From positions 32,001 to 96,000 of IMG/VR virus record IMGVR_UViG_3300028115_000004: a stretch of 64,000 nucleotides of DNA; one strand, 5' to 3'. The notes under the pieces were generated by a model. It saw only the letters and a list, made by a program, of their open reading frames with translations. It searched no databases and had not been told where the DNA came from. This stretch comes from a virus. A program made the translations under genes and the position numbers. This document shows positions 1 to 64,000 of this stretch, in pieces; positions within the stretch are counted from its first letter, which is position 1, and each line of letters opens with the position of its first letter.

Positions 1-615
1 TGACTTGGATGACCCATATAGTGAAGTAGTCTCAAACATACAGATGTTTGCGGCATACTTCTTACTCAGTGCGAGTCGCACTTTGTGGGAACAACAGATG
101 GCTGCAAGTAACTTACCACCAAGGTAGTTGAACCCGAACGGTTGAGTGGGTACAATGTTGAACCCCATTATCACTGACTGATTGAATCGACGCATCACGT
201 CCGGACTCATCGTGTCCAGTGGTTTACCCAACCATTCATTACGTGGACGTGAGTTGATCGTCGGAGAACCGAAACGAATCATACCCACAACCATACCCGA
301 ATTCTTTTCTTTGACCAACCACAACATCTGCTTGCCTGGGATACTTGACTCGACGGGTGCAGATGTGGTAATCTCCATGTATGACATGAACTGATCTTGA
401 CGACACTCCGAAACCACAAACTCCATATCATTGGGGTGCATGTCGAACTTGTCGAACAGATCATTCTCAGGGCCCATGCCTGGCAAACTGCAAGGGAACG
501 TCTCCATCCGTTCCATTTTAATCTTACGCATGTAATCGTCGATGCGGTCGAAGTTTGCAAAGAACTCTTCGAACACATTCGCAGCGTAGTGTGCGTCTTC
601 TCTAGTTAGTAACAT
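1..615 (-). CDS. DUF4338 (Druantia DruA-like) domain protein, runs off the window edge
   Basis: Manually translated minus-strand ORF from ATG 615 (MLLTREDAHYAANVFEEFF...IRFGSPTINSRPRNEWLG...FGFNYLGGKLLAAICCSH...FETTSLYG), absent from the ORF track; GGKLLA and ETTSLYG are DUF4338-type motifs. Confidence 0.7.
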   Translation of the reverse strand, partial: MLLTREDAHYAANVFEEFFANFDRIDDYMRKIKMERMETFPCSLPGMGPENDLFDKFDMHPNDMEFVVSECRQDQFMSYMEITTSAPVESSIPGKQMLWLVKEKNSGMVVGMIRFGSPTINSRPRNEWLGKPLDTMSPDVMRRFNQSVIMGFNIVPTQPFGFNYLGGKLLAAICCSHKVRLALSKKYAANICMFETTSLYGSSKS

Positions 616-639
616 ATGATCCTCTCATCAATACTAATC

Positions 640-669
640 ATTATATAGCAAAAGTATAGGGGTTGTCAA
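640..669 (-). promoter_or_regulatory. sigma70-type promoter for the DUF4338 gene
   Basis: Minus strand TTGACA-N18-TATAAT. Confidence 0.75.
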
Positions 670-672
670 GCG

Positions 673-680
673 TATAAATA
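673..680 (+). promoter_or_regulatory. T4-type late promoter (gp55-dependent)
   Basis: TATAAATA just upstream of the gp3 SD (AGGAG) and ATG. Confidence 0.8.
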
Positions 681-704
681 GAGAAAGTGATATAGGAGAT
701 ATTC

Positions 705-1205
705 ATGGCAACTCTAACTGACAACAAAAACTATCTACAACCTACAGGGTTTGCGGTATCCATCGAAAAGACGAATTACCCAAACCTTCAATATTTCGCA
801 CAGAGTGTAACACACCCTGGCGCTTCTGTCAACCCTATCGAACTGCCAGGCAGAAGAATTTCTGCATTACCCTTTGCGGGTGACAAGATTACCTATACGG
901 AACTGTCCATCGACTTCATCCTTGATGAGGACATGGCATCCTATCAGGAGATGCAGGCTTGGTTGGAGAGAATGGTTAACGAAGGAAACATCACTAAGGC
1001 CCAAGCTCTCGCAGATAACACGATATCTACCTTTGCGGATATCACTCTCTCTATCCTCACTAGTCACAACAACCCCAACAAGAGGATTCGGTACTTCAAC
1101 TGCATCCCTACCAACATTGGGTCTATTGAGTTGAACGCAACTCAGAATCAGACCTATCTAACATACACAGCATCCTTCAGGTTCGATACATTTGAGTTGA
1201 TTTAA
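705..1205 (+). CDS. gp3: tail tube terminator / tail completion protein (T4 gp3-like)
   Basis: NYLQPTGF...PNLQYFAQSVTHPG...GDKITY..L.IDFILDEDM..Y pattern; late promoter; position upstream of uvsY-uvsW as in T4-like phages. Confidence 0.8.
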   Translation: MATLTDNKNYLQPTGFAVSIEKTNYPNLQYFAQSVTHPGASVNPIELPGRRISALPFAGDKITYTELSIDFILDEDMASYQEMQAWLERMVNEGNITKAQALADNTISTFADITLSILTSHNNPNKRIRYFNCIPTNIGSIELNATQNQTYLTYTASFRFDTFELI

Positions 1206-1206
1206 T

Positions 1207-1857
1207 ATGCAAAGAATTGAGATTAAGAACAAAAGAGTTCTTGACATATTAGATGATGTACGTTATAATTATACTAAGAAATACGATATCAAAACGATAT
1301 GTAAGGATTCTGGTCATCCAGATAATGCGAGGTGGTATACCTCAGACAAGTACCGAGATGCTATTATAGCTTCCGGAACTAAACATAAGGGTGGAGCTGA
1401 TTTTGCACACGCTTGGTTTTTAAAACCTTTTCATATAAAAGATGAAGTAGATGACAAGTTAAGGAAACAATATAAGGAAGATTGGATTGATCTAGATCGG
1501 AGATTGAAAATCGAACTTGGTCTTAAGACTAGCGCATTGCTTTTATATTATCCTCCCAAGGGACATATCGAATGGCACAACAATGCTAATGCTTCTGCGT
1601 ACAACCTGATCTTTACATACAGTGAAACTGGGGATGGTTGGTTCCGGTACTATGACCTAGAGAAGGGCGAGAACGTGACCATGCAGGACAAGAAGGGTTG
1701 GAGTCTGAAGGCTGGTTACTTTTCAGATTATGATGAACCAAATAACTTGGTGTATCATTGTGCATACACCGATTGTGATAGGATAACATTGTCCTATGTA
1801 TTAGGTAAACGTAAAGATTATTGGCAAGATTGTATAGATTATATTAGTGAGGAATAA
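1207..1857 (+). CDS. DSBH / 2OG-Fe(II) oxygenase-like protein (HxN variant), paralog of 28297..28965
   Basis: YYPPKGHIEWHNNANAS...VYHCAY...RITLSY. Confidence 0.55.
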   Translation: MQRIEIKNKRVLDILDDVRYNYTKKYDIKTICKDSGHPDNARWYTSDKYRDAIIASGTKHKGGADFAHAWFLKPFHIKDEVDDKLRKQYKEDWIDLDRRLKIELGLKTSALLLYYPPKGHIEWHNNANASAYNLIFTYSETGDGWFRYYDLEKGENVTMQDKKGWSLKAGYFSDYDEPNNLVYHCAYTDCDRITLSYVLGKRKDYWQDCIDYISEE

Positions 1858-1858
1858 T

Positions 1859-2305
1859 ATGTTAGACCTTGAGTCTGTTTTGAAAGAGTGGGAAGAAGAT
1901 TCTAAGATTCCCATGCACCAACTTGATGAGACTTCTCGTAGCACCCCATCGTTACATGCGAAGTATCTGCAATACCTGTCACTGACCAAGTTGCAACTGA
2001 AACGTGCAGAACACGGTCAGAAGACTCTACTCAAAGACAAGTTCTTCTACTATGAAGGCAAGATGTCTCAGGAAGAGATCAAAGACAAGAAGTGGACGTA
2101 TGACCCCTTTGAAGGAAACATGCCTACCAAGGCGATGAAAGAAAAGTTCTATGACGCAGACGGAGACATCCAGAAGTCTGAAGAAAGAATTGAGTACTAT
2201 AAAGTTCTTATAAGTACATTGACGGAAATAGTTGATAGTCTCAAGTGGAGACACCAAACCATTAAGAACATCATCGACTGGAGAAGGTTTGAATCAGGCG
2301 GATAA
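1859..2305 (+). CDS. uvsY: recombination mediator UvsY
   Basis: W..DSKI...LDE.S...P.LHAKYL...IKNIIDWRRFESG; adjacent to uvsW. Confidence 0.9.
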   Translation: MLDLESVLKEWEEDSKIPMHQLDETSRSTPSLHAKYLQYLSLTKLQLKRAEHGQKTLLKDKFFYYEGKMSQEEIKDKKWTYDPFEGNMPTKAMKEKFYDADGDIQKSEERIEYYKVLISTLTEIVDSLKWRHQTIKNIIDWRRFESGG

Positions 2306-3782
2306 CACAATACGAGTGGGATTAGTCAACCACTCTTATATGGCGATTGAGAGTAATCCCGCTCAGGAACAGGAGCTACGGGAGTACTTCTCTTTCTTTG
2401 TGCCTGGCCATAAGTTCATGCCCGCATTCAAGAAACGTGTCTGGGACGGTAAGATCAAACTCTACAACCAAGTCACCAAACAACTGAATGTGGGTCTCTA
2501 TCATCATTTACGTAAGTTCTGTGCGGATCGTTTCTATCCTCTACAGATCGTAGACAGTTATGAGTGGGGTACACCAACCGCAAAGAACAAGATCAACCAT
2601 CCTGAGTTGGTGAAGTTTCTGGGCGGCCTAAAAACACCCTTTGAACCCCATGAGTATCAGTATGACGCAATCTCTCATGCGGTAGAGAACCGTAGGGCCA
2701 TTCTACTGTCTCCCACAGGATCAGGCAAGTCTTTTATCATCTATAATATCATGAGGTGGTTTGAGAAGAACGAGAACGGAAAGATTCTTGTTGTCGTACC
2801 AACAACCTCTCTGGTAGAACAGATGTACAAGGACTTCTCTGAGTATGGGTATGACGTAGAGAATCACTGTCACATGGTCTACTCCGGTAAGGAGAAGAAC
2901 ACGGACAAGAGGGTCATCATCTCTACGTGGCAGTCCATCTACAAGTTCCCTCATGAGTGGTTCGAACAGTTCCATTGTATTTTCGGAGATGAAGTCCATT
3001 TATTCAAGGCAAAATCTCTGTCTACCCTTATGGACAAGTGCGTCAATGCAAGCTATCGCTTTGGTACTACGGGTACACTTGACGGAACAGAGACGAACAA
3101 ACTGGTATTGGAAGGTTTATTCGGCCCTGTATTTAAGGTGACTACCACCGTAAAACTGCAGGAAAGTAAACAACTCGCAGACCTAGACATCAAGGTTATT
3201 CTTCTAAGATACCCTAACGACGAATGTGCGAAACTCAACGGTAAGACCTATCAGGAAGAACTTGACTACATAGTTACTAGTGAGAAACGCAATCGATTCA
3301 TCACCAATCTCACAGTTGACCAGAAAGGGAACACTCTGGTATTGTTTCAGTTCGTAGAGAAACATGGTAAAGTCCTATTCGACATGATCAGGGATGCGGT
3401 CGGAGAGGATCGAAAGGTGTTCTATGTCTCAGGTGAAGTTGATGCGAGTGATCGTGAACAGATACGTGGAATAGTGGAGAAACAGAAAGATGCTATTATC
3501 GTCGCCTCACTTGGCACTTTTAGTACTGGTATCAATATTCGTAATTTGCACAATATCGTTTTCGCTACACCTAGTAAGTCGCAGGTCAAGGTACTCCAAT
3601 CAATCGGTCGTGGCCTCAGAAAATCTGATGACGGTTCTGTTACTAAGTTATTTGACATTGCTGATGATTTTCATATGAAGGGGTATCGCAACTTTACTCT
3701 GAGACACAGCGCAGAAAGAATCAAGATATATACTAAGGAAGGATTTAAATATAAAGTCTTCCCTATAAATCTGAAAGGATAG
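2289..3782 (+). CDS. uvsW: SF2 DNA helicase UvsW
   Basis: WDGKIKLY, Walker A SPTGSGKS, DEVH, QSIGRGLR; TTG start at 2289 is uncertain. Confidence 0.95.
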   Translation: MNQADNTIRVGLVNHSYMAIESNPAQEQELREYFSFFVPGHKFMPAFKKRVWDGKIKLYNQVTKQLNVGLYHHLRKFCADRFYPLQIVDSYEWGTPTAKNKINHPELVKFLGGLKTPFEPHEYQYDAISHAVENRRAILLSPTGSGKSFIIYNIMRWFEKNENGKILVVVPTTSLVEQMYKDFSEYGYDVENHCHMVYSGKEKNTDKRVIISTWQSIYKFPHEWFEQFHCIFGDEVHLFKAKSLSTLMDKCVNASYRFGTTGTLDGTETNKLVLEGLFGPVFKVTTTVKLQESKQLADLDIKVILLRYPNDECAKLNGKTYQEELDYIVTSEKRNRFITNLTVDQKGNTLVLFQFVEKHGKVLFDMIRDAVGEDRKVFYVSGEVDASDREQIRGIVEKQKDAIIVASLGTFSTGINIRNLHNIVFATPSKSQVKVLQSIGRGLRKSDDGSVTKLFDIADDFHMKGYRNFTLRHSAERIKIYTKEGFKYKVFPINLKG

Positions 3783-3785
3783 ATC

Positions 3786-4145
3786 ATGTCAACAAATATA
3801 AAGCAGTTAAAATTAAGTACTGGTGAAGAAGTGATCTGCGAAGTTGTCGAGGACGATGATTTCGAAGTCATTGTTAAGAATGCTCTTAAGGTGGTGTCGA
3901 AGATTCAGGATGGGTATAAATTCTATACCTTCAAGAACTTCATGATCTATCAAGATCAACCTCATTCGTTGCAGGTCATTCGGGCTGACCACATTGTTTC
4001 ATATGCAGTTCCGCCTAAAGATTTGATTATAGAGTGGGAGACTGGATTGCAACAGATGTACGAACAGGGTGAAGAAGAACCTCAAATGATGGTATCAGGA
4101 GATTCGGATAGTAACATTATACCCTTTAAACCGTTATTGCACTGA
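3786..4145 (+). CDS. Sm-like fold conserved protein (uvsW-gp55 interval)
   Basis: KQLKLSTGEEVICEV...VIVKNALKV beta-rich pattern; conserved position in marine T4-like phages. Confidence 0.55.
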   Translation: MSTNIKQLKLSTGEEVICEVVEDDDFEVIVKNALKVVSKIQDGYKFYTFKNFMIYQDQPHSLQVIRADHIVSYAVPPKDLIIEWETGLQQMYEQGEEEPQMMVSGDSDSNIIPFKPLLH

Positions 4146-4178
4146 GGGTATATTCAACCCTGCCCGGAAACTTAAAGT

Positions 4179-4207
4179 ATTATATCATAGATTTTTTATT
4201 ATGTCAA
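4179..4207 (-). promoter_or_regulatory. antisense sigma70 promoter (perfect consensus) firing toward the Sm-like gene and uvsW
   Basis: Minus strand TTGACA-N17-TATAAT with extended -10 TG. Confidence 0.7.
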
Positions 4208-4635
4208 GACAAATTGTAGGATTTACCGCTTCAACCTTTGATCTGTTACATGCTGGTCACGTCTCTATGTTAAGAGAGTCGAAGGAACAGTGTGACTATC
4301 TGATCTGCGGACTGCAGGTCGATCCCTCTATGGACAGACCGGAAAAGAACAAACCCGTCCAGACTCTAGTAGAGAGATACACTCAACTGGCGGGTCTTCG
4401 TTTCGTCGATGAGATCATCCCCTATCAGACCGAAGAAGATTTGGAAGACATTCTGAAGATGGTCAACATCGATGTACGCATCATCGGTTCCGAGTATAAG
4501 GATAAGACGTTCACAGGACGTGCGACTTGTGCAGCTCGTGGAATCGAAATCTATTTTAACCAGAGGGATCATAGGTTCTCTACCAGTGATCTGCGGAAAA
4601 GAGTAGTTGACAGTGAGACCCAATCTGGTTTATAA
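4201..4635 (+). CDS. tagD: glycerol-3-phosphate cytidylyltransferase (TagD-like)
   Basis: FDLLHAGH (HIGH-type), ER...L...FVDEII, RDHRFSTS. Confidence 0.85.
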   Translation: MSRQIVGFTASTFDLLHAGHVSMLRESKEQCDYLICGLQVDPSMDRPEKNKPVQTLVERYTQLAGLRFVDEIIPYQTEEDLEDILKMVNIDVRIIGSEYKDKTFTGRATCAARGIEIYFNQRDHRFSTSDLRKRVVDSETQSGL

Positions 4636-4636
4636 T
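4607..4636 (+). promoter_or_regulatory. sigma70 promoter for gp55
   Basis: TTGACA-N18-TATAAT. Confidence 0.7.
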
Positions 4637-4665
4637 ATGCAAAATATGAGGAGTAATAGTACCAA

Positions 4666-5274
4666 ATGAAACCGAAAGATAAACCACATTACGTCAACAA
4701 CAAGGAGTTCTCTCAATCAGTAGTAGACTACTGTGAAAGGGTTGCTTGGTGTAAGAAAAAGGGTGACACAACACCGATTGTCCCCAACTATATCGCTGAG
4801 TGTTTCCTGAAGATTGCGGAAGGTCTATCTCACAAATCTAATTTCGTTAGGTACACCTACCGTGAAGAGATGGTCATGGATGCGGTTGAGAACTGCCTGA
4901 AGGCCATTGAGAACTATAATGTCGAGACTGCGACTCGCACGGGTAACCCCAATGCGTTTGCATACTTCACACAAATCTCTTGGTATGCGTTTCTTCGTCG
5001 TATTCAACGTGAGAAGAAGCAACAGGATATCAAATTGAAGTACATCTCTGAGGCAGGCGTAGAGGCGTTCCTAGACGGACATTCAGACCAAGAAAGGGAC
5101 TATTCGAACGTTGTTCCCTTTGTGGACGTACTGCGTCACAGGATCGATATTGTGAAGGACGCAGACGCAGAGTTCAAAGAATATGTGAACGAACAGAAGA
5201 AAAGAAAACGTCGAACTGTAAAGGCTGACTCTGATCTGACGGATTTCCTTATAGATGAAACGAGTTCTGAGTGA
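4666..5274 (+). CDS. gp55: late-transcription sigma factor gp55
   Basis: HYVNNKEF, YIAECFLKIAEGLSHK.NF..YTYREEM..D, NAFAYFTQI...AFLRRI..EKKQ; C-terminal LTDFL clamp-binding motif. Confidence 0.95.
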   Translation: MKPKDKPHYVNNKEFSQSVVDYCERVAWCKKKGDTTPIVPNYIAECFLKIAEGLSHKSNFVRYTYREEMVMDAVENCLKAIENYNVETATRTGNPNAFAYFTQISWYAFLRRIQREKKQQDIKLKYISEAGVEAFLDGHSDQERDYSNVVPFVDVLRHRIDIVKDADAEFKEYVNEQKKRKRRTVKADSDLTDFLIDETSSE

Positions 5275-5815
5275 ACTGTGTTATTGGGAATTCCCTGTTC
5301 CTGATAACGTAATGGATACCATCGGTGCGGAGATATATTTCGAACCACCGAATGAATCCTACAACCACAGACTTGCTGGTAACATTGAGAACGAGTATGT
5401 GTTGCGATATTCTCGTGATGCGATTCGTGACTTTATTGTCGGACAGGCTTGGGCAGAGTTAGGTGCACCTTACGAACTAACGGACGTGTGGGTAAACATG
5501 CAGAAGGCGGGGGAGTTCAATCCCCCACACTCTCATGGTGGAGACTATAGTTTTGTGATCTTCCATACCATACCCTACCGAATTGAACATGAGATGGCGC
5601 AGTTCCCCGTAGTGAACGGGGGTTCTGTTGCAGGACACTTCTCGTTCTTATACCAAGATACTGTGAAGGGTGGGGTGGTCAGTCACATGATTCCCGTGGA
5701 TAAAAACTATGAAGGATTCTGTTTCTTATTCCCCGCCAACCTTAAACATGCGGTCTATCCTTTCTATACAACGACAGACCACCGAATCACGGTTGCAGGA
5801 AATCTTGTCAAATAG
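5255..5815 (+). CDS. 2OG-Fe(II) oxygenase (TIGR02466-like)
   Basis: WVN.QKAGEFNPPHSH, FPANLKHAVYPF, RITVAGN. Confidence 0.8.
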   Translation: MKRVLSELCYWEFPVPDNVMDTIGAEIYFEPPNESYNHRLAGNIENEYVLRYSRDAIRDFIVGQAWAELGAPYELTDVWVNMQKAGEFNPPHSHGGDYSFVIFHTIPYRIEHEMAQFPVVNGGSVAGHFSFLYQDTVKGGVVSHMIPVDKNYEGFCFLFPANLKHAVYPFYTTTDHRITVAGNLVK

Positions 5816-5817
5816 TA

Positions 5818-5846
5818 TTGACATATAGCAATATTTTTGATATAAT
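5818..5846 (+). promoter_or_regulatory. sigma70 promoter for gp47
   Basis: TTGACA-N17-TATAAT. Confidence 0.75.
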
Positions 5847-5875
5847 GTCGGGATATATTGTAAAATAGGTATATT

Positions 5876-6934
5876 ATGAAGCTAGTAATACTGAACGACA
5901 CCCACTGTGGTGCACGTAATTCTTCTGACATCTTTATGGATTATCAGGAACGCTTCTATACAGAGGTGTTCTTTCCGTATCTGTTGGAAAATGATATCAA
6001 ACAAATTCTCCACCTTGGAGACTATTATGATAACCGTAAGACGGTCAACTTCAAAGCCCTGAACCACAATCGTAAAATCTTTCTAGAGAAGTTGCGGGAG
6101 TATGGTATCACTATGGATATCATTCCAGGCAACCATGACGTGTACTATAAGAACACGAACGAACTGAACGCACTCAAGGAACTGCAGGGTCACTACATGA
6201 ACGAAGTGAACCTGATCATGGAACCTACCGTGATGAAGTATGGCAACTTAGATGTTGCTTTGATACCTTGGATCAATGCCGAGAACGAGAAAGCAACACT
6301 TGAGTTTCTTGAGACGTGCAAGGCTCCTGTGGTTGGTGCACACCTAGAGTTGCAGGGGTTTGATATGCAACGTGGTATGCCCTGTCATGACGGTATGTCT
6401 CCATCTCACTTCTCAAACTTTGAGATGGTTCTGACAGGTCACTTCCATGCGAAGTCTACGCAGGGTAACATTCACTACCTTGGGTCTCAGATGGAATTCT
6501 TCTGGAACGACTGTAACGACAAGAAGTACTTCCATATTCTTGATACCGAAACAAGAGAACTGACTCCGGTACGTAACCCCATCACGATCTACGAGAAGGT
6601 ATACTACGAGCAGAGTAAGATGAGTAAGTTCAAAGACCTTCGTTATCTTGACAACAAGTTTGTTAAGTTGATCGTGGTAGAGAAGGGTGACGCTTACGAG
6701 TTCGAACGTTTCGTGGATCGCATTCAGAATCAGAAGATTCACGAACTGAAAATCGTGGAGGACTTCAACGAGTTCATTGGTTCCAATGTGGACGACGATG
6801 CGGTATCTGTTGAGGATACCGAAACTCTGGTCTATGATTATATCGACGCTGTTAACACAGACCTAGATAAAGACCGGATTAAAAGGGAGATATCTTCTCT
6901 CATGACTGAAGCACAAACTATGGAGATTGTATAA
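5876..6934 (+). CDS. gp47: recombination endonuclease subunit gp47 (Mre11/SbcD-like)
   Basis: DTHCGAR, LGDYYD, GNHD, GHFH metallophosphoesterase motifs. Confidence 0.95.
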   Translation: MKLVILNDTHCGARNSSDIFMDYQERFYTEVFFPYLLENDIKQILHLGDYYDNRKTVNFKALNHNRKIFLEKLREYGITMDIIPGNHDVYYKNTNELNALKELQGHYMNEVNLIMEPTVMKYGNLDVALIPWINAENEKATLEFLETCKAPVVGAHLELQGFDMQRGMPCHDGMSPSHFSNFEMVLTGHFHAKSTQGNIHYLGSQMEFFWNDCNDKKYFHILDTETRELTPVRNPITIYEKVYYEQSKMSKFKDLRYLDNKFVKLIVVEKGDAYEFERFVDRIQNQKIHELKIVEDFNEFIGSNVDDDAVSVEDTETLVYDYIDAVNTDLDKDRIKREISSLMTEAQTMEIV

Positions 6935-7113
6935 TGCGAGGCGCAACATCAAAACTTCTACGCAAAGCAGGCGTAGACACCAAAAAAGATAAACGCATGT
7001 TTAATGCCATGAGTCATAGAAACAAGGCTATCTTCTTAGATTTCTTGAGGACTTCTCTCCGTATCGAAAACTTCAAGACCAATTTGGTAGGAAAGGGGAT
7101 TGACATTGAGTAA
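6934..7113 (+). CDS. small basic hypothetical protein (59 aa)
   Basis: Manually read ORF MRGATSKLLRK...; TAATG coupling to the gp47 stop. Confidence 0.5.
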   Translation: MRGATSKLLRKAGVDTKKDKRMFNAMSHRNKAIFLDFLRTSLRIENFKTNLVGKGIDIE

Positions 7114-7312
7114 GGGAAGTAAACCACGTCCTATCACAGACAGAAAAAAGTTTGATGAAAATTGGGAAAACATTTTCCGTAAGGACAATATCACATCTAA
7201 ACCAGCCGAGTTCTGGAATCATGATTGTACTTCCGATGGGCCTATATCGATCCAGAAGGGATATCCTTGTAACTGGTGCGGTATAGATGAACATGGAAAT
7301 TACACGGGTTGA
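7106..7312 (+). CDS. small hypothetical protein
   Basis: MSKGSKPRPI..KKFDENWENIF N-terminus; C-terminal HxC...CxxC. Confidence 0.55.
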   Translation: MSKGSKPRPITDRKKFDENWENIFRKDNITSKPAEFWNHDCTSDGPISIQKGYPCNWCGIDEHGNYTG

Positions 7313-7337
7313 CAGAAGTCAACCAACCGTGTATAAT
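7309..7337 (+). promoter_or_regulatory. sigma70 promoter for gp46 (probably leaderless mRNA)
   Basis: TTGACA-N17-TATAAT; ATG 8 nt downstream; no SD. Confidence 0.75.
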
Positions 7338-7345
7338 ATGCGACT

Positions 7346-9073
7346 ATGATTAAATTTGAGAAAATCCGGTACAAGAATTTCTTGTCCACCGGCAACAACT
7401 TTACTGAGATCGATTTTGAGAAGTCTCCTACTACTCTGGTGGTGGGACATAATGGTGCGGGTAAGTCTACCATGTTGGACGCCCTGTCGTTTGTCCTATT
7501 CGGTAAACCTCACCGTAAGATTTCCAAACCGCAACTCGTTAATTCAATCAACGGCAAAGGTACTCTTGTCGAGGTTCTCTTTTCTGTGGGTTCCGTAAAG
7601 TATAAGGTTGTCCGTGGTATCAAACCCAACGTCTTTGAGATTTGGGCTAACGATAACATGATCAACCAGAACTCCCATGCGAAGGAGTACCAACAGGTTC
7701 TAGAGAGAAACATTCTGAAACTGACTCACAAGTCTTTTCACCAGATTGTCGTTCTAGGATCAAGTTCGTTCGTACCATTCATGCAGTTGAACACGAGTGC
7801 ACGTCGAGAGGTTATCGAAGACCTACTTGATATCAACATGTTCAGTAAGATGAATGGTCTACTCAAAGAGAAGATGTCTATCCTCAAGAATGATATCAGT
7901 GAGAACGGACACGCTATCGAACTGGTCAAGACCAAGGTCAATGCACAGAAGAAATACTTGCGTGATCTATCGGCCCTGAACACTGCACATCGTAAGGAGA
8001 AAGAGTCAGAGATCACCGCACTACTTGCGGAGATTACGGAACTGCAGGACTTCAATACAGAAAACCTGTCTACGGCATCGACACAACAAGAAGACGTGTC
8101 GAAGAAGTTAGAGAAAGTGAACACGTCACGTGAGAAGTTGTTGGAGTATCAATCTACCTTCCGATCTCAGATTAAGTCTGTGGTGAAGGAAGCGAAGTTC
8201 TTCGATGAGAACGAACATTGTCCTACCTGTGACCAACACATCGCAGAGGACTTACGTGAGTCTAAGAAGAACGATGCTAACGCACGTGCGAAAGAACTAC
8301 ATGACGCCATGACCAAATCAAACAAACAGATGGAAGAGTTTGACAAACAACTCTTTGATCTGAATGAGGTGATGGTAAAGGTTAATGCACTACAGTCTCA
8401 GGTCAATTCTAACAACCAAGAAATCTCTAGTCTTAATCGTAGGATTGATCGTATTCGTTCTGAGTTGGATGGACTGTCTGAGAACAGTACCGAACTCAAC
8501 GAAGCGAACCAACAGCTTCGGACTCTAACAGAAGAACTAGAGATCAAACAAGATGAGAAGTATAAACTGCACGAGACTTACTCGTATCAACAGGTATGTG
8601 CGGAACTACTCAAAGATCAGGGTATCAAGTCTAAGATCATCAAACAGTACCTTCCGGTCATCAACCAACTGACCAATCAGTACTTACAGATTCTAGACTT
8701 CTTTGTTCACTTTGATCTGGATGAAGGATTCAACGAGACGATCCGTTCACGCTTCCGTGACAACTTCTCGTATGACTCTTTCTCTGAAGGTGAGAAACAA
8801 CGTATTGACTTGTCCCTACTATTTACATGGCGACAGATTGCAAAGATGAAGAACTCAGTGGCCACAAACCTACTGATTCTTGATGAGACGTTTGATTCGT
8901 CTTTGGATGACGATGGGGTTGACAACCTCATGAAAATCCTGTATAGTCTAGGGGAACAAGACACGAATGTATTTGTGATCTCTCACAAGGCAGAACTAGA
9001 GGACGCACAATTCAATCGTCGTATTGAGTTTGTCAAAGAGAAAAACTTCTCTAAAGTAAAGGAAGCGGCTTGA
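7346..9073 (+). CDS. gp46: recombination ATPase gp46 (Rad50/SbcC-like)
   Basis: GHNGAGKST, coiled coil with CPTC zinc hook, FSEGEK signature, LILDE. Confidence 0.95.
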   Translation: MIKFEKIRYKNFLSTGNNFTEIDFEKSPTTLVVGHNGAGKSTMLDALSFVLFGKPHRKISKPQLVNSINGKGTLVEVLFSVGSVKYKVVRGIKPNVFEIWANDNMINQNSHAKEYQQVLERNILKLTHKSFHQIVVLGSSSFVPFMQLNTSARREVIEDLLDINMFSKMNGLLKEKMSILKNDISENGHAIELVKTKVNAQKKYLRDLSALNTAHRKEKESEITALLAEITELQDFNTENLSTASTQQEDVSKKLEKVNTSREKLLEYQSTFRSQIKSVVKEAKFFDENEHCPTCDQHIAEDLRESKKNDANARAKELHDAMTKSNKQMEEFDKQLFDLNEVMVKVNALQSQVNSNNQEISSLNRRIDRIRSELDGLSENSTELNEANQQLRTLTEELEIKQDEKYKLHETYSYQQVCAELLKDQGIKSKIIKQYLPVINQLTNQYLQILDFFVHFDLDEGFNETIRSRFRDNFSYDSFSEGEKQRIDLSLLFTWRQIAKMKNSVATNLLILDETFDSSLDDDGVDNLMKILYSLGEQDTNVFVISHKAELEDAQFNRRIEFVKEKNFSKVKEAA

Positions 9074-9099
9074 CAACCATTGTGAAACCGTGTTATTAT
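9070..9099 (+). promoter_or_regulatory. sigma70 promoter for gp45
   Basis: TTGACA-N18-TATTAT; -35 box overlaps the gp46 TGA. Confidence 0.6.
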
Positions 9100-9127
9100 A
9101 CACGCATATTAACTGAGGAAACTTATT

Positions 9128-9805
9128 ATGGAACTTTCTGATCGTACTCTACAAGTACTCAAAAACTATGCAACCATCAACCCGAACATCGTGTTCAATG
9201 AGGGTAACAGTGTTAAAACTGTATCGGTTGCTCGCAACGTATTCTCTCGCACTTCGGTGTCTGAGGACTTTCCGGTCGGATTCGGTATCTATGATCTGAA
9301 CGAATTCCTGAATGTGTTGGGTCTCGTAGACAAACCCAATCTCTCTTTTGAGAAAGATTATGTTGTGGTTGGAGATTCAACGGGTCGTTCGAAGATCAAG
9401 TACTTTTACTCTGATCCGGATATGTTGACTTCGCCTTCGAAGGATATCAACCTTCCAGAATTCGAAGTTAACTTTCGACTAGATAATGCAACGTTGGGAC
9501 GCATTAAACGTGCGGCCGCAGCACTTGGACACACGGATATTTCGATCTCGCCTAACAATGGTGCGATTCAAATTTCTGTTGTGGATACCAAGGATGCAAC
9601 TTCCAATGCGTTCACTATCGACGTTGATGGGTCATATGATGAAGGAGTTGATTTCAACTTGGTTCTGAATGTGAACAACTTGAAGATTGTCAACGAGGAC
9701 TTTGAAGTCAACATCTCTAAGAAGTTGATCTCTCAGTTCAAGTCTGTTCAGTCGGATATTGAATATTTTATTGCACTTGAAAAATCATCTACTTACGGAG
9801 TATAA
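9128..9805 (+). CDS. gp45: sliding clamp gp45
   Basis: LS..TL.VLKNYATIN, FGIYDLNEFL, YFIALE. Confidence 0.92.
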   Translation: MELSDRTLQVLKNYATINPNIVFNEGNSVKTVSVARNVFSRTSVSEDFPVGFGIYDLNEFLNVLGLVDKPNLSFEKDYVVVGDSTGRSKIKYFYSDPDMLTSPSKDINLPEFEVNFRLDNATLGRIKRAAAALGHTDISISPNNGAIQISVVDTKDATSNAFTIDVDGSYDEGVDFNLVLNVNNLKIVNEDFEVNISKKLISQFKSVQSDIEYFIALEKSSTYGV

Positions 9806-9807
9806 CA

Positions 9808-10023
9808 ATGGCTAAAGCAGCAGAAGCACAAAAGCAAGACCACTCTCAGATTTACGAACTGGGTAACCGAGTGGCACGTTCGACTATCGCAGTGATTGAC
9901 ACTGTGGTACAGCGAGGCGGATTCAAGGGTGAGGAACTCTCTACTATTGGTCAGTTGCGTGATCAGGCAGTACAGGTTGTTCAGCTCGCAGAAGCATTCC
10001 AGTCTGAAGTAGCAGGTGAGTAA
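9808..10023 (+). CDS. hypothetical helical protein
   Basis: ORF with GGAG SD; VIDTVVQRGGFKGEELSTIGQLRD. Confidence 0.65.
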   Translation: MAKAAEAQKQDHSQIYELGNRVARSTIAVIDTVVQRGGFKGEELSTIGQLRDQAVQVVQLAEAFQSEVAGE

Positions 10024-10602
10024 ATGGAACTTTGGTCTTGGAAAGACTTCTTGCCCGATGTAGTCTTTCACATGCGTGAACGTGACGAATCCCTTGAGGG
10101 GGACAATCCCTTCAAGTGGGTTCGTAAGACTACGGGCGAACTCTTTGGTGGCAAGAAGGTTGTCATCTTTGGACTGCCTGGCGCATTCACACCCACGTGT
10201 ACTAACGAACAACTTCCCGGCTTTGATCGACTCTATCAGGAGTTTGTTGATGCAGGAGTTGATGAAATCTGGTGTACGTCCGTGAATGATGCATTCTCTA
10301 TGTACCAGTGGGCAAAACAACTAGACATTAAGAACGTCAAGATGTTGCCTGACGGTAATGGTGAATTTGCAGAAGAACTGGGGGTGGTGGTTAAGAAGAA
10401 TAACCTTGGTTTTGGAAAACGTTCTTGGCGTCACGCTGTCATTGTGAATGATCTGGTGATCGTCAAACGTATTGAGGAAGATGGACTACGTGACAACTGT
10501 CCAACCGATCCCTATGAGAACACCACACCCGAAAACATTCTTTCTCTTGTCAGAAAAATCTCGGGAGAGTCCAGACAGATGCAGCTAAACTTCGGGGTGT
10601 AG
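10024..10602 (+). CDS. peroxiredoxin (Prx5-like)
   Basis: PGAFTPTC, SVNDAF, LPDGNGEF, GFGKRSWR. Confidence 0.9.
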   Translation: MELWSWKDFLPDVVFHMRERDESLEGDNPFKWVRKTTGELFGGKKVVIFGLPGAFTPTCTNEQLPGFDRLYQEFVDAGVDEIWCTSVNDAFSMYQWAKQLDIKNVKMLPDGNGEFAEELGVVVKKNNLGFGKRSWRHAVIVNDLVIVKRIEEDGLRDNCPTDPYENTTPENILSLVRKISGESRQMQLNFGV

Positions 10603-10669
10603 CTCAGTTGGATAGAGCAATGGCCTTCTAAGCCATCGGTCGGGGGTTCGAATCCCTCCACCTCGGCCA
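10593..10669 (+). tRNA. tRNA-Arg (TCT)
   Basis: Acceptor CGGGGTG/CACCTCG, anticodon loop CTTCTAA, GTTCGAATC, encoded CCA. Confidence 0.93.
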
Positions 10670-10673
10670 ATTT

Positions 10674-10747
10674 GCGGAGTTTGTATAGTGGTATTACCGG
10701 AGGTTTCCAACCTTCAGACGGTGGTTCGATTCCACCACTCCGCTCCA
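10674..10747 (+). tRNA. tRNA-Gly (TCC)
   Basis: Acceptor GCGGAGT/ACTCCGC, loop TTTCCAA, GTTCGATTC, CCA. Confidence 0.93.
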
Positions 10748-10751
10748 ATTT

Positions 10752-10827
10752 GCCGGTATAGCTCAGCAGGTAGAGTAGCTCACTTGTAATGAGAAGGTCG
10801 GGAGTTCGATTCTCTCTGCCGGCACCA
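10752..10827 (+). tRNA. tRNA-Thr (TGT)
   Basis: Acceptor GCCGGTA/TGCCGGC, loop CTTGTAA, GTTCGATTC, CCA. Confidence 0.93.
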
Positions 10828-10848
10828 TATCCTTATAACAAAATGATC

Positions 10849-10911
10849 TAAAAAAAGTTTAAAAAAACGCTTGACTTTAGACCAAGAATCTGTCATAATT
10901 ACCCTGTAATT
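10849..10911 (+). promoter_or_regulatory. early promoter with A-tract UP element and AATTAC-N3-GTAATT palindrome
   Basis: A-tracts, TTGACT-N17-CATAAT, palindrome 10897-10911; architecture repeated at 38.3, 55.1 and 55.8 kb. Confidence 0.8.
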
Positions 10912-10930
10912 GAGAGTGAGGATATAGATT

Positions 10931-11224
10931 ATGACTGCATTTGTTAAAGAAGAGTTTGTTTGGGACGGTATGTACTTGATGTATCGTGGTCGCCACGAAG
11001 GGTCTAAGAACATGGAAGAACATAACCCAAACTGTCACCCATCTTGGGTCGGTAAACCAAAACCTGAGTTTATCGTTCGATTCAAGTATGGGAAGTACAA
11101 GCCTTGGAAAGCGTGGGTTAACTTCCTAATGAAGAACGTTTCTGTCGAACAGTACGTTGCTTTGGAAAAGGAATCTAGTCCGGTTCAAGCAATGCGTCAA
11201 CTTGGTTATAAGGGGAAAATGTAA
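10931..11224 (+). CDS. early hypothetical protein
   Basis: ORF with GAGG SD directly after an early promoter. Confidence 0.7.
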   Translation: MTAFVKEEFVWDGMYLMYRGRHEGSKNMEEHNPNCHPSWVGKPKPEFIVRFKYGKYKPWKAWVNFLMKNVSVEQYVALEKESSPVQAMRQLGYKGKM

Positions 11225-11715
11225 TGAAGATTGTATTCCAAACTCAAATCCGTGAGAACTACGGCGCCCATGATTGGGATGGCAAGGGCGAATGCCCTCA
11301 GCGATGGAAGTTCAAAGGTGGTAACACCTATGTGGTCAACTGTGACCTCAATCAAGCCATGGATAAGGCGTTCTGGGAACGTGCATCCGCTGCAGTCACC
11401 GAAGATGGTGACTACTTCGAAGAGTACGTGCTCTCTTCGGAGTTGATCGATGATATCGATTACGTGGAGTCTCAACACGTTGCGGAGTGGGACGCACCCT
11501 ACTATCTCACTGAGATCGATGGTGGGTTCCAAGTAAATCGTACTGAGAATAACGATGCGATGGGTTACATGCGTAAGGAGATTGCGAAGAAGTACGAGGC
11601 GTATGTCATTCGCAACAACACCCGTGAGGACTATAAGTCTTCTTTTGAGATGGTCAATGGTCAGATCATCCCCTACGCTGAGTTAGGTAACTGGTTTGAG
11701 GCCTACGCAGCATGA
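11224..11715 (+). CDS. early hypothetical protein
   Basis: TQIRENYGAHDWDGKGECPQRWKFKGG N-terminus; TAATG coupling. Confidence 0.7.
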   Translation: MKIVFQTQIRENYGAHDWDGKGECPQRWKFKGGNTYVVNCDLNQAMDKAFWERASAAVTEDGDYFEEYVLSSELIDDIDYVESQHVAEWDAPYYLTEIDGGFQVNRTENNDAMGYMRKEIAKKYEAYVIRNNTREDYKSSFEMVNGQIIPYAELGNWFEAYAA

Positions 11716-12299
11716 GGGTAACTTGGGGTACATGGGTATCACTGGTACTCTTTTTAACTTTAATCGGAGTCGGGTTCTTTTATCAGGAACCCGCACCCAA
11801 GGTCGTAGTAGTTGATGCTCCTCTTGAGGAGGTTGTCCCTTCGGAACCGGAACCCCAACCGGAACCGGAGGGAACTTTTTATTCCGAGCGTGCGATAGAA
11901 TGTCTTGCACTTAACTCTTATTATGAATCACGTAATCAATCCCTTGCCGGTCAGATCGCAGTGGCGAACGTTGTCCTGAACAGGGTCAACAGTCCCAAGT
12001 TTCCCAATACTATCTGCGAGGTCATTCAACAAGGCCCTACCTTTGTGAACTGGAAAGGTAATGAGATGCCTGTTCGAAACAGGTGTCACTTCTCTTGGTG
12101 GTGTGATGGTAAGAGTGACATCCCCGCTGACGTAGTTACCTACTTAAAGATACTTGACACAGTGACCGAATTGTTGTATACTGACACAATTGATATCACG
12201 GATGGCAGTACGCATTACCATGCGGACTATGTTGAACCTGATTGGAGTAATCACTTTGAAAGGACAGTAGTGATCGACGATCATATATTTTATAAGTGA
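11712..12299 (+). CDS. cell wall hydrolase (SleB / Hydrolase_2), N-terminal membrane anchor
   Basis: CLALNSYYESRNQ, AVANVVLNRV, FPNTICEVI, FSWWCDGKSD, THYHA.YV.P.W, IDDHIFY. Confidence 0.9.
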   Translation: MRVTWGTWVSLVLFLTLIGVGFFYQEPAPKVVVVDAPLEEVVPSEPEPQPEPEGTFYSERAIECLALNSYYESRNQSLAGQIAVANVVLNRVNSPKFPNTICEVIQQGPTFVNWKGNEMPVRNRCHFSWWCDGKSDIPADVVTYLKILDTVTELLYTDTIDITDGSTHYHADYVEPDWSNHFERTVVIDDHIFYK

Positions 12300-12304
12300 A
12301 AGCT

Positions 12305-12514
12305 ATGAAACCAAGTGAATATTACGATGAGTTAGTTAGACACGACTGGTACTACGAGTACTCAGATGACTATAGTGTATGGCAGAGAGGTCAAGCTAAC
12401 AAACATCGTATACAGAGTATAGCTCAGGAGAACGAAGTTCTGTTGGGACTATATAAAGCCTACTCTGATTTTATTTTCAGAGAAGGCGATAAACCCACTA
12501 GACCGGAGGATTGA
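12305..12514 (+). CDS. hypothetical protein
   Basis: L..HDWYYEYSDD.SVW.RG motif. Confidence 0.6.
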   Translation: MKPSEYYDELVRHDWYYEYSDDYSVWQRGQANKHRIQSIAQENEVLLGLYKAYSDFIFREGDKPTRPED

Positions 12515-12515
12515 T

Positions 12516-12827
12516 ATGGAAGTAGGGCTAATAGTTGTCGGCGCAGCAGCAGTAATTTTGATGGTGCGAGTTATTTGGTGGTTTGTGGAAGGTGGAAGTG
12601 TGAACATTACTCCTATGGATGATGCAGGTGTTCGTCACCCTCCCGCTGATCCAACCGATCCAGTTAACGTGCAAGCCGAAGTTGTCGAGGACATCATCGA
12701 AGATTTGATCGAAGATGTGGACTTGATGAAACTCACTAAGAAAGAACTTATGAGCATGGCTGAAACTAAAGGCGTTGCTGTCTCTTCACGTATGAAGAAG
12801 TCAGACATCGTTGAACAGTTACAGTGA
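12516..12827 (+). CDS. membrane-anchored protein with C-terminal Rho-N/HeH-like domain
   Basis: N-terminal TM; DLMKLTKKELMSMAETKGV...KKSDIVEQL. Confidence 0.6.
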   Translation: MEVGLIVVGAAAVILMVRVIWWFVEGGSVNITPMDDAGVRHPPADPTDPVNVQAEVVEDIIEDLIEDVDLMKLTKKELMSMAETKGVAVSSRMKKSDIVEQLQ

Positions 12828-13064
12828 ATGCAGTTCTTTGATAAGGAGATTGCAAGGGAAACCTTAATACATGTGCTGATGGGGACAATCGTGAATTACC
12901 CCATCAGCATATTTTTTGCCTGGCTGTTTATCAGTCAGTGGGGTATTACAGACCCCGTTGAGTTCGCAACAATTTCTACCGTTGGGTTTTTTTGTATTGC
13001 CTTCACACGCATATACGTGGTAAGATACCTAACTGAAAAACGAAAGTTACGACAATCTAAATGA
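12828..13064 (+). CDS. small two-TM membrane protein
   Basis: Two hydrophobic segments followed by R.YVVR. Confidence 0.6.
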   Translation: MQFFDKEIARETLIHVLMGTIVNYPISIFFAWLFISQWGITDPVEFATISTVGFFCIAFTRIYVVRYLTEKRKLRQSK

Positions 13065-13077
13065 TGGAGTTTTTATT

Positions 13078-14016
13078 ATGCGTGATGAATTTTTGTGGGT
13101 CGAGAAATATCGCCCCCGCAAAGTATCTGATACTATCCTTCCGAAAGAACTGAAGGAGACGTTTCAGAAAATTGTAGATGGTGGTGAGATTCCGAACATG
13201 TTGTTTTCTGGTACTGCTGGTACTGGTAAGACTACTGTCGCACGTGCCATCTGTGATGAACTGGGACTTGACTACATCGTCGTCAATGGTTCCGAGGAGG
13301 GTAACATCGATACCCTTCGTGGTAAGATCAAACAGTTTGCATCTTCCATCTCTCTGAGTGGTGGGTACAAAGTTGTTATCCTAGATGAGGCTGATTACCT
13401 CAACCCCCAATCTACTCAACCCGCCCTCCGTGGGTTCATCGAAGAGTTCTCTAAGAACTGTCGATTCATTCTGACTTGTAACTTCAAGAACCGAGTGATC
13501 GAACCTCTTCACTCTCGTTGTTCTAATTACGAGTTTAACTTCAACAAGAAAACTCAGGCGCAACTGTGTGGACAGTTCATGTCCCGTGCACAGACGATCC
13601 TGACCGACGAAGGTGTCGCATCCAACCCCGATACTCTCGCACAGGTTATCATGCGTCACGCACCAGACTGGCGTCGAGTACTCAACGAGTTGCAACGTCA
13701 CTCTATCTCTGGTCAGTTGGAAACTACAGTTGTCATTAATGACGCAAATGAAAACTATAGTATCCTTTTCAAAGCCCTCAAGGACAAGGAATTCAAGAAG
13801 ATGCGTTCTTGGGTCGTAAACAATATGGATGTGGAACCCGCATCTGTATTCCGTGGAATCTATGACGTGATGTCGGAGTATGTCCAACCACAATCGATTC
13901 CTCAACTCGTATTGATTCTCGCTGATTATCAATACAAGAATGCGTTCGTGGCGGATCACGAACTCAACCTAGTCGCTTGTATGACTGAAATCATGGCAAA
14001 CGTGGAGGTCAAATGA
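13078..14016 (+). CDS. gp44: clamp loader large subunit gp44
   Basis: LWVEKYRP, GTAGTGKT, ILDEAD, LHSRC. Confidence 0.96.
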   Translation: MRDEFLWVEKYRPRKVSDTILPKELKETFQKIVDGGEIPNMLFSGTAGTGKTTVARAICDELGLDYIVVNGSEEGNIDTLRGKIKQFASSISLSGGYKVVILDEADYLNPQSTQPALRGFIEEFSKNCRFILTCNFKNRVIEPLHSRCSNYEFNFNKKTQAQLCGQFMSRAQTILTDEGVASNPDTLAQVIMRHAPDWRRVLNELQRHSISGQLETTVVINDANENYSILFKALKDKEFKKMRSWVVNNMDVEPASVFRGIYDVMSEYVQPQSIPQLVLILADYQYKNAFVADHELNLVACMTEIMANVEVK

Positions 14017-14426
14017 TGGAAAATAAGAAAGGGTTCTCTCCCCAAGAGGATGTGGATGTCTTCATGACTGCTGCGGGTCAAGCCCTTCGGTATGATATTC
14101 CGAAAGACCCCACAGTCATGTTTGATGAGGATCAGTCTAAACTCTACATGGACTTGGTTGAGGAAGAGTTCAACGAGACCAAGGAAGCGTTTGCAAATAA
14201 GGACGTGGTAGAGGTTGCGGATGGTATCGCAGACATGGTGTGGGTCATCATGGGACTTGCCAGTAGTCTTGGTATCGACTTCTATAAGGTATGGGATGCA
14301 GTCTTTGAGTCTAACATGAGTAAGGTGCAGGATGATCAGTTGATTAAGAATCCAGAAACGGGTAAGGTCATGAAACCAGCTTCGTACTTTCCTCCCAAGA
14401 TCAAGGAGGCGTTGGGTCTTGAGTAA
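14013..14426 (+). CDS. MazG-like / PRA-PH NTP pyrophosphohydrolase
   Basis: LVEEEFNE, EVADGIAD, SNMSK, GKVMKP. Confidence 0.85.
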   Translation: MMENKKGFSPQEDVDVFMTAAGQALRYDIPKDPTVMFDEDQSKLYMDLVEEEFNETKEAFANKDVVEVADGIADMVWVIMGLASSLGIDFYKVWDAVFESNMSKVQDDQLIKNPETGKVMKPASYFPPKIKEALGLE

Positions 14427-14901
14427 ATGGGACTTAGCACACATGAAGGTTGCCGGAATCTATGGGGCGCTTTCTACTGCAATACGTGCAAAGGTTGGAT
14501 GTGTCATCGTGAAGGACAACCGTATTATCTCTATTGGGTATAACGGTATGCCTTCGGGATGGGACAACAACTGTGAGGACGAAGACTGGCCTATGTGGGC
14601 AAAAGACTATGATAAAGATAAAGTCGATCCTGTCTATGTTAAGTTGACAACCAAACCCGAAGTGTTACACGCAGAGACTAACGCAATCGCAAAGGTTGCA
14701 CGTAGTAATGAAAATTGTGATGGTGCAACACTATATACTACGATGCTGCCTTGTTTGGATTGTGCGAAGTTGATCTATCAATCGGGCATAAAAGAAGTCT
14801 TCTATGTAGAAGCGTACCCTAAAGGAACAGCAGGATTAGAGTTTTTACATAAGTGTAATATTCCTGTGAGAAAAATTAATGAGTACGAATCTGTATCGTG
14901 A
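14419..14901 (+). CDS. cd: dCMP deaminase
   Basis: GYNG, HAETNAI, PCLDCAK. Confidence 0.92.
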   Translation: MSKWDLAHMKVAGIYGALSTAIRAKVGCVIVKDNRIISIGYNGMPSGWDNNCEDEDWPMWAKDYDKDKVDPVYVKLTTKPEVLHAETNAIAKVARSNENCDGATLYTTMLPCLDCAKLIYQSGIKEVFYVEAYPKGTAGLEFLHKCNIPVRKINEYESVS

Positions 14902-15640
14902 AGAACTAAAAAAGATATTAAGAAAAAGATTAAGAGGATCAATGTCTGCATCGGAGAACGTTCTCTATTTTCCTAAAGATGTAGATGTTAGAATCTGTCC
15001 CAAGAACGGAATGACTTCTTTGAAATGGGCTTTGTTGTACGTAAACAACATTGAGATTTCCTCAGACAATCCAAAGTCTCTTATTTACGGAACAAAGAGA
15101 CATCGAATGGGGGAGATCAAAAAGTATGGAGACCGTGATTCCTTGCCGTTCAGGAAGGACAGTTTCCGAGTCGCAATCGCACGTGATCCGATCAAACGTT
15201 TCATGTCGGCTTGTGAGTATATCAAGACTGAATATACTAGAGTGAATGAAGTGATCGACTTGAACTCTGGTAAGGCTTTGTCTCATGACGAACTCAAGGC
15301 TCTAGAATCAATGTCGGACGTTGATATCTTGCCAGATAATCTGGACGAAATCATCGATGGTGTGTGGAACGGAGAGATTCAGAACACTCACTTTTACACT
15401 CAGACCTTTTACTATAGCAATCGTTCTCAGTACGACAAGATCGTCAAGATGAAAAACTTCAAAGAGTTCATGGAGTGGTTGAGAGTCCGTTGCGAAAGTC
15501 CGAAAAAGATTGATAGAGTACATACCAATAGAACATCTGGTCTATACTTTGGTGGTGTGGAGAAGTTGACAGAAGACCAGAAAAAACGTATAATGCGTAT
15601 TTACCAAGAGGATTATGATTATGGCTGGACAGAAGATTAG
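14879..15640 (+). CDS. sulfotransferase family 2 protein
   Basis: 5'-PSB-like PKNGMTS, 3'-PB-like RDPIKRFMSA, HFYTQ, Y..DY. Confidence 0.75.
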   Translation: MSTNLYREELKKILRKRLRGSMSASENVLYFPKDVDVRICPKNGMTSLKWALLYVNNIEISSDNPKSLIYGTKRHRMGEIKKYGDRDSLPFRKDSFRVAIARDPIKRFMSACEYIKTEYTRVNEVIDLNSGKALSHDELKALESMSDVDILPDNLDEIIDGVWNGEIQNTHFYTQTFYYSNRSQYDKIVKMKNFKEFMEWLRVRCESPKKIDRVHTNRTSGLYFGGVEKLTEDQKKRIMRIYQEDYDYGWTED

Positions 15641-16013
15641 TCCATTTGATTTCTTGAATAGTATCAACACTACCAAGAAAAACCTCATGGAAGGAACAGA
15701 CGAAGAGAAACAGTACGTACCATTCGTGGTCAATCGGAGTCTGTCTTACTTCCCTGACACCGTTCATCTCGCAAATGTGATGAACATTCACCACAACCTA
15801 GACAATCGTCTACAATATGATTTTTTTATAAATATCATTAGGAAACGGAAACGTTTCTCTAAATGGGTCAAACCTGAAAGTGAAGCGAACGTGGAAGTGA
15901 TAAAAGAGTATTATGGGTATAGTCATGAGAAAGCCCGTCAAGCATTACCTCTCTTATCTTCCGATCAAATTGAATTTATAAAGAATAAGGTGAACAAAGG
16001 TGGAAGAAAATAA
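15621..16013 (+). CDS. gp62: clamp loader small subunit gp62
   Basis: PFDFLNSIN, YVPFVVNRSLSYF.DT, RKRKRFSKW, EYYGYS. Confidence 0.92.
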   Translation: MAGQKISPFDFLNSINTTKKNLMEGTDEEKQYVPFVVNRSLSYFPDTVHLANVMNIHHNLDNRLQYDFFINIIRKRKRFSKWVKPESEANVEVIKEYYGYSHEKARQALPLLSSDQIEFIKNKVNKGGRK

Positions 16014-16410
16014 TATCGTTGAATGGAGTCCAGCGAAGATGCTGGAAGTCACTCTGGCAGAACCGGATGACTTCTTGAAGGTACGGGAAACACTAACCCG
16101 AATTGGTGTTGCGTCTCGTAGAGAAAATAAGTTATTCCAATCATGTCATATTTTGCATAAACAGGGCCGGTACTTTATCGTGCACTTCAAAGAACTGTTT
16201 ATGTTGGACGGCAAGAAATCAAACCTAGAACAGACAGACGTTGAACGTAGGAATACGATTGCAACTCTGTTGGCGGACTGGGGACTTGTCGAGATTCAAA
16301 ACAAAGAAGTTGCTAAGGACTGTGCCCCAATGCGTCAGATCAAGATCATTGGATACAAAGATAAAGACCAATGGGAGCTGTGTCCGAAATACAATATTGG
16401 TAATAAGTGA
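16000..16410 (+). CDS. regA: translational repressor RegA
   Basis: PDDFLKVRETLTRIGVAS, QSCHILHKQGRYFIVHFKELF. Confidence 0.97.
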   Translation: MEENNIVEWSPAKMLEVTLAEPDDFLKVRETLTRIGVASRRENKLFQSCHILHKQGRYFIVHFKELFMLDGKKSNLEQTDVERRNTIATLLADWGLVEIQNKEVAKDCAPMRQIKIIGYKDKDQWELCPKYNIGNK

Positions 16411-16946
16411 TGTTCAATATATTTGAAGACCGTGAAGAAGATATCGCAAACAAAAAACCTTTCTTCGGAAAACTTCCGGAAGGTATAGTAGAGGCTTACT
16501 CTTGGGATCAACACCTAGATATGCTGGATACCCATCCAGACAAGTTGCTTGATCCCAACAGTAAAAAGTTTCGAATCGGACTCAACAGTTTTCATAAAAG
16601 ACCTAGTGCGCCAGAATTCGCATCCACTATCGTAGAAGAGATGGAAGATGTCTTCTCTTTGCACGGCGACAAACGTTCGATCACTAATATTGCTTTCACA
16701 GGTTTTGGTAAGAACTCTGACAGTTACCCTTGGCACAAGGACAGTATGGATGTGTTCCTAGTACAGGTCAAGTCCACTATCGGTCTGAAGGTTGAGGGTG
16801 TCAACGACAACGAAGAGTTTGACTTTGAGCCAGGAGACTACGTGTGGATTCCTCGTGGAACCCACCACCAAATCTTTCCCCGTGTAAGTCGAGTGACCTT
16901 TAGTTTCGGAGTCGAGGGTGACCCTGACCCCTCAATCTATTTCTAA
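16407..16946 (+). CDS. JmjC/cupin-domain protein
   Basis: WHKDSMDVFLVQ, PGDYVWIPRGTHH, RVTFSF. Confidence 0.75.
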   Translation: MMFNIFEDREEDIANKKPFFGKLPEGIVEAYSWDQHLDMLDTHPDKLLDPNSKKFRIGLNSFHKRPSAPEFASTIVEEMEDVFSLHGDKRSITNIAFTGFGKNSDSYPWHKDSMDVFLVQVKSTIGLKVEGVNDNEEFDFEPGDYVWIPRGTHHQIFPRVSRVTFSFGVEGDPDPSIYF

Positions 16947-17437
16947 GAGAGTCTTACAGGTCTTGTTAGTAAAGCAATAGATGGGATTACCGTCTTGTCG
17001 ATAACACGAAGTCTGACCGTATCTGTGTCGGTGTCTGAATCGTTGAAAGGATTTGTTTCGATGTCATGAGTACTGTCCGAATCAATAAGAGTCTGGACGA
17101 ATGCTCTACCCGTGATAGTAATTTGAGTACCGTCTGTGGGGCCTCTGAAGACACCTTGATCTAGAGAAAGGTTTCCGATCAGACCACCACCAGAAACCGA
17201 TAGGGTTACATCGTCATGATGATCCCCCGAAACGAAAGAACCTTCGGGTGGTGTGTAGGTGAAAGACTCTTCCGCAGAATCATCAAACATAAAAGGTAGG
17301 GTTACACTCAGACTTGGAGTACCCCATACCATTCGGTTTCTAGAACTGTTCCACGTCATCACGTCCCCACTATCCGGAGAAGCGTCTTCGTAAGCAAATG
17401 CGTAACGTGGGTAATCGGAATCAATAGTTAATGGCAT
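16943..17437 (-). CDS. acidic beta-rich hypothetical protein, probably late/virion, inverted orientation
   Basis: Only long ORF in the interval; TAAATA late-promoter core at 17475-17480 (minus); several DS motifs. Confidence 0.6.
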   Translation of the reverse strand: MPLTIDSDYPRYAFAYEDASPDSGDVMTWNSSRNRMVWGTPSLSVTLPFMFDDSAEESFTYTPPEGSFVSGDHHDDVTLSVSGGGLIGNLSLDQGVFRGPTDGTQITITGRAFVQTLIDSDSTHDIETNPFNDSDTDTDTVRLRVIDKTVIPSIALLTRPVRLS

Positions 17438-17465
17438 TGACAAAAAACTCCAAGTATGTTATAGT
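17437..17465 (+). promoter_or_regulatory. sigma70 promoter for hsp20
   Basis: TTGACA-N17-TATAGT. Confidence 0.6.
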
Positions 17466-17493
17466 TTACAATACTATTTAGTATATATAGTAG

Positions 17494-17551
17494 TGCATAT
17501 GCCGATGGTCGGGTATGCAATAGTCTTGCTTATTTAAAAAGGAGATACAAC
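17494..17551 (+). ncRNA. ROSE-like RNA thermometer in the hsp20 5' UTR
   Basis: 5' hairpin TGCATATGCCGA/TCGGGTATGCA; 3' hairpin TCTT(G)CTT paired with SD AAGGAGA, containing the UUGCU signature. Confidence 0.65.
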
Positions 17552-17980
17552 ATGACTAATAATCTTAAAGCTAATACGCTCTTCCCTCGTGCCTCGTTTG
17601 TGGGGTTTGACCACCTGTTTCAAGAACTTGATTGGGTTGCCAAACACGCCACTGATACATATCCTCCACATAACATTGTGAAGGTTAGTGAAAACGATTA
17701 TCTAATCGAAATCGCAGTCGCAGGGTTTACTATGGACGATCTGGAGATTGAACAGGATGAACGCACTCTTACCGTTAAAGGTGAGAAGGCCAAAGCTGAA
17801 GGTGTTGAAGAACCTTCCTACATCCATAAGGGAATCTCGCAGAAGAAGTTCAAGAGGGTGTTTAGACTGTCCGAATACGTCTTTGTTGACGGTGCTTCTC
17901 TAAAGGATGGAATTCTGTCCGTTCAGTTGAAGTTTGAACTCCCCGACGAGAAGAGACCTCGTAAAATTTCTATCACGTAA
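17552..17980 (+). CDS. hsp20: small heat shock protein Hsp20 (IbpA-like)
   Basis: VGFDHLF, YPPHNI, IEIAVAGF, YIHKGIS, L.DGIL. Confidence 0.95.
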   Translation: MTNNLKANTLFPRASFVGFDHLFQELDWVAKHATDTYPPHNIVKVSENDYLIEIAVAGFTMDDLEIEQDERTLTVKGEKAKAEGVEEPSYIHKGISQKKFKRVFRLSEYVFVDGASLKDGILSVQLKFELPDEKRPRKISIT

Positions 17981-17998
17981 TTTATCGAGGAAACTTAA

Positions 17999-18106
17999 AT
18001 GAAAAATCTAATGAAAAATCTTGATCGGTACTTTGAAGATGCTGGTATGCTGGTATTGCTTGTTGCAACAGTAGGCATCATGTTCCAAAGTCTAAGTCAA
18101 ATCTAA
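17999..18106 (+). CDS. 35-aa single-TM peptide
   Basis: Manually read ORF MKNLMKNLDRYFEDAGMLVLLVATVGIMFQSLSQI with GAGG SD. Confidence 0.5.
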   Translation: MKNLMKNLDRYFEDAGMLVLLVATVGIMFQSLSQI

Positions 18107-18114
18107 AATAAACA

Positions 18115-18133
18115 GGGGGGTGAAAGTCCCCCC
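18115..18133 (+). terminator. GC-rich hairpin with GAAA loop after the hsp20 operon
   Basis: GGGGGG-TGAAAGT-CCCCCC; no clear U-tract. Confidence 0.45.
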
Positions 18134-18150
18134 ACCTATGGAGAGGAAAG

Positions 18151-18339
18151 TTGTTCAAGGAACTCAGGAAGTGTTTGCAATGCGGAGATGAGTTTGTATG
18201 TGTTTTAATATGGGCTAAATATTGCAGTGGAGAATGTGAGATAGAGGCGCATGAAGGTATACCAAATCATAATGAAGGACGACGAAAGGTCGGAGAAGTA
18301 TGCGGAGATCAGTCGGGAATCGTTTCGAAACCTGATTGA
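18151..18339 (+). CDS. small Cys-rich zinc-finger-like protein
   Basis: CLQCG..F.......YCSGEC; GGAGAGG SD; overlaps the next gene. Confidence 0.45.
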   Translation: MFKELRKCLQCGDEFVCVLIWAKYCSGECEIEAHEGIPNHNEGRRKVGEVCGDQSGIVSKPD

Positions 18340-19045
18340 TGATGGAACCCTTGAGTTCCACACCTTCGATGCTATCACACCAGATCATCCTGACTTTGAA
18401 GACATCATTGCAATGTATGAGTGGAGACCCTCTCTTGCACTCATGGATAGAACCAAGGATGTAGATGATCACTCCCCAACCGAGAAGGCAGGAATGTGTT
18501 CTCACTGGGAACTTATGCGTAGACAAGGTGAGTCGGAAGAACGGTTCCTGATCATGGAACACGATACATACTTGTTGTCAGAACATGAGGATGAGTTCCG
18601 TAACCTATTGGGTTACATTGAAACGAAAGATATTTGTTATGCAAACATCGGTTTGTTTATGGGTTGTTATTCCTTCTCAACTCACTGTGCAAAGTGGCAG
18701 TATCAACTAATTAAGGATCAGGGGTTCTGGATCAACGGTGGGCCTTACGGTGTCCTAGAACGACTTTTTAAGAACTACATTGAACACTACTTATCAAAAC
18801 GAGATTATCTTGGAAAGGAAAATATTGTCATTCATCCTTGGCACGGTTGTGATACTCTGTATTTTGGCAGGGACATCTTCTCGGCCTATAACACGCACGA
18901 TCCCGATAGAGAGAACTCAGTACGTACTCCAACAACCCAAGTAGTTTCCAAATCACTGAAGGTCACCCAAGACCATCACAGATATCCAGACCAACACCTT
19001 GAGGAACCTTGGACTCGACACCACTATATGAAAATTGTCCCTTGA
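18251..19045 (+). CDS. glycosyltransferase family 25-like protein
   Basis: VYQI.M....RS, FDAITP, E.AGMCSHWELM, LIMEHD. Confidence 0.65.
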   Translation: MKVYQIIMKDDERSEKYAEISRESFRNLIDDGTLEFHTFDAITPDHPDFEDIIAMYEWRPSLALMDRTKDVDDHSPTEKAGMCSHWELMRRQGESEERFLIMEHDTYLLSEHEDEFRNLLGYIETKDICYANIGLFMGCYSFSTHCAKWQYQLIKDQGFWINGGPYGVLERLFKNYIEHYLSKRDYLGKENIVIHPWHGCDTLYFGRDIFSAYNTHDPDRENSVRTPTTQVVSKSLKVTQDHHRYPDQHLEEPWTRHHYMKIVP

Positions 19046-19070
19046 CACCCACCAGTGGTTCATGTATAAT
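19042..19070 (+). promoter_or_regulatory. sigma70 promoter for gp43
   Basis: TTGACA-N17-TATAAT. Confidence 0.75.
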
Positions 19071-19096
19071 ACACGAACACTGACAGAGGCACCTAC

Positions 19097-21580
19097 ATGA
19101 TTCAACCAATGTTTTACACGTCCGTAGTCCGGTTCGGCAGTAACCTGTTGTTCCGTGGGTACGCAGAGAACGGCAAACGTATTCAAACCAAGATTCCGTT
19201 CAAGCCTACGTTGTACGTGCAGTCCAACAAGAACCAGTCGGGTTGGCGTGGCCTCGATGGTACAATGGTCGAACCCATGAAGTTCGACTCCATGAAAGAA
19301 GCAACCGAATTCCAGAAACGATACGAGGACATCCCTAACTTCAAAATCTATGGGATGAATAACTTCGTGTCTCAGTTTATTGCAGAGGTCTTTCCTGCCC
19401 CGATCAAGTTCAACCGTGATTGGGTGGATGTCTGCACCATCGACATTGAGGTGGCGTCCGACGATGGATTCCCCGAACCACAGTCCGCAGACTATCCTGT
19501 CATTTCGATCACTATCAAACAACCCAACTCTCCCTATCGGGTGTGGGGTCTGTATGACTACAATGCAGGCGAGGATGTGATCTACGAGAAGTGTGAGTCA
19601 GAATCCCAACTCCTCATGAAGTTTGTGGATCACTGGTTCCGTAACCAACCAGACATCGTGACGGGTTGGAACACACGGTTCTTCGATATCCCCTATCTGG
19701 TCAACCGCATCACCAAGACGATTGGTGAGGACATGGTGAAGAAACTTTCACCGTGGGGTCTCGTGCGTGAGGGTAACCCCACCATCAATGGCAAGAAACA
19801 ACAAGAGTATAAGCTCGAGGGTATCGAACAACTTGACTACCTAGAAATCTTCAAGAAGTTTACCTACAACACGTTGGGACAACAAGAGTCCTACCGTCTT
19901 GACCATATCGCACACGTGGTACTTGGTGAGGGTAAACTGTCCTATGAGGAACACGGTTCCCTACACGCACTGTACAAGACTGACTTTCAGAAGTTCATCG
20001 ACTATAATATCAAGGACGTTGAACTCGTGGAGAAACTGGATGAGAAACTTGATCTCATCTCTCTGGTTCTCACTATGGCTTATCGTGGTGGGGTGAACTA
20101 CAATGACACCCTTGGAACCACAAACATCTGGGACACAATCATCTATCGTATTCTAAACGGTCGTAAGATTGCAGTTCCGCCCAAAGTTGAGAAACCCAAG
20201 ACCCCCTACCCTGGCGGTTACGTGAAAGACCCACAGGTCGGCAGTCACGATTGGGTTACCTCGTTTGACCTTAACTCGCTGTACCCCAATATCATTGTCC
20301 AGTACAACATGTCACCTGAGACTGTCATGGACGGATTCTATAATGACGTATCGGTGGATGCATTCCTTGCCGGTGACATCGATGTGTCCGGTAATCCCTT
20401 CTCTATCGCACCGACAGGCATTAAGTTTACTCACGAACGTGAAGGTGTGATTCCTAGTATTATTAAACAGTACTATGATGAACGTCGAGTCATCAAGAAA
20501 GAGATGTTGAAGTTGCAACAAAAAAACCAAGACAATCCTAGTCGAGAGTTGGAATACAAGATCACCTCCCTGAACAACCAACAGATGGCCATCAAGATTC
20601 TAATGAACTCTCTCTACGGTGCACTTGGTAACCGATGGTTCCGTTACTTTGATCAACGGGTTGCGGAGTCCATCACACTTGCGGGTCAGTTGTCAATCAA
20701 GTGGGCAGAACGTGCCGTCAATGAGGAGATGAACAAGTTGCTCCAGACTGACGAAGATTACGTTGTTGCGATTGACACTGACTCCTTATACATTCGGATG
20801 AGTTCTCTGGTCGAGAAGTTCAATCCGAAAGACCCCGTGAAGTTTCTGGACAAGATTTGTTCCGAACACTTCGAAAAGGTTCTGGAGAAATCCTATGCGG
20901 AGATGGCGAGAGTCACCAGTGCAATGGTCAACCGTATGGAGATGGGACGTGAGGTAATCGCAGACCGTGGTATCTGGATGGCCAAGAAACGTTACATCCT
21001 CAATGTCCACAACAACGAGGGTGTGCAGTACGTGACCCCTAAACTCAAGTTGATGGGTATTGAAGCGGTCAAATCTTCAACTCCGCAGGTCGTTCGTGAT
21101 AAGTTCAAGGAAGTCTTTCGTGTCATCGTAGAAGGTTCCGAATCAGACACTCAGGCCTTTATTAGGGACTTTAAGTCCCAATTCAGGAACCGTCCACCCG
21201 AAGACATTTCGTTCCCTCGTGGGGTTTCGGAGATCACCAAGTGGCAGGATCGACAGACCGTCTACAAGAAGGGTTGTCCTATCCACGTGCGTGGTGCGAT
21301 CCTGTACAACAATGCGATCAAGGAACACTCCCTAACCAAACGGTACGAGCTGGTCAAAAATGGTGAGAAGATAAAGTTCGTCTATTTGAGAATGCCTAAC
21401 CGTCTAAATGAGAATGTGATTGCGTATCCTCTGAACCTCCCACCGGAGTTGGGGTTGCACGATTACGTGAACTATGATATGATGTTCGACAAGACATTCC
21501 TAGACCCACTCATACCTATTCTGGATGCAGTCGGATGGACTGCAGAACCACAGGCTACCCTTGATGATTTTTTCTCTTGA
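19097..21580 (+). CDS. gp43: family B DNA polymerase gp43
   Basis: Exo motifs DIEV, GWN..FFDIPY, YNIKD; pol motifs [20 protein letters not shown]; C-terminal LDDFF. Confidence 0.98.
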
Positions 21581-21606
21581 CAAATACACTTGATGTATGA
21601 TATGAT
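21577..21606 (+). promoter_or_regulatory. sigma70 promoter for the primase candidate (probably leaderless mRNA)
   Basis: TTGACA-N18-TATGAT; ATG at 21614. Confidence 0.6.
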
Positions 21607-21613
21607 ACACCCC

Positions 21614-22549
21614 ATGTATGAATTAACTATGTTCAAAAACCAGTTTGACAACAAGACTCACCGGCGTCTGTCGTTTGAGTCGTGGGATTCCTTTGTCAAA
21701 TGGTTATATAAGATATCTGAAATTAAAGGAGAGAAAGGTGGAAATAATTCTAGTCCTCTTATTACTCCTGCTGTGTTTGAGGACGGTACTACTCGTTCAA
21801 ACAAAACAACTAACTATTGGGCAGGCTGGTGTTGCGTGGATGTTGATGATCATGACTTTCCTGCTGATACCCTGAAGGAGGTTTTGATTGATCGTTTTGG
21901 TGAGTATGACTTTGTTTGTTACAGTACTGCTTCTAATAGTAGCACTCTACCTAAATTTCGCCTCGTATTCCGAACTGACGAACAGGTGGATAGAGACCGA
22001 ATTAAACAATTCTGGTTTGCACTCAACACATCCCTTGGTGAACTTGGTGACCCACAGACAAAAGACCTTGCAAGAATGTATTACGTTCCAGCGCAGTATC
22101 CTTGTGATTCTAATTTTATTTTTGACCATCGAGGCGGGAGTTCTATTAATGTATCCGAGTTGATGGCGAAACACCCATACATTCAAAAGACAGGTAATTC
22201 CTTCCTAGATAGATTACCACCAGAATTGCAGAAGGCGGTAATTGAACACCGTAAGAGTCAACTAGATAATACCAACTATACGTGGACATCCTACCATGAC
22301 TGTCCTTTCTGGCCCAAGAGTCTTGCAGTAGAGTATATGCATATCTCTAATACAGGTTGGTATCACAAGATGTATCAGATCATGGTAGCGGTTGCGGGAC
22401 GTGCGTATGAGAGTGGTTATCCGATCACTGCAAATCAGATTGCGGAGATGTGTAAACAGTTTGATAGCGAGACGGGTAATTGGTATGAGAACAGACCATT
22501 GACAGTAGAGGCAGACAGAGCTTTGGAGTACATTTATAAAAATGGATAA
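21614..22549 (+). CDS. archaeo-eukaryotic primase (AEP / prim-pol)-like protein
   Basis: hhhDhD motif WCCVDVDD, YSTAS...PKFRLVF, D..TKD..RMYYVP, C-terminal helical domain; directly follows gp43. Confidence 0.7.
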   Translation: MYELTMFKNQFDNKTHRRLSFESWDSFVKWLYKISEIKGEKGGNNSSPLITPAVFEDGTTRSNKTTNYWAGWCCVDVDDHDFPADTLKEVLIDRFGEYDFVCYSTASNSSTLPKFRLVFRTDEQVDRDRIKQFWFALNTSLGELGDPQTKDLARMYYVPAQYPCDSNFIFDHRGGSSINVSELMAKHPYIQKTGNSFLDRLPPELQKAVIEHRKSQLDNTNYTWTSYHDCPFWPKSLAVEYMHISNTGWYHKMYQIMVAVAGRAYESGYPITANQIAEMCKQFDSETGNWYENRPLTVEADRALEYIYKNG

Positions 22550-23546
22550 GTTAAAAATATTAATCACAGGTGGGGCTGGTTTTATCGGTTCTCAATTGTA
22601 TGCGAGACTCGCAGATAAACATGATGTTGTATCGATGGATAACTACAACGATCATCTCTATCATCCCAAACTAAAGACTCAAAGAACCAAACAGTTCGAA
22701 CTTACGTTCTGGGATAGAGATATTCGAAGTGACATCTTGACGAATTCATCTCTAATTAATCACGGAGGCGCTGGGCCTTTTGATTATATTATTCACCTCG
22801 CAGCACACGCAGGTGTGAGAGATTCCTTTGGTAATGAAGCTGAGTATCATTCTAACAATATTGACGGTACTCAAAAGTTGATTGATATTATCAACGATAT
22901 GCCTGAAGGTATGAAGAGACCTCGTGTGATCTATGCATCTACTAGTTCTGTTTATGGTGGTACTCCCATTACAGAAAACGGTTGGGTTGAAGATAACGTT
23001 AAGGCGCACCAACTGAACGCTTATGCATACACTAAGTACGTCAACGAATGTCAGTTCAAGTCCTCTGGTATTGATAATGTTGGACTGAGATTCTTTACTG
23101 TTTATGGCCCTTGGGGTCGTCCTGATATGGCACTCTTTCAGTTTACGAAAAAAATACTTGACGGAGAGACCATTGACGTGTATAATTATGGGGACATGAA
23201 ACGAGACTTTACCTACATCGACGATATTCTTGACGGTATTGAGATTGTCCTTGAGAAGTTTGATAGTCGTGAAATTGAGTCAAATGAAATATTTAATATC
23301 GGTAGGGGTGAACAGGTTCAACTGATGGACTTCATCAAGGCGATTGAACGGGAGACCGGAAAGGGTGCCAAGATGAATCTCTGTGAGAAACACCCCGCAG
23401 ATACTAAAGAGACTTGGAGTAACACAGAGAAACTTCAGGCACTTGGATATAGTCCCAAGGTGTCTATTGATGAAGGTGTTAAGAAATTTTTTGAATGGTA
23501 CAAAGAGTGGATACCTAAACTAGGAGATGTAACAAATGGCAGATGA
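22542..23546 (+). CDS. NAD-dependent nucleotide-sugar epimerase (UDP-glucuronate 4-epimerase-like)
   Basis: TGGAGFIG, HLAAHAGVRDS, YxxxK (YAYTK), LRFFTVYGPWGRPDMA, RDFTYIDDI. Confidence 0.9.
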   Translation: MDKLKILITGGAGFIGSQLYARLADKHDVVSMDNYNDHLYHPKLKTQRTKQFELTFWDRDIRSDILTNSSLINHGGAGPFDYIIHLAAHAGVRDSFGNEAEYHSNNIDGTQKLIDIINDMPEGMKRPRVIYASTSSVYGGTPITENGWVEDNVKAHQLNAYAYTKYVNECQFKSSGIDNVGLRFFTVYGPWGRPDMALFQFTKKILDGETIDVYNYGDMKRDFTYIDDILDGIEIVLEKFDSREIESNEIFNIGRGEQVQLMDFIKAIERETGKGAKMNLCEKHPADTKETWSNTEKLQALGYSPKVSIDEGVKKFFEWYKEWIPKLGDVTNGR

Positions 23547-24564
23547 TTTTGACAAATATAATCCAGCAATGAATGAGGCAGCTGGGCCTACTCAAGCGGA
23601 CAAACAGAAACCGATCAGTTACAACAACCCCTTTCGACTAGGGATTGTTGGACACGGCTTTGTTGGTCGTGCGGTCGAGTATGCATTCACACATCCCCTA
23701 GTGGATTTGCATATCGCTGATCCGAAGTATGATACTTCTGTTGACGATATGTTGGAGTTTGATCCTATGTGTGTGTTCGTGTGTGCGCCTACGCCCATGA
23801 ATGCAGAAACGGGTTTCGTGGATGCGTCTATTGTTGAGGATGCAGTACTCAAGTTGATTGAACATACCGAAGCATTGGTTGTTGTTAAATCGACAATTAC
23901 ACCTGACATTATTGACCGTCTGTACAACTCTATGTTCGAAGATGGGGTTGACCGTTTCGTGTATAACCCTGAGTTCCTCACGGAGAAGTCTGCAGAAGAA
24001 CAGTTCGTGAATGCTGACTTCCATGTTCTTGGTGGTACTGAACGTGGTACTGCAGAACTGACTCAGATTTATGATATCTTCAGTCTGTGCAAATCTGACA
24101 CGTACTATCGCATGTCAGCTGCAGAGGCATCGTTTGTTAAGTATGGTATTAACGCATTCCTTGCAACCAAGGTCACGTTCTTTAATCAGTTCTTTGATCT
24201 TGTCAACATGTTCGGATGTAGTTATAATATCGTTACTCGTGCAATGGGTTCTGACCCTCGTGTGGGTATCGGTCACACTCGTGTGCCGGGCTATGATCGC
24301 AAACGTGGATTCGGTGGTGCATGTCTTCCCAAGGATACGACTGCACTGTTGAAGTTCTCAGAGATCAAGGACGAAGAAGGTAACGTGGTCAGTTTTGATC
24401 TGTTGAAGAATGTGTTGGATATCAACAATCGTTATCGACAGAACTACGAACTTGACGAACGAGAGAAAGCAAACAATATTACATTTGGAGATGAAAATGA
24501 GCGTGATGGACAAACTGAAGAAGAACAGCAAGATCAAGACAACGGAGGTGTTGTCGGAGAGTAA
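23536..24564 (+). CDS. UDP-glucose/GDP-mannose dehydrogenase family protein lacking the C-terminal domain
   Basis: GIVGHGFVG, VVKST, NPEFL.E, K...N.FLA.KV.F.N, GFGGACLPKD. Confidence 0.85.
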   Translation: MADDFDKYNPAMNEAAGPTQADKQKPISYNNPFRLGIVGHGFVGRAVEYAFTHPLVDLHIADPKYDTSVDDMLEFDPMCVFVCAPTPMNAETGFVDASIVEDAVLKLIEHTEALVVVKSTITPDIIDRLYNSMFEDGVDRFVYNPEFLTEKSAEEQFVNADFHVLGGTERGTAELTQIYDIFSLCKSDTYYRMSAAEASFVKYGINAFLATKVTFFNQFFDLVNMFGCSYNIVTRAMGSDPRVGIGHTRVPGYDRKRGFGGACLPKDTTALLKFSEIKDEEGNVVSFDLLKNVLDINNRYRQNYELDEREKANNITFGDENERDGQTEEEQQDQDNGGVVGE

Positions 24565-25549
24565 GTTCTTCACTGAAAAGGACATGGTTCCTACCGATGT
24601 GCCAATGGTTAACGTGGCACTATCGGGTTCAATCAACGGTGGTGTGACGCCAGGACTTACGGTTCTGGCAGGCCCATCGAAACACTTCAAGACTTCATTC
24701 GCCCTGTTGATGGCGGGTGCGTATCTGAAGGAGAAAGAAGATGCGGTATTACTATTCTATGATAGTGAGTTTGGTTCCCCCCAATCTTATTTCCAACAGT
24801 TTGGAATTGACACTAGTCGTGTCCTTCACACTCCTATCACAAATGTAGAAGAACTCAAGTTCGATCTAATCAATCAACTTGAAGAAATAGATCGTGATGA
24901 TAATGTCATTGTCGTTATCGATTCGATTGGTAACCTTGCGTCCAAGAAAGAACTTGAAGATGCATTGAATGAGAAAGGTGTTGCTGACATGTCTCGTGCG
25001 AAAGCACTGAAAGGTCTGTTCCGTATGGCAACCCCATACCTTGCGATGAAGAACATTCCTATGTTGGCTGTCAACCATACCTACAAAGAGATCGGTTTGT
25101 TCCCGAAAGATATTGTGGGTGGTGGTACGGGTATCTACTACTCTGCCGATAACATCTGGATTCTGGGTCGTCAACAAGACAAACAGGGTACTGAGATCAA
25201 GGGTTATCACTTTGTAATCAATGTGGAGAAGTCCCGTTATGTTAAAGAAAAGTCTAAAATCCCTATCTCAGTTTCTTGGGAAGGCGGTGTTCAACGTTGG
25301 AGCGGCCTTTTGGATGTTGCTCTTGTTGGTGGGTATGTTGCTAAGCCTAGTAACGGTTGGTACTGTCGTGTTGACACTAACACTGGGGAACTGGTTGACC
25401 CTAAAGTTCGATTGGCTCAGACACTAGAAGAAGAGTTCTGGGCTCCGATCTTTGAGTTTAGTGACTTCGCAGATTTTCTGGAGAAACAATACAAGATCGG
25501 TCTACCTCAACAGGTTGGGATGGATGAGATTGTCGATGCCGAAGATTAA
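24497..25549 (+). CDS. uvsX: RecA-like recombinase UvsX
   Basis: AGPSKHFKT, FYDSEFG, DSIGNLASKKE, ADMSRAK. Confidence 0.96.
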   Translation: MSVMDKLKKNSKIKTTEVLSESKFFTEKDMVPTDVPMVNVALSGSINGGVTPGLTVLAGPSKHFKTSFALLMAGAYLKEKEDAVLLFYDSEFGSPQSYFQQFGIDTSRVLHTPITNVEELKFDLINQLEEIDRDDNVIVVIDSIGNLASKKELEDALNEKGVADMSRAKALKGLFRMATPYLAMKNIPMLAVNHTYKEIGLFPKDIVGGGTGIYYSADNIWILGRQQDKQGTEIKGYHFVINVEKSRYVKEKSKIPISVSWEGGVQRWSGLLDVALVGGYVAKPSNGWYCRVDTNTGELVDPKVRLAQTLEEEFWAPIFEFSDFADFLEKQYKIGLPQQVGMDEIVDAED

Positions 25550-25853
25550 TGTCGATAAGGTCTCGGAGGGAATTGACTACAAGTTGATTCCCGTCGAGGA
25601 CTCACCAAATGATCAAGCGTGGGATGTTCGCATCCTACGTGGTGATCTTACAGAAACAGTTATTCGTTATGGAAATGTCGCTTTTGATGGCAGTAGGGAT
25701 TGCCTTACCTTCAACTTTGTGATAGTATACACCCCTGACCCTGAAGTGACAACTGAAGACGTAAACCTTCAAGAACATGCCGCTGATATCCTAGAAGACA
25801 TTCTGGAGAAGGCACATGCGGAGGGGTGGCTCGTCGCACAAGAGAGGAAATAG
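25536..25853 (+). CDS. conserved hypothetical protein in the T4 gp40 position
   Basis: ORF between uvsX and gp41; W.VRIL.G...ETVIRYG.V. Confidence 0.6.
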   Translation: MPKINVDKVSEGIDYKLIPVEDSPNDQAWDVRILRGDLTETVIRYGNVAFDGSRDCLTFNFVIVYTPDPEVTTEDVNLQEHAADILEDILEKAHAEGWLVAQERK

Positions 25854-27241
25854 TGGATATTAATCTAGAACAAACGATTCTAAAGAACCTAGTAACAAAC
25901 GATCCATTTGCACGTAAAGTTGCAGCATTTATCCTACCGGACTACTTCGAAGGAGTGTACAAGTCACTCTTTCGGGAGTTCACCAAATTTATTGCCAAGT
26001 ACAACAAACTTCCTACCTTGGAAGCTTTCAAGATTGAGATTGATGAGGGAGATCGTCTATCGGATGAACAGTATCGTCATGCGGTGGAAATCTTACCTAA
26101 CTTGTTTGTAAAGGAAGAATCTAATCTTGACTGGTTGGTTGATCGTACTGAGAAGTGGTGTCAAGACCGAGCCGTTTTCAATGCGGTCATGGAGTCTATC
26201 CAGATCATTGAAGGTAAACACAAGTCTCTTGCGAAGGGTTCTATTCCAGAAGTCTTGAGTAAGGCACTGTCGGTGACCTTTGACACTAATATCGGTCACG
26301 ATTATCTGGAGAATGTAGATGCCCGATTCAACTTCTACCACGAAAAAGAAGAACGTATTCCGTTCGATCTGGAATACTTCAATGATATCACTAAGGGTGG
26401 ATTACCTAACAAAACCCTCAACATCGCTCTTGCTGGTACGGGTGTGGGTAAATCTCTTTTCATGTGCCATTGTGCTGGAGCTTCCCTGTCACAGGGGAAA
26501 AATGTCCTTTACGTCACTATGGAAATGGCTGAAGAGCGTATCGCAGAACGGATCGATGCAAATCTTCTCAACGTCCCGATAGATCAACTTGAGAACCTAT
26601 CGAAGGATATGTTCCGTGATCGTGTGGGTGAAATCTCACGTAAGACTCAGGGCAAGTTGATCATCAAAGAATACCCGACAGGACAGGCGAATGCCTCGCA
26701 CTTCCGTGCCCTGTTGAACGAACTGAAACTGAAGAAGAACTTTGTTCCTGACCTAATCTTTATTGATTACCTGAACATCTGTGCCTCTTCTCGTATGAAA
26801 GGAATGGGCGGTGCTATTAACTCGTATACGTATATCAAGTCTATTGCTGAGGAGTTACGTGGGTTGGCGGTGGAATTCGACGTGCCGATTATGTCTGCAA
26901 CACAGACGACACGTTCTGGTTACTCTAATGACGATGTGGGGCTTGAAGACACGTCCGAATCTTTTGGACTACCCGCAACCGCTGACTTTATGTTCGCACT
27001 CATCTCCAATAATGAACTTAATGCTCAGGGAAAAATACTTGTCAAACAGTTAAAAAACAGGTATAATGATCCCACACATAACCAAAGATTTGTGGTTGGT
27101 GTGGATCGTTCCAAGATGCGTCTGTTCGATTGTGATCAGTCATCTATGAATGATGATGAAGATAATGGGCCTGCATTCGATAATTCAGAAGCGGGTCAAC
27201 GTGTAAACATGGAACAGAAATTTAGGAACTTTAAGATATGA
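25853..27241 (+). CDS. gp41: replicative DnaB-like helicase gp41
   Basis: LAGTGVGKS, TMEMAEE, IDYLNIC, IAEELRGLAVE, SESFGLPATAD, KQLKNRY. Confidence 0.97.
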   Translation: MDINLEQTILKNLVTNDPFARKVAAFILPDYFEGVYKSLFREFTKFIAKYNKLPTLEAFKIEIDEGDRLSDEQYRHAVEILPNLFVKEESNLDWLVDRTEKWCQDRAVFNAVMESIQIIEGKHKSLAKGSIPEVLSKALSVTFDTNIGHDYLENVDARFNFYHEKEERIPFDLEYFNDITKGGLPNKTLNIALAGTGVGKSLFMCHCAGASLSQGKNVLYVTMEMAEERIAERIDANLLNVPIDQLENLSKDMFRDRVGEISRKTQGKLIIKEYPTGQANASHFRALLNELKLKKNFVPDLIFIDYLNICASSRMKGMGGAINSYTYIKSIAEELRGLAVEFDVPIMSATQTTRSGYSNDDVGLEDTSESFGLPATADFMFALISNNELNAQGKILVKQLKNRYNDPTHNQRFVVGVDRSKMRLFDCDQSSMNDDEDNGPAFDNSEAGQRVNMEQKFRNFKI

Positions 27242-27441
27242 CAGGGACAGAACATACATTATGGACATTGTGTTTAGTGATACCTATATACTACCTTGGT
27301 AATTATCTTGGTTACCAGAGAGGAAAAGAAGAGGGTGTTGCTGACGCAATAGAATTTTTTATTAAGAAGAAGTGGTTTAAGGATCACATCGAAAAGGAGA
27401 TAGCCGAAAATGAGTTCAGTGAAACTGATAGCTCTGAGTAG
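27238..27441 (+). CDS. small membrane protein
   Basis: N-terminal TM followed by GY.RG..EG. Confidence 0.55.
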   Translation: MTGTEHTLWTLCLVIPIYYLGNYLGYQRGKEEGVADAIEFFIKKKWFKDHIEKEIAENEFSETDSSE

Positions 27442-28102
27442 TCCTAGTGCAGAGACAGGATGTCACACAGCAGAAGACTTAGTTGCGTATGCAGCTCGGG
27501 TAAGTAACCCTGCAAACCAGAACAATACGGAGACTGCGCCACGTCTCCTGAAGTACTTGATTCGGGAACAACATTGGTCACCGCTTGAGATGGTGCATAT
27601 CACTATGGAGATTCAAACGACTCGTGATATTAGTCGTCAGATCATTCGTCACCGATCATTCTCGTTTCAAGAGTTCTCACAACGATATGCGGTAAGTGAC
27701 AGTTTCACGAATCGTCAGGCTCGTCTTCAAGACCCCAAGAACCGTCAGAACTCAATCCCCATTGAAGTTCCGGAAGCCACGGGTGGCGAGGGTTCGGTAC
27801 GTTCCAGTACGGAACGTCTGTACGAAGACTGGAACATGAAACAACGTGAAGTGATTAACAAGGCGAACGATGTCTATAAGTGGGCGCTAAATAATGGTAT
27901 CGCAAAGGAACAGGCACGTGCAGTACTGCCCGAAGGTAATACTCAGACAACTTTGTATATGAGTGGTTCACTGCGGTCTTGGATTCATTACTGTGAACTT
28001 CGTCGAGGTCATGGTACACAACTAGAACATATGCGGGTAGCGGATCAATGTTGGGAAATCATTGGTGGCCACTTCCCGTCCGTAGTGGAGGCTTTATCAT
28101 GA
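27410..28102 (+). CDS. thyX: flavin-dependent thymidylate synthase
   Basis: AARVS, HWSPLE, RHRSFSFQEFSQRY, EQARAVLP, TQ.EH. Confidence 0.96.
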   Translation: MSSVKLIALSSPSAETGCHTAEDLVAYAARVSNPANQNNTETAPRLLKYLIREQHWSPLEMVHITMEIQTTRDISRQIIRHRSFSFQEFSQRYAVSDSFTNRQARLQDPKNRQNSIPIEVPEATGGEGSVRSSTERLYEDWNMKQREVINKANDVYKWALNNGIAKEQARAVLPEGNTQTTLYMSGSLRSWIHYCELRRGHGTQLEHMRVADQCWEIIGGHFPSVVEALS

Positions 28103-28275
28103 TGTATAGGTGCAATGTAGTTGAGGATAGTGATGGTCATCAATGTCTGGAATTTACAGACGAATTGATGGACGCACTTGATTTGAAAGTGGGTGATGAA
28201 ATTATCTGGGAAGAGAATCACATCACAGGTGAATGGTCGTTTAGAAAAAAGGTAGTTGCAGATAGTCTGAGATAG
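28099..28275 (+). CDS. AbrB/MazE-like small DNA-binding protein
   Basis: LEFTDELMDALDLKVGDEIIW swapped-hairpin pattern. Confidence 0.55.
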   Translation: MMYRCNVVEDSDGHQCLEFTDELMDALDLKVGDEIIWEENHITGEWSFRKKVVADSLR

Positions 28276-28296
28276 CGAGACTGCGGGAGGAAATGA

Positions 28297-28965
28297 ATGG
28301 AAGTAACGATTCGAAATAAAGACTTCCTTGCGACACTTGATGCTTTCAAGGATCAGATGTTTGCGGTAGAAGGTTACAACGATCCTAAGTATCATGTATA
28401 CAGTGAACCCGATGATAAACATCGTGGTAGGTACTACACCAGTGAACACTACCTTCGCAATATCTCTCTGAACGCAAAGGAACCTGTTGGCCCTCCGGAT
28501 CGACACTTCGCACAACCCATTGCAAAGATGGTACGTGAAGACCCTGAGAAGTGGAGTGCATACATGCAGTTGGTGAAGTATGACTTTGCCTCTGAGATTG
28601 GTGCACACACGTCTGCATTGTTGTCCTACTATCCGCCTGGCGGGTTTGTGGGATGGCATACCAACTGGGATGCGTCTGCGTATCAGGTGTTATTCACTTG
28701 GTCTACGGGTGATGGTTACTTCTCTTATTATGATAAAGAGAAAGACGAAGTGATCACAATTCAGGACGTGCCAGGATGGCAGTGTAGACACTACTACTTT
28801 GGGCCGAAGGAAGAACCTGAGAACCTGTGTTGGCACGGTGCGTATGCGGGAGGGGAACGTATTACCCTTGCATATAAATTCTGTGGTTATGGTAGGAACG
28901 ATCCTCGTGATGAGAAAGCGAGGCAGTTACGTGATTTATTAATTGAGGAGATTGAAAATGATTGA
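28297..28965 (+). CDS. DSBH / 2OG-Fe(II) oxygenase-like protein (HxN variant), paralog of 1207..1857
   Basis: YYPPGGFVGWHTNWDASAYQVLFTWS.GDGYF.YYD...WHGAY...RITLAY. Confidence 0.55.
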   Translation: MEVTIRNKDFLATLDAFKDQMFAVEGYNDPKYHVYSEPDDKHRGRYYTSEHYLRNISLNAKEPVGPPDRHFAQPIAKMVREDPEKWSAYMQLVKYDFASEIGAHTSALLSYYPPGGFVGWHTNWDASAYQVLFTWSTGDGYFSYYDKEKDEVITIQDVPGWQCRHYYFGPKEEPENLCWHGAYAGGERITLAYKFCGYGRNDPRDEKARQLRDLLIEEIEND

Positions 28966-29197
28966 TGACGAAAAGAAGAAACTTCAGAGTGCAATTAAAG
29001 AGATGTCTATGTCCATGACTCGTGTGGACGCAGAGAAAGACCTTCAGAAGGATATCATCCAGAGTGCGTTTGATGATACTGGGGTAGACAAGAAGTACAT
29101 TCGCAAGTTGGCGATGATCTACCATAAACAGAGTCTCACCGACTTTCAGACTGAGACCGAAGAAGTACAGAACCTATACGAGGACTTGTTTCTGTAA
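28958..29197 (+). CDS. dsbA: dsDNA-binding protein, T4 DsbA-like
   Basis: I.E.S.SMTR..AEKD..KDI........V.KKYIRKLA.IYHKQ. Confidence 0.7.
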   Translation: MIDDEKKKLQSAIKEMSMSMTRVDAEKDLQKDIIQSAFDDTGVDKKYIRKLAMIYHKQSLTDFQTETEEVQNLYEDLFL

Positions 29198-30648
29198 TGA
29201 TTATTGATAGATACATGATCCAAAATAGGGAAGACTTGTTCCTTAAGAACTTGATGAACCCTATGTTTGGTGATCCCAAACCCTACAACAAACAAGACTT
29301 CTGGAAGCTCATTGATCACTGGAAGGCCTATCTTTCGAATGAGTATGGTCTTCGTAAGGGAAACGTGGTGGGATGGGGTGTCGCAAAGAACAACGTCAAC
29401 TGTCATGCAATCCTGTTTGCAATTGCAGAACTTGGTGCACAGATTTTTCCTGCACACCTTGCATGGCATCCAGAGGCGGAAACCGACACTGTATCTACAA
29501 CCCTACGTCCTGAGTTTGGATTCTGGGATAACGTCACCCTGAATATGTTAGAGGGTGCACAGGGCAAGTTCTACGGAAAGTACCTTGATTATGAGATGAT
29601 CAACATCGATGAGGTTGACATTGTAAACTATAATGAAGAGATGGCCAATGTGACTCCCGATGTGTTTCCAGAAGACCCATTCTTCATTACCTACTCAGAT
29701 GGTTTATGCGAAGATGGATTTGAATTCCAGTATTACACACACCAAGAGACATGGGGTTTAGCGCACCGCCACTATAAACTGTTCAATATGAAGGACACGA
29801 TTGGTGTACATACGTTTAACTTCATGCACTGCATGTCCTTCATTACATACTCTCTTGCTGCTTACATGGGTTGTAAGGAACACTATGTCCTGAACTGGTG
29901 GGACAGGGTTGACCAGTGGAAGCCTGCCATGTTGAAGATGCTTCAAGAGGTATACAACAGACCAGAACGTAAAGTTATCTTCTTCAAGAATGAAGAGACT
30001 CTACGTCACAGTTTGTCAGTGATCGACGATACGGGTAAAGAGACGACTCGTTTCATTTGTCCTTACGGAGAATCTACGCAGTCTTTACATGATATTTGTC
30101 ATGACTTTAATATTCGTGCTACCGTCCTATACGGAGAAACCCGTGCGAAGGCACTGACTCTTTTTGTTAAACCAATTAATCCTGACTCAAAGTTCATTGA
30201 GGATTCGATTGGATTTGTGCCAGACAACTACTACGAGTGCGTGTATAGTCCGCAGAAGGGCGTTATGTTTGTGCGTGGGTATCATGACTCAGTATACCGA
30301 TCTTTCTCGTTTAGTGTAGAGAAGATGGAGACGGGTGAGTACATACATAAAGGCCTGCTCGAGAAACACCCCCATCAAAAACGTGTGGAGGAAATTCTAG
30401 GACACAGTGACTTCTTCTTACTGCGTAAGTATGGTGAGAGTTACCTTGCGGTCTATGAAGAACCTAAACCCGAACAGTATGAACTACTTGATATTTTGGG
30501 CTTGACACACATTGCAGTAATTGATAGAATGGCATACTGTTTGGAGAACAAACGTTATAGGGACTGGTTCGCATTGAAGAACCAGTTTTGGTATGGATTT
30601 GATTCTTATGAAGAAGGTAGAGTGAGGTATTATAATGGCGAAGGATAA
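29197..30648 (+). CDS. degenerate ANL/adenylate-forming-like protein, paralog of 53855..55075
   Basis: IDHWK.YL...KG.VV...HAILFAIAELG, PFFITYSDG...THQE, LYGETR; P-loop degenerate. Confidence 0.5.
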   Translation: MIIDRYMIQNREDLFLKNLMNPMFGDPKPYNKQDFWKLIDHWKAYLSNEYGLRKGNVVGWGVAKNNVNCHAILFAIAELGAQIFPAHLAWHPEAETDTVSTTLRPEFGFWDNVTLNMLEGAQGKFYGKYLDYEMINIDEVDIVNYNEEMANVTPDVFPEDPFFITYSDGLCEDGFEFQYYTHQETWGLAHRHYKLFNMKDTIGVHTFNFMHCMSFITYSLAAYMGCKEHYVLNWWDRVDQWKPAMLKMLQEVYNRPERKVIFFKNEETLRHSLSVIDDTGKETTRFICPYGESTQSLHDICHDFNIRATVLYGETRAKALTLFVKPINPDSKFIEDSIGFVPDNYYECVYSPQKGVMFVRGYHDSVYRSFSFSVEKMETGEYIHKGLLEKHPHQKRVEEILGHSDFFLLRKYGESYLAVYEEPKPEQYELLDILGLTHIAVIDRMAYCLENKRYRDWFALKNQFWYGFDSYEEGRVRYYNGEG

Positions 30649-31180
30649 GAAAAAGACTGGCAGTATTGATGACATTACGCCAGAACAATGGAATGAAATG
30701 AATCGTCTTCATCTTGAAGAGGTGCGAGACTCAAAAGAAAACGACAAAGTTGTGAATATTGAGTATGACACGTGTAACGATATTGGGTTTCCGGAAGACA
30801 CCTTTACTTTAAGTGTGGGTGACATTACGGCTGATTCCATTCCGTTCACACTACACACCGACGATACTGTGAGTTATACAATCAAAGAACCCATCAACTA
30901 CAAGTTCAATGAAGGTGTGTTGATGGCAGAGTTCAAAGATTACATCGATTCGACTTACAGTGGTCACTATGGACAGGGTGGTTTACAGTCCTCTGAGATC
31001 ATCGTAGATCGTGGTCATGGTATGGGTTTCTTCTCTGGCAATGTTGATAAATACAACGGACGTTACGGTAAAAAAGGAGAAACGCCTGCAGACTATAGGA
31101 AGGACATTTTGAAGATCATTCATTATGGTTTCCTGATGCTGTACGAGCACGATAGAATTCATGGGAATACTACTGACTAA
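30635..31180 (+). CDS. DUF3310-like / putative nucleotide kinase domain protein
   Basis: YID.TY..HY...Q..E.I...G.G.GF..GNV.KY..RYGKK.....DI.KIIHY. Confidence 0.65.
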   Translation: MAKDKKKTGSIDDITPEQWNEMNRLHLEEVRDSKENDKVVNIEYDTCNDIGFPEDTFTLSVGDITADSIPFTLHTDDTVSYTIKEPINYKFNEGVLMAEFKDYIDSTYSGHYGQGGLQSSEIIVDRGHGMGFFSGNVDKYNGRYGKKGETPADYRKDILKIIHYGFLMLYEHDRIHGNTTD

Positions 31181-31991
31181 TGGTGACAGTTTTACGTATG
31201 GGGATGAACTGCCGGGTTCTCGGACTTATGGAGAGGACGGTGAAACGGCTCTCTTCGACTTAAATACACATCACCCCAAAACTTACACGTATAAACTAGC
31301 CAATCATCTTGGTGTTAACCACGTAAATTTGGCACATAACGGTTCTTCTAATCAAAAAATTTTTAGAAGAACCACCGCTTTCCTGCAGAGAACTACCAAG
31401 AAAGTAGACTACATGGTAATCATGTGGTCTTCTTGGGGTAGGTTGGAAGTTTTCTCGCCCATTACCTATAAGAAAGATAATGAAATGTTCATTCAGGAAG
31501 AGTGTAATATGAATCAACTTATTCCGGATCACCATGATCGTGAACTCGGGTTTAATCTAAAAAACTGGCCTGAAGGTGGTGAGGTTGGTCAAGCGGTAGT
31601 AGATTGGTACACCAAAGTTTATACCATGTCGACTCCGATTCTACATCATCTCAACTACATGTGTACTCTTCAACAGATCGCAGATTTAAAGGGTATCAAA
31701 ATCATACAAACCGGAATTCATCATGGAAACTGGCAGAATGTGTTGAGTTGTATGAATAGAGCTAAGAATGATGATCGTTTCAAACCTTGGTTGGCAGAGA
31801 TAGAATCTTGTTTTAGATACCTAAGACCGGAATGTAAGATAGGTTTTGGTGATAGACTAGATATGACATCTATTGCAGAGAGTCCAGATCACGAGGAATT
31901 TTTCATCTATCCCATGGGACATCCCTGCGAAGGAACACACACTTGGTATGCAGAGATGCTTTACAACGTATTTAAAGAGATGGAAGAATAA
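31161..31991 (+). CDS. SGNH/GDSL hydrolase-like protein
   Basis: GDSFTYGDEL, NLA..GSSN..I.R, WSSW.R.E, C-terminal GHP...H. Confidence 0.7.
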   Translation: MGILLTNGDSFTYGDELPGSRTYGEDGETALFDLNTHHPKTYTYKLANHLGVNHVNLAHNGSSNQKIFRRTTAFLQRTTKKVDYMVIMWSSWGRLEVFSPITYKKDNEMFIQEECNMNQLIPDHHDRELGFNLKNWPEGGEVGQAVVDWYTKVYTMSTPILHHLNYMCTLQQIADLKGIKIIQTGIHHGNWQNVLSCMNRAKNDDRFKPWLAEIESCFRYLRPECKIGFGDRLDMTSIAESPDHEEFFIYPMGHPCEGTHTWYAEMLYNVFKEMEE

Positions 31992-32782
31992 TGTTATTGA
32001 CCTGTGGTTGCAGTTTTGTTTGGGGAGATGAACTGGAAGGTTGTTACGATGACCCGCCAAATCATTGGAGACATACCTTTACCAGTCTCCTAGCTAAACG
32101 CTTGAGGGTGGATTATATCAATCTGGCCGCCTGTGGAAACGGAAACGATAAAATCTTTCGGGACGTTATGACCTATCTCACCGATCCGAATAGACGACAA
32201 CCAACACACATGGTGATTCTCTGGTCTAGTTGGCAAAGAACTGAAATGGCCGAACCCGACAATTCTCATCATGCGGGGAGAAATATCCAAAGGTTCGACT
32301 CAACATCACAGTTCTCACCTGAGAGAATCCACAACATACTTCCAAAGAAATGGGGTGCAGCTCACGCATGGTTTGATAGGGCATATGATGTCAGAACCGA
32401 TATCTTGAGACAACTTCCTCTCATGATTGCCATGCAAGAAATCTGTGACCTACGAGGAATCAAATTGATTCAAGGGGCATTCCACGATAGAATGATGGAT
32501 AACATTATGTGGTCACTTAAGGGTGGTGATAGTGGTGATTTTGCGGCGTGGAATAAAAAGTTCGGTGATCTGTTTGGTAAGTTGCGAAGTGAGAGTAGAG
32601 TTGGTCTTGGTAAATATGAGACACTGAGATCAGTGAGCGAGAGGTTGAAAGACATCAAACCTAACGCCCACCCTGGCGAAGCCTCCCACAGTGAATATGC
32701 GGGAATGCTTTATGGCATCTTTAACTCTTTTGAGATAATTCGACGATTCGACAAATCTGTTGTTTCTGATCATCAACCTTAA
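31991..32782 (+). CDS. SGNH/GDSL hydrolase-like protein (tandem paralog)
   Basis: GCSFVWGDEL, NLA..GNGN..IFR, WSSWQR.E, AHPGEASH. Confidence 0.7.
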   Translation: MLLTCGCSFVWGDELEGCYDDPPNHWRHTFTSLLAKRLRVDYINLAACGNGNDKIFRDVMTYLTDPNRRQPTHMVILWSSWQRTEMAEPDNSHHAGRNIQRFDSTSQFSPERIHNILPKKWGAAHAWFDRAYDVRTDILRQLPLMIAMQEICDLRGIKLIQGAFHDRMMDNIMWSLKGGDSGDFAAWNKKFGDLFGKLRSESRVGLGKYETLRSVSERLKDIKPNAHPGEASHSEYAGMLYGIFNSFEIIRRFDKSVVSDHQP

Positions 32783-32847
32783 CTGAGAGACGACCATCAA
32801 CCCTCATGCTAGTCGTGAGATTCGTAAATTTATAGAGAGGTATATCA

Positions 32848-33147
32848 ATGAGCACGAATAACCCAAACGCAATCTTTGATCTAGAACAACAGATTATGGA
32901 ATGTTGGAATATTATTGAAGATATTGATTTGATAACAACACACTTTGTCGATTCGACTGAATGGGCGGGAGATCATTTTAGTCCTAAGGCCTGTGATGCG
33001 ATGATGAACAAGTACTTTGGTCTTAAAGAACTTTATGCTCTCAAATTCGAAAGGGTGTGGGATACCTTCGAAGACGTATGTAAAGAATACCACAGACGGG
33101 GAATGGAATTGAAGGACTTAGACGCTACTTGTCCCGAACGGATATAG
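32848..33147 (+). CDS. hypothetical protein
   Basis: FDLEQQIMECWNI..DI; GAGG SD. Confidence 0.65.
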   Translation: MSTNNPNAIFDLEQQIMECWNIIEDIDLITTHFVDSTEWAGDHFSPKACDAMMNKYFGLKELYALKFERVWDTFEDVCKEYHRRGMELKDLDATCPERI

Positions 33148-33181
33148 TTTAAAAAACACACACTGTCAAGACAATGACATA

Positions 33182-33224
33182 TATAAATACCCATGAGGTC
33201 AAACAACTTTATGGGTATTTTTTT
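33182..33224 (+). promoter_or_regulatory. late promoter embedded in a 15-bp hairpin with U-tract
   Basis: TATAAATA 33182-33189; stem 33185-33199 / 33206-33220, T-run just before ATG 33225. Confidence 0.7.
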
Positions 33225-33779
33225 ATGCGTTACATAATTAGTTTTTGGATGCTTGCGGTGATATTAGCATCTACGGGGGTTCATGCACAGGAAGAAAATC
33301 CTGTTGAACCAATTGTTACTGAGAGTACGGTAATCACATCGGGGAAGTCTGAGACAACACTAAAGTCGCCCCCTGCGTCTGCCATCTCTCCTACGATCAA
33401 CACGTCTAACTCTGACCTATGTACTTTCGGAGTTGCGGGTGCGGTTCAGACTCAGATACTTGGTATCTCTATGGGATCACAAGTAACCGATGAGAACTGT
33501 GAGAGATTGAAACTGGCCAAGACTACCTTCGATATGGGTATGAAAGTGGCTGCGGTTTCCATCATGTGCCAAGACCCTCGTGTCTTTGACGCAATGATGA
33601 ATGCGGGAACACCGTGTCCCTATGACGGTATGATCGGAATGGAAGCGAAGGCTGCATGGGAGACTAATCCCGAACTGATGCCTGGCGCACCAGAGAAAAA
33701 GGAAGAACTGAGTAATGAGAACAAGACATTACTGGGCGGGGCTGGCGTTGCTACTCTGCTCTTCTTACTCTTACTCTGA
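33225..33779 (+). CDS. exported Cys-containing protein with beta-hairpin and C-terminal hydrophobic anchor (gene 1 of envelope operon)
   Basis: Signal peptide ending VHA-QE; 4 Cys; GVAGAVQTQILGISMG; C-terminal GGAGVATLLFLLLL. Confidence 0.7.
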   Translation: MRYIISFWMLAVILASTGVHAQEENPVEPIVTESTVITSGKSETTLKSPPASAISPTINTSNSDLCTFGVAGAVQTQILGISMGSQVTDENCERLKLAKTTFDMGMKVAAVSIMCQDPRVFDAMMNAGTPCPYDGMIGMEAKAAWETNPELMPGAPEKKEELSNENKTLLGGAGVATLLFLLLL

Positions 33780-34581
33780 GGAAGTCTACCAGTCTTCGCC
33801 TAACGCAGCCAATGCGGGGTTGAATTGGGTGATGACCAATATCCTGCCTCAACAGGCGGGACTGACAGTGAATGGTGTAGTATATCGATACACTGCTGTC
33901 AAGGATGCGGATGCGGACATGTTAGTCCATGTCCAGAACGAAGATGCAATCAATGGGGGTTACATCTTTCGTGAGACAGATGATTGGTCTGGACTGCCTG
34001 GCAATACAATTAATAAACAGGTTCCAGTTGCCAACATACCCATACAGTTTTGGGGTGACGGGTCGATTGAAGTAGAAGGGGAAGGAAGTGTTGAAAACCC
34101 TCTCGTAATCTACAATTATCGATACGACACTTGTTTTGGCGTTACGGATAATCCGGAATGTCCTGGCTACATGCCACCCGTTGCGATGCCTGATTTGACA
34201 GTGACCGATCCTATGGATGAACAATACGTCAAGGATGAGTTGGAGAAGAAGGCAGAGTTAGACGAACAAGACGAAGAAGATCGTCAACGTCGAAGAATGA
34301 TGTCGTCGTCGGAGGAGAAGGAGGACAAGAGACTGGCTGCAATATTGGGGATCGTCGATAACTCATTGTTGGCTGCAGAGAGCATGCAGAAACATGAAGA
34401 ATTGATGGCAATGCAGTACATACCCTCTAGTTACTATGTCGAACTCCCTGACACAAAGTATGAAGAAACGGTTGTTCTGAAGGACGCTGATCTGCCTGAC
34501 AATAGAAAGGCACGTAGACAGAGTGTTTCTCAACAACTCTTACATCAAGAGTTAGTAAATCTACAGTATGAAAAGAAATAA
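33715..34581 (+). CDS. exported protein: beta-rich N-domain, C..C..PGY motif, charged linker (adhesin-like?)
   Basis: Signal peptide ending SYS-EE; YRYDTCF...NPECPGY. Confidence 0.65.
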   Translation: MRTRHYWAGLALLLCSSYSYSEEVYQSSPNAANAGLNWVMTNILPQQAGLTVNGVVYRYTAVKDADADMLVHVQNEDAINGGYIFRETDDWSGLPGNTINKQVPVANIPIQFWGDGSIEVEGEGSVENPLVIYNYRYDTCFGVTDNPECPGYMPPVAMPDLTVTDPMDEQYVKDELEKKAELDEQDEEDRQRRRMMSSSEEKEDKRLAAILGIVDNSLLAAESMQKHEELMAMQYIPSSYYVELPDTKYEETVVLKDADLPDNRKARRQSVSQQLLHQELVNLQYEKK

Positions 34582-34606
34582 CAATTATAAAAACTAGGAG
34601 CAAGAA

Positions 34607-35104
34607 ATGAATAAAGCACTTATCCCTGCGATCATGGGATTAACATTTGCTGCCGCTGTGGCTGCTGAGATTCCGATTACCGGAAACGTAGAGTCTAAGT
34701 GTATCGTTACTACTGACGCCAACGGTGTTTATGGTAACCCTACGCCTAGTCTTCTGAGTACAACACAGGCAAACGGTGGTGTAGAACCTGTGGTTCGTTA
34801 CGATGTAATTCAGGCGGACTACTACAAGGCGTTGATCAGTGTACCAGACGTTTTCACAGAAAGCCCTGCACTGAATGATGTTGTCAACTGGTCTGGTGAC
34901 GTTACGGTTGGAGAAGTATCTGACCCTCTTATGTCTGCATACGACAATGACAAACGTCTATATAACAATATTACGGAGATTGATTTGACCGTTGCGGGAA
35001 GCACATGGTTTAAGATTTCTTCTGAAGCAGATTACGGATACGACAAAGCGTTCCCTGCTGGACAATACCGTTCGGTTGTGACTGCGGAGTGTATCGCAAA
35101 CTAA
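34607..35104 (+). CDS. putative chaperone-usher-type pilin (Csu / spore coat U-like)
   Basis: Signal peptide ending AVA-AE; IPITGNVESKCIV N-terminal strand; C-terminal FPAGQYRSVVTAEC. Confidence 0.55.
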   Translation: MNKALIPAIMGLTFAAAVAAEIPITGNVESKCIVTTDANGVYGNPTPSLLSTTQANGGVEPVVRYDVIQADYYKALISVPDVFTESPALNDVVNWSGDVTVGEVSDPLMSAYDNDKRLYNNITEIDLTVAGSTWFKISSEADYGYDKAFPAGQYRSVVTAECIAN

Positions 35105-35113
35105 GGTGACTCT

Positions 35114-35488
35114 ATGCGTTATATCATGACATTGTTATTTCTTTCCCTGTGTGGGTCAGCAATGGCCCACCAGTGGACACCCACCTATCCGAAGTTAGAA
35201 CCTTCGTATGTGAATGGTGCATTGAAAGCAACAATGACGTTATTCAATAGTAGACAGGATGTTTCCTATTACGAGATCGGTGTATTTGACGCCGATATGA
35301 AACCCGTGAAGTTTGCGACTGCGGAACGAATCGTTCAAGTCGGGTATCTACGAAGAATGAAGATTGATGTCTTCATTCGTGAACAGGACAGAAACGTAGC
35401 TGTATACATCTGTTCGAAATCCAAATTATTGAAGGGTGAGGGTACAGCAACTCTTATCGCTTCTAGAATATGTTCGAAGATAAAATGA
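35114..35488 (+). CDS. putative PapD-like pilus chaperone (single Ig domain)
   Basis: Signal peptide ending AMA-HQ; WTPTYPKL, MTLFN, YYEIGV, two Cys. Confidence 0.5.
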   Translation: MRYIMTLLFLSLCGSAMAHQWTPTYPKLEPSYVNGALKATMTLFNSRQDVSYYEIGVFDADMKPVKFATAERIVQVGYLRRMKIDVFIREQDRNVAVYICSKSKLLKGEGTATLIASRICSKIK

Positions 35489-35961
35489 AACCAAGTAGAT
35501 TTCTGTTATTCATCATTCTGTACTTTTGTGTAGGTTTCTACTGTGGTGCAGTGTATGGACAATCAAGTTCACTGAACCTCGCACTACCGCAATCGCCACA
35601 GAGTTTTCAATCCGACAGGGTAAGAGCAGGAGACCTAGAATGTTCTGCGGCCATTGGATCGTCTACCAACGTGGAGTTTGGTGTGGTGGGTATTCTGAAC
35701 CAGAATGATCCTTGGGATCAATACCGCAACACGATGAACGTCCAACCCATCGACGGTGGGTTTAATGGTCTGACATACAACGACAACTTCATGAGAGACG
35801 TTGGCGTGTATGCGAAGATCACCGTTCCTATTGGTGCACCGAAAGAACGTCTGAACTGTAACGCCCTGTACAAACTAGAATTAGAAAAGAAGAGACTAGA
35901 AGTCATGAAGTTAAAACAAGAATTAAATGCGCTTCGTAACTTACAGTTCGAGGAGAACTAA
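35485..35961 (+). CDS. exported protein with amphipathic beta-strands and C-terminal coiled coil (putative oligomeric outer-membrane component)
   Basis: Signal peptide; C..AIG..TNVEFGVVG, DVGVYAKITVPIG, C..LY.LELEKKRLE coiled coil. Confidence 0.55.
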   Translation: MKPSRFLLFIILYFCVGFYCGAVYGQSSSLNLALPQSPQSFQSDRVRAGDLECSAAIGSSTNVEFGVVGILNQNDPWDQYRNTMNVQPIDGGFNGLTYNDNFMRDVGVYAKITVPIGAPKERLNCNALYKLELEKKRLEVMKLKQELNALRNLQFEEN

Positions 35962-36458
35962 TGTCAGACGAAGATAAGACTACAATCGAATTTGGGGGAA
36001 TGTCATTTACTGGTGGTAAGGCGTTTGCTCTGGTAACCGCACTCTCTACACTCGGTGGTGCCGCTTGGGGTGGTTTTGAAATCTACAAAGACTATATGGA
36101 TATGAAAGAGATTATCCAGAACATAGATACCACAGAGATTGAGAACAGAAACCAACAGATCGAAATCAAGATGGATGAGATGTTGGCGCAAGTGAATCAG
36201 GCCATCGACTACTCACGTAGTATCAAGAATGACCTGAGAGACGACTTCAACCGTATGGAAGCGAATGTAGACCGAATCGAAGATCAGTCCCGTGACCTAG
36301 AAACTGAGGTTGAGGATATGATTGATCGTGCAGATGAACGTTTTGATATGAAGCGTGAATCATTACAGATGGACACTGATAAGAAGATTGAAGCACTGGA
36401 GAAGAGACTGAACGATAAGATTCAGACGTTCCTAGATAATCCTCTTGCCGATGGTTAA
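35961..36458 (+). CDS. single-TM coiled-coil protein
   Basis: TM AFALVTALSTLGGAAWGGF followed by long heptad region; ends LDNPLAD. Confidence 0.7.
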   Translation: MSDEDKTTIEFGGMSFTGGKAFALVTALSTLGGAAWGGFEIYKDYMDMKEIIQNIDTTEIENRNQQIEIKMDEMLAQVNQAIDYSRSIKNDLRDDFNRMEANVDRIEDQSRDLETEVEDMIDRADERFDMKRESLQMDTDKKIEALEKRLNDKIQTFLDNPLADG

Positions 36459-36475
36459 ATTAAGGCTTGACAGAT

Positions 36476-36859
36476 ATGAATTTTCGTGTTATACTAACAG
36501 CTATCTCTGTGGGGATGCTGATTACTGGATGTTCGCTAATCCCATCTCGGTGGGATGACAACGAAGCAGCCGGAGTCACCGATCTCTACAACTCTATTGT
36601 CACTATGGATTGCACTCTTCAACCTGTACTTATAAAACGTATGGTAGAGGATATTGACAAGAAGCACACGTGGGTGTTACACTACACCCAACTCAAAGGT
36701 ACAAAGGACATCGAAAGTCTTCTATTGAAGATGGATGATACTATTGATGGAATGGTCAAGCAGGAAAAGATCAACCCTGCTTATTGTAAAATCAAACAAA
36801 GACTACTCACTGAACAGTCAGAGGCAGTCGCTGCAACTATTATGGGAAGATTCAAATGA
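36476..36859 (+). CDS. lipoprotein
   Basis: Lipobox ITGC. Confidence 0.7.
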   Translation: MNFRVILTAISVGMLITGCSLIPSRWDDNEAAGVTDLYNSIVTMDCTLQPVLIKRMVEDIDKKHTWVLHYTQLKGTKDIESLLLKMDDTIDGMVKQEKINPAYCKIKQRLLTEQSEAVAATIMGRFK

Positions 36860-37101
36860 ACGAACTTGAAGAACTAGAGTCAATTGTCGCTCTTGAAGAT
36901 GAGGATTGGGAAGCATCCCGTCTTGCAGAAGTATTCATCGATATGGTCAAGTCCCGTGAAGCCGGTGAATTGACCGAAGCGGAGTTCACGGAACTCGTGG
37001 GTGACATGCGTCAGACTGAACTCATGTATGATGAGTCTGAGATGACCATTGCCAGACAACGGTTAGTAAAAGTTGCCGAAACCCTCGCAAAATTTAGCTA
37101 A
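36856..37101 (+). CDS. acidic hypothetical protein
   Basis: ATGA overlap with the lipoprotein gene. Confidence 0.6.
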   Translation: MNELEELESIVALEDEDWEASRLAEVFIDMVKSREAGELTEAEFTELVGDMRQTELMYDESEMTIARQRLVKVAETLAKFS

Positions 37102-37159
37102 AAAAACTTAAAATAATTTCAAAAAACGCTTGACAAACTTGTTTCGACTATGAGATAAT
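37099..37159 (+). promoter_or_regulatory. early promoter with A-tract UP element
   Basis: AAAAAACGC-TTGACA-N18-GATAAT. Confidence 0.75.
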
Positions 37160-37215
37160 ACGTATGTTGTCTGGGGAGAGGTTCCCCAAACGCCTTAACT
37201 ACGGAGAAATATATT

Positions 37216-38193
37216 ATGTCACATGAAGTTGAAACTATGGCCTACGCTGGTGCACTCCCTTGGCACGGTCTAGGTGTTGCGGTATCTAACGATCTGACTC
37301 CCCGTCAGATGATGCAGAAAGCTGGTCTTGATTGGACAGTCGAGAAGGTTCCTACCTACGCACGTATCTATTCTGAGTTCGAAGGTGGAAGTCCTCTTGA
37401 AATCCCAACGGGTGTTGAAGCCCTTGTCCGTTCTTCGGACAACAAGGTTCTGACTCAGGTCGGTTCTGGTTGGAACCCTGTACAGAACGAGGAAGCGTTT
37501 GACTTCTTCGCAGAGTACTGTGCTGCGGGTGACATGGAAATGCACACCGCTGGTTCTCTGAAAGGTGGTCAGATGGTCTGGGCACTCGCCAAGATCAAGG
37601 AGTCTTTCGATATCCTTGGTGGTGACCAAGTTGACTCTTACCTTCTGTTCTCTAACCCTCACCAGTACGGTAAGTCGATTGACGTTCGGTTCACTCCGAT
37701 CCGTGTTGTGTGTAACAATACTCTGACACTCTCTTTGGGTCAACAGGTTGCCAACTCTTGCAAACTGAACCACCGTTCAGAGTTCAACCCTGAGAAGGTG
37801 AAGGAAGCCCTTGGTATCGCACACGAGAAGTTTGCGAAGTACAAGGAGATGGCAGAGTTCCTGTCAACCAAGCGGTTCGACATGGAGTCTCTCATTCAGT
37901 ACTACAACGAGGTGTTCCCACGTACCTATCAAGGTAAGAACCCTCCCGTAGTCAAGGAGTTCAAGGACTTGACCACCAATGGTCAGAAAGCGTTCGAACT
38001 TCTTGAGACGCAACCTGGCGCTGAGTTTGGGGAAGGTTCATGGTGGCAGGCACTCAACTCAGTGACCTACCTGACCGATCACAAGATGGGTCGAAGTGCG
38101 GATACCCGCCTCGCCTCTGCGTGGTTCGGATCGAACCAAACCCGCAAAGAACGTGCGGTTAACAAGGCAGTCGAGTTCGCAACGGCTGCCTAA
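37216..38193 (+). CDS. DUF932/DUF945 phage/plasmid-like protein (TIGR03299-like)
   Basis: MAY....PWHGLG, AGLDWTV, PVQN.EAF.FF, TAGSLKGG, TPIRVVCNNTL. Confidence 0.85.
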   Translation: MSHEVETMAYAGALPWHGLGVAVSNDLTPRQMMQKAGLDWTVEKVPTYARIYSEFEGGSPLEIPTGVEALVRSSDNKVLTQVGSGWNPVQNEEAFDFFAEYCAAGDMEMHTAGSLKGGQMVWALAKIKESFDILGGDQVDSYLLFSNPHQYGKSIDVRFTPIRVVCNNTLTLSLGQQVANSCKLNHRSEFNPEKVKEALGIAHEKFAKYKEMAEFLSTKRFDMESLIQYYNEVFPRTYQGKNPPVVKEFKDLTTNGQKAFELLETQPGAEFGEGSWWQALNSVTYLTDHKMGRSADTRLASAWFGSNQTRKERAVNKAVEFATAA

Positions 38194-38200
38194 CATAGAA

Positions 38201-38228
38201 CGGGGGGTTATAAGACCCCCCCTTTTTA
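38201..38228 (+). terminator. intrinsic terminator
   Basis: GGGGGGTT-ATAA-GACCCCCC followed by CTTTTT. Confidence 0.75.
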
Positions 38229-38272
38229 TGAAAAAATATTCTAAGAAATTTCACTTTTTTTCGCTTTTCCGC

Positions 38273-38313
38273 TTGCAATCAAAGCAAGAATATGGGATAA
38301 TTACCCTGTAATT
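38273..38313 (+). promoter_or_regulatory. early promoter with AATTAC-CCT-GTAATT palindrome
   Basis: TTGCAA-N17-GATAAT plus palindrome 38299-38313. Confidence 0.75.
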
Positions 38314-38331
38314 GAGAGAGAGGTGTTTATT

Positions 38332-38589
38332 ATGATTACTAACTTTATTGCTCTGCGTTCTAACCCCGTCCTCGTTGAGTTCCGTGACTATGTTCACTCT
38401 TTCTACGGTAAGGGTGGAATCTATGACCTCGGTTGCAGTATCCCCGAAATCGAAGTTGCGATCATGGACTACATCAAGATCGTGAGTGACCCCGATAGGT
38501 TCGAAGAGTGGGGTGACGGTGACTCTCTTGACCGTGAACGTGTTCGGGAGATTCTTGAGAATGATTACGGCTTTGAGGAGATTGCATGA
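38332..38589 (+). CDS. early hypothetical protein
   Basis: F.DYV.SFYG..GIY...GDSLDRERVR. Confidence 0.65.
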   Translation: MITNFIALRSNPVLVEFRDYVHSFYGKGGIYDLGCSIPEIEVAIMDYIKIVSDPDRFEEWGDGDSLDRERVREILENDYGFEEIA

Positions 38590-39179
38590 GAAAATACCAC
38601 TACGAATACCAAACCTATCTGTTGAAACACACTCGTAAACAGAACAAGGGTGCGGGTTATACTCAAGACTCTGAACGTCTCAAGACCTACCGTGCTGAGT
38701 GGGCGTTCCAGAGTCGTGTGAAACTTCCGCAGTTCAAGGACATCAAGGAAGCGCAGAAGTTCGCCAAGAAGGTTTACAAGTCCAAGACTTGGCAGAAACT
38801 CTGGAAACAGAGTATTGAAGGTGACGTGACTCGACTCTTCGCCTCTAACCCGAAGGTGGTTCAGAAGGAACGGTCTTCTGGTCGGGGTACTTCTGGTTTT
38901 ACTAACGGTTATACCGTGACCCTAGATAGTATCGCTGGTTTCGATGCGTACACGTTGATCCACGAACTGACTCACTGTTTGGGTCACATGCATCATGGTC
39001 GATCTTTCCGAAAGACTCTGTTGTCAATGGTTGGAGTCTTCCTTGGTGCGGAACACAAGAAGATTCTGAAAGAAGAATTAAAGAATCGTAAGTTAGCGTT
39101 CGGTGAGGCACGTAAACCTATGAGTTACGAACAGTGGGTGGCTGCGAGAGAACGTATGGAGAAAATGCGTAATGGTTGA
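38586..39179 (+). CDS. zincin-like metallopeptidase domain protein
   Basis: LIHELTH...HHGRSF. Confidence 0.7.
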   Translation: MRKYHYEYQTYLLKHTRKQNKGAGYTQDSERLKTYRAEWAFQSRVKLPQFKDIKEAQKFAKKVYKSKTWQKLWKQSIEGDVTRLFASNPKVVQKERSSGRGTSGFTNGYTVTLDSIAGFDAYTLIHELTHCLGHMHHGRSFRKTLLSMVGVFLGAEHKKILKEELKNRKLAFGEARKPMSYEQWVAARERMEKMRNG

Positions 39180-39471
39180 TGGAAAAGGTGATCCGATGGT
39201 TCGTGCAGAAGGCCGAACCAAACCAGATCGAAAGTGGTATCCTGAAGATTTCGATTGGTATCTGAAGTGGATGGCGACTGTCGCTATCCTTACTTCGGTA
39301 CTGTTCCGTAATGCTGGGCCTAATTATCGTGAATATGATCTTGCCATAGGTACTGTAGGTACGATACTATGGTTGTGGGTGTCGATCATCTGGCGTGATC
39401 GTGCTCTTATTTTGTTGAATGGTGCAATGACAATCCTGTTGGGCACTGCATTCATTCGGGAGTTTTTATGA
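39172..39471 (+). CDS. three-TM membrane protein
   Basis: WYLKW.AT, W.DRALILLN. Confidence 0.65.
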   Translation: MVDGKGDPMVRAEGRTKPDRKWYPEDFDWYLKWMATVAILTSVLFRNAGPNYREYDLAIGTVGTILWLWVSIIWRDRALILLNGAMTILLGTAFIREFL

Positions 39472-40148
39472 AAGTTTTTGAACATGTAGACGTTGAACTA
39501 AAAGAGATGGTTGCAGAGACAACCGAATCTGGTCGGATCTACAAAACACCGGAGGGTATCGGTTTACCCTCCATCACAACCGTACTCAGTATACTATCAC
39601 GTGACAGTATTGCGAAGTGGCGATCACGTGTGGGAGAAGCTGAAGCGAATAAAATCTCTCATCGTGCATCTACTCGTGGTACACGTGTTCACGAAATCTG
39701 TGAAAAGTATGTGGACAATGACCCCGATTATAAAGAAGGTTACACACCCGATATCATTGAGTCATTCATGCAGTTACAACCTATCTTGGATGAACGTCTG
39801 ACTAAGGTCTATGCACAAGAAGCGCCTCTCTACTCCACCCATCTTGGGGTGGCAGGTCGTGTTGACTGTGTTGGTATCTTTGATGGTAAACTATCCATCA
39901 TCGACTACAAGACCTCTATGAAACCCAAACGACTTGATTGGATTAAGAACTACTTCATGCAAGAGTCTGCCTACGCAATCATGTGGGAAGAACGTACAGG
40001 TATGCCTATCACACAGTTGGTGACTATCATCTCTGTGGATAATGCAGAACCCCAAGTGTTTATCGAACACCGTGACAATTGGGTGCGTCCTTTGCGTGAT
40101 ACAATTGCACAGTATAATGAGGAAAATTCGACTATCCAATTCTTATAA
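39468..40148 (+). CDS. PD-(D/E)XK exonuclease (Cas4/RecB-like phage exonuclease)
   Basis: PSITTVL, RGT.VH, AGRVDC, IIDYKTS, YFMQ..AYA. Confidence 0.85.
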   Translation: MKVFEHVDVELKEMVAETTESGRIYKTPEGIGLPSITTVLSILSRDSIAKWRSRVGEAEANKISHRASTRGTRVHEICEKYVDNDPDYKEGYTPDIIESFMQLQPILDERLTKVYAQEAPLYSTHLGVAGRVDCVGIFDGKLSIIDYKTSMKPKRLDWIKNYFMQESAYAIMWEERTGMPITQLVTIISVDNAEPQVFIEHRDNWVRPLRDTIAQYNEENSTIQFL

Positions 40149-40151
40149 ATA
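40144..40151 (+). promoter_or_regulatory. late promoter
   Basis: TATAAATA. Confidence 0.7.
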
Positions 40152-40189
40152 GTGTTATAATTTAATTTTCAACACTAATGGGTAATCGA

Positions 40190-41491
40190 ATGTTAAAGTT
40201 TTCAACCTTCCTGTCAGAGTCATCTCTCACTTTCGGTGAGATCACTCGTGATGACAGGGCGTTTCGTTTGGACTTGTTCCTGCGTAAGTACAAGGGCAAT
40301 GAACCGTTTGATCTGACAGACGGTAGTCAGGTTGTCCTGAAGTACAACGCAGAGATTGAGAAGTCACTCAAGGCCAAAGACGCCAAGACTGCGAACTCTA
40401 TTGGTTTGGAAACAAATGCGGGTGAGAAGATCGCCTTCGGTAAACTGGCCAAGTCTGCAGAGTTTGGTGGTGGACGTGGTTCGGGTGGCGGATCAGACAA
40501 TACCCGTGCAACCGAATCCGCTCAGTGTGTCTACCTACAGTGTATCTGGGATGACCCCCAAACCAAATTCACTCCCGATGATATTCGCAACGCATACAAA
40601 AAGACTCACGTTGATGCCTCTATGGATGAGGTTCTACTTGGGGATGAGACTTGGATTTCCACATCTATTGACGCTGCACGTCTTATCCACAAGGTACTGA
40701 AGAGAAAGAAATACAGTTTCCATCGTGGGTCGAGTTGGGTCGATGCACTTGAGTCCAAGTTCAAAGAGGTCAATAAGAATGATGGTCGTCCTTTCGCAAA
40801 CGTCAACAAGTGGACTCCTGCAGACATCTGGATGGTTGCAGAAGGGGCGGAAGGTAGATATGATATTCAGGGTGCGGAGTCCATCCAGTACCTCAATAAC
40901 GAATTGATGAAAGCCTATGCAGAGAGGGACATTATCGGTGTCTCTCTAAAACAAACTGGCAAGAAACCAAGACTGGTTCAGGTCAACTACAAGGCTCCTT
41001 TCAAAGCTCCCAAGTTCACAAGAGTAACCTACGGTAAACGTGACTTCTTTAAATCGAAGGACGGTTATCTCTTTGGTGCGGGTGGTGTTGAAATGCAATT
41101 CCGTACCTATCCCACATTCCAGACTGAGGTAATTGGTAAGAACGCAAAACACGGTAAGGTCTCGCATGGTGGTATCGACGCTGCACTCTATGCGACAACT
41201 CGTGATAAGACCGAGAACCGTAAACAACTAGAAGCCTATATCAAGAAAGACCGTGAGGGATTCCTTGACAAGTTCTATGGATTCTATACCTCTGCGGTAC
41301 AAAATCCGGTAGACCGCCAGAAGTTCGGTGAAGAACTGGCGAGTAAGAATGTAGAGTGGTTGGTATCGAAATATTATGTCACATCTATTTTTGTGATGAT
41401 CAGGGGACGTGAACAGGACTTCATGAGTTATCTGTATCGTGTCGCAAAGTCAGAATCACCGCTCTCTGCGGTTCACTTAAAGGTAATGTAA
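40190..41491 (+). CDS. PD-(D/E)XK-like nuclease with capsid-targeting-like N-terminus
   Basis: MLKFSTFLSE; KS.EFGG; T..TES; KWTPADIW; IGVSLKQ. Confidence 0.55.
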   Translation: MLKFSTFLSESSLTFGEITRDDRAFRLDLFLRKYKGNEPFDLTDGSQVVLKYNAEIEKSLKAKDAKTANSIGLETNAGEKIAFGKLAKSAEFGGGRGSGGGSDNTRATESAQCVYLQCIWDDPQTKFTPDDIRNAYKKTHVDASMDEVLLGDETWISTSIDAARLIHKVLKRKKYSFHRGSSWVDALESKFKEVNKNDGRPFANVNKWTPADIWMVAEGAEGRYDIQGAESIQYLNNELMKAYAERDIIGVSLKQTGKKPRLVQVNYKAPFKAPKFTRVTYGKRDFFKSKDGYLFGAGGVEMQFRTYPTFQTEVIGKNAKHGKVSHGGIDAALYATTRDKTENRKQLEAYIKKDREGFLDKFYGFYTSAVQNPVDRQKFGEELASKNVEWLVSKYYVTSIFVMIRGREQDFMSYLYRVAKSESPLSAVHLKVM

Positions 41492-41492
41492 C

Positions 41493-42212
41493 ATGGCTAT
41501 ATCTCATTATATGGAGGGAGACCTCTCACTCAATATTGCACGTGGTATTGTTCTCAATGCAAGCGCAGAACATAAATTTGGGGCGGTTCCCGCAATGTCA
41601 ACCGGAGAAACCGGAACGATATGGGATATCAATGACACCCCATATCCTTGGACTGCATTTGATACTGCCGGAGTGTTAACCATTCCTCCAGTAAATGTTG
41701 CTGATAATGGCGGAACCGTAACCGTATTTGGTTTAGACGCAAATTACGAACCACAGACCGAATCTTTTGTTGTGTCAAATACACTAACAACTACCGGAAC
41801 CAAAACCTTTAAACGAGTACATCGTGCATACTATACTGATGGTATCACTAATGTCGGTGCTATTGACATTCAACGTGGCGGTACAACTGTTGCAAGAATT
41901 TCAGTTGGTAAAGCTCAAACTCTTATGGCAGTCTATACAGTACCCTATGGATATACAGCATACTTGTCTACAGGTACCATGTCTATCGAGAAAGGTGGTG
42001 ATGCGAGTGGTAACTTTTTTGTTCGGTATTTCGGTCAATCATCCTTTCGAATAGCACATTCATTCGAAGTTGGAGATGGTTCACAATACAAGTATAATTT
42101 CGCAGTACCTTTGGCACTTCCTGCGAAAACTGACATCGATGTAAGGTGTACTATGAAGACTAACAATTCTCGTGCTTCTGCTGCGTTCGACATGATTCTA
42201 ATTAAGGATTAA
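41493..42212 (+). CDS. beta-rich putative virion structural protein
   Basis: Thr/Gly-rich; HKFG, QTLMAVYTVP, P.KTDIDVR. Confidence 0.55.
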   Translation: MAISHYMEGDLSLNIARGIVLNASAEHKFGAVPAMSTGETGTIWDINDTPYPWTAFDTAGVLTIPPVNVADNGGTVTVFGLDANYEPQTESFVVSNTLTTTGTKTFKRVHRAYYTDGITNVGAIDIQRGGTTVARISVGKAQTLMAVYTVPYGYTAYLSTGTMSIEKGGDASGNFFVRYFGQSSFRIAHSFEVGDGSQYKYNFAVPLALPAKTDIDVRCTMKTNNSRASAAFDMILIKD

Positions 42213-42219
42213 TTCTATT

Positions 42220-43440
42220 ATGAATTTTTTAGAGTTTATCACAGAACAGAAAAATACTCACATGACCCATATTGAGGACAAGGTTCTCTATGGGGGTGTC
42301 AAGGGTACACGAGAAGCAATCTTTGCCTTGCGTGAGTTACGTGACATGTTGTCAGGTAAACACGAGGGGAAAGTTTCTGTTAAGTGGGACGGTGCGCCTG
42401 CAATCTTCTGTGGTCAAGACCCCCGAGACGGTAAGTTCTTTGTCGCCAAGAAAGGTATCTTTGCGAAGAGTCCCAAGGTCTACAAGACAGATGCAGAGAT
42501 CGATGCGGACATGTCAGGTGACCTCGCAGACAAGATGAAGGCTGCATTGCAATACTTACCCGCATTGGGAATCAAGGGTGTCATTCAGGGAGACTTCCTG
42601 TTTGGGCCTGGCGATCTACAGAGAAAGAAAATAGACGGAGAGTCCTATGTTACGTTTCATCCTAATACTATTGTATATGCTGTTCCCGTTAAAATGGCTT
42701 CTGATATTCTGAAAGCGAAGATCGGTATTGTATGGCACACCACCTACACGGGTAATGACTTCGAATCCATGAAGGCATCCTATGGTGTGAACGTGTCCAA
42801 GTTCAAGAAGTCTACTGCAGTCTGGTCTCAGGATGCGATGTTACGAGACGTTACCAAGGCAACCATGTCTGCGAGTGACACCGAAGAAGTTAATGGATAC
42901 CTAAGTACTGCAGGCAAATTGTTCAATAAGATTGCCGGATCGACCCTTCGTGAGTTAGAATCAAAACAACACATTGCACAACTGATCGAACAGTACAACA
43001 ACACTTTTGTGCGGCAAAATCAAGTGATTGGCGACACTAATCTGCACGTAAGAGGGTTGATCAAGTGGATCAACGATAAGTTCCAGAAAGAGGCTGACAA
43101 ACGTTCTACTGAAAAGGGTAAGGCAACACAGTATACAAAACGAGACGAAATCCTAGAATTCTTCTCACCCAAGAACCGTAAGTCTCTGGTTAATATGTTT
43201 GATTTGCAAAAAAGTATCGTACTTGCGAAGTTAAAACTTATAAATAAACTTGATAGTTTAAAGAAGATTGATACTTTTGTTAAGACCAAACAGGGGTATA
43301 AAGTAACCGGAGAAGAAGGTTACGTTGCAATCGATAAACTTGGTGGTGATGCGGTGAAACTTGTTGATCGTATGGAATTCTCATACAACAACTTTTCACC
43401 AGATATACTTAAGGGATGGGATAAACCAACGAGAAACTAG
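42220..43440 (+). CDS. ligase-fold nucleotidyltransferase (DUF6267-like)
   Basis: Motif I KWDG, III QGD, IV EGYV, V KLV; N-terminus MNFLEFITE. Confidence 0.65.
   Translation: MNFLEFITEQKNTHMTHIEDKVLYGGVKGTREAIFALRELRDMLSGKHEGKVSVKWDGAPAIFCGQDPRDGKFFVAKKGIFAKSPKVYKTDAEIDADMSGDLADKMKAALQYLPALGIKGVIQGDFLFGPGDLQRKKIDGESYVTFHPNTIVYAVPVKMASDILKAKIGIVWHTTYTGNDFESMKASYGVNVSKFKKSTAVWSQDAMLRDVTKATMSASDTEEVNGYLSTAGKLFNKIAGSTLRELESKQHIAQLIEQYNNTFVRQNQVIGDTNLHVRGLIKWINDKFQKEADKRSTEKGKATQYTKRDEILEFFSPKNRKSLVNMFDLQKSIVLAKLKLINKLDSLKKIDTFVKTKQGYKVTGEEGYVAIDKLGGDAVKLVDRMEFSYNNFSPDILKGWDKPTRN
43240..43247 (+). promoter_or_regulatory. internal late promoter
   Basis: TATAAATA near the end of the 42220 gene (coordinates approximate). 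Confidence 0.45.
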
Positions 43441-43441
43441 A

Positions 43442-43891
43442 ATGTCTAAACCGTTACGATTTAAAGATTTTGTAAGCGTAGATTACACTCAGTCGGGTGA
43501 TGATCAACTTGCAAATCAATCAAAGAAAAGAAAAGAACACATCCCCACAGGTAACACTGGCGAGGCGTTAGACTTTACTGCTCGTCGGAAACTTGCTCGT
43601 TCCATGAAAAAGAATAAAGCAAAGATTGCGATTGGTCGTAAGAGGGCCGCACGTAAGTTTGCAGACATGGACAAACTCAAGAAACGTGCACAGAAACAGG
43701 CACGTATGACATTCTTTAAGAAAATCACCAAAGGCATGTCCAAGGACGAACTCTCCTTCGCACGTAGACAGGATATTGAGAAACGTCTAGATAAGATGAA
43801 ACCTAAGATTGATAAACTAGCTCGCAAACTTCTTCCTAAAGTTCGCCAGCAAGAAAAAGACCGTAAGCGTGGCGGAAACGATGATGATTAA
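43442..43891 (+). CDS. highly basic protein, putative internal head protein
   Basis: LRFKDF N-terminus; EALDFTARRK.AR; Lys/Arg-rich. Confidence 0.6.
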   Translation: MSKPLRFKDFVSVDYTQSGDDQLANQSKKRKEHIPTGNTGEALDFTARRKLARSMKKNKAKIAIGRKRAARKFADMDKLKKRAQKQARMTFFKKITKGMSKDELSFARRQDIEKRLDKMKPKIDKLARKLLPKVRQQEKDRKRGGNDDD

Positions 43892-45347
43892 GAATTTTTC
43901 ACAATACCTGATCGAAGAAGAAAGAGAAGTTTATTTTACCTTTGGTAGAATGAACCCACCTACTATTGGTCACGGTAAAGTGATGGACACCCTTTCAACC
44001 AAGTCTGGAAAAGCAGACTATAAGGTGTATGTGTCCCAACAGAGTAATCCGAAGAAAGACCCTCTCTCGTATTCAGACAAAGTAAAACACATTCGTAAGA
44101 TGTTTCCAAAACATGCACGTAATGTGATGATCGACAAGAACATCAAGAACGTCTTCGATGTCGCTTCCCGTCTGTACGATCAGGGTTACAAGAGAATCAC
44201 GATGGTGGTTGGAGAAGACCGCATTCGTGAGTTTGACGTGTTGTTGAACAAGTACAACGGTGTCAAGGCTCGTCACGGATTCTACAACTTTGAGAACATT
44301 AATGTAGTCTCTGCTGGTAAACGTGATCCCGATGCAGAGGGTGTTGAAGGTATGTCCGCATCGAAGCAACGTGAGAATGCGAAGAACAATGACTTCGTTA
44401 CGTTCGCTCAGGGTGTACCCAAAACAATGTCTGACAAGGATGCACGTAAACTCTTTAACGATGTGCGTAAGGGAATGGGTCTCAAAGAAGAGCGTTCTTT
44501 CAAGAACCACATCGAACTTATGCCTGTTTCTGAAACAAGAGAACAGTACGTACAAGGGGAACTGTATGGGCTCGGTGATACAGTCGTTATCAAAGAGACT
44601 GAAGAAGTGGGTACAGTCTCGTTGCTCGGGGCAAATTACGTTATCGTCGAACGCTCAGATGGCACTCGACTACGCAAATGGCTCGATGCAATCGAACTCG
44701 TTGAAAGACAAGACCCCGACATCAAAGACAGAGAGGGAACCCAACCCGCACGATACCACTCTGGACTGAAGAAGTCCACCAAGGTTTCACGAGACGCTCA
44801 CTTCAAGAAGCACGGTAAGAAGGCAGACGATGATGACTCTGCATACAAACCTGCGCCTGGCGATAAGACTGCAAAGACTAAACCTTCCAAGTACACCAAA
44901 CAGTTCAAGGACATGTTTGATGAAAACGTAACCAAACAGGTAAAGGAAGAAATGGAGATTACCTTTGAAGGTATCTTTGCTCGTTCGGATGGTAGTCCGG
45001 AAACCACCGCTCAAATGATTTCACGTTGGGCATCCAGAACCACCAAGAAAAAACAGTACGATCAGGTTGCAAAATACATCCGTAAAGAGATGGAGAAGGA
45101 TAAGGGTAAAAAGCATAGTGCAGAATATCATGCAGCTGAGGCTATTCGCAAATTTAACCTCAAGGGGTTTGATGACAGGGCACTTGCTCAGATCGTGAGA
45201 AACGAACAGACCGAAGAGACTGATCCTGTCAAGTCTGCACAGGATTCTATCGCTCGTGAGAAAGAACAAGACAAAAAGAAACATGACAAGATTCTTGACC
45301 GTGCAAGACTTGCACGTGCAAAACAAAAGAATAGGGAAACGAAATGA
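43881..45347 (+). CDS. HIGH-superfamily nucleotidyltransferase (cytidyltransferase-like) with C-terminal modules
   Basis: FTFGRMNPPTIGH, VVGEDR, SAG.RDPD, GMSASK; N-terminus IKNFSQYLIEE. Confidence 0.8.
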   Translation: MMIKNFSQYLIEEEREVYFTFGRMNPPTIGHGKVMDTLSTKSGKADYKVYVSQQSNPKKDPLSYSDKVKHIRKMFPKHARNVMIDKNIKNVFDVASRLYDQGYKRITMVVGEDRIREFDVLLNKYNGVKARHGFYNFENINVVSAGKRDPDAEGVEGMSASKQRENAKNNDFVTFAQGVPKTMSDKDARKLFNDVRKGMGLKEERSFKNHIELMPVSETREQYVQGELYGLGDTVVIKETEEVGTVSLLGANYVIVERSDGTRLRKWLDAIELVERQDPDIKDREGTQPARYHSGLKKSTKVSRDAHFKKHGKKADDDDSAYKPAPGDKTAKTKPSKYTKQFKDMFDENVTKQVKEEMEITFEGIFARSDGSPETTAQMISRWASRTTKKKQYDQVAKYIRKEMEKDKGKKHSAEYHAAEAIRKFNLKGFDDRALAQIVRNEQTEETDPVKSAQDSIAREKEQDKKKHDKILDRARLARAKQKNRETK

Positions 45348-45592
45348 AGCGTTATGCACTCTGGGATAATCTGGGAAACCTAGAAGAGGGGCCTGATGGA
45401 CTCGCTGCAAAAGCGAAGAAGTCGGGTATCTCCGTTGATACCTTGAAGAAGGTATACAACCGTGGGGTTGCCGCATGGAAGACCGGACATAGACCAGGCA
45501 CTACTCCCCAACAGTGGGGTATGGCAAGAGTGAATGCGTTCATCGTTAAAAAGAAGAAAGGCAACCTTAACCACGACAAGGATCTTGCATAA
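45344..45592 (+). CDS. DUF5824-like small basic protein
   Basis: KAKKSG.S...LKKVYNRGVAAW.TGHRPG.TPQQW..ARVN.F. Confidence 0.6.
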   Translation: MKRYALWDNLGNLEEGPDGLAAKAKKSGISVDTLKKVYNRGVAAWKTGHRPGTTPQQWGMARVNAFIVKKKKGNLNHDKDLA

Positions 45593-46534
45593 ATGAAAAC
45601 GTTAAAAGAATTACGTGAGAAGTCAGTCTCACAAGCCCAACAAAAGATGATGGGTATGGCACTCGCATACAAGCGTGGTGAGATGGACGATGCGTCACCC
45701 GAAGTCAAGAAGATGGCAAACTCTATGTCTACGAAAGACCTAGAAGACTTCGCAAAGACCAAACACAAAGGTCTACCTGCGAAGAGAGTTGCAGAGGGTT
45801 TCACTCCTAAAGAAATCAAGATGGCAATCGGTGTTGCATCTGATAAACGATATGCGGATGGTAACTACACTGGTGCGGTCAAGGCTATCGAAAAGATCAA
45901 GAAGGGTCTATCTAAACATAGTCAAGTAGCGGCAGTTCTCAAGAGACAGAACGAGTCAACAGAACTTGTTTCTGAAGCAATTGATTTCTTCAAGGTCGCA
46001 AAAGCATTCGATGACTATGCGAAGAAGCATGGTGGTATCGATAAGTCATCCTTCATGAAGGTCGGTCAGTTTGTTCGTCAACTTGGTAAAGAGTCAGACG
46101 TAAACAAGCAGGACAAGACTTTCATGGCGATGAAGAAGTTTATTGGTGCAATGGACACTGACCCCCGTGATGGTGTGATCCAAATCCTCCAGAAGCATGG
46201 TATGTGGAAGAATGGTCGAATCATGCGTGAGTATCACGCTCAGAAGGAAGGAGTTGATTTCTTCGCACTGAGAGAAAAGAAAGACTCGTACCCTCTCTAC
46301 CACAAGACTTATTCAGGTGCAATGGCTGCCGCATATGAGTATGCGAAGAAGAAGGGTTACGAAGTAGACCCCGACGATATTGATCGTAAGGTTGCAACTG
46401 GCCCTCGCAAACCGTCCAACGGTAAGACCAACAGTTTCACTCTCAAGTTAAAGGATGAGAATCGTAAGATGCTAGCAGTACAGGTGACCAATCTGGACAA
46501 CAAGCGTTACGAACTCAATACCTATATCACATGA
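45593..46534 (+). CDS. multi-module putative internal protein with DUF3008-like N-terminal module
   Basis: MKTLKELRE; S.SQAQQK.MG.AL..KRG...SMS.KDLEDFA.TKHKGLP. Confidence 0.6.
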   Translation: MKTLKELREKSVSQAQQKMMGMALAYKRGEMDDASPEVKKMANSMSTKDLEDFAKTKHKGLPAKRVAEGFTPKEIKMAIGVASDKRYADGNYTGAVKAIEKIKKGLSKHSQVAAVLKRQNESTELVSEAIDFFKVAKAFDDYAKKHGGIDKSSFMKVGQFVRQLGKESDVNKQDKTFMAMKKFIGAMDTDPRDGVIQILQKHGMWKNGRIMREYHAQKEGVDFFALREKKDSYPLYHKTYSGAMAAAYEYAKKKGYEVDPDDIDRKVATGPRKPSNGKTNSFTLKLKDENRKMLAVQVTNLDNKRYELNTYIT

Positions 46535-47043
46535 AATCATTTCAAGAACATTGCGACTGCGGAACAGAATCCAGACTCGTAGAGAACAATCCCTACCGTG
46601 TTGGTAGTGAGAAGTACTATGAGTACTGGAAAGATGTGCGTGAGCAGTATTACAACGGTGAACTGGAGATTGACACCCATGAGTTAGATATCATGGAGTC
46701 TGATCTGGGAACCTTTGCTCACGTCGATGGTCAAAATGTTGCCTTGGATTGCATTTTCGAAGAAGAGAAACAACCGGAACTGAACAAACCCAAAGCGGGT
46801 GGCCCGAAGAAGTACTACGTGTACGTCAAAGACCCCTCGACTGGTAACATCAAGAAAGTCTCGTGGGGAGATACCACAGGACTAAAGGTTAAGTTGAACG
46901 ACCCTGCAGCTCGTAAGAGTTTTGCGGCAAGACATAAGTGTGCACAACAAAACGATAAGACAACTGCTGCATACTGGGCGTGTAGATTGCCTAGATACGC
47001 AAAACAATTAGGACTGAGTGGTGGCGGATCGTTCTTCTGGTAA
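46531..47043 (+). CDS. DUF6321-like protein
   Basis: MKSFQEH; LNKP...GPKKYYVYV......KVSWGD, RKSFAARH.C, YWAC. Confidence 0.6.
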   Translation: MKSFQEHCDCGTESRLVENNPYRVGSEKYYEYWKDVREQYYNGELEIDTHELDIMESDLGTFAHVDGQNVALDCIFEEEKQPELNKPKAGGPKKYYVYVKDPSTGNIKKVSWGDTTGLKVKLNDPAARKSFAARHKCAQQNDKTTAAYWACRLPRYAKQLGLSGGGSFFW

Positions 47044-47308
47044 ACCTTATCACGATTTCCGGATGATGACGGATAATGTTATTATCCGTCTGTTTCGAAA
47101 AGAAACGCATGAGGAAGAGTTAATCTGGCATCGTGATCTGAATGATCGTGATGTTCTGGTAGAAGACGGTATCGGTTGGAAGTTCCAACTAGATAACGAG
47201 TTACCTGTCGAATTAAAGATTGGAGACAGGTTTAAAATTCCAAAGATGACATACCATCGTATTATAAAAGGTGATGGTGATCTTCTTTTGAGAATAAAAG
47301 AGATATAA
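47018..47308 (+). CDS. small cupin-like protein
   Basis: ELIWHRD..DR, GWKFQLDNELP, IPK..YHRIIKG. Confidence 0.6.
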   Translation: MVADRSSGKPYHDFRMMTDNVIIRLFRKETHEEELIWHRDLNDRDVLVEDGIGWKFQLDNELPVELKIGDRFKIPKMTYHRIIKGDGDLLLRIKEI

Positions 47309-47311
47309 ATA
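47304..47311 (+). promoter_or_regulatory. late promoter
   Basis: TATAAATA. Confidence 0.7.
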
Positions 47312-47341
47312 GTAGAAGTACTTTATTCCAATGGGACTATT

Positions 47342-47623
47342 ATGGCAGATACACAGGTAAAACGGTTAGACCGGATCGAAGAGAAAATCGACAAGCTCGC
47401 TGATGCTATGGTCACTCTTGCTCGGACAGAAGAAAAGATTCTGTCTATTGAGAAGGAGAATCATAATCATTTTGAGAGGATGAATCGATTCTCCGAGAAG
47501 TTAGATACTCTTCAGCGGACTGTGGACGATAATGCCAGAACGGTTTTGTTGATTAATAGAATTACTGTAATCGTGGGTACTGGTGTAATCGGTGCCTTAA
47601 TTAAATTTTTCTGGTTCATGTAA
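47342..47623 (+). CDS. coiled-coil protein with C-terminal TM (XhlA/holin-like)
   Basis: RLDRIEEKIDKL; C-terminal TM. Confidence 0.55.
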   Translation: MADTQVKRLDRIEEKIDKLADAMVTLARTEEKILSIEKENHNHFERMNRFSEKLDTLQRTVDDNARTVLLINRITVIVGTGVIGALIKFFWFM

Positions 47624-47635
47624 CGGAGACCTAAG

Positions 47636-48328
47636 ATGAATACAAAAGACATCAAAAAAATGATGGAGGCATATCTTGAGGTTGTCTCCGAGAAGAAACA
47701 CGCTAAGGAGTCTAAAGAAGAATGTCCTAAGTGTGAAGGCGAAGGGTGCGATCACTGCGATGGTAAAGGTTACCATGAAGTAGAAGAAGCCACCAAAAAA
47801 GAAAAGAAAGAACTTGATCCTGTAAACGACAAAGAGAACGACAAGCCGTTCGCAAAGCGTAAGGACAAGGACATCGACAATGACGGTGACGTAGACGGTT
47901 CTGACGAATACCTCCACAAGAAGCGTGCTGCAACCGACGATGCAATTGACGGTGGCGACAAGCCTGCCGACGATGGCGGTGATGACGAAAAAGACGACAA
48001 GAAGAAAAAGACTTCTGCAAACGTCAAAGGTAAGACCGCTGAAATTTCTAAGATTGGTGAGAAGACAACGACTAAAGAAGACGTTGATGCACTTATCTCT
48101 GCAATGGAAGAAGCTGCAAACCCCAAGAAGGGTGCAACTCCTCCCGAAGGTTTGACCGACAAAGAGTCTCCTAAGTCTAAGGAGTTCATGGCGAAACACA
48201 CCGTGGACAAGAAAGACCATGACGAAATGGAGAAGATCGAAGAACCTAAAGAACGTAAAGTGAAGAAAGAGATGAAGGAATTCGAAGTTATTCGTGCACT
48301 TCTCTCTGGTAATCCCACAGGAGAATAA
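47636..48328 (+). CDS. highly charged protein with CxxC repeats and DxDxDG motif
   Basis: CPKCEGEGCDHCDGKG; DIDNDGDVD..DEYLH.KR. Confidence 0.65.
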   Translation: MNTKDIKKMMEAYLEVVSEKKHAKESKEECPKCEGEGCDHCDGKGYHEVEEATKKEKKELDPVNDKENDKPFAKRKDKDIDNDGDVDGSDEYLHKKRAATDDAIDGGDKPADDGGDDEKDDKKKKTSANVKGKTAEISKIGEKTTTKEDVDALISAMEEAANPKKGATPPEGLTDKESPKSKEFMAKHTVDKKDHDEMEKIEEPKERKVKKEMKEFEVIRALLSGNPTGE

Positions 48329-48329
48329 T

Positions 48330-48632
48330 ATGTCATTGACACCTCCCACATGGTGTTCGGATGCAGTACCCACTCGTAAAGGGTGGGTCGATCCTAGAAC
48401 TGGTGAGCTATTAAAGGCACAACGCATTTCAGACGTTGATCTACAGGAGACACGTGATATGGTTAACGAACAAGTGGTACACTCAGCACCTCAGATGTTG
48501 CATGAAGCGCCTGTAGGTAATAAGAGTTTAGAGGATATGACCAAGGCAGAATTGATTGCCTTGGCAGAACAGACTGGTGTTATGGTAAGTCGTTCGGATA
48601 CGAAAGGTGTGTTGGTGGAGAAACTTTCGTAA
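48330..48632 (+). CDS. protein with C-terminal Rho-N/HeH-like domain
   Basis: PP.W...AVPT.KGW.DPRTGELL; LEDMTKAEL..LA...GV. Confidence 0.6.
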   Translation: MSLTPPTWCSDAVPTRKGWVDPRTGELLKAQRISDVDLQETRDMVNEQVVHSAPQMLHEAPVGNKSLEDMTKAELIALAEQTGVMVSRSDTKGVLVEKLS

Positions 48633-48682
48633 TTATCCTATATAAAGGGGTAAACTAGGTATTTTATCCCTTAAGGTATATA

Positions 48683-49051
48683 ATGGAAATCACACAAAAG
48701 AATTTAATGATCTTCGCTGCGAAGCATTACTACACACCCAAGTGTATCGACAGTGAACAGTTTTTTGAAGACCTGAAACGATTCAAGTATGTCAAACGAC
48801 TTTTGAACCGTTACAGAGAAAGTGGAGAACTCAGTGAGAGGTTGATTCTGAACCATCTCATAGTTATCTTCAACGTGTTCGGTTATCCCGCTGGACTGAA
48901 GATACTTGAGTTCAAAGTACAAGAAGAAGAACACTGGGGAGTACTGAAACCGTTTCTGATATTTCTAAAAGCCATCGACGAATATGGTTATCCTGAAGTA
49001 GAAATGGACGGACTCGCAGTCGAACGGTTAAGAGAGATCAAAGGACAATAA
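48683..49051 (+). CDS. conserved T4-like hypothetical protein
   Basis: FAAKHY..P, F.EDLKRFKYVKRL..RY...GEL.ERLILNHLIV.FNVFG. Confidence 0.75.
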   Translation: MEITQKNLMIFAAKHYYTPKCIDSEQFFEDLKRFKYVKRLLNRYRESGELSERLILNHLIVIFNVFGYPAGLKILEFKVQEEEHWGVLKPFLIFLKAIDEYGYPEVEMDGLAVERLREIKGQ

Positions 49052-49052
49052 T

Positions 49053-49646
49053 ATGGGATTGCTTAAAAGTGCTGCGGATGTTGTCTACACGATCCGATTT
49101 CTAAAACTTCTTGTAACACCAATAGAAGACACCGAAGCATACAAGTTAGGTATCATCGATGAGAAGGGTAAAAGACGCAAGGACTTCGACGACAACACAA
49201 TGGAAAATCGTGAGGCCTTGCGAGACAACTACACTGCATTCCACAGACTTGTCTACAACATCAAGAAACTCATGGCAAAGGCGCCTGGCGGAAGTTCTCG
49301 CCTCGCATCCTATGCAGCTGCGTTATACCTTATCAAGGAACACGGAAACCTAGACGACAAGGGTCTAGAGAAAATCCATAAACAAACAGGCATCGATAGT
49401 CTTGACATGCTCGCTGAGGAAACGAAGTGGTACATGTTGAGAAACGATGAACTGTCGCCTGGCGTCTACAGGATGAAGAATCCTACGATGACCGCAAACT
49501 ATGCCGATGTGGTCGAGTCAGGTGATCAAGTGAGAATCGTTGACGGTAATCCGATCAACGAAGTTTTTGGAATAAAAATCTATCAGGCATCCCATCTGAA
49601 GTCTCAACAAAGTCTATATATTACTACCGGAGAAATAACGAAGTGA
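49053..49646 (+). CDS. conserved T4-like hypothetical protein
   Basis: YT.RFLKLL.TP, AYKLGIIDE.G, YT.FHRLVYNIK, SYAAALYLIKE. Confidence 0.75.
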   Translation: MGLLKSAADVVYTIRFLKLLVTPIEDTEAYKLGIIDEKGKRRKDFDDNTMENREALRDNYTAFHRLVYNIKKLMAKAPGGSSRLASYAAALYLIKEHGNLDDKGLEKIHKQTGIDSLDMLAEETKWYMLRNDELSPGVYRMKNPTMTANYADVVESGDQVRIVDGNPINEVFGIKIYQASHLKSQQSLYITTGEITK

Positions 49647-49849
49647 AGTCTTTCAGTAAGTTCTACGAAGAAATGACTGGAACCAGTGCCGTACCTGGCG
49701 CTGGAGATGACTCTTCTACCGTTGTTGTTCGGAAGAAGCCTGCTGTCCGCAAGAGAAAAGAGTGGTCAGACAAGTATAAGAAATCTATAGACTGTGACAG
49801 CCCTAAAGGGTTTAGTCAGAAAGCACACTGTGCTGGGAGAGACAAATGA
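49643..49849 (+). CDS. small putative internal protein
   Basis: MKSFSKFYEE; WSDKYKKSIDC..PKGFSQKAHCAGR. Confidence 0.6.
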   Translation: MKSFSKFYEEMTGTSAVPGAGDDSSTVVVRKKPAVRKRKEWSDKYKKSIDCDSPKGFSQKAHCAGRDK

Positions 49850-49882
49850 CAACACTCATTCATCAAAACGACAATTCCCTTC

Positions 49883-49912
49883 TTGACATACCCGCTTTAA
49901 CACTGTTATAAT
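49883..49912 (+). promoter_or_regulatory. sigma70 promoter for the nrd operon
   Basis: TTGACA-N18-TATAAT. Confidence 0.7.
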
Positions 49913-49934
49913 TACTCCCACTTAAGGAGTAGTT

Positions 49935-50279
49935 ATGTCAACCCAAAACTTAGAATACGGTTATATCCTCGTTGTCTTCGACGGAGATGAGGACGTGTCT
50001 TGTATACATGAAATTCAAGACAAACATGAAAAAGATAAGTTAATTTACGTGGCCCGAAAGGGCACAACAGATAAATACCTCCACCCCGATAGATTCGTGG
50101 TGGAGAATTATGAGACCCCGATGACTTCTCACTTTCTATGGAATGGGAAAATCCTACCAGAAGAAGAGGATGAGTACATACTTGAGTTAGCTCTCAAGTT
50201 TCGTGACACCGGAAAACAAATCTACATAGAAGAGTATGAGTTCAATTCTTCAGAACCCTTCTATGACTACAGCAAATAA
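49935..50279 (+). CDS. hypothetical protein
   Basis: ORF with AAGGAG SD. Confidence 0.6.
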   Translation: MSTQNLEYGYILVVFDGDEDVSCIHEIQDKHEKDKLIYVARKGTTDKYLHPDRFVVENYETPMTSHFLWNGKILPEEEDEYILELALKFRDTGKQIYIEEYEFNSSEPFYDYSK

Positions 50280-50291
50280 TATGGGACAACA

Positions 50292-52277
50292 ATGATTAAG
50301 ATTGATAAGAGCAAGGATGCCCTACTCGCAGACTATGCGGTGGGCATGTTAAAGGATTTTTACCTCAACGAACATGAGAATAGTCCCCAAGAGGGATACA
50401 GACGTGCGGCAACCGCATGGTCGAGATATAAGGATGAACTTGATGAAGACCTCGCACAGCGTCTTTATGACTATGTTAGTAATAAGTGGTTTATGTTTGC
50501 TTCTCCAGTATTATCTAACGCACCGAATGGACACGGCAAAGGAAAGGGAATGCCCATTTCTTGTTTCCTTACATACGTCCCTGATACTTTGGAAGGTCTC
50601 ATTGACCATAGTTCTGAGTTACGTTGGCTTAGTGTTTATGGCGGGGGTGTCGGGGGTCATTGGTCTGACGTGCGAACCGTGTCTGACATTGCTCCAGGCC
50701 CAATTCCGTTTCTACACACCGTAGACGCAGACATGATTGCGTACCGACAGGGTAAGACTCGTAAGGGTTCTTACGCTGCGTACATGGACGTGTCTCATCC
50801 AGATATTGTAGAGTTTCTTAACATCCGTATTCCTACGGGGGACGTGCAACGTAAGGCATTGAACCTCCACAACGCAATCAACATCACCGATGAGTTCATG
50901 ACTGCGGTGACAGAGAATAAAGATTTTGATCTGCGTGACCCCAAGGGCGGTAAGGTTAAGGAAAGTATTAACGCACGTAAACTCTGGGAACGTATTATTG
51001 AAGTTCGATTCCGTACAGGTGAACCATACCTGAACTTTATCGATACTGCCAACCATGCGTTACCTCAAAAATTGAAAGACTTGGGTCTAAAGATTCATGG
51101 GTCTAATCTGTGTAATGAAATTCATTTACCGACAGGCCCTGATCGTACCGCCGTTTGTTGTCTGTCCTCATTAAATCTAGAGTACTACGATGAATGGAAA
51201 GATACGACTATTGTCCGTGATCTTGTGCGTATGCTCGATAACGTCTTGCAGTACTTTATCGACGAAGCACCGGACACGATCACCCGTGCTAAGTATAGCG
51301 CAATGCGAGAACGTTCCATTGGTTTGGGCGCAATGGGATTCCACTCTCTCCTCCAAAAACATGGGGTGGCTTGGGAATCTTCTACAGCAGTTGAAATCAA
51401 CACCGTGGTGTTTAACCATATCAAACAAGAAGCAGTACGAGAAACCGAAGCCCTTGCAATTGAAAGGGGAGAGTATCCCGATGGAGAAGGAACGGGTAGA
51501 CGCAACTCACACTTGCTTGCTATCGCCCCCAATGCGTCCAGTGGTGTTATCCTGTCCACCTCGCCCTCTATCGAACCCATGAAGGCAAATGCGTATACGC
51601 ATCGAACCCGATCAGGAAGTTTCTTGGTAAAAAACAAACATTTGAAACAATTACTTACCGAACGGGAAATGGACAATGACTCTACTTGGACATCAATTAT
51701 CACCAACAAGGGGTCGGTACAACATCTACCTTTCCTCACTGAAGGTGAGAAGGCGGTGTTCAAGACTGCACAGGAACTAGATCAGAATTGGGTGGTTACT
51801 CACGCTGCGGATAGACAACCTTACATTTGTCAGGGACAATCGGTAAATCTATTCTTCCCCTCTGGTGCATCCAAGTCTTATGTCAACAAGGTACACTTGA
51901 GGGCATGGAGAGATGGATTGAAGGGACTGTACTATCTACGTACCGAAGCGAAGTCTCGTGCAGAGAACGTATCGGAGAAGGTGGAACGAGTCGCACTTCA
52001 GGATGACAACCGTAGTATTGTCTATGGTAAAAAGAACTGTCCCTATTGCCAACTGGCGAAGGATGAGTTAACATTGCGAGGCATTCCGTTCGATTACATC
52101 GATCTGGAAGAACTTGGTAAGACGGCTGCAGAAGTGACTGGTCGTAAGGTCAAGTCTGTACCGCAAATTTACATCGAAGGTAATTACATTGGTGGGTATG
52201 ATGAACTCATTGCGTTCATGAACAAAACCATTTTAGACACTTCAGAAGATAATGAATGTAGAGCCTGCGAGGGTTAA
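50292..52277 (+). CDS. nrdA: class I ribonucleotide reductase alpha subunit with inserted glutaredoxin domain
   Basis: ISCF, GSNLCNEI, APNASS, GLYYLR; then YGKKNCPYC...SVPQIYI....IGGYDEL; C-terminal CRACEG; no ATP cone. Confidence 0.95.
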   Translation: MIKIDKSKDALLADYAVGMLKDFYLNEHENSPQEGYRRAATAWSRYKDELDEDLAQRLYDYVSNKWFMFASPVLSNAPNGHGKGKGMPISCFLTYVPDTLEGLIDHSSELRWLSVYGGGVGGHWSDVRTVSDIAPGPIPFLHTVDADMIAYRQGKTRKGSYAAYMDVSHPDIVEFLNIRIPTGDVQRKALNLHNAINITDEFMTAVTENKDFDLRDPKGGKVKESINARKLWERIIEVRFRTGEPYLNFIDTANHALPQKLKDLGLKIHGSNLCNEIHLPTGPDRTAVCCLSSLNLEYYDEWKDTTIVRDLVRMLDNVLQYFIDEAPDTITRAKYSAMRERSIGLGAMGFHSLLQKHGVAWESSTAVEINTVVFNHIKQEAVRETEALAIERGEYPDGEGTGRRNSHLLAIAPNASSGVILSTSPSIEPMKANAYTHRTRSGSFLVKNKHLKQLLTEREMDNDSTWTSIITNKGSVQHLPFLTEGEKAVFKTAQELDQNWVVTHAADRQPYICQGQSVNLFFPSGASKSYVNKVHLRAWRDGLKGLYYLRTEAKSRAENVSEKVERVALQDDNRSIVYGKKNCPYCQLAKDELTLRGIPFDYIDLEELGKTAAEVTGRKVKSVPQIYIEGNYIGGYDELIAFMNKTILDTSEDNECRACEG

Positions 52278-52287
52278 GGAGAATAAA

Positions 52288-53283
52288 TTGTCGTTGTTAG
52301 ATTTTAGCACAACATACAAACCGTTCAAGTACCCTTGGGCGGTAGAACTATCGAAGAAACACGAAGAGATTCATTGGATCGAAGATGAGGCAGAACTGTC
52401 CGAAGACGTACAGGACTGGCGAACCAAACTGACCGCTGATGAGAAAGAGTTCATCACTCAGGTACTCCGTCTGTTTACTCAGTCGGACGTACAGGTGGGT
52501 GAGAACTATCATGAGTTGTTGATTCCTAAGTTTAAGAATAACGAGGTACGCAACATGTTGTCCTCGTTTGCCGGTCGAGAGGCCGTGCACCAACGTGCGT
52601 ATGCACTGTTGAATGATACCCTTGGTCTACCCGATGAAGAGTATCACAAATTCCTTGAGTACAAGGAGATGGCTGACAAGGTTGAATTCATGAAAGAGGG
52701 TGACACATCCTCACATACGGGTCTTGCCCTTGCACTTGCACAGTCTGTGTTTAACGAGGGTATGAGTCTGTTCTCTTCCTTTGTGATGCTTCTCAACTTC
52801 CAACGTTTCGGTAAGATGAAGGGTATGGGTACAATCGTTGAGTGGTCTATCCGAGATGAGTCAATGCACGTTCAAGGCAATGCTAAACTGTTTCGAGCAT
52901 TTTGCGAAGAACATCCTCGTATCGTCAATGACGAACTCAAGTCTAAGATTTACGAGATGGCCAAGACTGCAGTTGAATTGGAAGACAAGTTTATCAATCT
53001 TGCGTTCAAGGGTAATGAAGTACAGGGTCTCACTAAAGAAGAAGTACGCAAGTACATTCGACACATTGCTGACAGACGTTTGCTTCAACTTGGTATGAAA
53101 ACAAAATTCCGTCAGAAGGACAATCCACTACCATGGCTGGATTGGGTACTGAACGGTGCATCACATGACAACTTCTTCGAAAAACGAGTCACTGAATATT
53201 CCGTAGTGGGTATGGAAGGAGACTGGGGTTGGGAAGAAGAACCTGAAGTCTGTGGACTAGACGGAAGAGGTTGCGCTGCATGA
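52288..53283 (+). CDS. nrdB: ribonucleotide reductase beta subunit
   Basis: FTQSD, REAVHQRAY, NEG..LFSSF, RDESMH, NFFEKRVTEY. Confidence 0.95.
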   Translation: MSLLDFSTTYKPFKYPWAVELSKKHEEIHWIEDEAELSEDVQDWRTKLTADEKEFITQVLRLFTQSDVQVGENYHELLIPKFKNNEVRNMLSSFAGREAVHQRAYALLNDTLGLPDEEYHKFLEYKEMADKVEFMKEGDTSSHTGLALALAQSVFNEGMSLFSSFVMLLNFQRFGKMKGMGTIVEWSIRDESMHVQGNAKLFRAFCEEHPRIVNDELKSKIYEMAKTAVELEDKFINLAFKGNEVQGLTKEEVRKYIRHIADRRLLQLGMKTKFRQKDNPLPWLDWVLNGASHDNFFEKRVTEYSVVGMEGDWGWEEEPEVCGLDGRGCAA

Positions 53284-53435
53284 CAGAACAGTTTTACTAC
53301 GAAATGGAATGTGTTGTTTGCGACACGGTGGTGAAGCTGATTTGTAACTACGAAGATGATGATCCAATCCATTGCCCTATGTGTGGTACAGAGGCAGAGG
53401 TTACCTACTTAGGAGATAGTGACGCATATACATAA
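53280..53435 (+). CDS. small zinc-ribbon protein (51 aa)
   Basis: Manually read ORF with CVVC...CPMCG; ATGA overlap with nrdB. Confidence 0.6.
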   Translation: MTEQFYYEMECVVCDTVVKLICNYEDDDPIHCPMCGTEAEVTYLGDSDAYT

Positions 53436-53439
53436 GTGT

Positions 53440-53868
53440 ATGTGGAACTATAGAAACCTACCATTCGAACCAAGCGAAGACGAACTCAGCGAATACGTTG
53501 GGTTCGTCTATTGCATTACAGAACTAGACACCGGCAAGAAATACATCGGTAAGAAGTTCTTCTGGTCTACTCGCAAACTCCCTCCCCTTAAGGGCCAGAA
53601 ACGCAAGCGCACAGTCAAGAAACAGTCTGACTGGAAAGACTACTACGGTTCTTCAGAACAATTAAAACTTCTTGTGGAAACAAAGGGCGGTGACGCATAT
53701 CACCGTGAGATACTTCGTCTCTGCAAAACCAAAGGTGAGTGTTCGTACTACGAAGCGAAAGAACAATTTGATCGTGATGTCTTGTTATCAGATCGATACT
53801 ACAATGAGTTTATAGGATGTAAGATTCATGCGAAACATATTAAGGAGAAGTTAATTGATAACACGTAA
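53440..53868 (+). CDS. denA: GIY-YIG nuclease, T4 endonuclease II-like
   Basis: GFVYCIT...GKKYIGKK, SDWKDYYGSS, REILRLC, YYNE.I; follows nrdB as in T4. Confidence 0.75.
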   Translation: MWNYRNLPFEPSEDELSEYVGFVYCITELDTGKKYIGKKFFWSTRKLPPLKGQKRKRTVKKQSDWKDYYGSSEQLKLLVETKGGDAYHREILRLCKTKGECSYYEAKEQFDRDVLLSDRYYNEFIGCKIHAKHIKEKLIDNT

Positions 53869-55075
53869 AATTATTAATCCTAATATCCTGTATGATACAA
53901 AGTATACAGCGGATCACATCTATTCTTTGATCAACCGTTGGAAACAACTGTTGTATCGTAACAAGGCACAGAAGGGTGACCTTGTTGCTATCGGTATTCT
54001 TAACGTCAACGTGTGGCACGTCTCCGCACTTATCGCCTGTGCAGAGTTGGGTCTGCGAGTTATACTATTGGACGCCCCTGCGAAAAAGGAGACATTACCC
54101 TTCACCAAACTCGCCAGGCACGGGCCTGCGAGGTTTTACATTGACGATGGTAGTGGACGTACCCTCTACGATGGACTACACCAACTCATGCTCAGTCGAT
54201 ATGGTGGTATGCAACTCACCTGTCAGATGGCCGCAAACTGGGATGATACAGATATCCAACCTTGGGAAATAGAACCATATACACCTTTCCTTGTTTCTAG
54301 TACAAGTGGTTCAACTTCATTCTCCCAACCGATTCAGTTCACCCATAAAGAGGTTGCGGAAATTTCGGAACGTAACATCGGAATATTCGGATTCGAACCT
54401 GAGAGTGTGGTTCTGCACACCAAGAACATGCACCATGCGAGTGCCATGTTGACTGACCTGTTGCCCTCTCTCATGGTGTCGGAGAAACATTACTCCTATA
54501 CCCTTGCGGATCGCAACGACTGGCATCCCATCACGGCTGTGGCATTCCACAAGATGATTGATGCTCATGGTGTCGATAGGATGATTGTACCTAATGTAGA
54601 TGTCCTGAACTGGTTATTGGAAGACGCCCCTCCGTTTAGAAAGACTGTACGGATGAACATGTCTGGATTCTGTCTGGGGCCTATGTTCAACGATCTCTGT
54701 CGGAAACACAACATAGAGTTCCTGCAACACTATGGGTCTATCGATACTGCGATTCCCCTCATGACTAGACTGGTCACTGCGGACTCAGAACCCGAAGATG
54801 ATTGTCTGGGAACCTTGCCAGATGACCAGTGGGATGTTACAATGAGTGAAACCTCTAGGTACTTAATGGTACGAGTTCGGGGTAGAGAACAGTGGAAGAA
54901 CATAGGAGATATTGTGAAGTTCCGAAATGAGAAGTATTACCATTTAGGAAGGACTAGCGAGAGTCCCTTGGATATTCCGGAAGACCTTGATTTGACTCCA
55001 TTTTTTCAGGATACCAAGTTGAACATGGATCAACTGCGGGCCTACATCCACCTAAAAAAAGTTGAAAAAAGTTAA
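53855..55075 (+). CDS. ANL-superfamily AMP-binding enzyme-like protein lacking the C-terminal subdomain
   Basis: A3-like STSGSTS, HYGSID, IGD......Y.HLGR. Confidence 0.65.
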   Translation: MITRKIINPNILYDTKYTADHIYSLINRWKQLLYRNKAQKGDLVAIGILNVNVWHVSALIACAELGLRVILLDAPAKKETLPFTKLARHGPARFYIDDGSGRTLYDGLHQLMLSRYGGMQLTCQMAANWDDTDIQPWEIEPYTPFLVSSTSGSTSFSQPIQFTHKEVAEISERNIGIFGFEPESVVLHTKNMHHASAMLTDLLPSLMVSEKHYSYTLADRNDWHPITAVAFHKMIDAHGVDRMIVPNVDVLNWLLEDAPPFRKTVRMNMSGFCLGPMFNDLCRKHNIEFLQHYGSIDTAIPLMTRLVTADSEPEDDCLGTLPDDQWDVTMSETSRYLMVRVRGREQWKNIGDIVKFRNEKYYHLGRTSESPLDIPEDLDLTPFFQDTKLNMDQLRAYIHLKKVEKS

Positions 55076-55125
55076 AAAAAACGCTTGACATTAGCCCCAA
55101 CCTATGCGATAATTACCCTGTAATG
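55054..55125 (+). promoter_or_regulatory. early promoter with A-tracts and ATTAC-CCT-GTAAT palindrome
   Basis: TTGACA(55085)-N17-GATAAT plus palindrome. Confidence 0.8.
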
Positions 55126-55153
55126 TTGTTTTGAGATAGAGGATTAGGAGGTC

Positions 55154-55294
55154 ATGAAAGATTTAGTTTACTACTTGAAGGTCGAAAATGAGATACTCTA
55201 CGAGTTAGTCTTCGAAAGTGAAGAGGCTGCAATAGAGTTCGCTGAAAAGAGTGCCTACAAGGATTACGAAGTTGTGGAGTGGGATTGTGCCTAG
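55154..55294 (+). CDS. small early protein (46 aa)
   Basis: Manually read ORF with AGGAGG SD: MKDLVYYLKVENEILYELVFESEEAAIEFAEK... Confidence 0.6.
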   Translation: MKDLVYYLKVENEILYELVFESEEAAIEFAEKSAYKDYEVVEWDCA

Positions 55295-55472
55295 AGAGAA
55301 GAAAGAGTACTATATCGCATTGGTTAGTATCTCACCGTACTATGAGAAGATTCTGACTGATAAGAAATACACGTTCAGTGAGTTTGTTGACGTTGGTCGG
55401 GACTTATTGAAACAAGAAGAGTACGAAGGTTTTGATACCTTCAGAGTCTACCATAAGGATGAGTTACCGTAA
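55287..55472 (+). CDS. small hypothetical protein
   Basis: ORF track frame; GTG start inferred. Confidence 0.5.
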   Translation: MPREKKEYYIALVSISPYYEKILTDKKYTFSEFVDVGRDLLKQEEYEGFDTFRVYHKDELP

Positions 55473-55741
55473 TGATTAGGATTGCATTGGGTTTTTTGAT
55501 TACGTTGGGTGCGGTAGGTCGAGAGGACTTCTATTCTGAGTGTCTCATGGCCACAGACTGTGTGGCTGGTGACCCTCCCCATTTGGTCGTGACTGCACTG
55601 ATTGCCCTGTTTGGATTGGGTCTCACGTTCTGGGGTGTCTGGGACAACCGTGACAAATTTGACGAAATGGCTGATATGGAGATGCCCCTACACCTACGAA
55701 AAGGTTATAAGAAAGGCGCCACTAAGAACAAAAAAATCTAA
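55472..55741 (+). CDS. small two-TM membrane protein
   Basis: MIRIALGFLITLGAVG...second TM. Confidence 0.6.
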   Translation: MIRIALGFLITLGAVGREDFYSECLMATDCVAGDPPHLVVTALIALFGLGLTFWGVWDNRDKFDEMADMEMPLHLRKGYKKGATKNKKI

Positions 55742-55800
55742 AAAAAAGTGAAAAAAAGTGTTGCCTTCCTCGCCCCATATGATATAATTACTACGTAAAT
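55740..55800 (+). promoter_or_regulatory. early promoter with variant palindrome TTAC-TAC-GTAA
   Basis: A-tracts, TTGCCT-N16-TATAAT, AATTAC TAC GTAAAT. Confidence 0.7.
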
Positions 55801-55818
55801 TGATGAGAGGACTTGATT

Positions 55819-56367
55819 ATGAATGATTTGATTGCAAAGTTTGAAGAACGTGGTTACAAGTTGATCGTTGACGCAGAGCGTCCGGTTGCTAGGTGCGAAC
55901 GTCCTGCCCCCCGTGCTCGTCTTGGTTACAAGATTGAGTTCAACTACCGCTTCGCTAACGAGGCACGAAGGATCCAGTACTGTGAGGAGTTCCTCGCTAA
56001 CCTTGACCTTGCTGCTGCCTACAAGGAAGAACGCAAGGCGAAACGTGCCGCTGAACGGAAAGATGCGGTTGCCAATGTCAAAGAGGGTGACCTCTATGTC
56101 GCTAGTTGGGGTTATGAACAGACTAACGTTGATGCCTATCAGGTAGTTGCGAAGAAGGGTGCTACTGTTACTCTGCGAGAGATTGCGCTTTTCACTGTCG
56201 AAGGTAGTGAAGGTTTCATGAGTGACCGTGTTGTCCCCGTCAAGGATCGATTCATCGGTGGTGAGTTCAAGAAGCGAGTCACTGGTAAGTACATCAATGT
56301 TGATGACGTTCGTATGGCTTGTCCTGCGGAAGAAGGTAATGAGTTTTACAGAAGCTGGTACGCTTAA
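55819..56367 (+). CDS. early hypothetical protein
   Basis: GDLYVASWGYEQTNVD.YQVV motif. Confidence 0.7.
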   Translation: MNDLIAKFEERGYKLIVDAERPVARCERPAPRARLGYKIEFNYRFANEARRIQYCEEFLANLDLAAAYKEERKAKRAAERKDAVANVKEGDLYVASWGYEQTNVDAYQVVAKKGATVTLREIALFTVEGSEGFMSDRVVPVKDRFIGGEFKKRVTGKYINVDDVRMACPAEEGNEFYRSWYA

Positions 56368-56378
56368 GGAGATATATT

Positions 56379-56618
56379 ATGATGTTTGTTGCGAAACCCA
56401 AAGTGTCTAACATGTTTGACGCAAAAGAATTTGACAATGTGCTCGATGCGGTTAACTACCTCAACGAGTACAACGAACTCGGTAAGGAGTTCGCTGGTGA
56501 TGACGGTAACTATGCCTCTAAGTTGAAGGCAGAGGATTGGGAGATGATCGGTAAGTTGATCGCTCCCAAGGGAATCTACTTCCGTGATAACAAGGTGATG
56601 GGGAGGGTAGCGGCGTGA
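56379..56618 (+). CDS. hypothetical protein
   Basis: ORF with AAGGAG SD. Confidence 0.65.
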   Translation: MMFVAKPKVSNMFDAKEFDNVLDAVNYLNEYNELGKEFAGDDGNYASKLKAEDWEMIGKLIAPKGIYFRDNKVMGRVAA

Positions 56619-57097
56619 ACGGTTTTCGAAAGTTGCAAGAACGTTTAACTGAGGAGGGCTGGTTCGTTGGTTGGAACCTGCCCTGTTGTCAAAGTTGTGC
56701 TTGGGGCGATGTTCCGTTTGAGTTCGAAGACGGAACCGAAGTAGACGTAAACAAAGTTCTCTTCAACCATTCTCAGGATTGTGAAGTCTATTTTGATGGC
56801 GAAGAATGTCCTGAGTGCGGCTCCGATAGTCGTGATGAAGAAGGTGAAGACTGTCTGACGTGTTATGGTAAAGGTGTAATCGCAGAAGGATTCGATCCGT
56901 CAGAGTACGACACTTCAGTGGGCGGTTTCATCTGTATGTCACCCGAACAACAAACTACATCGACGTTCTGCTTTGCAGGTGATAAAGAAGGTGTTAAGAA
57001 TCTAAAAGCCATCCTGCCTATCATCGAGGAGTGTGGTTGTAAAATACACTGGAACGGCAAAGGCGATACTCGCCCTGAGATTAGTTGGGAGTTGTAG
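56615..57097 (+). CDS. Cys-rich hypothetical protein
   Basis: CCQSCAW, FNHSQD, CPECG, CLTCYG, WNG. Confidence 0.6.
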   Translation: MNGFRKLQERLTEEGWFVGWNLPCCQSCAWGDVPFEFEDGTEVDVNKVLFNHSQDCEVYFDGEECPECGSDSRDEEGEDCLTCYGKGVIAEGFDPSEYDTSVGGFICMSPEQQTTSTFCFAGDKEGVKNLKAILPIIEECGCKIHWNGKGDTRPEISWEL

Positions 57098-57099
57098 TG

Positions 57100-57243
57100 A
57101 TGTGGATTCTTATTTTGTACTTGGGATTTTCTTTCGGGTCAGTTGAGTTTAACACTGCGCTTGACTGTGAGACTGCACTAGATCAAGCCACCTCAGTGTT
57201 TGAAGATTCAGTTGGTCTTTGTGTCTATAAAGGAGAAGAGTAA
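57100..57243 (+). CDS. small protein with hydrophobic N-terminus (47 aa)
   Basis: Manually read ORF MWILILYLGF...EF....CE.A...C. Confidence 0.5.
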   Translation: MWILILYLGFSFGSVEFNTALDCETALDQATSVFEDSVGLCVYKGEE

Positions 57244-57455
57244 TGTTAGTTTATTGTGATTTGATTGCGTTTTCAATTTCGAATCTTCTGCCTGAAATCA
57301 AACTAAATGATGATTTTCTGCTTGACAAAGCGACAGCACCTAAGTTACACTTAGATAAAGATGGTGTCTTCGTGAGTACCAAGAAAGAAATCTTTGCACG
57401 TGACATCAATGGTATGAAGTATAAAATTACAGTTGAGGAGATTGGCGATGAGTAG
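57243..57455 (+). CDS. hypothetical protein
   Basis: TAATG coupling; ends YKITVEEI. Confidence 0.6.
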   Translation: MLVYCDLIAFSISNLLPEIKLNDDFLLDKATAPKLHLDKDGVFVSTKKEIFARDINGMKYKITVEEIGDE

Positions 57456-57684
57456 GATGGGTGCATTTATTTTGGATGTTCAGACTGCGGTCTGTGACAA
57501 CTTTAATCAACCCCTAGATAAGTGCAAGGAAGCTGTCTATGAACAGTTTATTGCAATGGGTGAACCTGAGTGGAAAGCGAATTACGCTCGTGAAACCGCT
57601 GAGGATTATTATAACGAGATCGTTCATGATGTGGACGAATTTTCATATTTGGTTGCGTCTGAGAGACGTAGTAAGCATATATAG
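57448..57684 (+). CDS. hypothetical protein
   Basis: GAGGAG SD; MSRMGAFILDVQ. Confidence 0.55.
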   Translation: MSRMGAFILDVQTAVCDNFNQPLDKCKEAVYEQFIAMGEPEWKANYARETAEDYYNEIVHDVDEFSYLVASERRSKHI

Positions 57685-57700
57685 TAATATGAGGTGAAAA

Positions 57701-58138
57701 ATGGCAATCACACCACCCCGAAAACAGGTGTATGAGATTTTCTTAGAATTAGAACAGGCAACCAATAAGGCGAAACGTCTTGAAGTGTTTGAAAAGTATT
57801 CCGATGTTCCTGCTTTTAAGGACATCCTACGAGGTCTTTTCGATGATTCCTTGGAGTTCCTACTCCCCAAAGGCAAGCCGCCTTACACCCCAAACAGACC
57901 AGAGTCTACCCCGTCTTCCTTGCTGCGGGAACACCGCCAATTCGGTTACTTCGTAAATGGCGGGCCAGGCACTCAAATGCAATCGTATAAACGTGAACAG
58001 AAATTCATCAACTTGTTGGAAGGTATCCATCCAGATGATGCTCTGTTGGTTTTGGCGATGGTGGACAAAAAGTCCCCCATTAAAGGTCTAACTAAGAAAC
58101 TGGTACAGGAGGCATACCCTAACTTAATCTCAAAATAA
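57701..58138 (+). CDS. conserved T4-like hypothetical protein (DUF6433-like)
   Basis: FD...EFLLP.G.PPY, KRE..FI.LLEGIHP.DA, GLT.KLV.EAYP.L. Confidence 0.7.
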   Translation: MAITPPRKQVYEIFLELEQATNKAKRLEVFEKYSDVPAFKDILRGLFDDSLEFLLPKGKPPYTPNRPESTPSSLLREHRQFGYFVNGGPGTQMQSYKREQKFINLLEGIHPDDALLVLAMVDKKSPIKGLTKKLVQEAYPNLISK

Positions 58139-58162
58139 CTAAACCAATCCAAAGGAGATTTA

Positions 58163-58336
58163 ATGACAGCAGCCCAAATAGAACGGTTAAGAAAAGATTC
58201 CCGTGATCTAGATCACTACATTGCGAGTCTTAAGAAAAAAGGTAAGGAACAGAAGGCACATAAATTGATAGCCAAACGTGCTTTCCTCGACCAGACTATT
58301 CATGAAACATATGCAAACCAATCTCTAAGGGGGTGA
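58163..58336 (+). CDS. small basic helical protein (57 aa)
   Basis: Manually read ORF with AAGGAG SD: MTAAQIERLRKDSRDLDHYI... Confidence 0.6.
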   Translation: MTAAQIERLRKDSRDLDHYIASLKKKGKEQKAHKLIAKRAFLDQTIHETYANQSLRG

Positions 58337-58389
58337 TCCTATCTCTTCACCGAAGGGTGTCGTAGTGGATTTTGATATCGAGTGTGAAG
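58326..58389 (+). promoter_or_regulatory. extended anti-SD complement followed by a hairpin
   Basis: TAAGGGGGTGATCC versus the 16S 3' complement TAAGGAGGTGATCC; stem CTTCAC...GTGAAG. Confidence 0.5.
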
Positions 58390-58395
58390 TAAATT

Positions 58396-58632
58396 ATGCC
58401 AATCTATAATTTCAGAAGTAAGGAGACCGGAGAGATCACGGAAGTGACTCTCCGGATTTCCCAATTAGATCAGTATAAAACTGATAATCCGCAACTGGAG
58501 CAAGTTCATCTGTCCGCTCCAGGCCTTACAAGTGGTCACAAGTCTTCACGTCAACTAGCCGGTAGCGACTGGAACGACCTCTTGAAGGGTATCAAAAAGA
58601 ATTCCGGTAAAGGGAACACAATCAAAACATGA
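58396..58632 (+). CDS. FmdB-like small protein (Cys-less zinc-ribbon fold)
   Basis: MPIYNF....TGE..E, NPQLEQ, W.DLL..IK. Confidence 0.6.
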   Translation: MPIYNFRSKETGEITEVTLRISQLDQYKTDNPQLEQVHLSAPGLTSGHKSSRQLAGSDWNDLLKGIKKNSGKGNTIKT

Positions 58633-59330
58633 GGAAAGAACGCACCCAACCTCAGAAGTTGCGTATCGATGACCTTTTGACTTACGAACCCATCACAGGT
58701 TTGCAAGAGGTTGTCTATAAGGCATGGGATGAGGGCAATCATATTGTCATGTCGGGTACTGCAGGAACGGGTAAGACTTTCACTGCATTGTACCTTGGAC
58801 TAGAACAAGTCCTTGATAAGGGCAACACCTTTGAGAAGGTTGTTGTTGTCAGATCAATAGTTCCCACTCGGGAGATTGGATTCTTGCCGGGCTCACTAGA
58901 GGAGAAGATGGATGCGTACACTGGCCCGTATCGGGCGATTTGTACTGAACTATTTAAAGATGGTGGAGCATACGATAAACTCACCAGTGCGGGAGTTGTC
59001 GAGTTCATGTCCACATCTTTCATTCGTGGTGCCACAATCAATGATGCGATTGTAATCATCGACGAAATGCAAAACCTATCGTTTCACGAGTTAGACTCAG
59101 TAATCACACGAATAGGTAGAAACTGTCGGATCATATTCTGCGGTGATTATCACCAGACAGATTTTACGAAAGAATCCGACAAAAGGGGTCTACTAAAGTT
59201 CCTAGATATTATTGAACATATGACTAGGTTCACGGTAGTAGAATTTAGTTGGGCAGATATAGTTCGTTCGGACTTCGTGCGAGACTATATAATGACAAAG
59301 GAAATGTTAGGATACACAAAAAATGAATAA
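58629..59330 (+). CDS. phoH: PhoH-family ATPase
   Basis: GTAGTGKT, IGFLPG, SFIRG, IIDEMQN, TRIG, GD..Q.D, DIVRS. Confidence 0.93.
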   Translation: MRKERTQPQKLRIDDLLTYEPITGLQEVVYKAWDEGNHIVMSGTAGTGKTFTALYLGLEQVLDKGNTFEKVVVVRSIVPTREIGFLPGSLEEKMDAYTGPYRAICTELFKDGGAYDKLTSAGVVEFMSTSFIRGATINDAIVIIDEMQNLSFHELDSVITRIGRNCRIIFCGDYHQTDFTKESDKRGLLKFLDIIEHMTRFTVVEFSWADIVRSDFVRDYIMTKEMLGYTKNE

Positions 59331-59769
59331 AGAATCAGTTTACGAACAATTAAAAATCGACGAAGGAGTCAAGTATGAAATCTACAATGACCACCTCGGC
59401 TATCCGACCTTCGGAGTCGGTCACCTTATCGTCGAAGGTGATCCGGAATTCGGAAGGGAAGTTGGAGCTCCAATTGATGAAGAAAGAGTGCGGGAAGTAT
59501 TTGATAGAGACCTTGAAACTTCCATCGGAGAGTGTCACGCTCTATACGGAGAAGGGTGTTTTGGAGACTTCCCTGATGAAGTCCAGCAAATCTTGGTTAA
59601 CATGATGTTCAATATGGGACGTACACGTCTCAGTAAGTTCAAGAAGTTTAACGCTGCACTAGAAGCATGTGATTGGAAGACCGCTGCCGTAGAAGGGAGA
59701 GATTCACTGTGGTACAGGCAAGTGACAAATCGGGCCGAAAGACTCATGTCCCGAATGGAAGCAGTGTAA
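59323..59769 (+). CDS. T4-type lysozyme (GH24)
   Basis: DEG....IY.DHLGYPTFGVGHL catalytic E/D/T; NMMFNMG; SLWYRQV.NRA. Confidence 0.9.
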   Translation: MNKESVYEQLKIDEGVKYEIYNDHLGYPTFGVGHLIVEGDPEFGREVGAPIDEERVREVFDRDLETSIGECHALYGEGCFGDFPDEVQQILVNMMFNMGRTRLSKFKKFNAALEACDWKTAAVEGRDSLWYRQVTNRAERLMSRMEAV

Positions 59770-59862
59770 AATATCCGTATCGGTTCTGGGACTCTGAGAA
59801 GAGAACCTTTGTCGATTGGAACACTTTGATTGGCAACAAGGAGACTCGTGAGAGTTGAAATA

Positions 59863-60015
59863 ATGGCAAAGTACACTCGCCATGACGACCGCAATAAAAA
59901 GCGGAATAAGCACAAACAGTACTCTAAAGAAGGGTACACTAGGAAAATACATAATGTCGAAAGTAAAAGGAGATACTCGGAAAAACTTAATTTTCCAGTA
60001 TATGATACTGAATGA
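59863..60015 (+). CDS. small basic protein
   Basis: MAKYTRHDDRNKKRNKHK. Confidence 0.45.
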   Translation: MAKYTRHDDRNKKRNKHKQYSKEGYTRKIHNVESKRRYSEKLNFPVYDTE

Positions 60016-60802
60016 TGATCTAGATGAGAAGAGAGGGCCTATCCTTGGTAGGTCACGATCCGAACTCTACGCAGAAGTCGCAGACGTATCCCGTAGGTCT
60101 TTCGAAATCTATGCCGAGAAACTCGGTGCAGATTACTTATATTCAGACGAAGCGGTATACACTAAAGACGAATGGGAAAGGGATACTACGGTTTGCCTTT
60201 TCGAATGTCTGAGAGTAGTATACGATGAGTCTTTTGATGAGTATGAGAACTTGCTGTTCGTCGATACCGATATTGTTGCCAACACTGAAGAGAACATCTT
60301 TGACCTCATGGAAGGTGATGTCATGGGTGTTCTTGAGAGTGATATCAGAACATTCAACGGTGGTGGATACAACGCATGGGACAGGAAGCCTGATGTCTAC
60401 AGAGATCAGGTAACCAAGTATGAGTACCACGGTGTTCCCATCGTTCCCGCCATGCCACCCAACCACCCATCAAAACTAACCATCATGAACACAGGTGTTG
60501 TCTGTTGGTCACGAGACGCTCGTCTGTATGCACGAGAACACTTCGACGATTGGAAGGAGTGGTTCTTCGAAGGCCCTCAGTTACACATGTCTCTCATGAA
60601 CGATCAACCCTACCTGTCTGGTCAGTTCCAGAAGTGGAATATGGACGTTCAGACCATAGACCAGACTTGGAATGACTCCCCCCATTATGAGACTGAAGAG
60701 TTGTTCTTTGAGAAGGCGAAGATGTGTCACTACACTGGTGGGGACTGGAAAGTCCTCATGATGGAACACTACCGAGACAAAAAATTTAAGATTTTTTCAT
60801 AA
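59954..60802 (+). CDS. GT-A fold glycosyltransferase-like protein
   Basis: YA...GADY, LFVDTDI (DxD), NTGVV, DQ.YL, WN, HY. Confidence 0.7.
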   Translation: MSKVKGDTRKNLIFQYMILNDDLDEKRGPILGRSRSELYAEVADVSRRSFEIYAEKLGADYLYSDEAVYTKDEWERDTTVCLFECLRVVYDESFDEYENLLFVDTDIVANTEENIFDLMEGDVMGVLESDIRTFNGGGYNAWDRKPDVYRDQVTKYEYHGVPIVPAMPPNHPSKLTIMNTGVVCWSRDARLYAREHFDDWKEWFFEGPQLHMSLMNDQPYLSGQFQKWNMDVQTIDQTWNDSPHYETEELFFEKAKMCHYTGGDWKVLMMEHYRDKKFKIFS

Positions 60803-60808
60803 AAACGC

Positions 60809-60837
60809 TTGACAAACGTCTCGGTATGGTGTACTAT
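60809..60837 (+). promoter_or_regulatory. sigma70 early-type promoter
   Basis: AAAAACGC-TTGACA-N17-TACTAT. Confidence 0.65.
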
Positions 60838-60862
60838 TATACTATATTGAGAAGGAGTAGTT

Positions 60863-61438
60863 ATGCGAGATTATGAGAAAGTGATTCTGACTGACGTGGA
60901 TGGCGTCCTCTTGAATTGGGGATATGCGTTTCACGTCTGGATGGAAGAACATGGACACAAGAAAGTCAAGGACGTTTACGATATAAGTGAGACTTACGGA
61001 ATCGATTATGTAACTGGTAAGAGACTGGTTCGACAGTTCAACGAGAGTGCTGCGATTGGATTCCTCCCCCCTCTACGAGACGCAATCCACTACGTGCGAA
61101 AGTTGCACGAAGAACATGGATACGTCTTCCATGCGATTACTAGTTTGAGTCTTGACCAACACGCAGGTGAGTTACGAACTCAGAACCTCAAGAAGTTGTT
61201 CGGTGAGACTGCATTTCAGAAGTTTGTCTACCTCGACACTGGTGCTGACAAGGACGAAGCCCTTGCAGAGTATGCCGGTAAGCCCTTCATTTGGGTTGAA
61301 GACAAAGTTGAGAACGCCCTCGTGGGAGATAAGTTAGGACTAGATAGTGTTGTAATGGAACATGGTTACAACATGGAAGATTGTCCGCTCCCTCTAATGA
61401 AAAATTGGGAGGACATTTACAACTACCTAGAGGGTTAA
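60863..61438 (+). CDS. HAD-family phosphatase / 5'(3')-deoxyribonucleotidase (T4 30.2-like)
   Basis: DVDGVL, ITS, K, WVEDK..N. Confidence 0.8.
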   Translation: MRDYEKVILTDVDGVLLNWGYAFHVWMEEHGHKKVKDVYDISETYGIDYVTGKRLVRQFNESAAIGFLPPLRDAIHYVRKLHEEHGYVFHAITSLSLDQHAGELRTQNLKKLFGETAFQKFVYLDTGADKDEALAEYAGKPFIWVEDKVENALVGDKLGLDSVVMEHGYNMEDCPLPLMKNWEDIYNYLEG

Positions 61439-62950
61439 ATGACAAGATATATTGGTTTCAGTGAGTTCTATCACGATGCTGGTATTGCAGTAATCGAACA
61501 AGATGGAACGGTGTCCTATGCGACACATGCAGAACGTTGGTCTAAGAACAAGAATGATGCCCACATCCCCGAAGCTTTGTGGGATCACATTGGTTATCAG
61601 GACGACGAAGTAGTTACCTTCTATGAAGATCATAATATCAAATATGGTCTTCGTGGAGGTATTGCTGTACAAGGCGACAAAGCGAAAGTCTACCCTAGAC
61701 ATGGGCACAATAAAAGACTCTGGGAAAAGGTTCCTGCCCACGAGATGTTGCACTATGATAAGTTGCACGAACATCACGTGTCTCATTGTGCAGGCGCTTA
61801 CTATACCCGTCCGTGGGAATCTAAAGAAGATACTGTCATGGTGTCTATCGACGGTGCAGGGGAAGTCCAATGTTCCGTTATCTATGATCACAACTTCAAT
61901 CTAATCAAAGAGTGGCACTATCCTAAGTCAATCGGACTGATCTACAGTACGGTTACCTATGCCTTGGGTCTCAGACCCCTTGAGGATGAATATGTGGTCA
62001 TGGGTCTTTCGTCCTATGGTCAGGACGTATTCTCAGACTGGATTTGGGAACAGTACCATTCCTTCGAAGACCTCGCAACCTATGAACTTGAGAATGACCT
62101 GAAACTTGGTGTGGACTCACCTAGAGAGGAACAGAGACTTAAGTTCCGTGATGAGTTGATGGAGAAGGTTAAGTCAGTCACCCCCGAAGAAGCAGCCGCA
62201 TCCGTACAGGAATTTGCAAGACGTGCGATTCTAGAGATCATGACAGAGGCACGTAAGTATGGTTCCAAGTTGGTCTACTCTGGTGGTTGTGCACAGAATG
62301 TGGTGGTCAACTCTCTGATTCATGAGATGTTCGATGAGGTACATATTGCAATTGCACCAGCGGACTCTGGTAGTGCATTAGGGTGTGCCGCACGTACATG
62401 GGCGCAGGAGACAGGCGGAGACCGTCTTATCTGGACTCCCTACATGGGTACGAATATCGACCGTGAGATCAACCCCTCTGACGTTGTAGACCACCTTCTG
62501 AAACATCAATACTGTGGTGTCGCAAATGGACGTGCAGAGTATGGGCCACGTGCACTTGGAAATCGATCCTTGATTGCAGACGTTAGGTTCGATGTCAAGG
62601 ATACGGTCAACGAGATCAAACGCAGACAGAAGTATCGTCCCTTCGCCCCTGCCATTCTAGAAGAGTATGCGGATCAATACTTCGAAGGGCCTATGAACGA
62701 GTACATGCAGTTCACTTCCAAGGCACTTCATGACCATTCATCTGTTACCCATGTAGACGGCACTGCACGTGTACAGGTTGTACGCAAGGACTGTCAGTCA
62801 GTGTTCCGTAAGATCATCGAAGAGTACTATGAACGTACAGGGATTCCGATGTTACTAAATACTAGCTTGAACATCCGTGGTCGTCCTATGGTTGATGATG
62901 AAAAAGATGCGAAGTTGTGGGAAAGTCAATATAATGTCAAGGTGTTCTAA
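61439..62950 (+). CDS. carbamoyltransferase (NodU/CmcH/TobZ family)
   Basis: HDAG, HHVSH, DGAGE, MGLSSYG, GGCAQN, EYGPRALGNRS, RPFAP, HVDGTARVQ, LLNTSLN. Confidence 0.92.
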   Translation: MTRYIGFSEFYHDAGIAVIEQDGTVSYATHAERWSKNKNDAHIPEALWDHIGYQDDEVVTFYEDHNIKYGLRGGIAVQGDKAKVYPRHGHNKRLWEKVPAHEMLHYDKLHEHHVSHCAGAYYTRPWESKEDTVMVSIDGAGEVQCSVIYDHNFNLIKEWHYPKSIGLIYSTVTYALGLRPLEDEYVVMGLSSYGQDVFSDWIWEQYHSFEDLATYELENDLKLGVDSPREEQRLKFRDELMEKVKSVTPEEAAASVQEFARRAILEIMTEARKYGSKLVYSGGCAQNVVVNSLIHEMFDEVHIAIAPADSGSALGCAARTWAQETGGDRLIWTPYMGTNIDREINPSDVVDHLLKHQYCGVANGRAEYGPRALGNRSLIADVRFDVKDTVNEIKRRQKYRPFAPAILEEYADQYFEGPMNEYMQFTSKALHDHSSVTHVDGTARVQVVRKDCQSVFRKIIEEYYERTGIPMLLNTSLNIRGRPMVDDEKDAKLWESQYNVKVF

Positions 62951-62976
62951 AATGACAATAACAAAAGGAACCCGAT

Positions 62977-63300
62977 ATGGCAGACGAAAAAGAAACAATG
63001 TTTCATCCAGCTGATTCAAATGGTGATGGAGTTGTATCTCCCGAAGAACACCAGATGTATCTTGAATTTAAACGAAAGGAATTAGAAGACGCTGACGCAA
63101 TGCGTGATGCACAGAGAAGTATGACATGGTTTGCCCTGTTCGGTCTTCTGTTGTATCCCTTTGCAGTCGTACTTGCAGACTGGATTGGTCTGGACAGTGC
63201 ATCCAAGATTCTAGGTGATATGGCCGCAACTTACTTTGTGTCTGTTGCTGCAATCGTCGCTGCATTCTTTGGTGGACAGGCGTATTCTGCTAAGAAGTAA
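62977..63300 (+). CDS. EF-hand-like loop plus two-TM protein (holin-like)
   Basis: DSNGDGVVSPEE; QRSMTWFAL; TM helices ending AFFG. Confidence 0.6.
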   Translation: MADEKETMFHPADSNGDGVVSPEEHQMYLEFKRKELEDADAMRDAQRSMTWFALFGLLLYPFAVVLADWIGLDSASKILGDMAATYFVSVAAIVAAFFGGQAYSAKK

Positions 63301-63314
63301 ACATAAGGTAGATT

Positions 63315-64000
63315 ATGGAACGTGTAACGTGGAGAGGAACACCTGGCGTAGGTGATTTTATGTGGGCACTTAATGTGTGTCACCTTTACGCTTATCGTAA
63401 CAACACGAAAGTGAAACTGCAGATGCATTGGGATCACGGCCCCGATCATCTGCATCACTTCGAAGACCCCGAAACCATTACCGAAAGGATGGACTACATA
63501 CATAACTTCTATCATCGCAAGGATGATGTGGTTGTCGATCACCTATTCTACGCAGAAGGTAGATACTCAGACTGGTCGTATAAAGACGATCTAGAGTATG
63601 AGGATGGTGTTGTGAAAGTCAAAGTACCAGAAGATACTAGTAATCATTCAAAGAATAGATTCTGGTTTGAGTCTGGCTCTTGGACTGATGATCAGGGTGC
63701 AGACATTCCTGATAATGATTGGTTGTTTCGACAAGACGCTTTTCGAGAAACAGACAAACGGAAAGTAGTCATTTGGACGCCAGTGGCCAACGCAGAAGTT
63801 CCTAGACCTTGGAAAAGAAAGTTGACAGATTACGATTGGCGTGTTATAATTAAGAAACTTCGCCAGGCGGGATTAAAGGTAGTTGAATTGAACTATCGAA
63901 CTCCTGTAAGAGAAGCTATGTATCACATCTCTACGTGTAGACAGGTAATCTGTTACGATGGTATGTGGCATTATGTAGCAAAGAATTTTGCAAAACCTAT
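63315..64000 (+). CDS. GT-B / glycosyltransferase family 9-like protein, runs off the window edge
   Basis: Manually read ORF: RGTPGVGDFMWAL...WKR.LT..DW...ICYDGMWHYVA.NF.KP, matching GT9 GxGD and DxGxxHxA motifs. Confidence 0.55.
   Translation, partial: MERVTWRGTPGVGDFMWALNVCHLYAYRNNTKVKLQMHWDHGPDHLHHFEDPETITERMDYIHNFYHRKDDVVVDHLFYAEGRYSDWSYKDDLEYEDGVVKVKVPEDTSNHSKNRFWFESGSWTDDQGADIPDNDWLFRQDAFRETDKRKVVIWTPVANAEVPRPWKRKLTDYDWRVIIKKLRQAGLKVVELNYRTPVREAMYHISTCRQVICYDGMWHYVAKNFAKP

Follow-up and report, generated by a model that had tools for sequence, protein, structure and literature searches.

An uncultured marine T4-like phage carries a conserved block of genes, here called gA to gH, whose products are directed to the envelope late in infection. 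We tentatively favour the view that this cassette encodes a late periplasmic envelope complex acting at or around lysis, and not a surface pilus built by an usher. What the analysis shows is the gene set and how far it is conserved, the late promoter, the gD fold and the gene contexts; binding between gC and gD is a prediction.

An earlier note on the window, the 64-kb stretch of viral DNA analysed here, had described eight tightly packed genes behind a late promoter, and all eight open reading frames were found on the + strand (Table 1). The T4-type late promoter motif TATAAATA lies 36 nt upstream of the gA ATG (33225); it occurs six times in the window, every copy on the + strand, against 1.5 expected, and precedes gA in 27 of 35 distinct related loci. 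The stem-loop has a calculated RNA fold of -18.2 kcal/mol (z -5.6), and related loci have equivalent stems that differ in sequence. The start of gB overlaps the 3' end of gA by 65 nt, and an alternative start at 35470 is possible for gE. A synteny search had been proposed as a check on the cassette, and the gene order proved to be conserved: gA-gB-gC-gD-gE-gF is constant in 52 of 52 related viral loci.

Table 1. Features of the cassette, in positions of the window
Feature	Position	Strand	Conserved Cys (mature part)	Description
Late promoter motif TATAAATA	33182..33189	+		T4-type; exact match
15-bp stem-loop	33185..33220	+		Overlaps promoter; followed by U-run and gA start
gA	33225..33779	+	66/92/115/131	Exported; nearly invariant 4-Cys domain, acidic linker, C-terminal hydrophobic anchor; phrog_20531
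gB	33715..34581	+	140/149	Exported; conserved beta-rich N-domain (holding both Cys), acidic linker, conserved C-terminal helix ending QY
gC	34607..35104	+	32/162 (invariant)	Exported beta-sandwich subunit; pilin-like end motifs
gD	35114..35488	+	100/120	Exported single-domain PapD-like 'half chaperone'; invariant mature N-terminal His
gE	35485..35961	+	53/125	Exported; disulfide-clamped amphipathic strand pair around variable loop, then C-terminal coiled coil
gF	35961..36458	+		N-terminal TM helix, periplasmic coiled coil, invariant C-terminal NPL motif
gG	36467..36859	+		Lipoprotein candidate, lipobox LITGC; variable accessory gene
gH	36856..37101	+		Small acidic protein, no export signal; variable accessory gene

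Hydropathy and alignments, on which the signal-peptide assignments are based, confirm the signal-peptide-like N-termini and paired Cys attributed to the first five genes. In gA to gE alike, a hydrophobic stretch near the N-terminus leads into a cleavage-type motif of small residues, after which the mature N-terminus is conserved. The features named for the remaining products, a TM coiled coil (gF), a candidate lipoprotein (gG) and a small acidic protein (gH, with 22 D+E in 81 residues), are likewise present in the sequence. Only seven related ORFs were found for gH.

Comparison with known families gave few leads. There was no meaningful Pfam match for any of the eight proteins; the only PHROGs results were families of unknown function (gA, gE) and a marginal match (gG); profile searches of PDB sequences with gA, gB, gC, gD and gE gave nothing below E 0.25, and the ESM Atlas, queried with gA and gE, only viral hypothetical clusters. 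No relationship between gA and gE was detectable with hhalign, in which only their signal peptides aligned. Neither megablast of the region nor tblastn with gC and gE matched deposited phages, and the literature on phage-encoded chaperone-usher parts and on pelagiphage lysis genes yielded nothing relevant. Phage C48C1, the nearest relative among deposited phages (DNA polymerase 70% identical), has no match to gA, gC or gE, and the 42 kb surrounding its polymerase gene carry different genes where the cassette would lie. The families themselves comprise at least 8000 protein clusters for gA, at least 1369 homologous clusters for gC and 351 representative clusters for gE. Among genome contigs, gC turned up only in MAGs of unrelated phyla and there on short contigs, for which mistaken binning of phage DNA is the simplest explanation.

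The resemblance to pili lies in gC and gD. The pilin-like end motifs reported for gC are real and conserved in the alignment ([IV]P[IV]xGxVESKC at the N-terminus, PAGxYRxxVxAECIA at the C-terminus), as is the gD pattern TPTYP...LFN...YYE. At the level of structure, Foldseek gave the gC model (pLDDT 87) weak matches to chaperone-usher (CU) pilins, and VIA only generic sandwiches. For gD, the proposed chaperone similarity stands as a PapD fold, corresponding to the N-terminal Ig-like domain, and fails as a sequence match to PapD_N (PF00345). Mature gD has about 106 residues and a single domain in 28 of 28 orthologues, the second (C-terminal) chaperone domain, PapD_C (PF02753), being absent; no gD orthologue was found in BFVD. 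Sequence homology of the cassette to CU families was found neither with Pfam, nor with PF00345 or PF05229, nor with hhalign. In Pfam, gC had no match and gD none at E up to 1; across the whole record PF05229 gave nothing, and PF00345 searched against six frames gave nothing at E up to 10. With archaic references from eight gammaproteobacterial loci, hhalign probabilities were 29% with and 1.5% without signal peptides for gC against eight SCPU pilins, and 0.5% after signal peptide removal for gD against eight chaperones.

The invariant N-terminal His of gD allows another reading of the fold, in which the protein would be a periplasmic metal (copper) binder, like Ig-like proteins of the CopC, YcnI or PCuAC type, and not a chaperone. 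We consider this extremely improbable: matches of that type rank well below pilus chaperones, the homologue in the cultured Vibrio phage River4 begins with Leu instead of His, no second His is conserved, and the N-terminal segment 19-25 falls inside the predicted interface with gC.

That interface comes from modelling gC and gD together, as had been suggested, and docking is indeed predicted. The complex has an ipSAE of 0.81 against 0.01 for the best control (58 of 80 solved complexes attain the benchmark mark, as do 2 of 110 mismatched pairs), a score that may in part echo solved chaperone-subunit structures learned by the model. The runs have at least 94% of their contacts in common, with partner pLDDT of at least 89. 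In the model, gC 156-164 is paired with gD 114-122 in parallel register, and gD 19-25 touches gC 29-44. The conserved N-terminal segment of gC, [IV]x[IV]xGx[VI], is unstructured in the model and missing from the listed contacts with gD.

The gE protein has no Pfam domain, and so no PF00691, which is found fused as an OmpA peptidoglycan-binding domain in two distant relatives, P0331 and P0370 (E 1e-14 and 1e-25). One OmpA-fused relative belongs to a Vibrio pectenicida record (1.16-Mb contig); when this protein was compared with 400 gammaproteobacterial genomes, the matches listed covered the OmpA domain only (query residues 102-263) and thus bear little on the gE module; no positive claim here depends on the four genomes in that sample that are flagged unpublished. 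In these relatives the OmpA domain follows the hairpin/coiled-coil module, which suggests that the module takes the place of the anchor.

Taken together, these properties could describe an usher-less surface fibre, in which gC would polymerise by donor-strand exchange once released from gD and an oligomeric gE (and/or gA) pore in the outer membrane would replace the usher. The fimbria-like reading of the earlier note is partly supported here. The gD fold and the predicted mode of gC-gD docking are those of pilus chaperone-subunit pairs. In addition, the mature N-terminus of gC (21-28) is conserved, with alternating hydrophobics around an invariant Gly26, and is free in both monomer and complex models; the two conserved amphipathic strands of gE flank an indel-rich loop within an invariant Cys clamp, ahead of the coiled coil; and the gE relatives place the hairpin module where OmpA-family proteins have their membrane anchor. 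As had been noted, an usher is lacking: PF00577 was found neither in the window nor in the whole 115.9-kb record (~65% complete), and none was found in three further genome records, those of River4 (circular), Mosig and HTVC115P. The host could possibly supply one. Against a fibre, however, mean column identity is higher in gC (65%) than in gD (45%), unlike in exposed pilins, VIA gives gC no specific pilin match, and gD is missing its second chaperone domain. Nor is it evident what use a fibre would have if made minutes before lysis, and the lysis-gene contexts described below speak against one. On balance we regard the fibre as distinctly unlikely.

The cassette is a composite of two separable modules, gA-gB-gF and gC-gD-gE. 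The first occurs without the second in pelagiphages and roseophages, and is present in HTVC115P and CRP-810 (gF homologues at E 8e-37 and 1e-11, respectively); homologues of gA extend from these groups to Achromobacter and Ralstonia phages. The gene directly after gA is a weak gB homologue in HTVC115P, and in Mosig-type loci larger proteins occupy this position. In Mosig the module directly follows a GTA_holin_3TM gene, some of the 80 Mosig-type loci have holin-like or lysozyme genes upstream of it, and in MW202481 a Phage_lysozyme gene lies downstream. The second module recurs in cultured T5-like Vibrio phages. In River4 (HMM E 6e-6, 7e-8 and 3e-13) it occurs without the first and is followed by a small lipoprotein (67 aa), a holin and an endolysin.

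Each module adjoins holin and endolysin genes in several cultured or deposited phages. In the window itself the endolysin (Hydrolase_2, 11712-12299) lies 21 kb from the cassette, and only one T4-like locus has an endolysin within 6 kb. Shared late timing could suffice as the cause of the adjacency seen in other phages. Nevertheless, since both modules stand beside lysis genes in cultured phages and a pilus pore is lacking, an undescribed envelope complex appears likelier than a surface fibre.

A simpler link to lysis would be an ordinary two-component spanin, formed by gF and gG alone, with the other genes being unrelated exported morons linked by chance. The topology and size of gF are those of an i-spanin, with a single TM segment (residues 21-42, approximately) ahead of a conserved coiled coil; gG, with its lipobox, is encoded directly downstream, and the small lipoprotein gene of River4 comes right after the gE-like gene. 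On the other hand, among the distinct related loci listed, those with a lipoprotein gene of the gG type directly behind gF are a minority, so that gF has no constant o-spanin partner there. Moreover, gF is always accompanied by gA and gB, or by gE, across unrelated phage types, which argues that these proteins work jointly, and the strict order of six genes with overlapping stop and start codons is unlike that of unrelated morons. This makes a lone gF-gG spanin highly unlikely.

The cassette might alternatively modify or mask the envelope, blocking a receptor or injection route and thereby excluding other phages or stopping progeny from adsorbing to debris; gC-gD would then be a stable heterodimeric binder and no assembly intermediate. 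All products are directed to the envelope, the gA domain hardly varies between very different phages, as would be expected of a ligand for a conserved host structure, gB-type proteins resemble carbohydrate-binding heads on long linkers, and late timing is compatible with protection of progeny. The exclusion genes of T4, imm and sp, are however expressed early, and in other phages the cassette genes adjoin genes for lysis and not for receptor binding. We thus hold masking to be a clearly doubtful explanation.

Returning to the late envelope complex, we infer where its parts reside, that the whole set assembles and that it is linked to lysis, and picture it as follows. The cassette proteins would be exported through Sec and oxidised in the periplasm. 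There, gA would provide a Cys-knotted domain tethered through its C-terminal anchor, gB a beta-rich head on a long acidic linker, and gF a coiled coil anchored in the inner membrane and ending in the NPL motif. The single PapD-like Ig domain of gD would cap the open edge of the gC beta-sandwich, pairing with it strand to strand (last with last, first with first) in the style of a pilus chaperone, and gE, a disulfide-clamped beta-hairpin with a coiled coil, would serve as envelope anchor. Together the products would form a complex in the periplasm, attached to the envelope and active at or around lysis. A bolder version, which we think rather unlikely, is that phages recruited donor-strand complementation in a minimal, usher-free form of one-domain chaperone, subunit and hairpin/coiled-coil anchor, yielding a late periplasmic or outer-membrane polymer or strut that serves either as a spanin-replacing lysis device disrupting the outer membrane or as an usher-independent fibre.

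If gC and gD do use strand complementation, they would be the first such chaperone-subunit system from lytic phages and, having a single chaperone domain and lacking an usher, also the smallest known; strand complementation could then operate outside the chaperone-usher pathway. The gA, gC and gE families are very abundant in aquatic viromes yet unannotated, so that a function for them would label thousands of 'hypothetical' phage genes. With holin and endolysin genes repeatedly adjacent, the cassette proteins may be what lets some marine phages that lack recognisable spanins get through the outer membrane. The module 2 trio in cultured Vibrio phages, for which a laboratory host exists, makes the system experimentally tractable.

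Among known systems, the closest parallel to gC and gD is offered by the chaperone-usher pairs (SafB-SafA, FimC-FimA, PapD-PapK, FaeE-FaeG, Caf1M-Caf1, CsuC-CsuA/B), which are likewise Sec-exported and in which chaperone domain 1 has the fold of gD. In solved complexes, donor-strand complementation places the chaperone G strand parallel to the last strand of the subunit. The model predicts this arrangement for gD: its G strand (the last) lies parallel to the last strand of gC, and its A strand (the first) meets the first strand of gC. As in CU pilins, the gC chain stops as soon as its last strand is complete, and its conserved N-terminal segment is free.

With two-component spanins (lambda Rz/Rz1, T4 PseT.3/PseT.2) the cassette shares late genes with envelope products, the i-spanin topology of gF, lipoprotein genes nearby (gG and its River4 counterpart) and, in several phages, adjoining holin and endolysin genes. 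It differs in having six conserved proteins instead of two, four of them beta-rich and disulfide-bonded, in lacking a constant lipoprotein partner, and in showing no family-level match in Pfam or PHROGs. OmpA-family tethers (OmpA, Pal, MotB), which combine a membrane anchor with a peptidoglycan-binding domain, are matched by the gE relatives with their C-terminal OmpA domain; gE itself lacks that domain, and its putative anchor, a two-strand hairpin per chain, would need oligomerisation. Finally, gD can be compared with the MSP/ASH domains of eukaryotes and other single-domain PapD-like proteins. Those domains reside in the cytosol and recognise peptides, FFAT motifs among them, whereas gD would be a disulfide-bonded protein of the periplasm with a beta-sandwich as its partner.

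The IMG/VR viral record containing the window is 115.9 kb long and estimated to be ~65% complete. Its source is a T4-like phage. The DNA polymerase shares 70% identity with the Phage C48C1 (Kyanoviridae) enzyme and ~47% with those of cyanomyophages, and T4-type replication genes lie in the window, on the + strand throughout. No DNA-level match to the cassette region was found among deposited phages. A tRNA trio (Arg-TCT, Gly-TCC and Thr-TGT) is clustered at window 10593-10827.

The eight tightly packed genes of the cassette, gA to gH, were recovered as open reading frames exactly as the earlier note had given them. That note described the first five products as exported, with paired cysteines, and hydropathy and alignments, on which our export call is based, agree. 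The N-termini of gA to gE are hydrophobic and differ in sequence among orthologues; a cleavage-type motif comes next in each, ahead of a well-conserved mature start, and the mature parts carry invariant Cys pairs. The transmembrane coiled-coil protein, candidate lipoprotein and small acidic protein described after them were likewise found: gF combines a single transmembrane segment and a coiled coil with an NPL motif that is invariant at the C-terminus, gG carries a lipobox, and the gH product is acidic. At window 33715-33779 the 3' end of gA and the start of gB share 65 nt in different frames; this stretch encodes both the C-terminal hydrophobic anchor of gA and the signal peptide of gB, and the overlap is seen again in most related loci.

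Genes of the cassette and their positions in the window
Gene	Position	Strand
gA	33225-33779	+
gB	33715-34581	+
gC	34607-35104	+
gD	35114-35488	+
gE	35485-35961	+
gF	35961-36458	+
gG	36467-36859	+
gH	36856-37101	+

The late promoter motif described ahead of the cassette was also confirmed. The motif TATAAATA lies at window 33182-33189, occurs 6 times in the window, only on the + strand, against 1.5 copies expected, and is present ahead of gA in 27 of the 35 distinct related loci. In two cassettes (L040 and L045) it is replaced upstream of gA by sigma-70-type promoters (TTGACA...TATAAT), suggesting that timing may differ in some phages. A 15-bp stem-loop lies at window 33185-33220 (-18.2 kcal/mol, z -5.6), overlapping the late promoter in its 3' part, with a U-run and then the gA start codon downstream. 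A stem is retained at this position in related loci, with differing sequences; it could serve as a terminator for the upstream gene and, on read-through RNA, could hide the gA start as well. Further upstream, at window 31161-32782, are two neighbouring paralogous genes with GDSF/GCSF N-terminal motifs, whose DUF6071 matches are weak (the second just above the cut-off, the first below). The pair precedes the cassette in many related loci and is a single copy in Phage C48C1.

With gC as the query, 52 loci were recovered from viral contigs, at 51-75% identity. As the earlier note's proposal would have it, gene order is conserved: gA-gB-gC-gD-gE-gF is unchanged in all 52, the variable parts being gG, gH and the flanks. 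With its transmembrane gF and lipobox-bearing gG, the cassette might be taken for an ordinary spanin pair with linked passengers, an explanation that we consider quite improbable. The families are anonymous and large: gC has 1369 clusters, gA at least 8000, and gE 351 representative clusters. Within 'genome' collections, gC homologues occur solely on short MAG contigs from unrelated phyla, which we read as mis-binned phage DNA. Support is good for the cassette genes, for their export signals and conservation, and for the late promoter.

Homologues of gA are present in Pelagibacter podophages, a Pelagibacter myophage, and Roseobacter, Achromobacter and Ralstonia phages. In the pelagiphage HTVC115P the set sits just downstream of tail-fibre genes: a weak gB homologue comes after gA, and three genes further on there is a strong match to gF (E 8e-37); two genes 3' of this set is gp46 (L066 14511-14960), annotated as a toxin-activating lysine-acyltransferase. 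The myophage Mosig has gA behind a GTA_holin_3TM protein (PF11351, scoring above the cut-off); the gB position is taken by a large exported protein, after which come a gF-like protein and then DUF7201. The order gA, gB-like, gF-like is retained in nearly all of 80 further Mosig-type viral loci, some of which have a holin-like gene or a T4-type lysozyme immediately upstream. In podovirus MW202481 a 368-aa protein, annotated tonB, occupies the gB position behind gA; a holin-like protein and Phage_lysozyme come next. In Roseobacter phage CRP-810, gp51 (L067 6387-6809), next to gA and annotated 'lysozyme', belongs to the gF family (E 1e-11); as it is a transmembrane coiled-coil protein with the C-terminal NPL motif, that annotation looks wrong. 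The gA homologue beside it is annotated 'OmpA family protein' and has no Pfam OmpA match.

The genes gC, gD and gE travel separately. River4, which is T5-like and infects Vibrio harveyi, has matches to the gC, gD and gE profiles in gp146, gp147 and an unannotated ORF, respectively (E 6e-6, 7e-8 and 3e-13). Behind these come a 67-aa lipoprotein, a single small gene, a holin and an endolysin. The circular 128-kb genome record of River4 yielded neither an usher nor gA. The trio without gA, together with gA-gB-gF elsewhere, indicates that gC-gD-gE and gA-gB-gF are separable units, which are fused into a single operon in this T4-like clade. Within L169 4989-5517, the River4 gE-like gene (125 aa; record positions 92785-93162) is not annotated as such, gp147 and gp148 covering portions of it; the lipoprotein ORF, also unannotated, overlaps its end and may encode an o-spanin.

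Each module adjoins lysis genes in several cultured or deposited phages. Our preferred reading, to which we give slightly less than an even chance, is that the cassette encodes a periplasmic, envelope-attached complex acting around lysis. In the window, the endolysin, a Hydrolase_2 cell-wall hydrolase (11712-12299) with an N-terminal transmembrane or signal-anchor segment, and small membrane proteins are encoded 21 kb ahead of the cassette. Because T4-like phages scatter their lysis genes, this distance argues neither for nor against a link between cassette and lysis. The Hydrolase_2 gene is followed by genes for a 103-aa transmembrane protein and a 78-aa two-transmembrane protein, and 11712-13064 is a probable lysis cluster, in which no lipoprotein was seen.

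An exhaustive gE profile search found longer relatives, two of which continue beyond the gE-like part into an OmpA peptidoglycan-binding domain (PF00691, E 1e-14 and 1e-25). One of the two, WP_421586216, comes from an NCBI entry for Vibrio pectenicida and lies on a contig of 1.16 Mb; searching with this protein showed that ~50 cultured Vibrio phages carry a gE-like module. Two alternating-hydrophobic strands (61-71 and 105-117) are conserved in the gE alignment, separated by a variable, indel-rich loop (77-101) and bracketed by invariant Cys53 and Cys125, with a coiled coil after them. This pattern and the OmpA fusions would fit an oligomeric outer-membrane or envelope anchor. The earlier note had gE or gA oligomers replacing the usher; no relationship between gA and gE was detectable, and a usher-like pore of gE is conjecture. 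We regard a role of the cassette in envelope masking or exclusion as unlikely.

The AlphaFold2 model of gD (pLDDT 88.6) matched almost exclusively pilus chaperones in the PDB by Foldseek (FaeE, PapD, DraB, SafB, FimC, Caf1M and CsuC; from E 5.6e-4), then MSP domains, and on this basis gD has a PapD-like fold, of which it contains a single domain only. Of the suggested PapD similarity the fold therefore stands, yet membership of the family by sequence does not: gD has no Pfam match, a PapD_N search of the whole record found nothing, and hhalign against eight archaic chaperones gave a probability of 0.5% after signal peptide removal. The first mature residue, His19 (window 35168-35170), is invariant in 28/28 T4-like orthologues, but the River4 homologue has Leu instead. 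This His could bind metal or contribute to the interface with gC; that gD is a metal-binding protein strikes us as very improbable.

The gC model is a beta-sandwich (pLDDT 87) whose top Foldseek matches are chaperone-usher pilins (CfaB, the PapG pilin domain, Caf1, CsuA/B and FimG), albeit weak ones (E 1e-3 to 3e-2, TM 0.35-0.5). The pilin-like end motifs noted previously are real and conserved, but are insufficient for pilin membership; neither the SCPU nor the Fimbrial profile matches gC. An usher-free fibre seems to us an unlikely interpretation of the cassette.

The suggested pairing of gC with gD is supported by complex prediction. Mature gC and mature gD gave an ipSAE of 0.81, against 0.01 for the best control, a value reached by 58/80 solved complexes and 2/110 mismatched pairs, although such a score may stem from resemblance to complexes already solved. 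Three runs had at least 94% of contacts in common, and partner pLDDT was at least 89. The prediction supports binding, short of demonstrating it. The conserved mature N-terminus of gC (21-28), with alternating hydrophobic residues and an invariant Gly26 among them, is absent from the listed contacts, which would fit a free extension. Fold and prediction, rather than sequence, support a half-chaperone-like gD that may bind gC by edge-strand pairing. In the predicted complex, gC 156-164 pairs with gD 114-122 in parallel register, and the first strands of gC (29-44) lie against the gD N-terminus (19-25). In donor-strand complementation, as in solved chaperone-subunit complexes, the chaperone places its G1 strand in parallel along the final strand of the subunit and its A1 strand on the other side; the predicted gC-gD contacts match this arrangement.

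Follow-up and report, generated by a model that had tools for sequence, protein, structure and literature searches.

In phage T4, the internal proteins IPI, IPII and IPIII and the protein Alt are loaded into the head by means of an N-terminal capsid-targeting sequence (CTS) and are trimmed by gp21. The targeting peptide is common to T4 proteins that are otherwise unrelated (PMC3012670). The systems closest to the protein family DUF6267, with which we are concerned here, belong to a quite separate field, that of the RNA ligases without an OB domain: NgrRnl of Naegleria gruberi (Rnl5; 5cot, 6vt3) and REL1 of Trypanosoma brucei (1xdn), and further T4 Rnl2 (2hvq, 1s68), T4 Rnl1 (9do4) and the ligase domain of fungal Trl1 (9r3w, 6n0t). 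To our knowledge, every known member of the superfamily that shares the ligase motifs acts on a polynucleotide 5'-phosphate.

Likenesses to both fields meet at a locus on a 116-kb contig of a marine T4-like phage. We analysed a stretch of 64,000 nt (the window; positions 32,001-96,000 of IMG/VR record IMGVR_UViG_3300028115_000004); window features given below with coordinates all lie on its + strand. A gene for a DUF6267 protein (42220..43440; 406 aa, pI 9.3) is followed by one for a very basic protein (43442..43891; 149 aa, pI 10.6, 31% K+R), as the initial annotation had described it, and by the gene of an HxGH nucleotidyltransferase (43881..45347). The last encodes 488 aa from the ATG at 43881; a GTG at 43869 is a less likely start. 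We think it somewhat more likely than not that the three genes represent a module of late genes conserved among marine T4-like phages, which codes for a ligase-like DUF6267 protein, a basic protein and an HxGH adenylyltransferase, and whose two enzymes, both tagged, are injected into the host.

A ligase-type fold in the DUF6267 protein

The motifs that had been picked out by eye in the first enzyme are all present. Motif I, KWDG, occupies residues 55-58 (42382..42393), the motif III-like QGD residues 123-125 (42586..42594), and motif IV, EGYV (366-369), together with motif V, KLVDR (380-384), lies at 43315..43371, with a spacing of 14 residues between the two. Seven residues (K55, D57, G58, D125, E366, G367 and K380) do not vary across 107 representatives, whose identity to the query is only 34-63%, and the same seven are kept in homologues from cyanophages, a Stenotrophomonas phage and a Vibrio phage at 25-48% identity. 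Because of this invariance across diverged representatives and distant phage homologues, the motifs are beyond what chance would produce. After motif I, motifs III, IIIa, IV and V follow collinearly, with D125, F146/Y153, E366-G367 and K380 invariant or nearly so; the labels III to V follow from the order of the motifs and from the match in fold. In motif V there is one lysine (KLV) instead of KxK, which counts against reading the protein as a ligase. A further motif near the N-terminus, HxxHxED (42259..42279), has H14, H17, E19 and D20 invariant across the alignments.

Structure comparison (VIA-align) of the model finds RNA ligases, not DNA ligases, as the nearest structures, so that the nucleotidyltransferase domain does have the covalent ligase-type fold first proposed from the motifs; a missing ligase fold had been named as grounds for giving that proposal up. 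Other searches were silent. Foldseek against the PDB gave only non-significant ligase matches (best E 0.19), and a Pfam scan of the protein matched PF19782 alone, with no RNA_ligase, DNA_ligase_A_M or similar profile. Single-sequence and profile searches of PDB sequences returned nothing relevant for either enzyme. Alignment of the DUF6267 profile with T4 Rnl1 (EGYVA...K) and T4 Rnl2 by hhalign covered only motifs IV and V, at a probability below 1%, and an ESM Atlas search found only unnamed viral clusters. The name DUF6267 did not occur in the literature searched.

A helical segment of about 130 residues (~215-345) is inserted between motifs IIIa and IV. The protein ends 25 residues past K380, and the model has one short helix after motif V, with neither an OB-fold domain nor a DNA-binding domain there. 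Membership among the DNA ligases or the capping enzymes was rejected because of the missing OB domain. We suggest, with the same moderate confidence as for the module as a whole, that DUF6267 is a divergent ATP-dependent enzyme of the polynucleotide-ligase type, its domain being closest to the nick-sealing RNA ligases that lack an OB domain. K55 is the predicted AMP-accepting lysine.

The HxGH enzyme and its linkage to DUF6267

The second enzyme contains GRMNPPTIGH (residues 22-31; 43944..43973), the (T/H)xGH nucleotide-binding signature, and MSASKQR (residues 158-164; 44352..44372), the latter presumably the counterpart of the ISSTxxR motif of NMNAT and PPAT enzymes; both had been noted in the initial annotation. 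The signature T28-I-G30-H31 follows the first beta-strand, and all 77 homologues compared share G30, H31, S159 and R164. The assignment to the HIGH/HxGH adenylyltransferase fold is borne out by the AF2 model (pLDDT 87), which Foldseek matches at probability 1.00 to PPAT (1o6b, E 1.2e-5), NadD (8aih) and human NMNAT (1kku). A CTS-like N-terminus leads into a PPAT/NMNAT-like domain (~15-215), an SH3-like barrel (~230-275) and a basic tail that carries the first half of DUF5824. The second half is encoded by an 82-aa ORF (45344..45592; Pfam PF19141, E 3e-20, profile positions 63-125) whose start overlaps the stop of the transferase gene (ATGA). This ORF also matches phrog_3041 at positions 613-673, and in some relatives it is fused to the nucleotidyltransferase.

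The enzyme scores 20.8 bits against PF01467 (CTP_transf_like), just short of the cut-off of 21; two homologues exceed that value, P0233 with 34.6 bits and P0243 with 30.3 bits. The best scores against curated NCBIfam equivalogs for NMNAT and PPAT are 12-22 bits, the cut-offs being 103-341, and homologues have weak NCBIfam matches to NadR-type NMNAT. Two families labelled 'cytidyltransferase', phrog_3041 and phrog_395, match at E 1e-70; we rejected that label as a statement of function, since the nearest structures and the weak sequence matches are adenylyltransferases.

Of 85 related viral loci, 83 have DUF6267 upstream of the HxGH transferase; these loci come from related phages and are not independent samples. 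Stenotrophomonas phage DLP_6, S-RIM2 and S-SZBM1 likewise have the two genes in this order. Fusions of the two in both orders occur among many metagenomic proteins (6 among 150 representatives, and 30 or more among 120 long forms), and a fused form is annotated in S-PM2. The initial annotation would have abandoned its pairing of the enzymes had the genes not co-occurred in relatives; they are neighbours almost throughout, and this adjacency together with the fusions suggests that the two probably work in one pathway. In some homologues one or the other partner is fused to a P-loop kinase domain. Ten long DUF6267 forms have N-terminal extensions of 350-800 residues, in which a Pfam search (E <= 1) found no Pol X domain. 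The DUF6267 family comprises 2,529 clusters at 50% identity and occurs in almost every sequenced marine T4-like cyanophage, as well as in abundant myophages of SAR11- and OM43-type hosts. We know of no precedent among ligases for an obligate pairing with a PPAT/NMNAT-like adenylyltransferase.

Putative capsid tags and a probable late-gene context

Both enzymes begin with peptides that match the T4 capsid-targeting sequence and end in an (L/I)xE protease site. In the DUF6267 protein the peptide is MNFLEFITE (42220..42246), with a terminal I-x-E site of the prohead-protease type, and in the HxGH enzyme it is MMIKNFSQYLIEE (43881..43919), with an L-I-E site; the N-terminus with which both were compared, that of T4 ipII and ipIII, is MKTYQEFIAE. 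A strict regular expression for the CTS, which both peptides match, selected only four genes among the 828 ATG starts of the contig, and three of the four are adjacent. In the transferase family F6 and E12 are invariant, and L10 is invariant in an alignment of 25 sequences and conserved in at least 90% of one of 77. The tag is kept at the N-termini of neighbouring families that are otherwise unrelated, and it is absent at the junctions of DUF6267/transferase fusions. Residues 1-8 of the DUF6267 model have pLDDT below 50. A gene for a gp21-type protease (Peptidase_S77, PF03420, E 6e-42) is found elsewhere in the contig (G000:C1:26933-27361).

The surroundings look like those of late genes. The block opens with a gene at 40178/40190, and just before it stands a match to the T4-type late-promoter consensus, TATAAATA (40144..40151); the window contains six such matches, every one of them on the + strand, where 1.5 are expected. 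The proteins of the block all have a pI of 9.3-10.6. The basic protein between the enzymes, whose gene is present in 75 of the 85 loci, matches phrog_23027, a family without assigned function. Its N-terminal FKDF(V/L) resembles the core of the CTS, and it is a candidate for a DNA-associated internal head protein.

Particle proteomes of other phages bear on the matter indirectly. The S-SZBM1 transferase, with the N-terminus MRFRQFIIE, is present in the virion proteome, and the DUF6267 protein of that phage, which has no tag, is absent from the list of virion proteins (PMC9146016). A transferase homologue of S-CREM2, ORF154, is virion-associated, though the authors warn that soluble proteins, when abundant, may be purified along with virions (PMC10665884). 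The view that both enzymes are targeted to the capsid has support in sequence and in the literature. The tag motif, the protease gene and the homologues in particle proteomes speak for it. Most but not all members of the DUF6267 family have a peptide of the MNFLEFITE type; against the view, copies in cyanophages and Vibrio phages have none, so that packaging would not be a property of the whole family. In the present lineage, judging by the tags, both enzymes are probably loaded into the head and injected with the phage DNA.

What the module might do

If this explanation is correct, the two enzymes would be built into the prohead core through their tags, trimmed by the gp21-type protease after ITE and LIE, and carried into the next host together with the DNA. 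There the DUF6267 protein would adenylylate itself on K55 and seal or join broken nucleic-acid ends, while its partner may use ATP and a phosphorylated substrate to make or regenerate an ADP-linked nucleotide that resembles NAD or dephospho-CoA. One point against the module is that no mechanistic link joins an enzyme of the PPAT/NMNAT type to ligation.

Several other suggestions can be made. DUF6267 might be an unrecognised nick-sealing DNA ligase that replaces T4 gp30 in replication, recombination or packaging, its tag being secondary and the protein no injected effector. We regard this as possible, on the unlikely side. The cyanomyoviruses are described as having no g30 homologue, with unidentified distant homologues possible (PMC2984593). 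A search for ligases of PF01068, PF01653 or PF09414 found none in C48C1, S-RIM2 and S-SZBM1, whose genomes are complete, or in the present contig, and the 468 phage records with DUF6267 are nearly all cyanomyoviruses, in which the untagged copies would also fit. However, here the gene sits behind a late-promoter consensus among tagged basic proteins, the protein stops too soon after motif V to have an OB or DNA-binding domain, and its closest structures are RNA ligases. DLP_6 encodes a canonical ATP-dependent DNA ligase in addition to DUF6267, and the tight coupling to an NMNAT/PPAT-like enzyme would be left without explanation. Such a stand-in for the DNA ligase was not among the options that the initial annotation listed, which were RNA repair, NAD restoration and protein NMPylation, each of them a hypothesis. 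A hybrid of this suggestion with the injected module, which we find decidedly doubtful, is a self-contained two-step ligation system that the virion delivers and that would, in addition, make up for the DNA ligase missing from these phages. The HxGH enzyme would make an NAD-like AMP donor, or would directly 5'-adenylylate the ends that DUF6267 seals; in the NAD-donor version, the HxxHxED helix would act like the NMN-binding domain Ia of NAD-dependent ligases.

The HxGH enzyme could instead be the principal actor. As an NMNAT it would replenish NAD+ (as a PPAT, CoA) at an early stage of infection, for instance to counter defences that deplete NAD, and DUF6267 would be an accessory that does not act on nucleic-acid ends. 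An NMNAT has already been considered for cyanophages (PMC10665884). The structural matches to NMNAT, NadD and PPAT and the weak ones in sequence to the NMNAT of NadR agree with this, and the P-loop kinase fusions resemble NadR (NMNAT plus kinase) or CoA synthase. Yet all curated NMNAT/PPAT models are far from their cut-offs, the block shows no further gene for NAD salvage, and DUF6267, with its invariant ligase motifs, would be expected to act on a polynucleotide 5'-phosphate; we consider the suggestion unlikely. It is very improbable that the enzymes NMPylate proteins or small molecules, or that they are catalytically dead internal head proteins serving only to pack DNA. The basic nature of all the block proteins would suit the latter, but both families keep their catalytic residues unchanged in more than 100 diverged homologues, and we found no precedent for protein NMPylation by either fold.

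A DUF6267 enzyme of the ligase superfamily, to return to the module that we favour, bears on the lack of an identifiable DNA ligase in cyanomyoviruses, and its obligate pairing, often in fused form, with an adenylyltransferase of the PPAT/NMNAT kind may point to new nucleotide chemistry. If the tag truly loads heads, ocean phages would routinely inject active nucleic-acid and nucleotide enzymes before any gene expression, and the concept of T4 internal proteins would widen from small inhibitors to large enzymes.

Compared with the RNA ligases that lack an OB domain, DUF6267 has no detectable sequence-profile relationship to them, has its helical insert instead of a flanking domain at the N- or C-terminus, adds the invariant N-terminal HxxHxED motif and has the single lysine in motif V; its gene is coupled or fused to that of an HxGH transferase and, in the present lineage, bears a capsid-targeting tag. 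The HxGH enzyme shares the Rossmann-like fold of PPAT (CoaD), NadD, NMNAT, NadR and NadM (TM 0.6-0.67 to target) and combines a TxGH signature as in PPAT with an SxSxxR second motif as in NMNAT. It differs from these families in falling below all curated cut-offs and in its SH3-like domain and basic tail, and its own family bears variable cargo modules (HNH, PAP2, Zeta-toxin-like kinase, DUF5824). Like the T4 internal proteins and Alt, both enzymes have an N-terminal M-x-x-[FY]-x-x-[FY]-[ILV]-x-E peptide, and as in T4 the tag stands on otherwise unrelated basic proteins, in a late context and with a gp21-type protease gene. In contrast to the small inhibitors of T4, the cargo here, known from its genes, would be large enzymes of 406 and 488 aa.

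The two enzymes

The observation of the initial annotation, a KxDG ligase-fold protein paired with a HIGH-type nucleotidyltransferase, is real, and every motif quoted for the two proteins is present at its place. The first protein, ORF A (window 42220-43440, 406 aa), is a member of DUF6267 over its full length (Pfam, E 3e-107). This family comprises 2,529 clusters at 50% identity in an exhaustive search (a word-indexed search returned at least 8,000 candidates), and a literature search found no paper naming it. Sequence profiles assign ORF A to none of the named ligase families. The ligase-fold proposal holds: residues including K55 (the predicted AMP acceptor), D57, G58, D125, N149, Y153, H173, E366, G367 and K380 are invariant in 107 DUF6267 representatives (34-63% identity to the query), and remain so in homologues (25-48% identity) encoded by S-RIM2, S-SZBM1, Stenotrophomonas phage DLP_6 and a Vibrio jumbo phage. 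An extra motif, HxxHxED at residues 14-20 (window 42259-42279), opens a long helix ahead of motif I and is invariant across the whole family; we know of no RNA-ligase counterpart. The AlphaFold model of ORF A (pLDDT 94.2, pTM 0.91) is disordered at residues 1-8 only; the protein lacks an OB domain, and its motifs IIIa and IV are separated by a helical insert of about 130 residues. Foldseek gave no significant match of this model to the PDB, the best rows being DNA ligases. Conserved motifs and model suggest a ligase-superfamily enzyme. Many long forms of DUF6267 carry N-terminal extensions of 350-800 residues in which a recognisable domain is absent; a Pfam scan of ten of them (E <= 1) found no fused Pol X domain.

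For ORF B (window 43881-45347, 488 aa), the likeliest start codon is ATG 43881 or 43884 and not GTG 43869, because its homologues begin M-(x)-I-x-x-F. Residues 1-215 match PHROG 'cytidyltransferase' families (E about 1e-70) and score slightly below the Pfam CTP_transf_like threshold. Structures of PPAT, NadD and NMNAT match the model of residues 1-276 (pLDDT 87) at probability 1.00. Among the weak NCBIfam matches of the homologues, all far under the cut-off, NadR/NadD-type NMN adenylyltransferases rank first and PPAT second. These matches place ORF B among the HxGH nucleotidyltransferases, within the adenylyltransferase group, which bears out the HIGH-type assignment. We rejected the name 'cytidyltransferase' as evidence of CTP use, since the structure and NCBIfam matches are adenylyltransferases. 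Matches of ORF B to retroviral integrases arise because residues ~230-275 form an SH3-like barrel. Long homologues carry variable added modules (HNH, PAP2 phosphatase, Zeta-toxin-like kinase, DUF5824). Here DUF5824 (Pfam) is split: profile positions 1-59 lie in the ORF B tail (window 44745-44939) and 63-125 in the next, 82-aa ORF (window 45344-45592), its start and the stop of ORF B overlapping in ATGA.

Gene block and linkage

The viral contig holding the window (115.9 kb, ~65% complete) belongs to a T4-like myovirus of marine origin; almost all its genes lie on the + strand, and its closest isolates are Phage C48C1 (Kyanoviridae) and Methylophilales phages Melnitz. The block starts downstream of a putative T4-type late promoter, a match to the consensus (TATAAATA) at 40144. 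Directly after it lies a basic protein of 433 or 437 aa (window 40178-41491, probable start 40190; phrog_1462, no Pfam match), followed by a 239-aa ORF, ORF A, the very basic protein already placed between the enzymes by the initial annotation (43442-43891, pI 10.6), ORF B, the 82-aa ORF and more small basic proteins. All proteins of the block are basic. A possible internal late promoter is a second TATAAATA (window 43239-43246), which falls within the 3' end of ORF A, ~200 nt ahead of the basic-protein gene.

The initial annotation had staked the pairing on co-occurrence of the two genes in relatives, and this is what we find. DUF6267 lies upstream of the transferase on the same strand at 83 of 85 loci on viral contigs with enough upstream sequence (the basic protein also at 75), these being related phages and so not 85 independent samples. 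Much more distant phages, S-RIM2, S-SZBM1 and the soil Stenotrophomonas phage DLP_6, show the same gene order. The two proteins are fused, in both orders, in 6 of the 150 best representatives and in at least 30 of 120 long forms among those listed; a Pfam scan adds further fusions, and S-PM2 has a fused protein of 591 aa (BFVD). The occurrence of both fusion orders is good evidence for DUF6267 and the transferase acting in one pathway. Either enzyme is also repeatedly fused to a third partner, a P-loop kinase. In a set of metagenomic homologues (P0391-P0393, P0241, P0129, P0132, P0136 and P0154), the kinase fused to either enzyme is of the Zeta-toxin/AAA_33 type, and the transferase is fused to PAP2 phosphatase and HNH_3 modules as well.

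Possible roles of the pair

The best reading is a virion-delivered enzyme pair, in which ORF A, as an adenylyltransferase of the ligase type, would act on nucleic-acid ends (RNA or DNA) and ORF B, as its partner, would make or recycle an ADP-linked nucleotide. According to the main rival reading, DUF6267 supplies the DNA ligase that these phages otherwise lack. Cyanomyoviruses lack g30 (PMC2984593), six-frame searches of the complete genomes of C48C1 (OQ984149), S-RIM2 (HQ317292) and S-SZBM1 (OL473597) detected neither a canonical ATP- or NAD-dependent DNA ligase nor an RNA_ligase domain, leaving DUF6267 as the sole ligase-fold gene found there, and none is detectable in this contig. However, the gene sits in a late, tagged context, its product is without a DNA-binding or OB domain, structural matches are biased to RNA ligases, and DLP_6 has a canonical ligase and DUF6267 together. 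If ORF B were instead an NMNAT countering NAD depletion, such cofactor restoration would account for ORF B but not for the ligase motifs that are invariant in ORF A. The literature searched contains no earlier report of DUF6267 belonging to the ligase superfamily, of its obligate pairing with an adenylyltransferase or of its tag of T4 type.

Putative capsid-targeting tags and probable packaging

Both enzymes were initially annotated as apparently capsid-targeted, and their N-termini, which resemble the T4-type capsid-targeting sequence (CTS), support this. ORF A begins MNFLEFITE and ORF B MMIKNFSQYLIEE; the most CTS-like start of the block, MLKFSTFLSE, is that of the upstream 437-aa ORF (from 40190). 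A strict CTS regular expression matched four genes among the contig's 828 ATG starts (each with at least 60 codons downstream), three of them being these adjacent ORFs. The only other match in the contig is a 290-aa ORF outside the window (contig positions 109392-110264), starting MQKFTSFLTE. The peptide is kept in most, not all, DUF6267 representatives; the ORF B family keeps F6 and E12 without exception, and L10 with few exceptions or none. It also begins neighbouring, otherwise unrelated protein families. In the models of ORF A and ORF B it is disordered or peripheral, and it is absent at fusion junctions, as expected for a detachable signal. Relatives of the 82-aa ORF start with their own CTS-like MI(S/N)FKKYLEE; the copy here is without the tag and starts MKRYALWD.

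Looser versions of the tag stand on more small basic proteins: MKTLKELRE, MKSFQEH and MKSFSKFYEE (window 45593-46534, 46531-47043 and 49643-49849). Their homologues in other contigs keep tag-like starts, which suggests a head-loaded cargo block of about 10 kb. The contig also encodes a protease of the type of gp21, the T4 prohead protease.

In S-SZBM1, a transferase homologue (start MRFRQFIIE) was found in purified particles; its tag-less neighbour, the DUF6267 homologue, is missing from the list (PMC9146016). ORF154 of S-CREM2 is virion-associated; the authors of that study remark that cyanophage particles repeatedly contain such enzymes, but caution about co-purification (PMC10665884). These proteomes support packaging, and we think it fairly probable that both proteins are packaged in this phage. 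In T4 itself, ipII and ipIII begin MKTYQEFIAE and ipI MKTFKEFTST, and the internal proteins share the targeting sequence only (PMC3012670).
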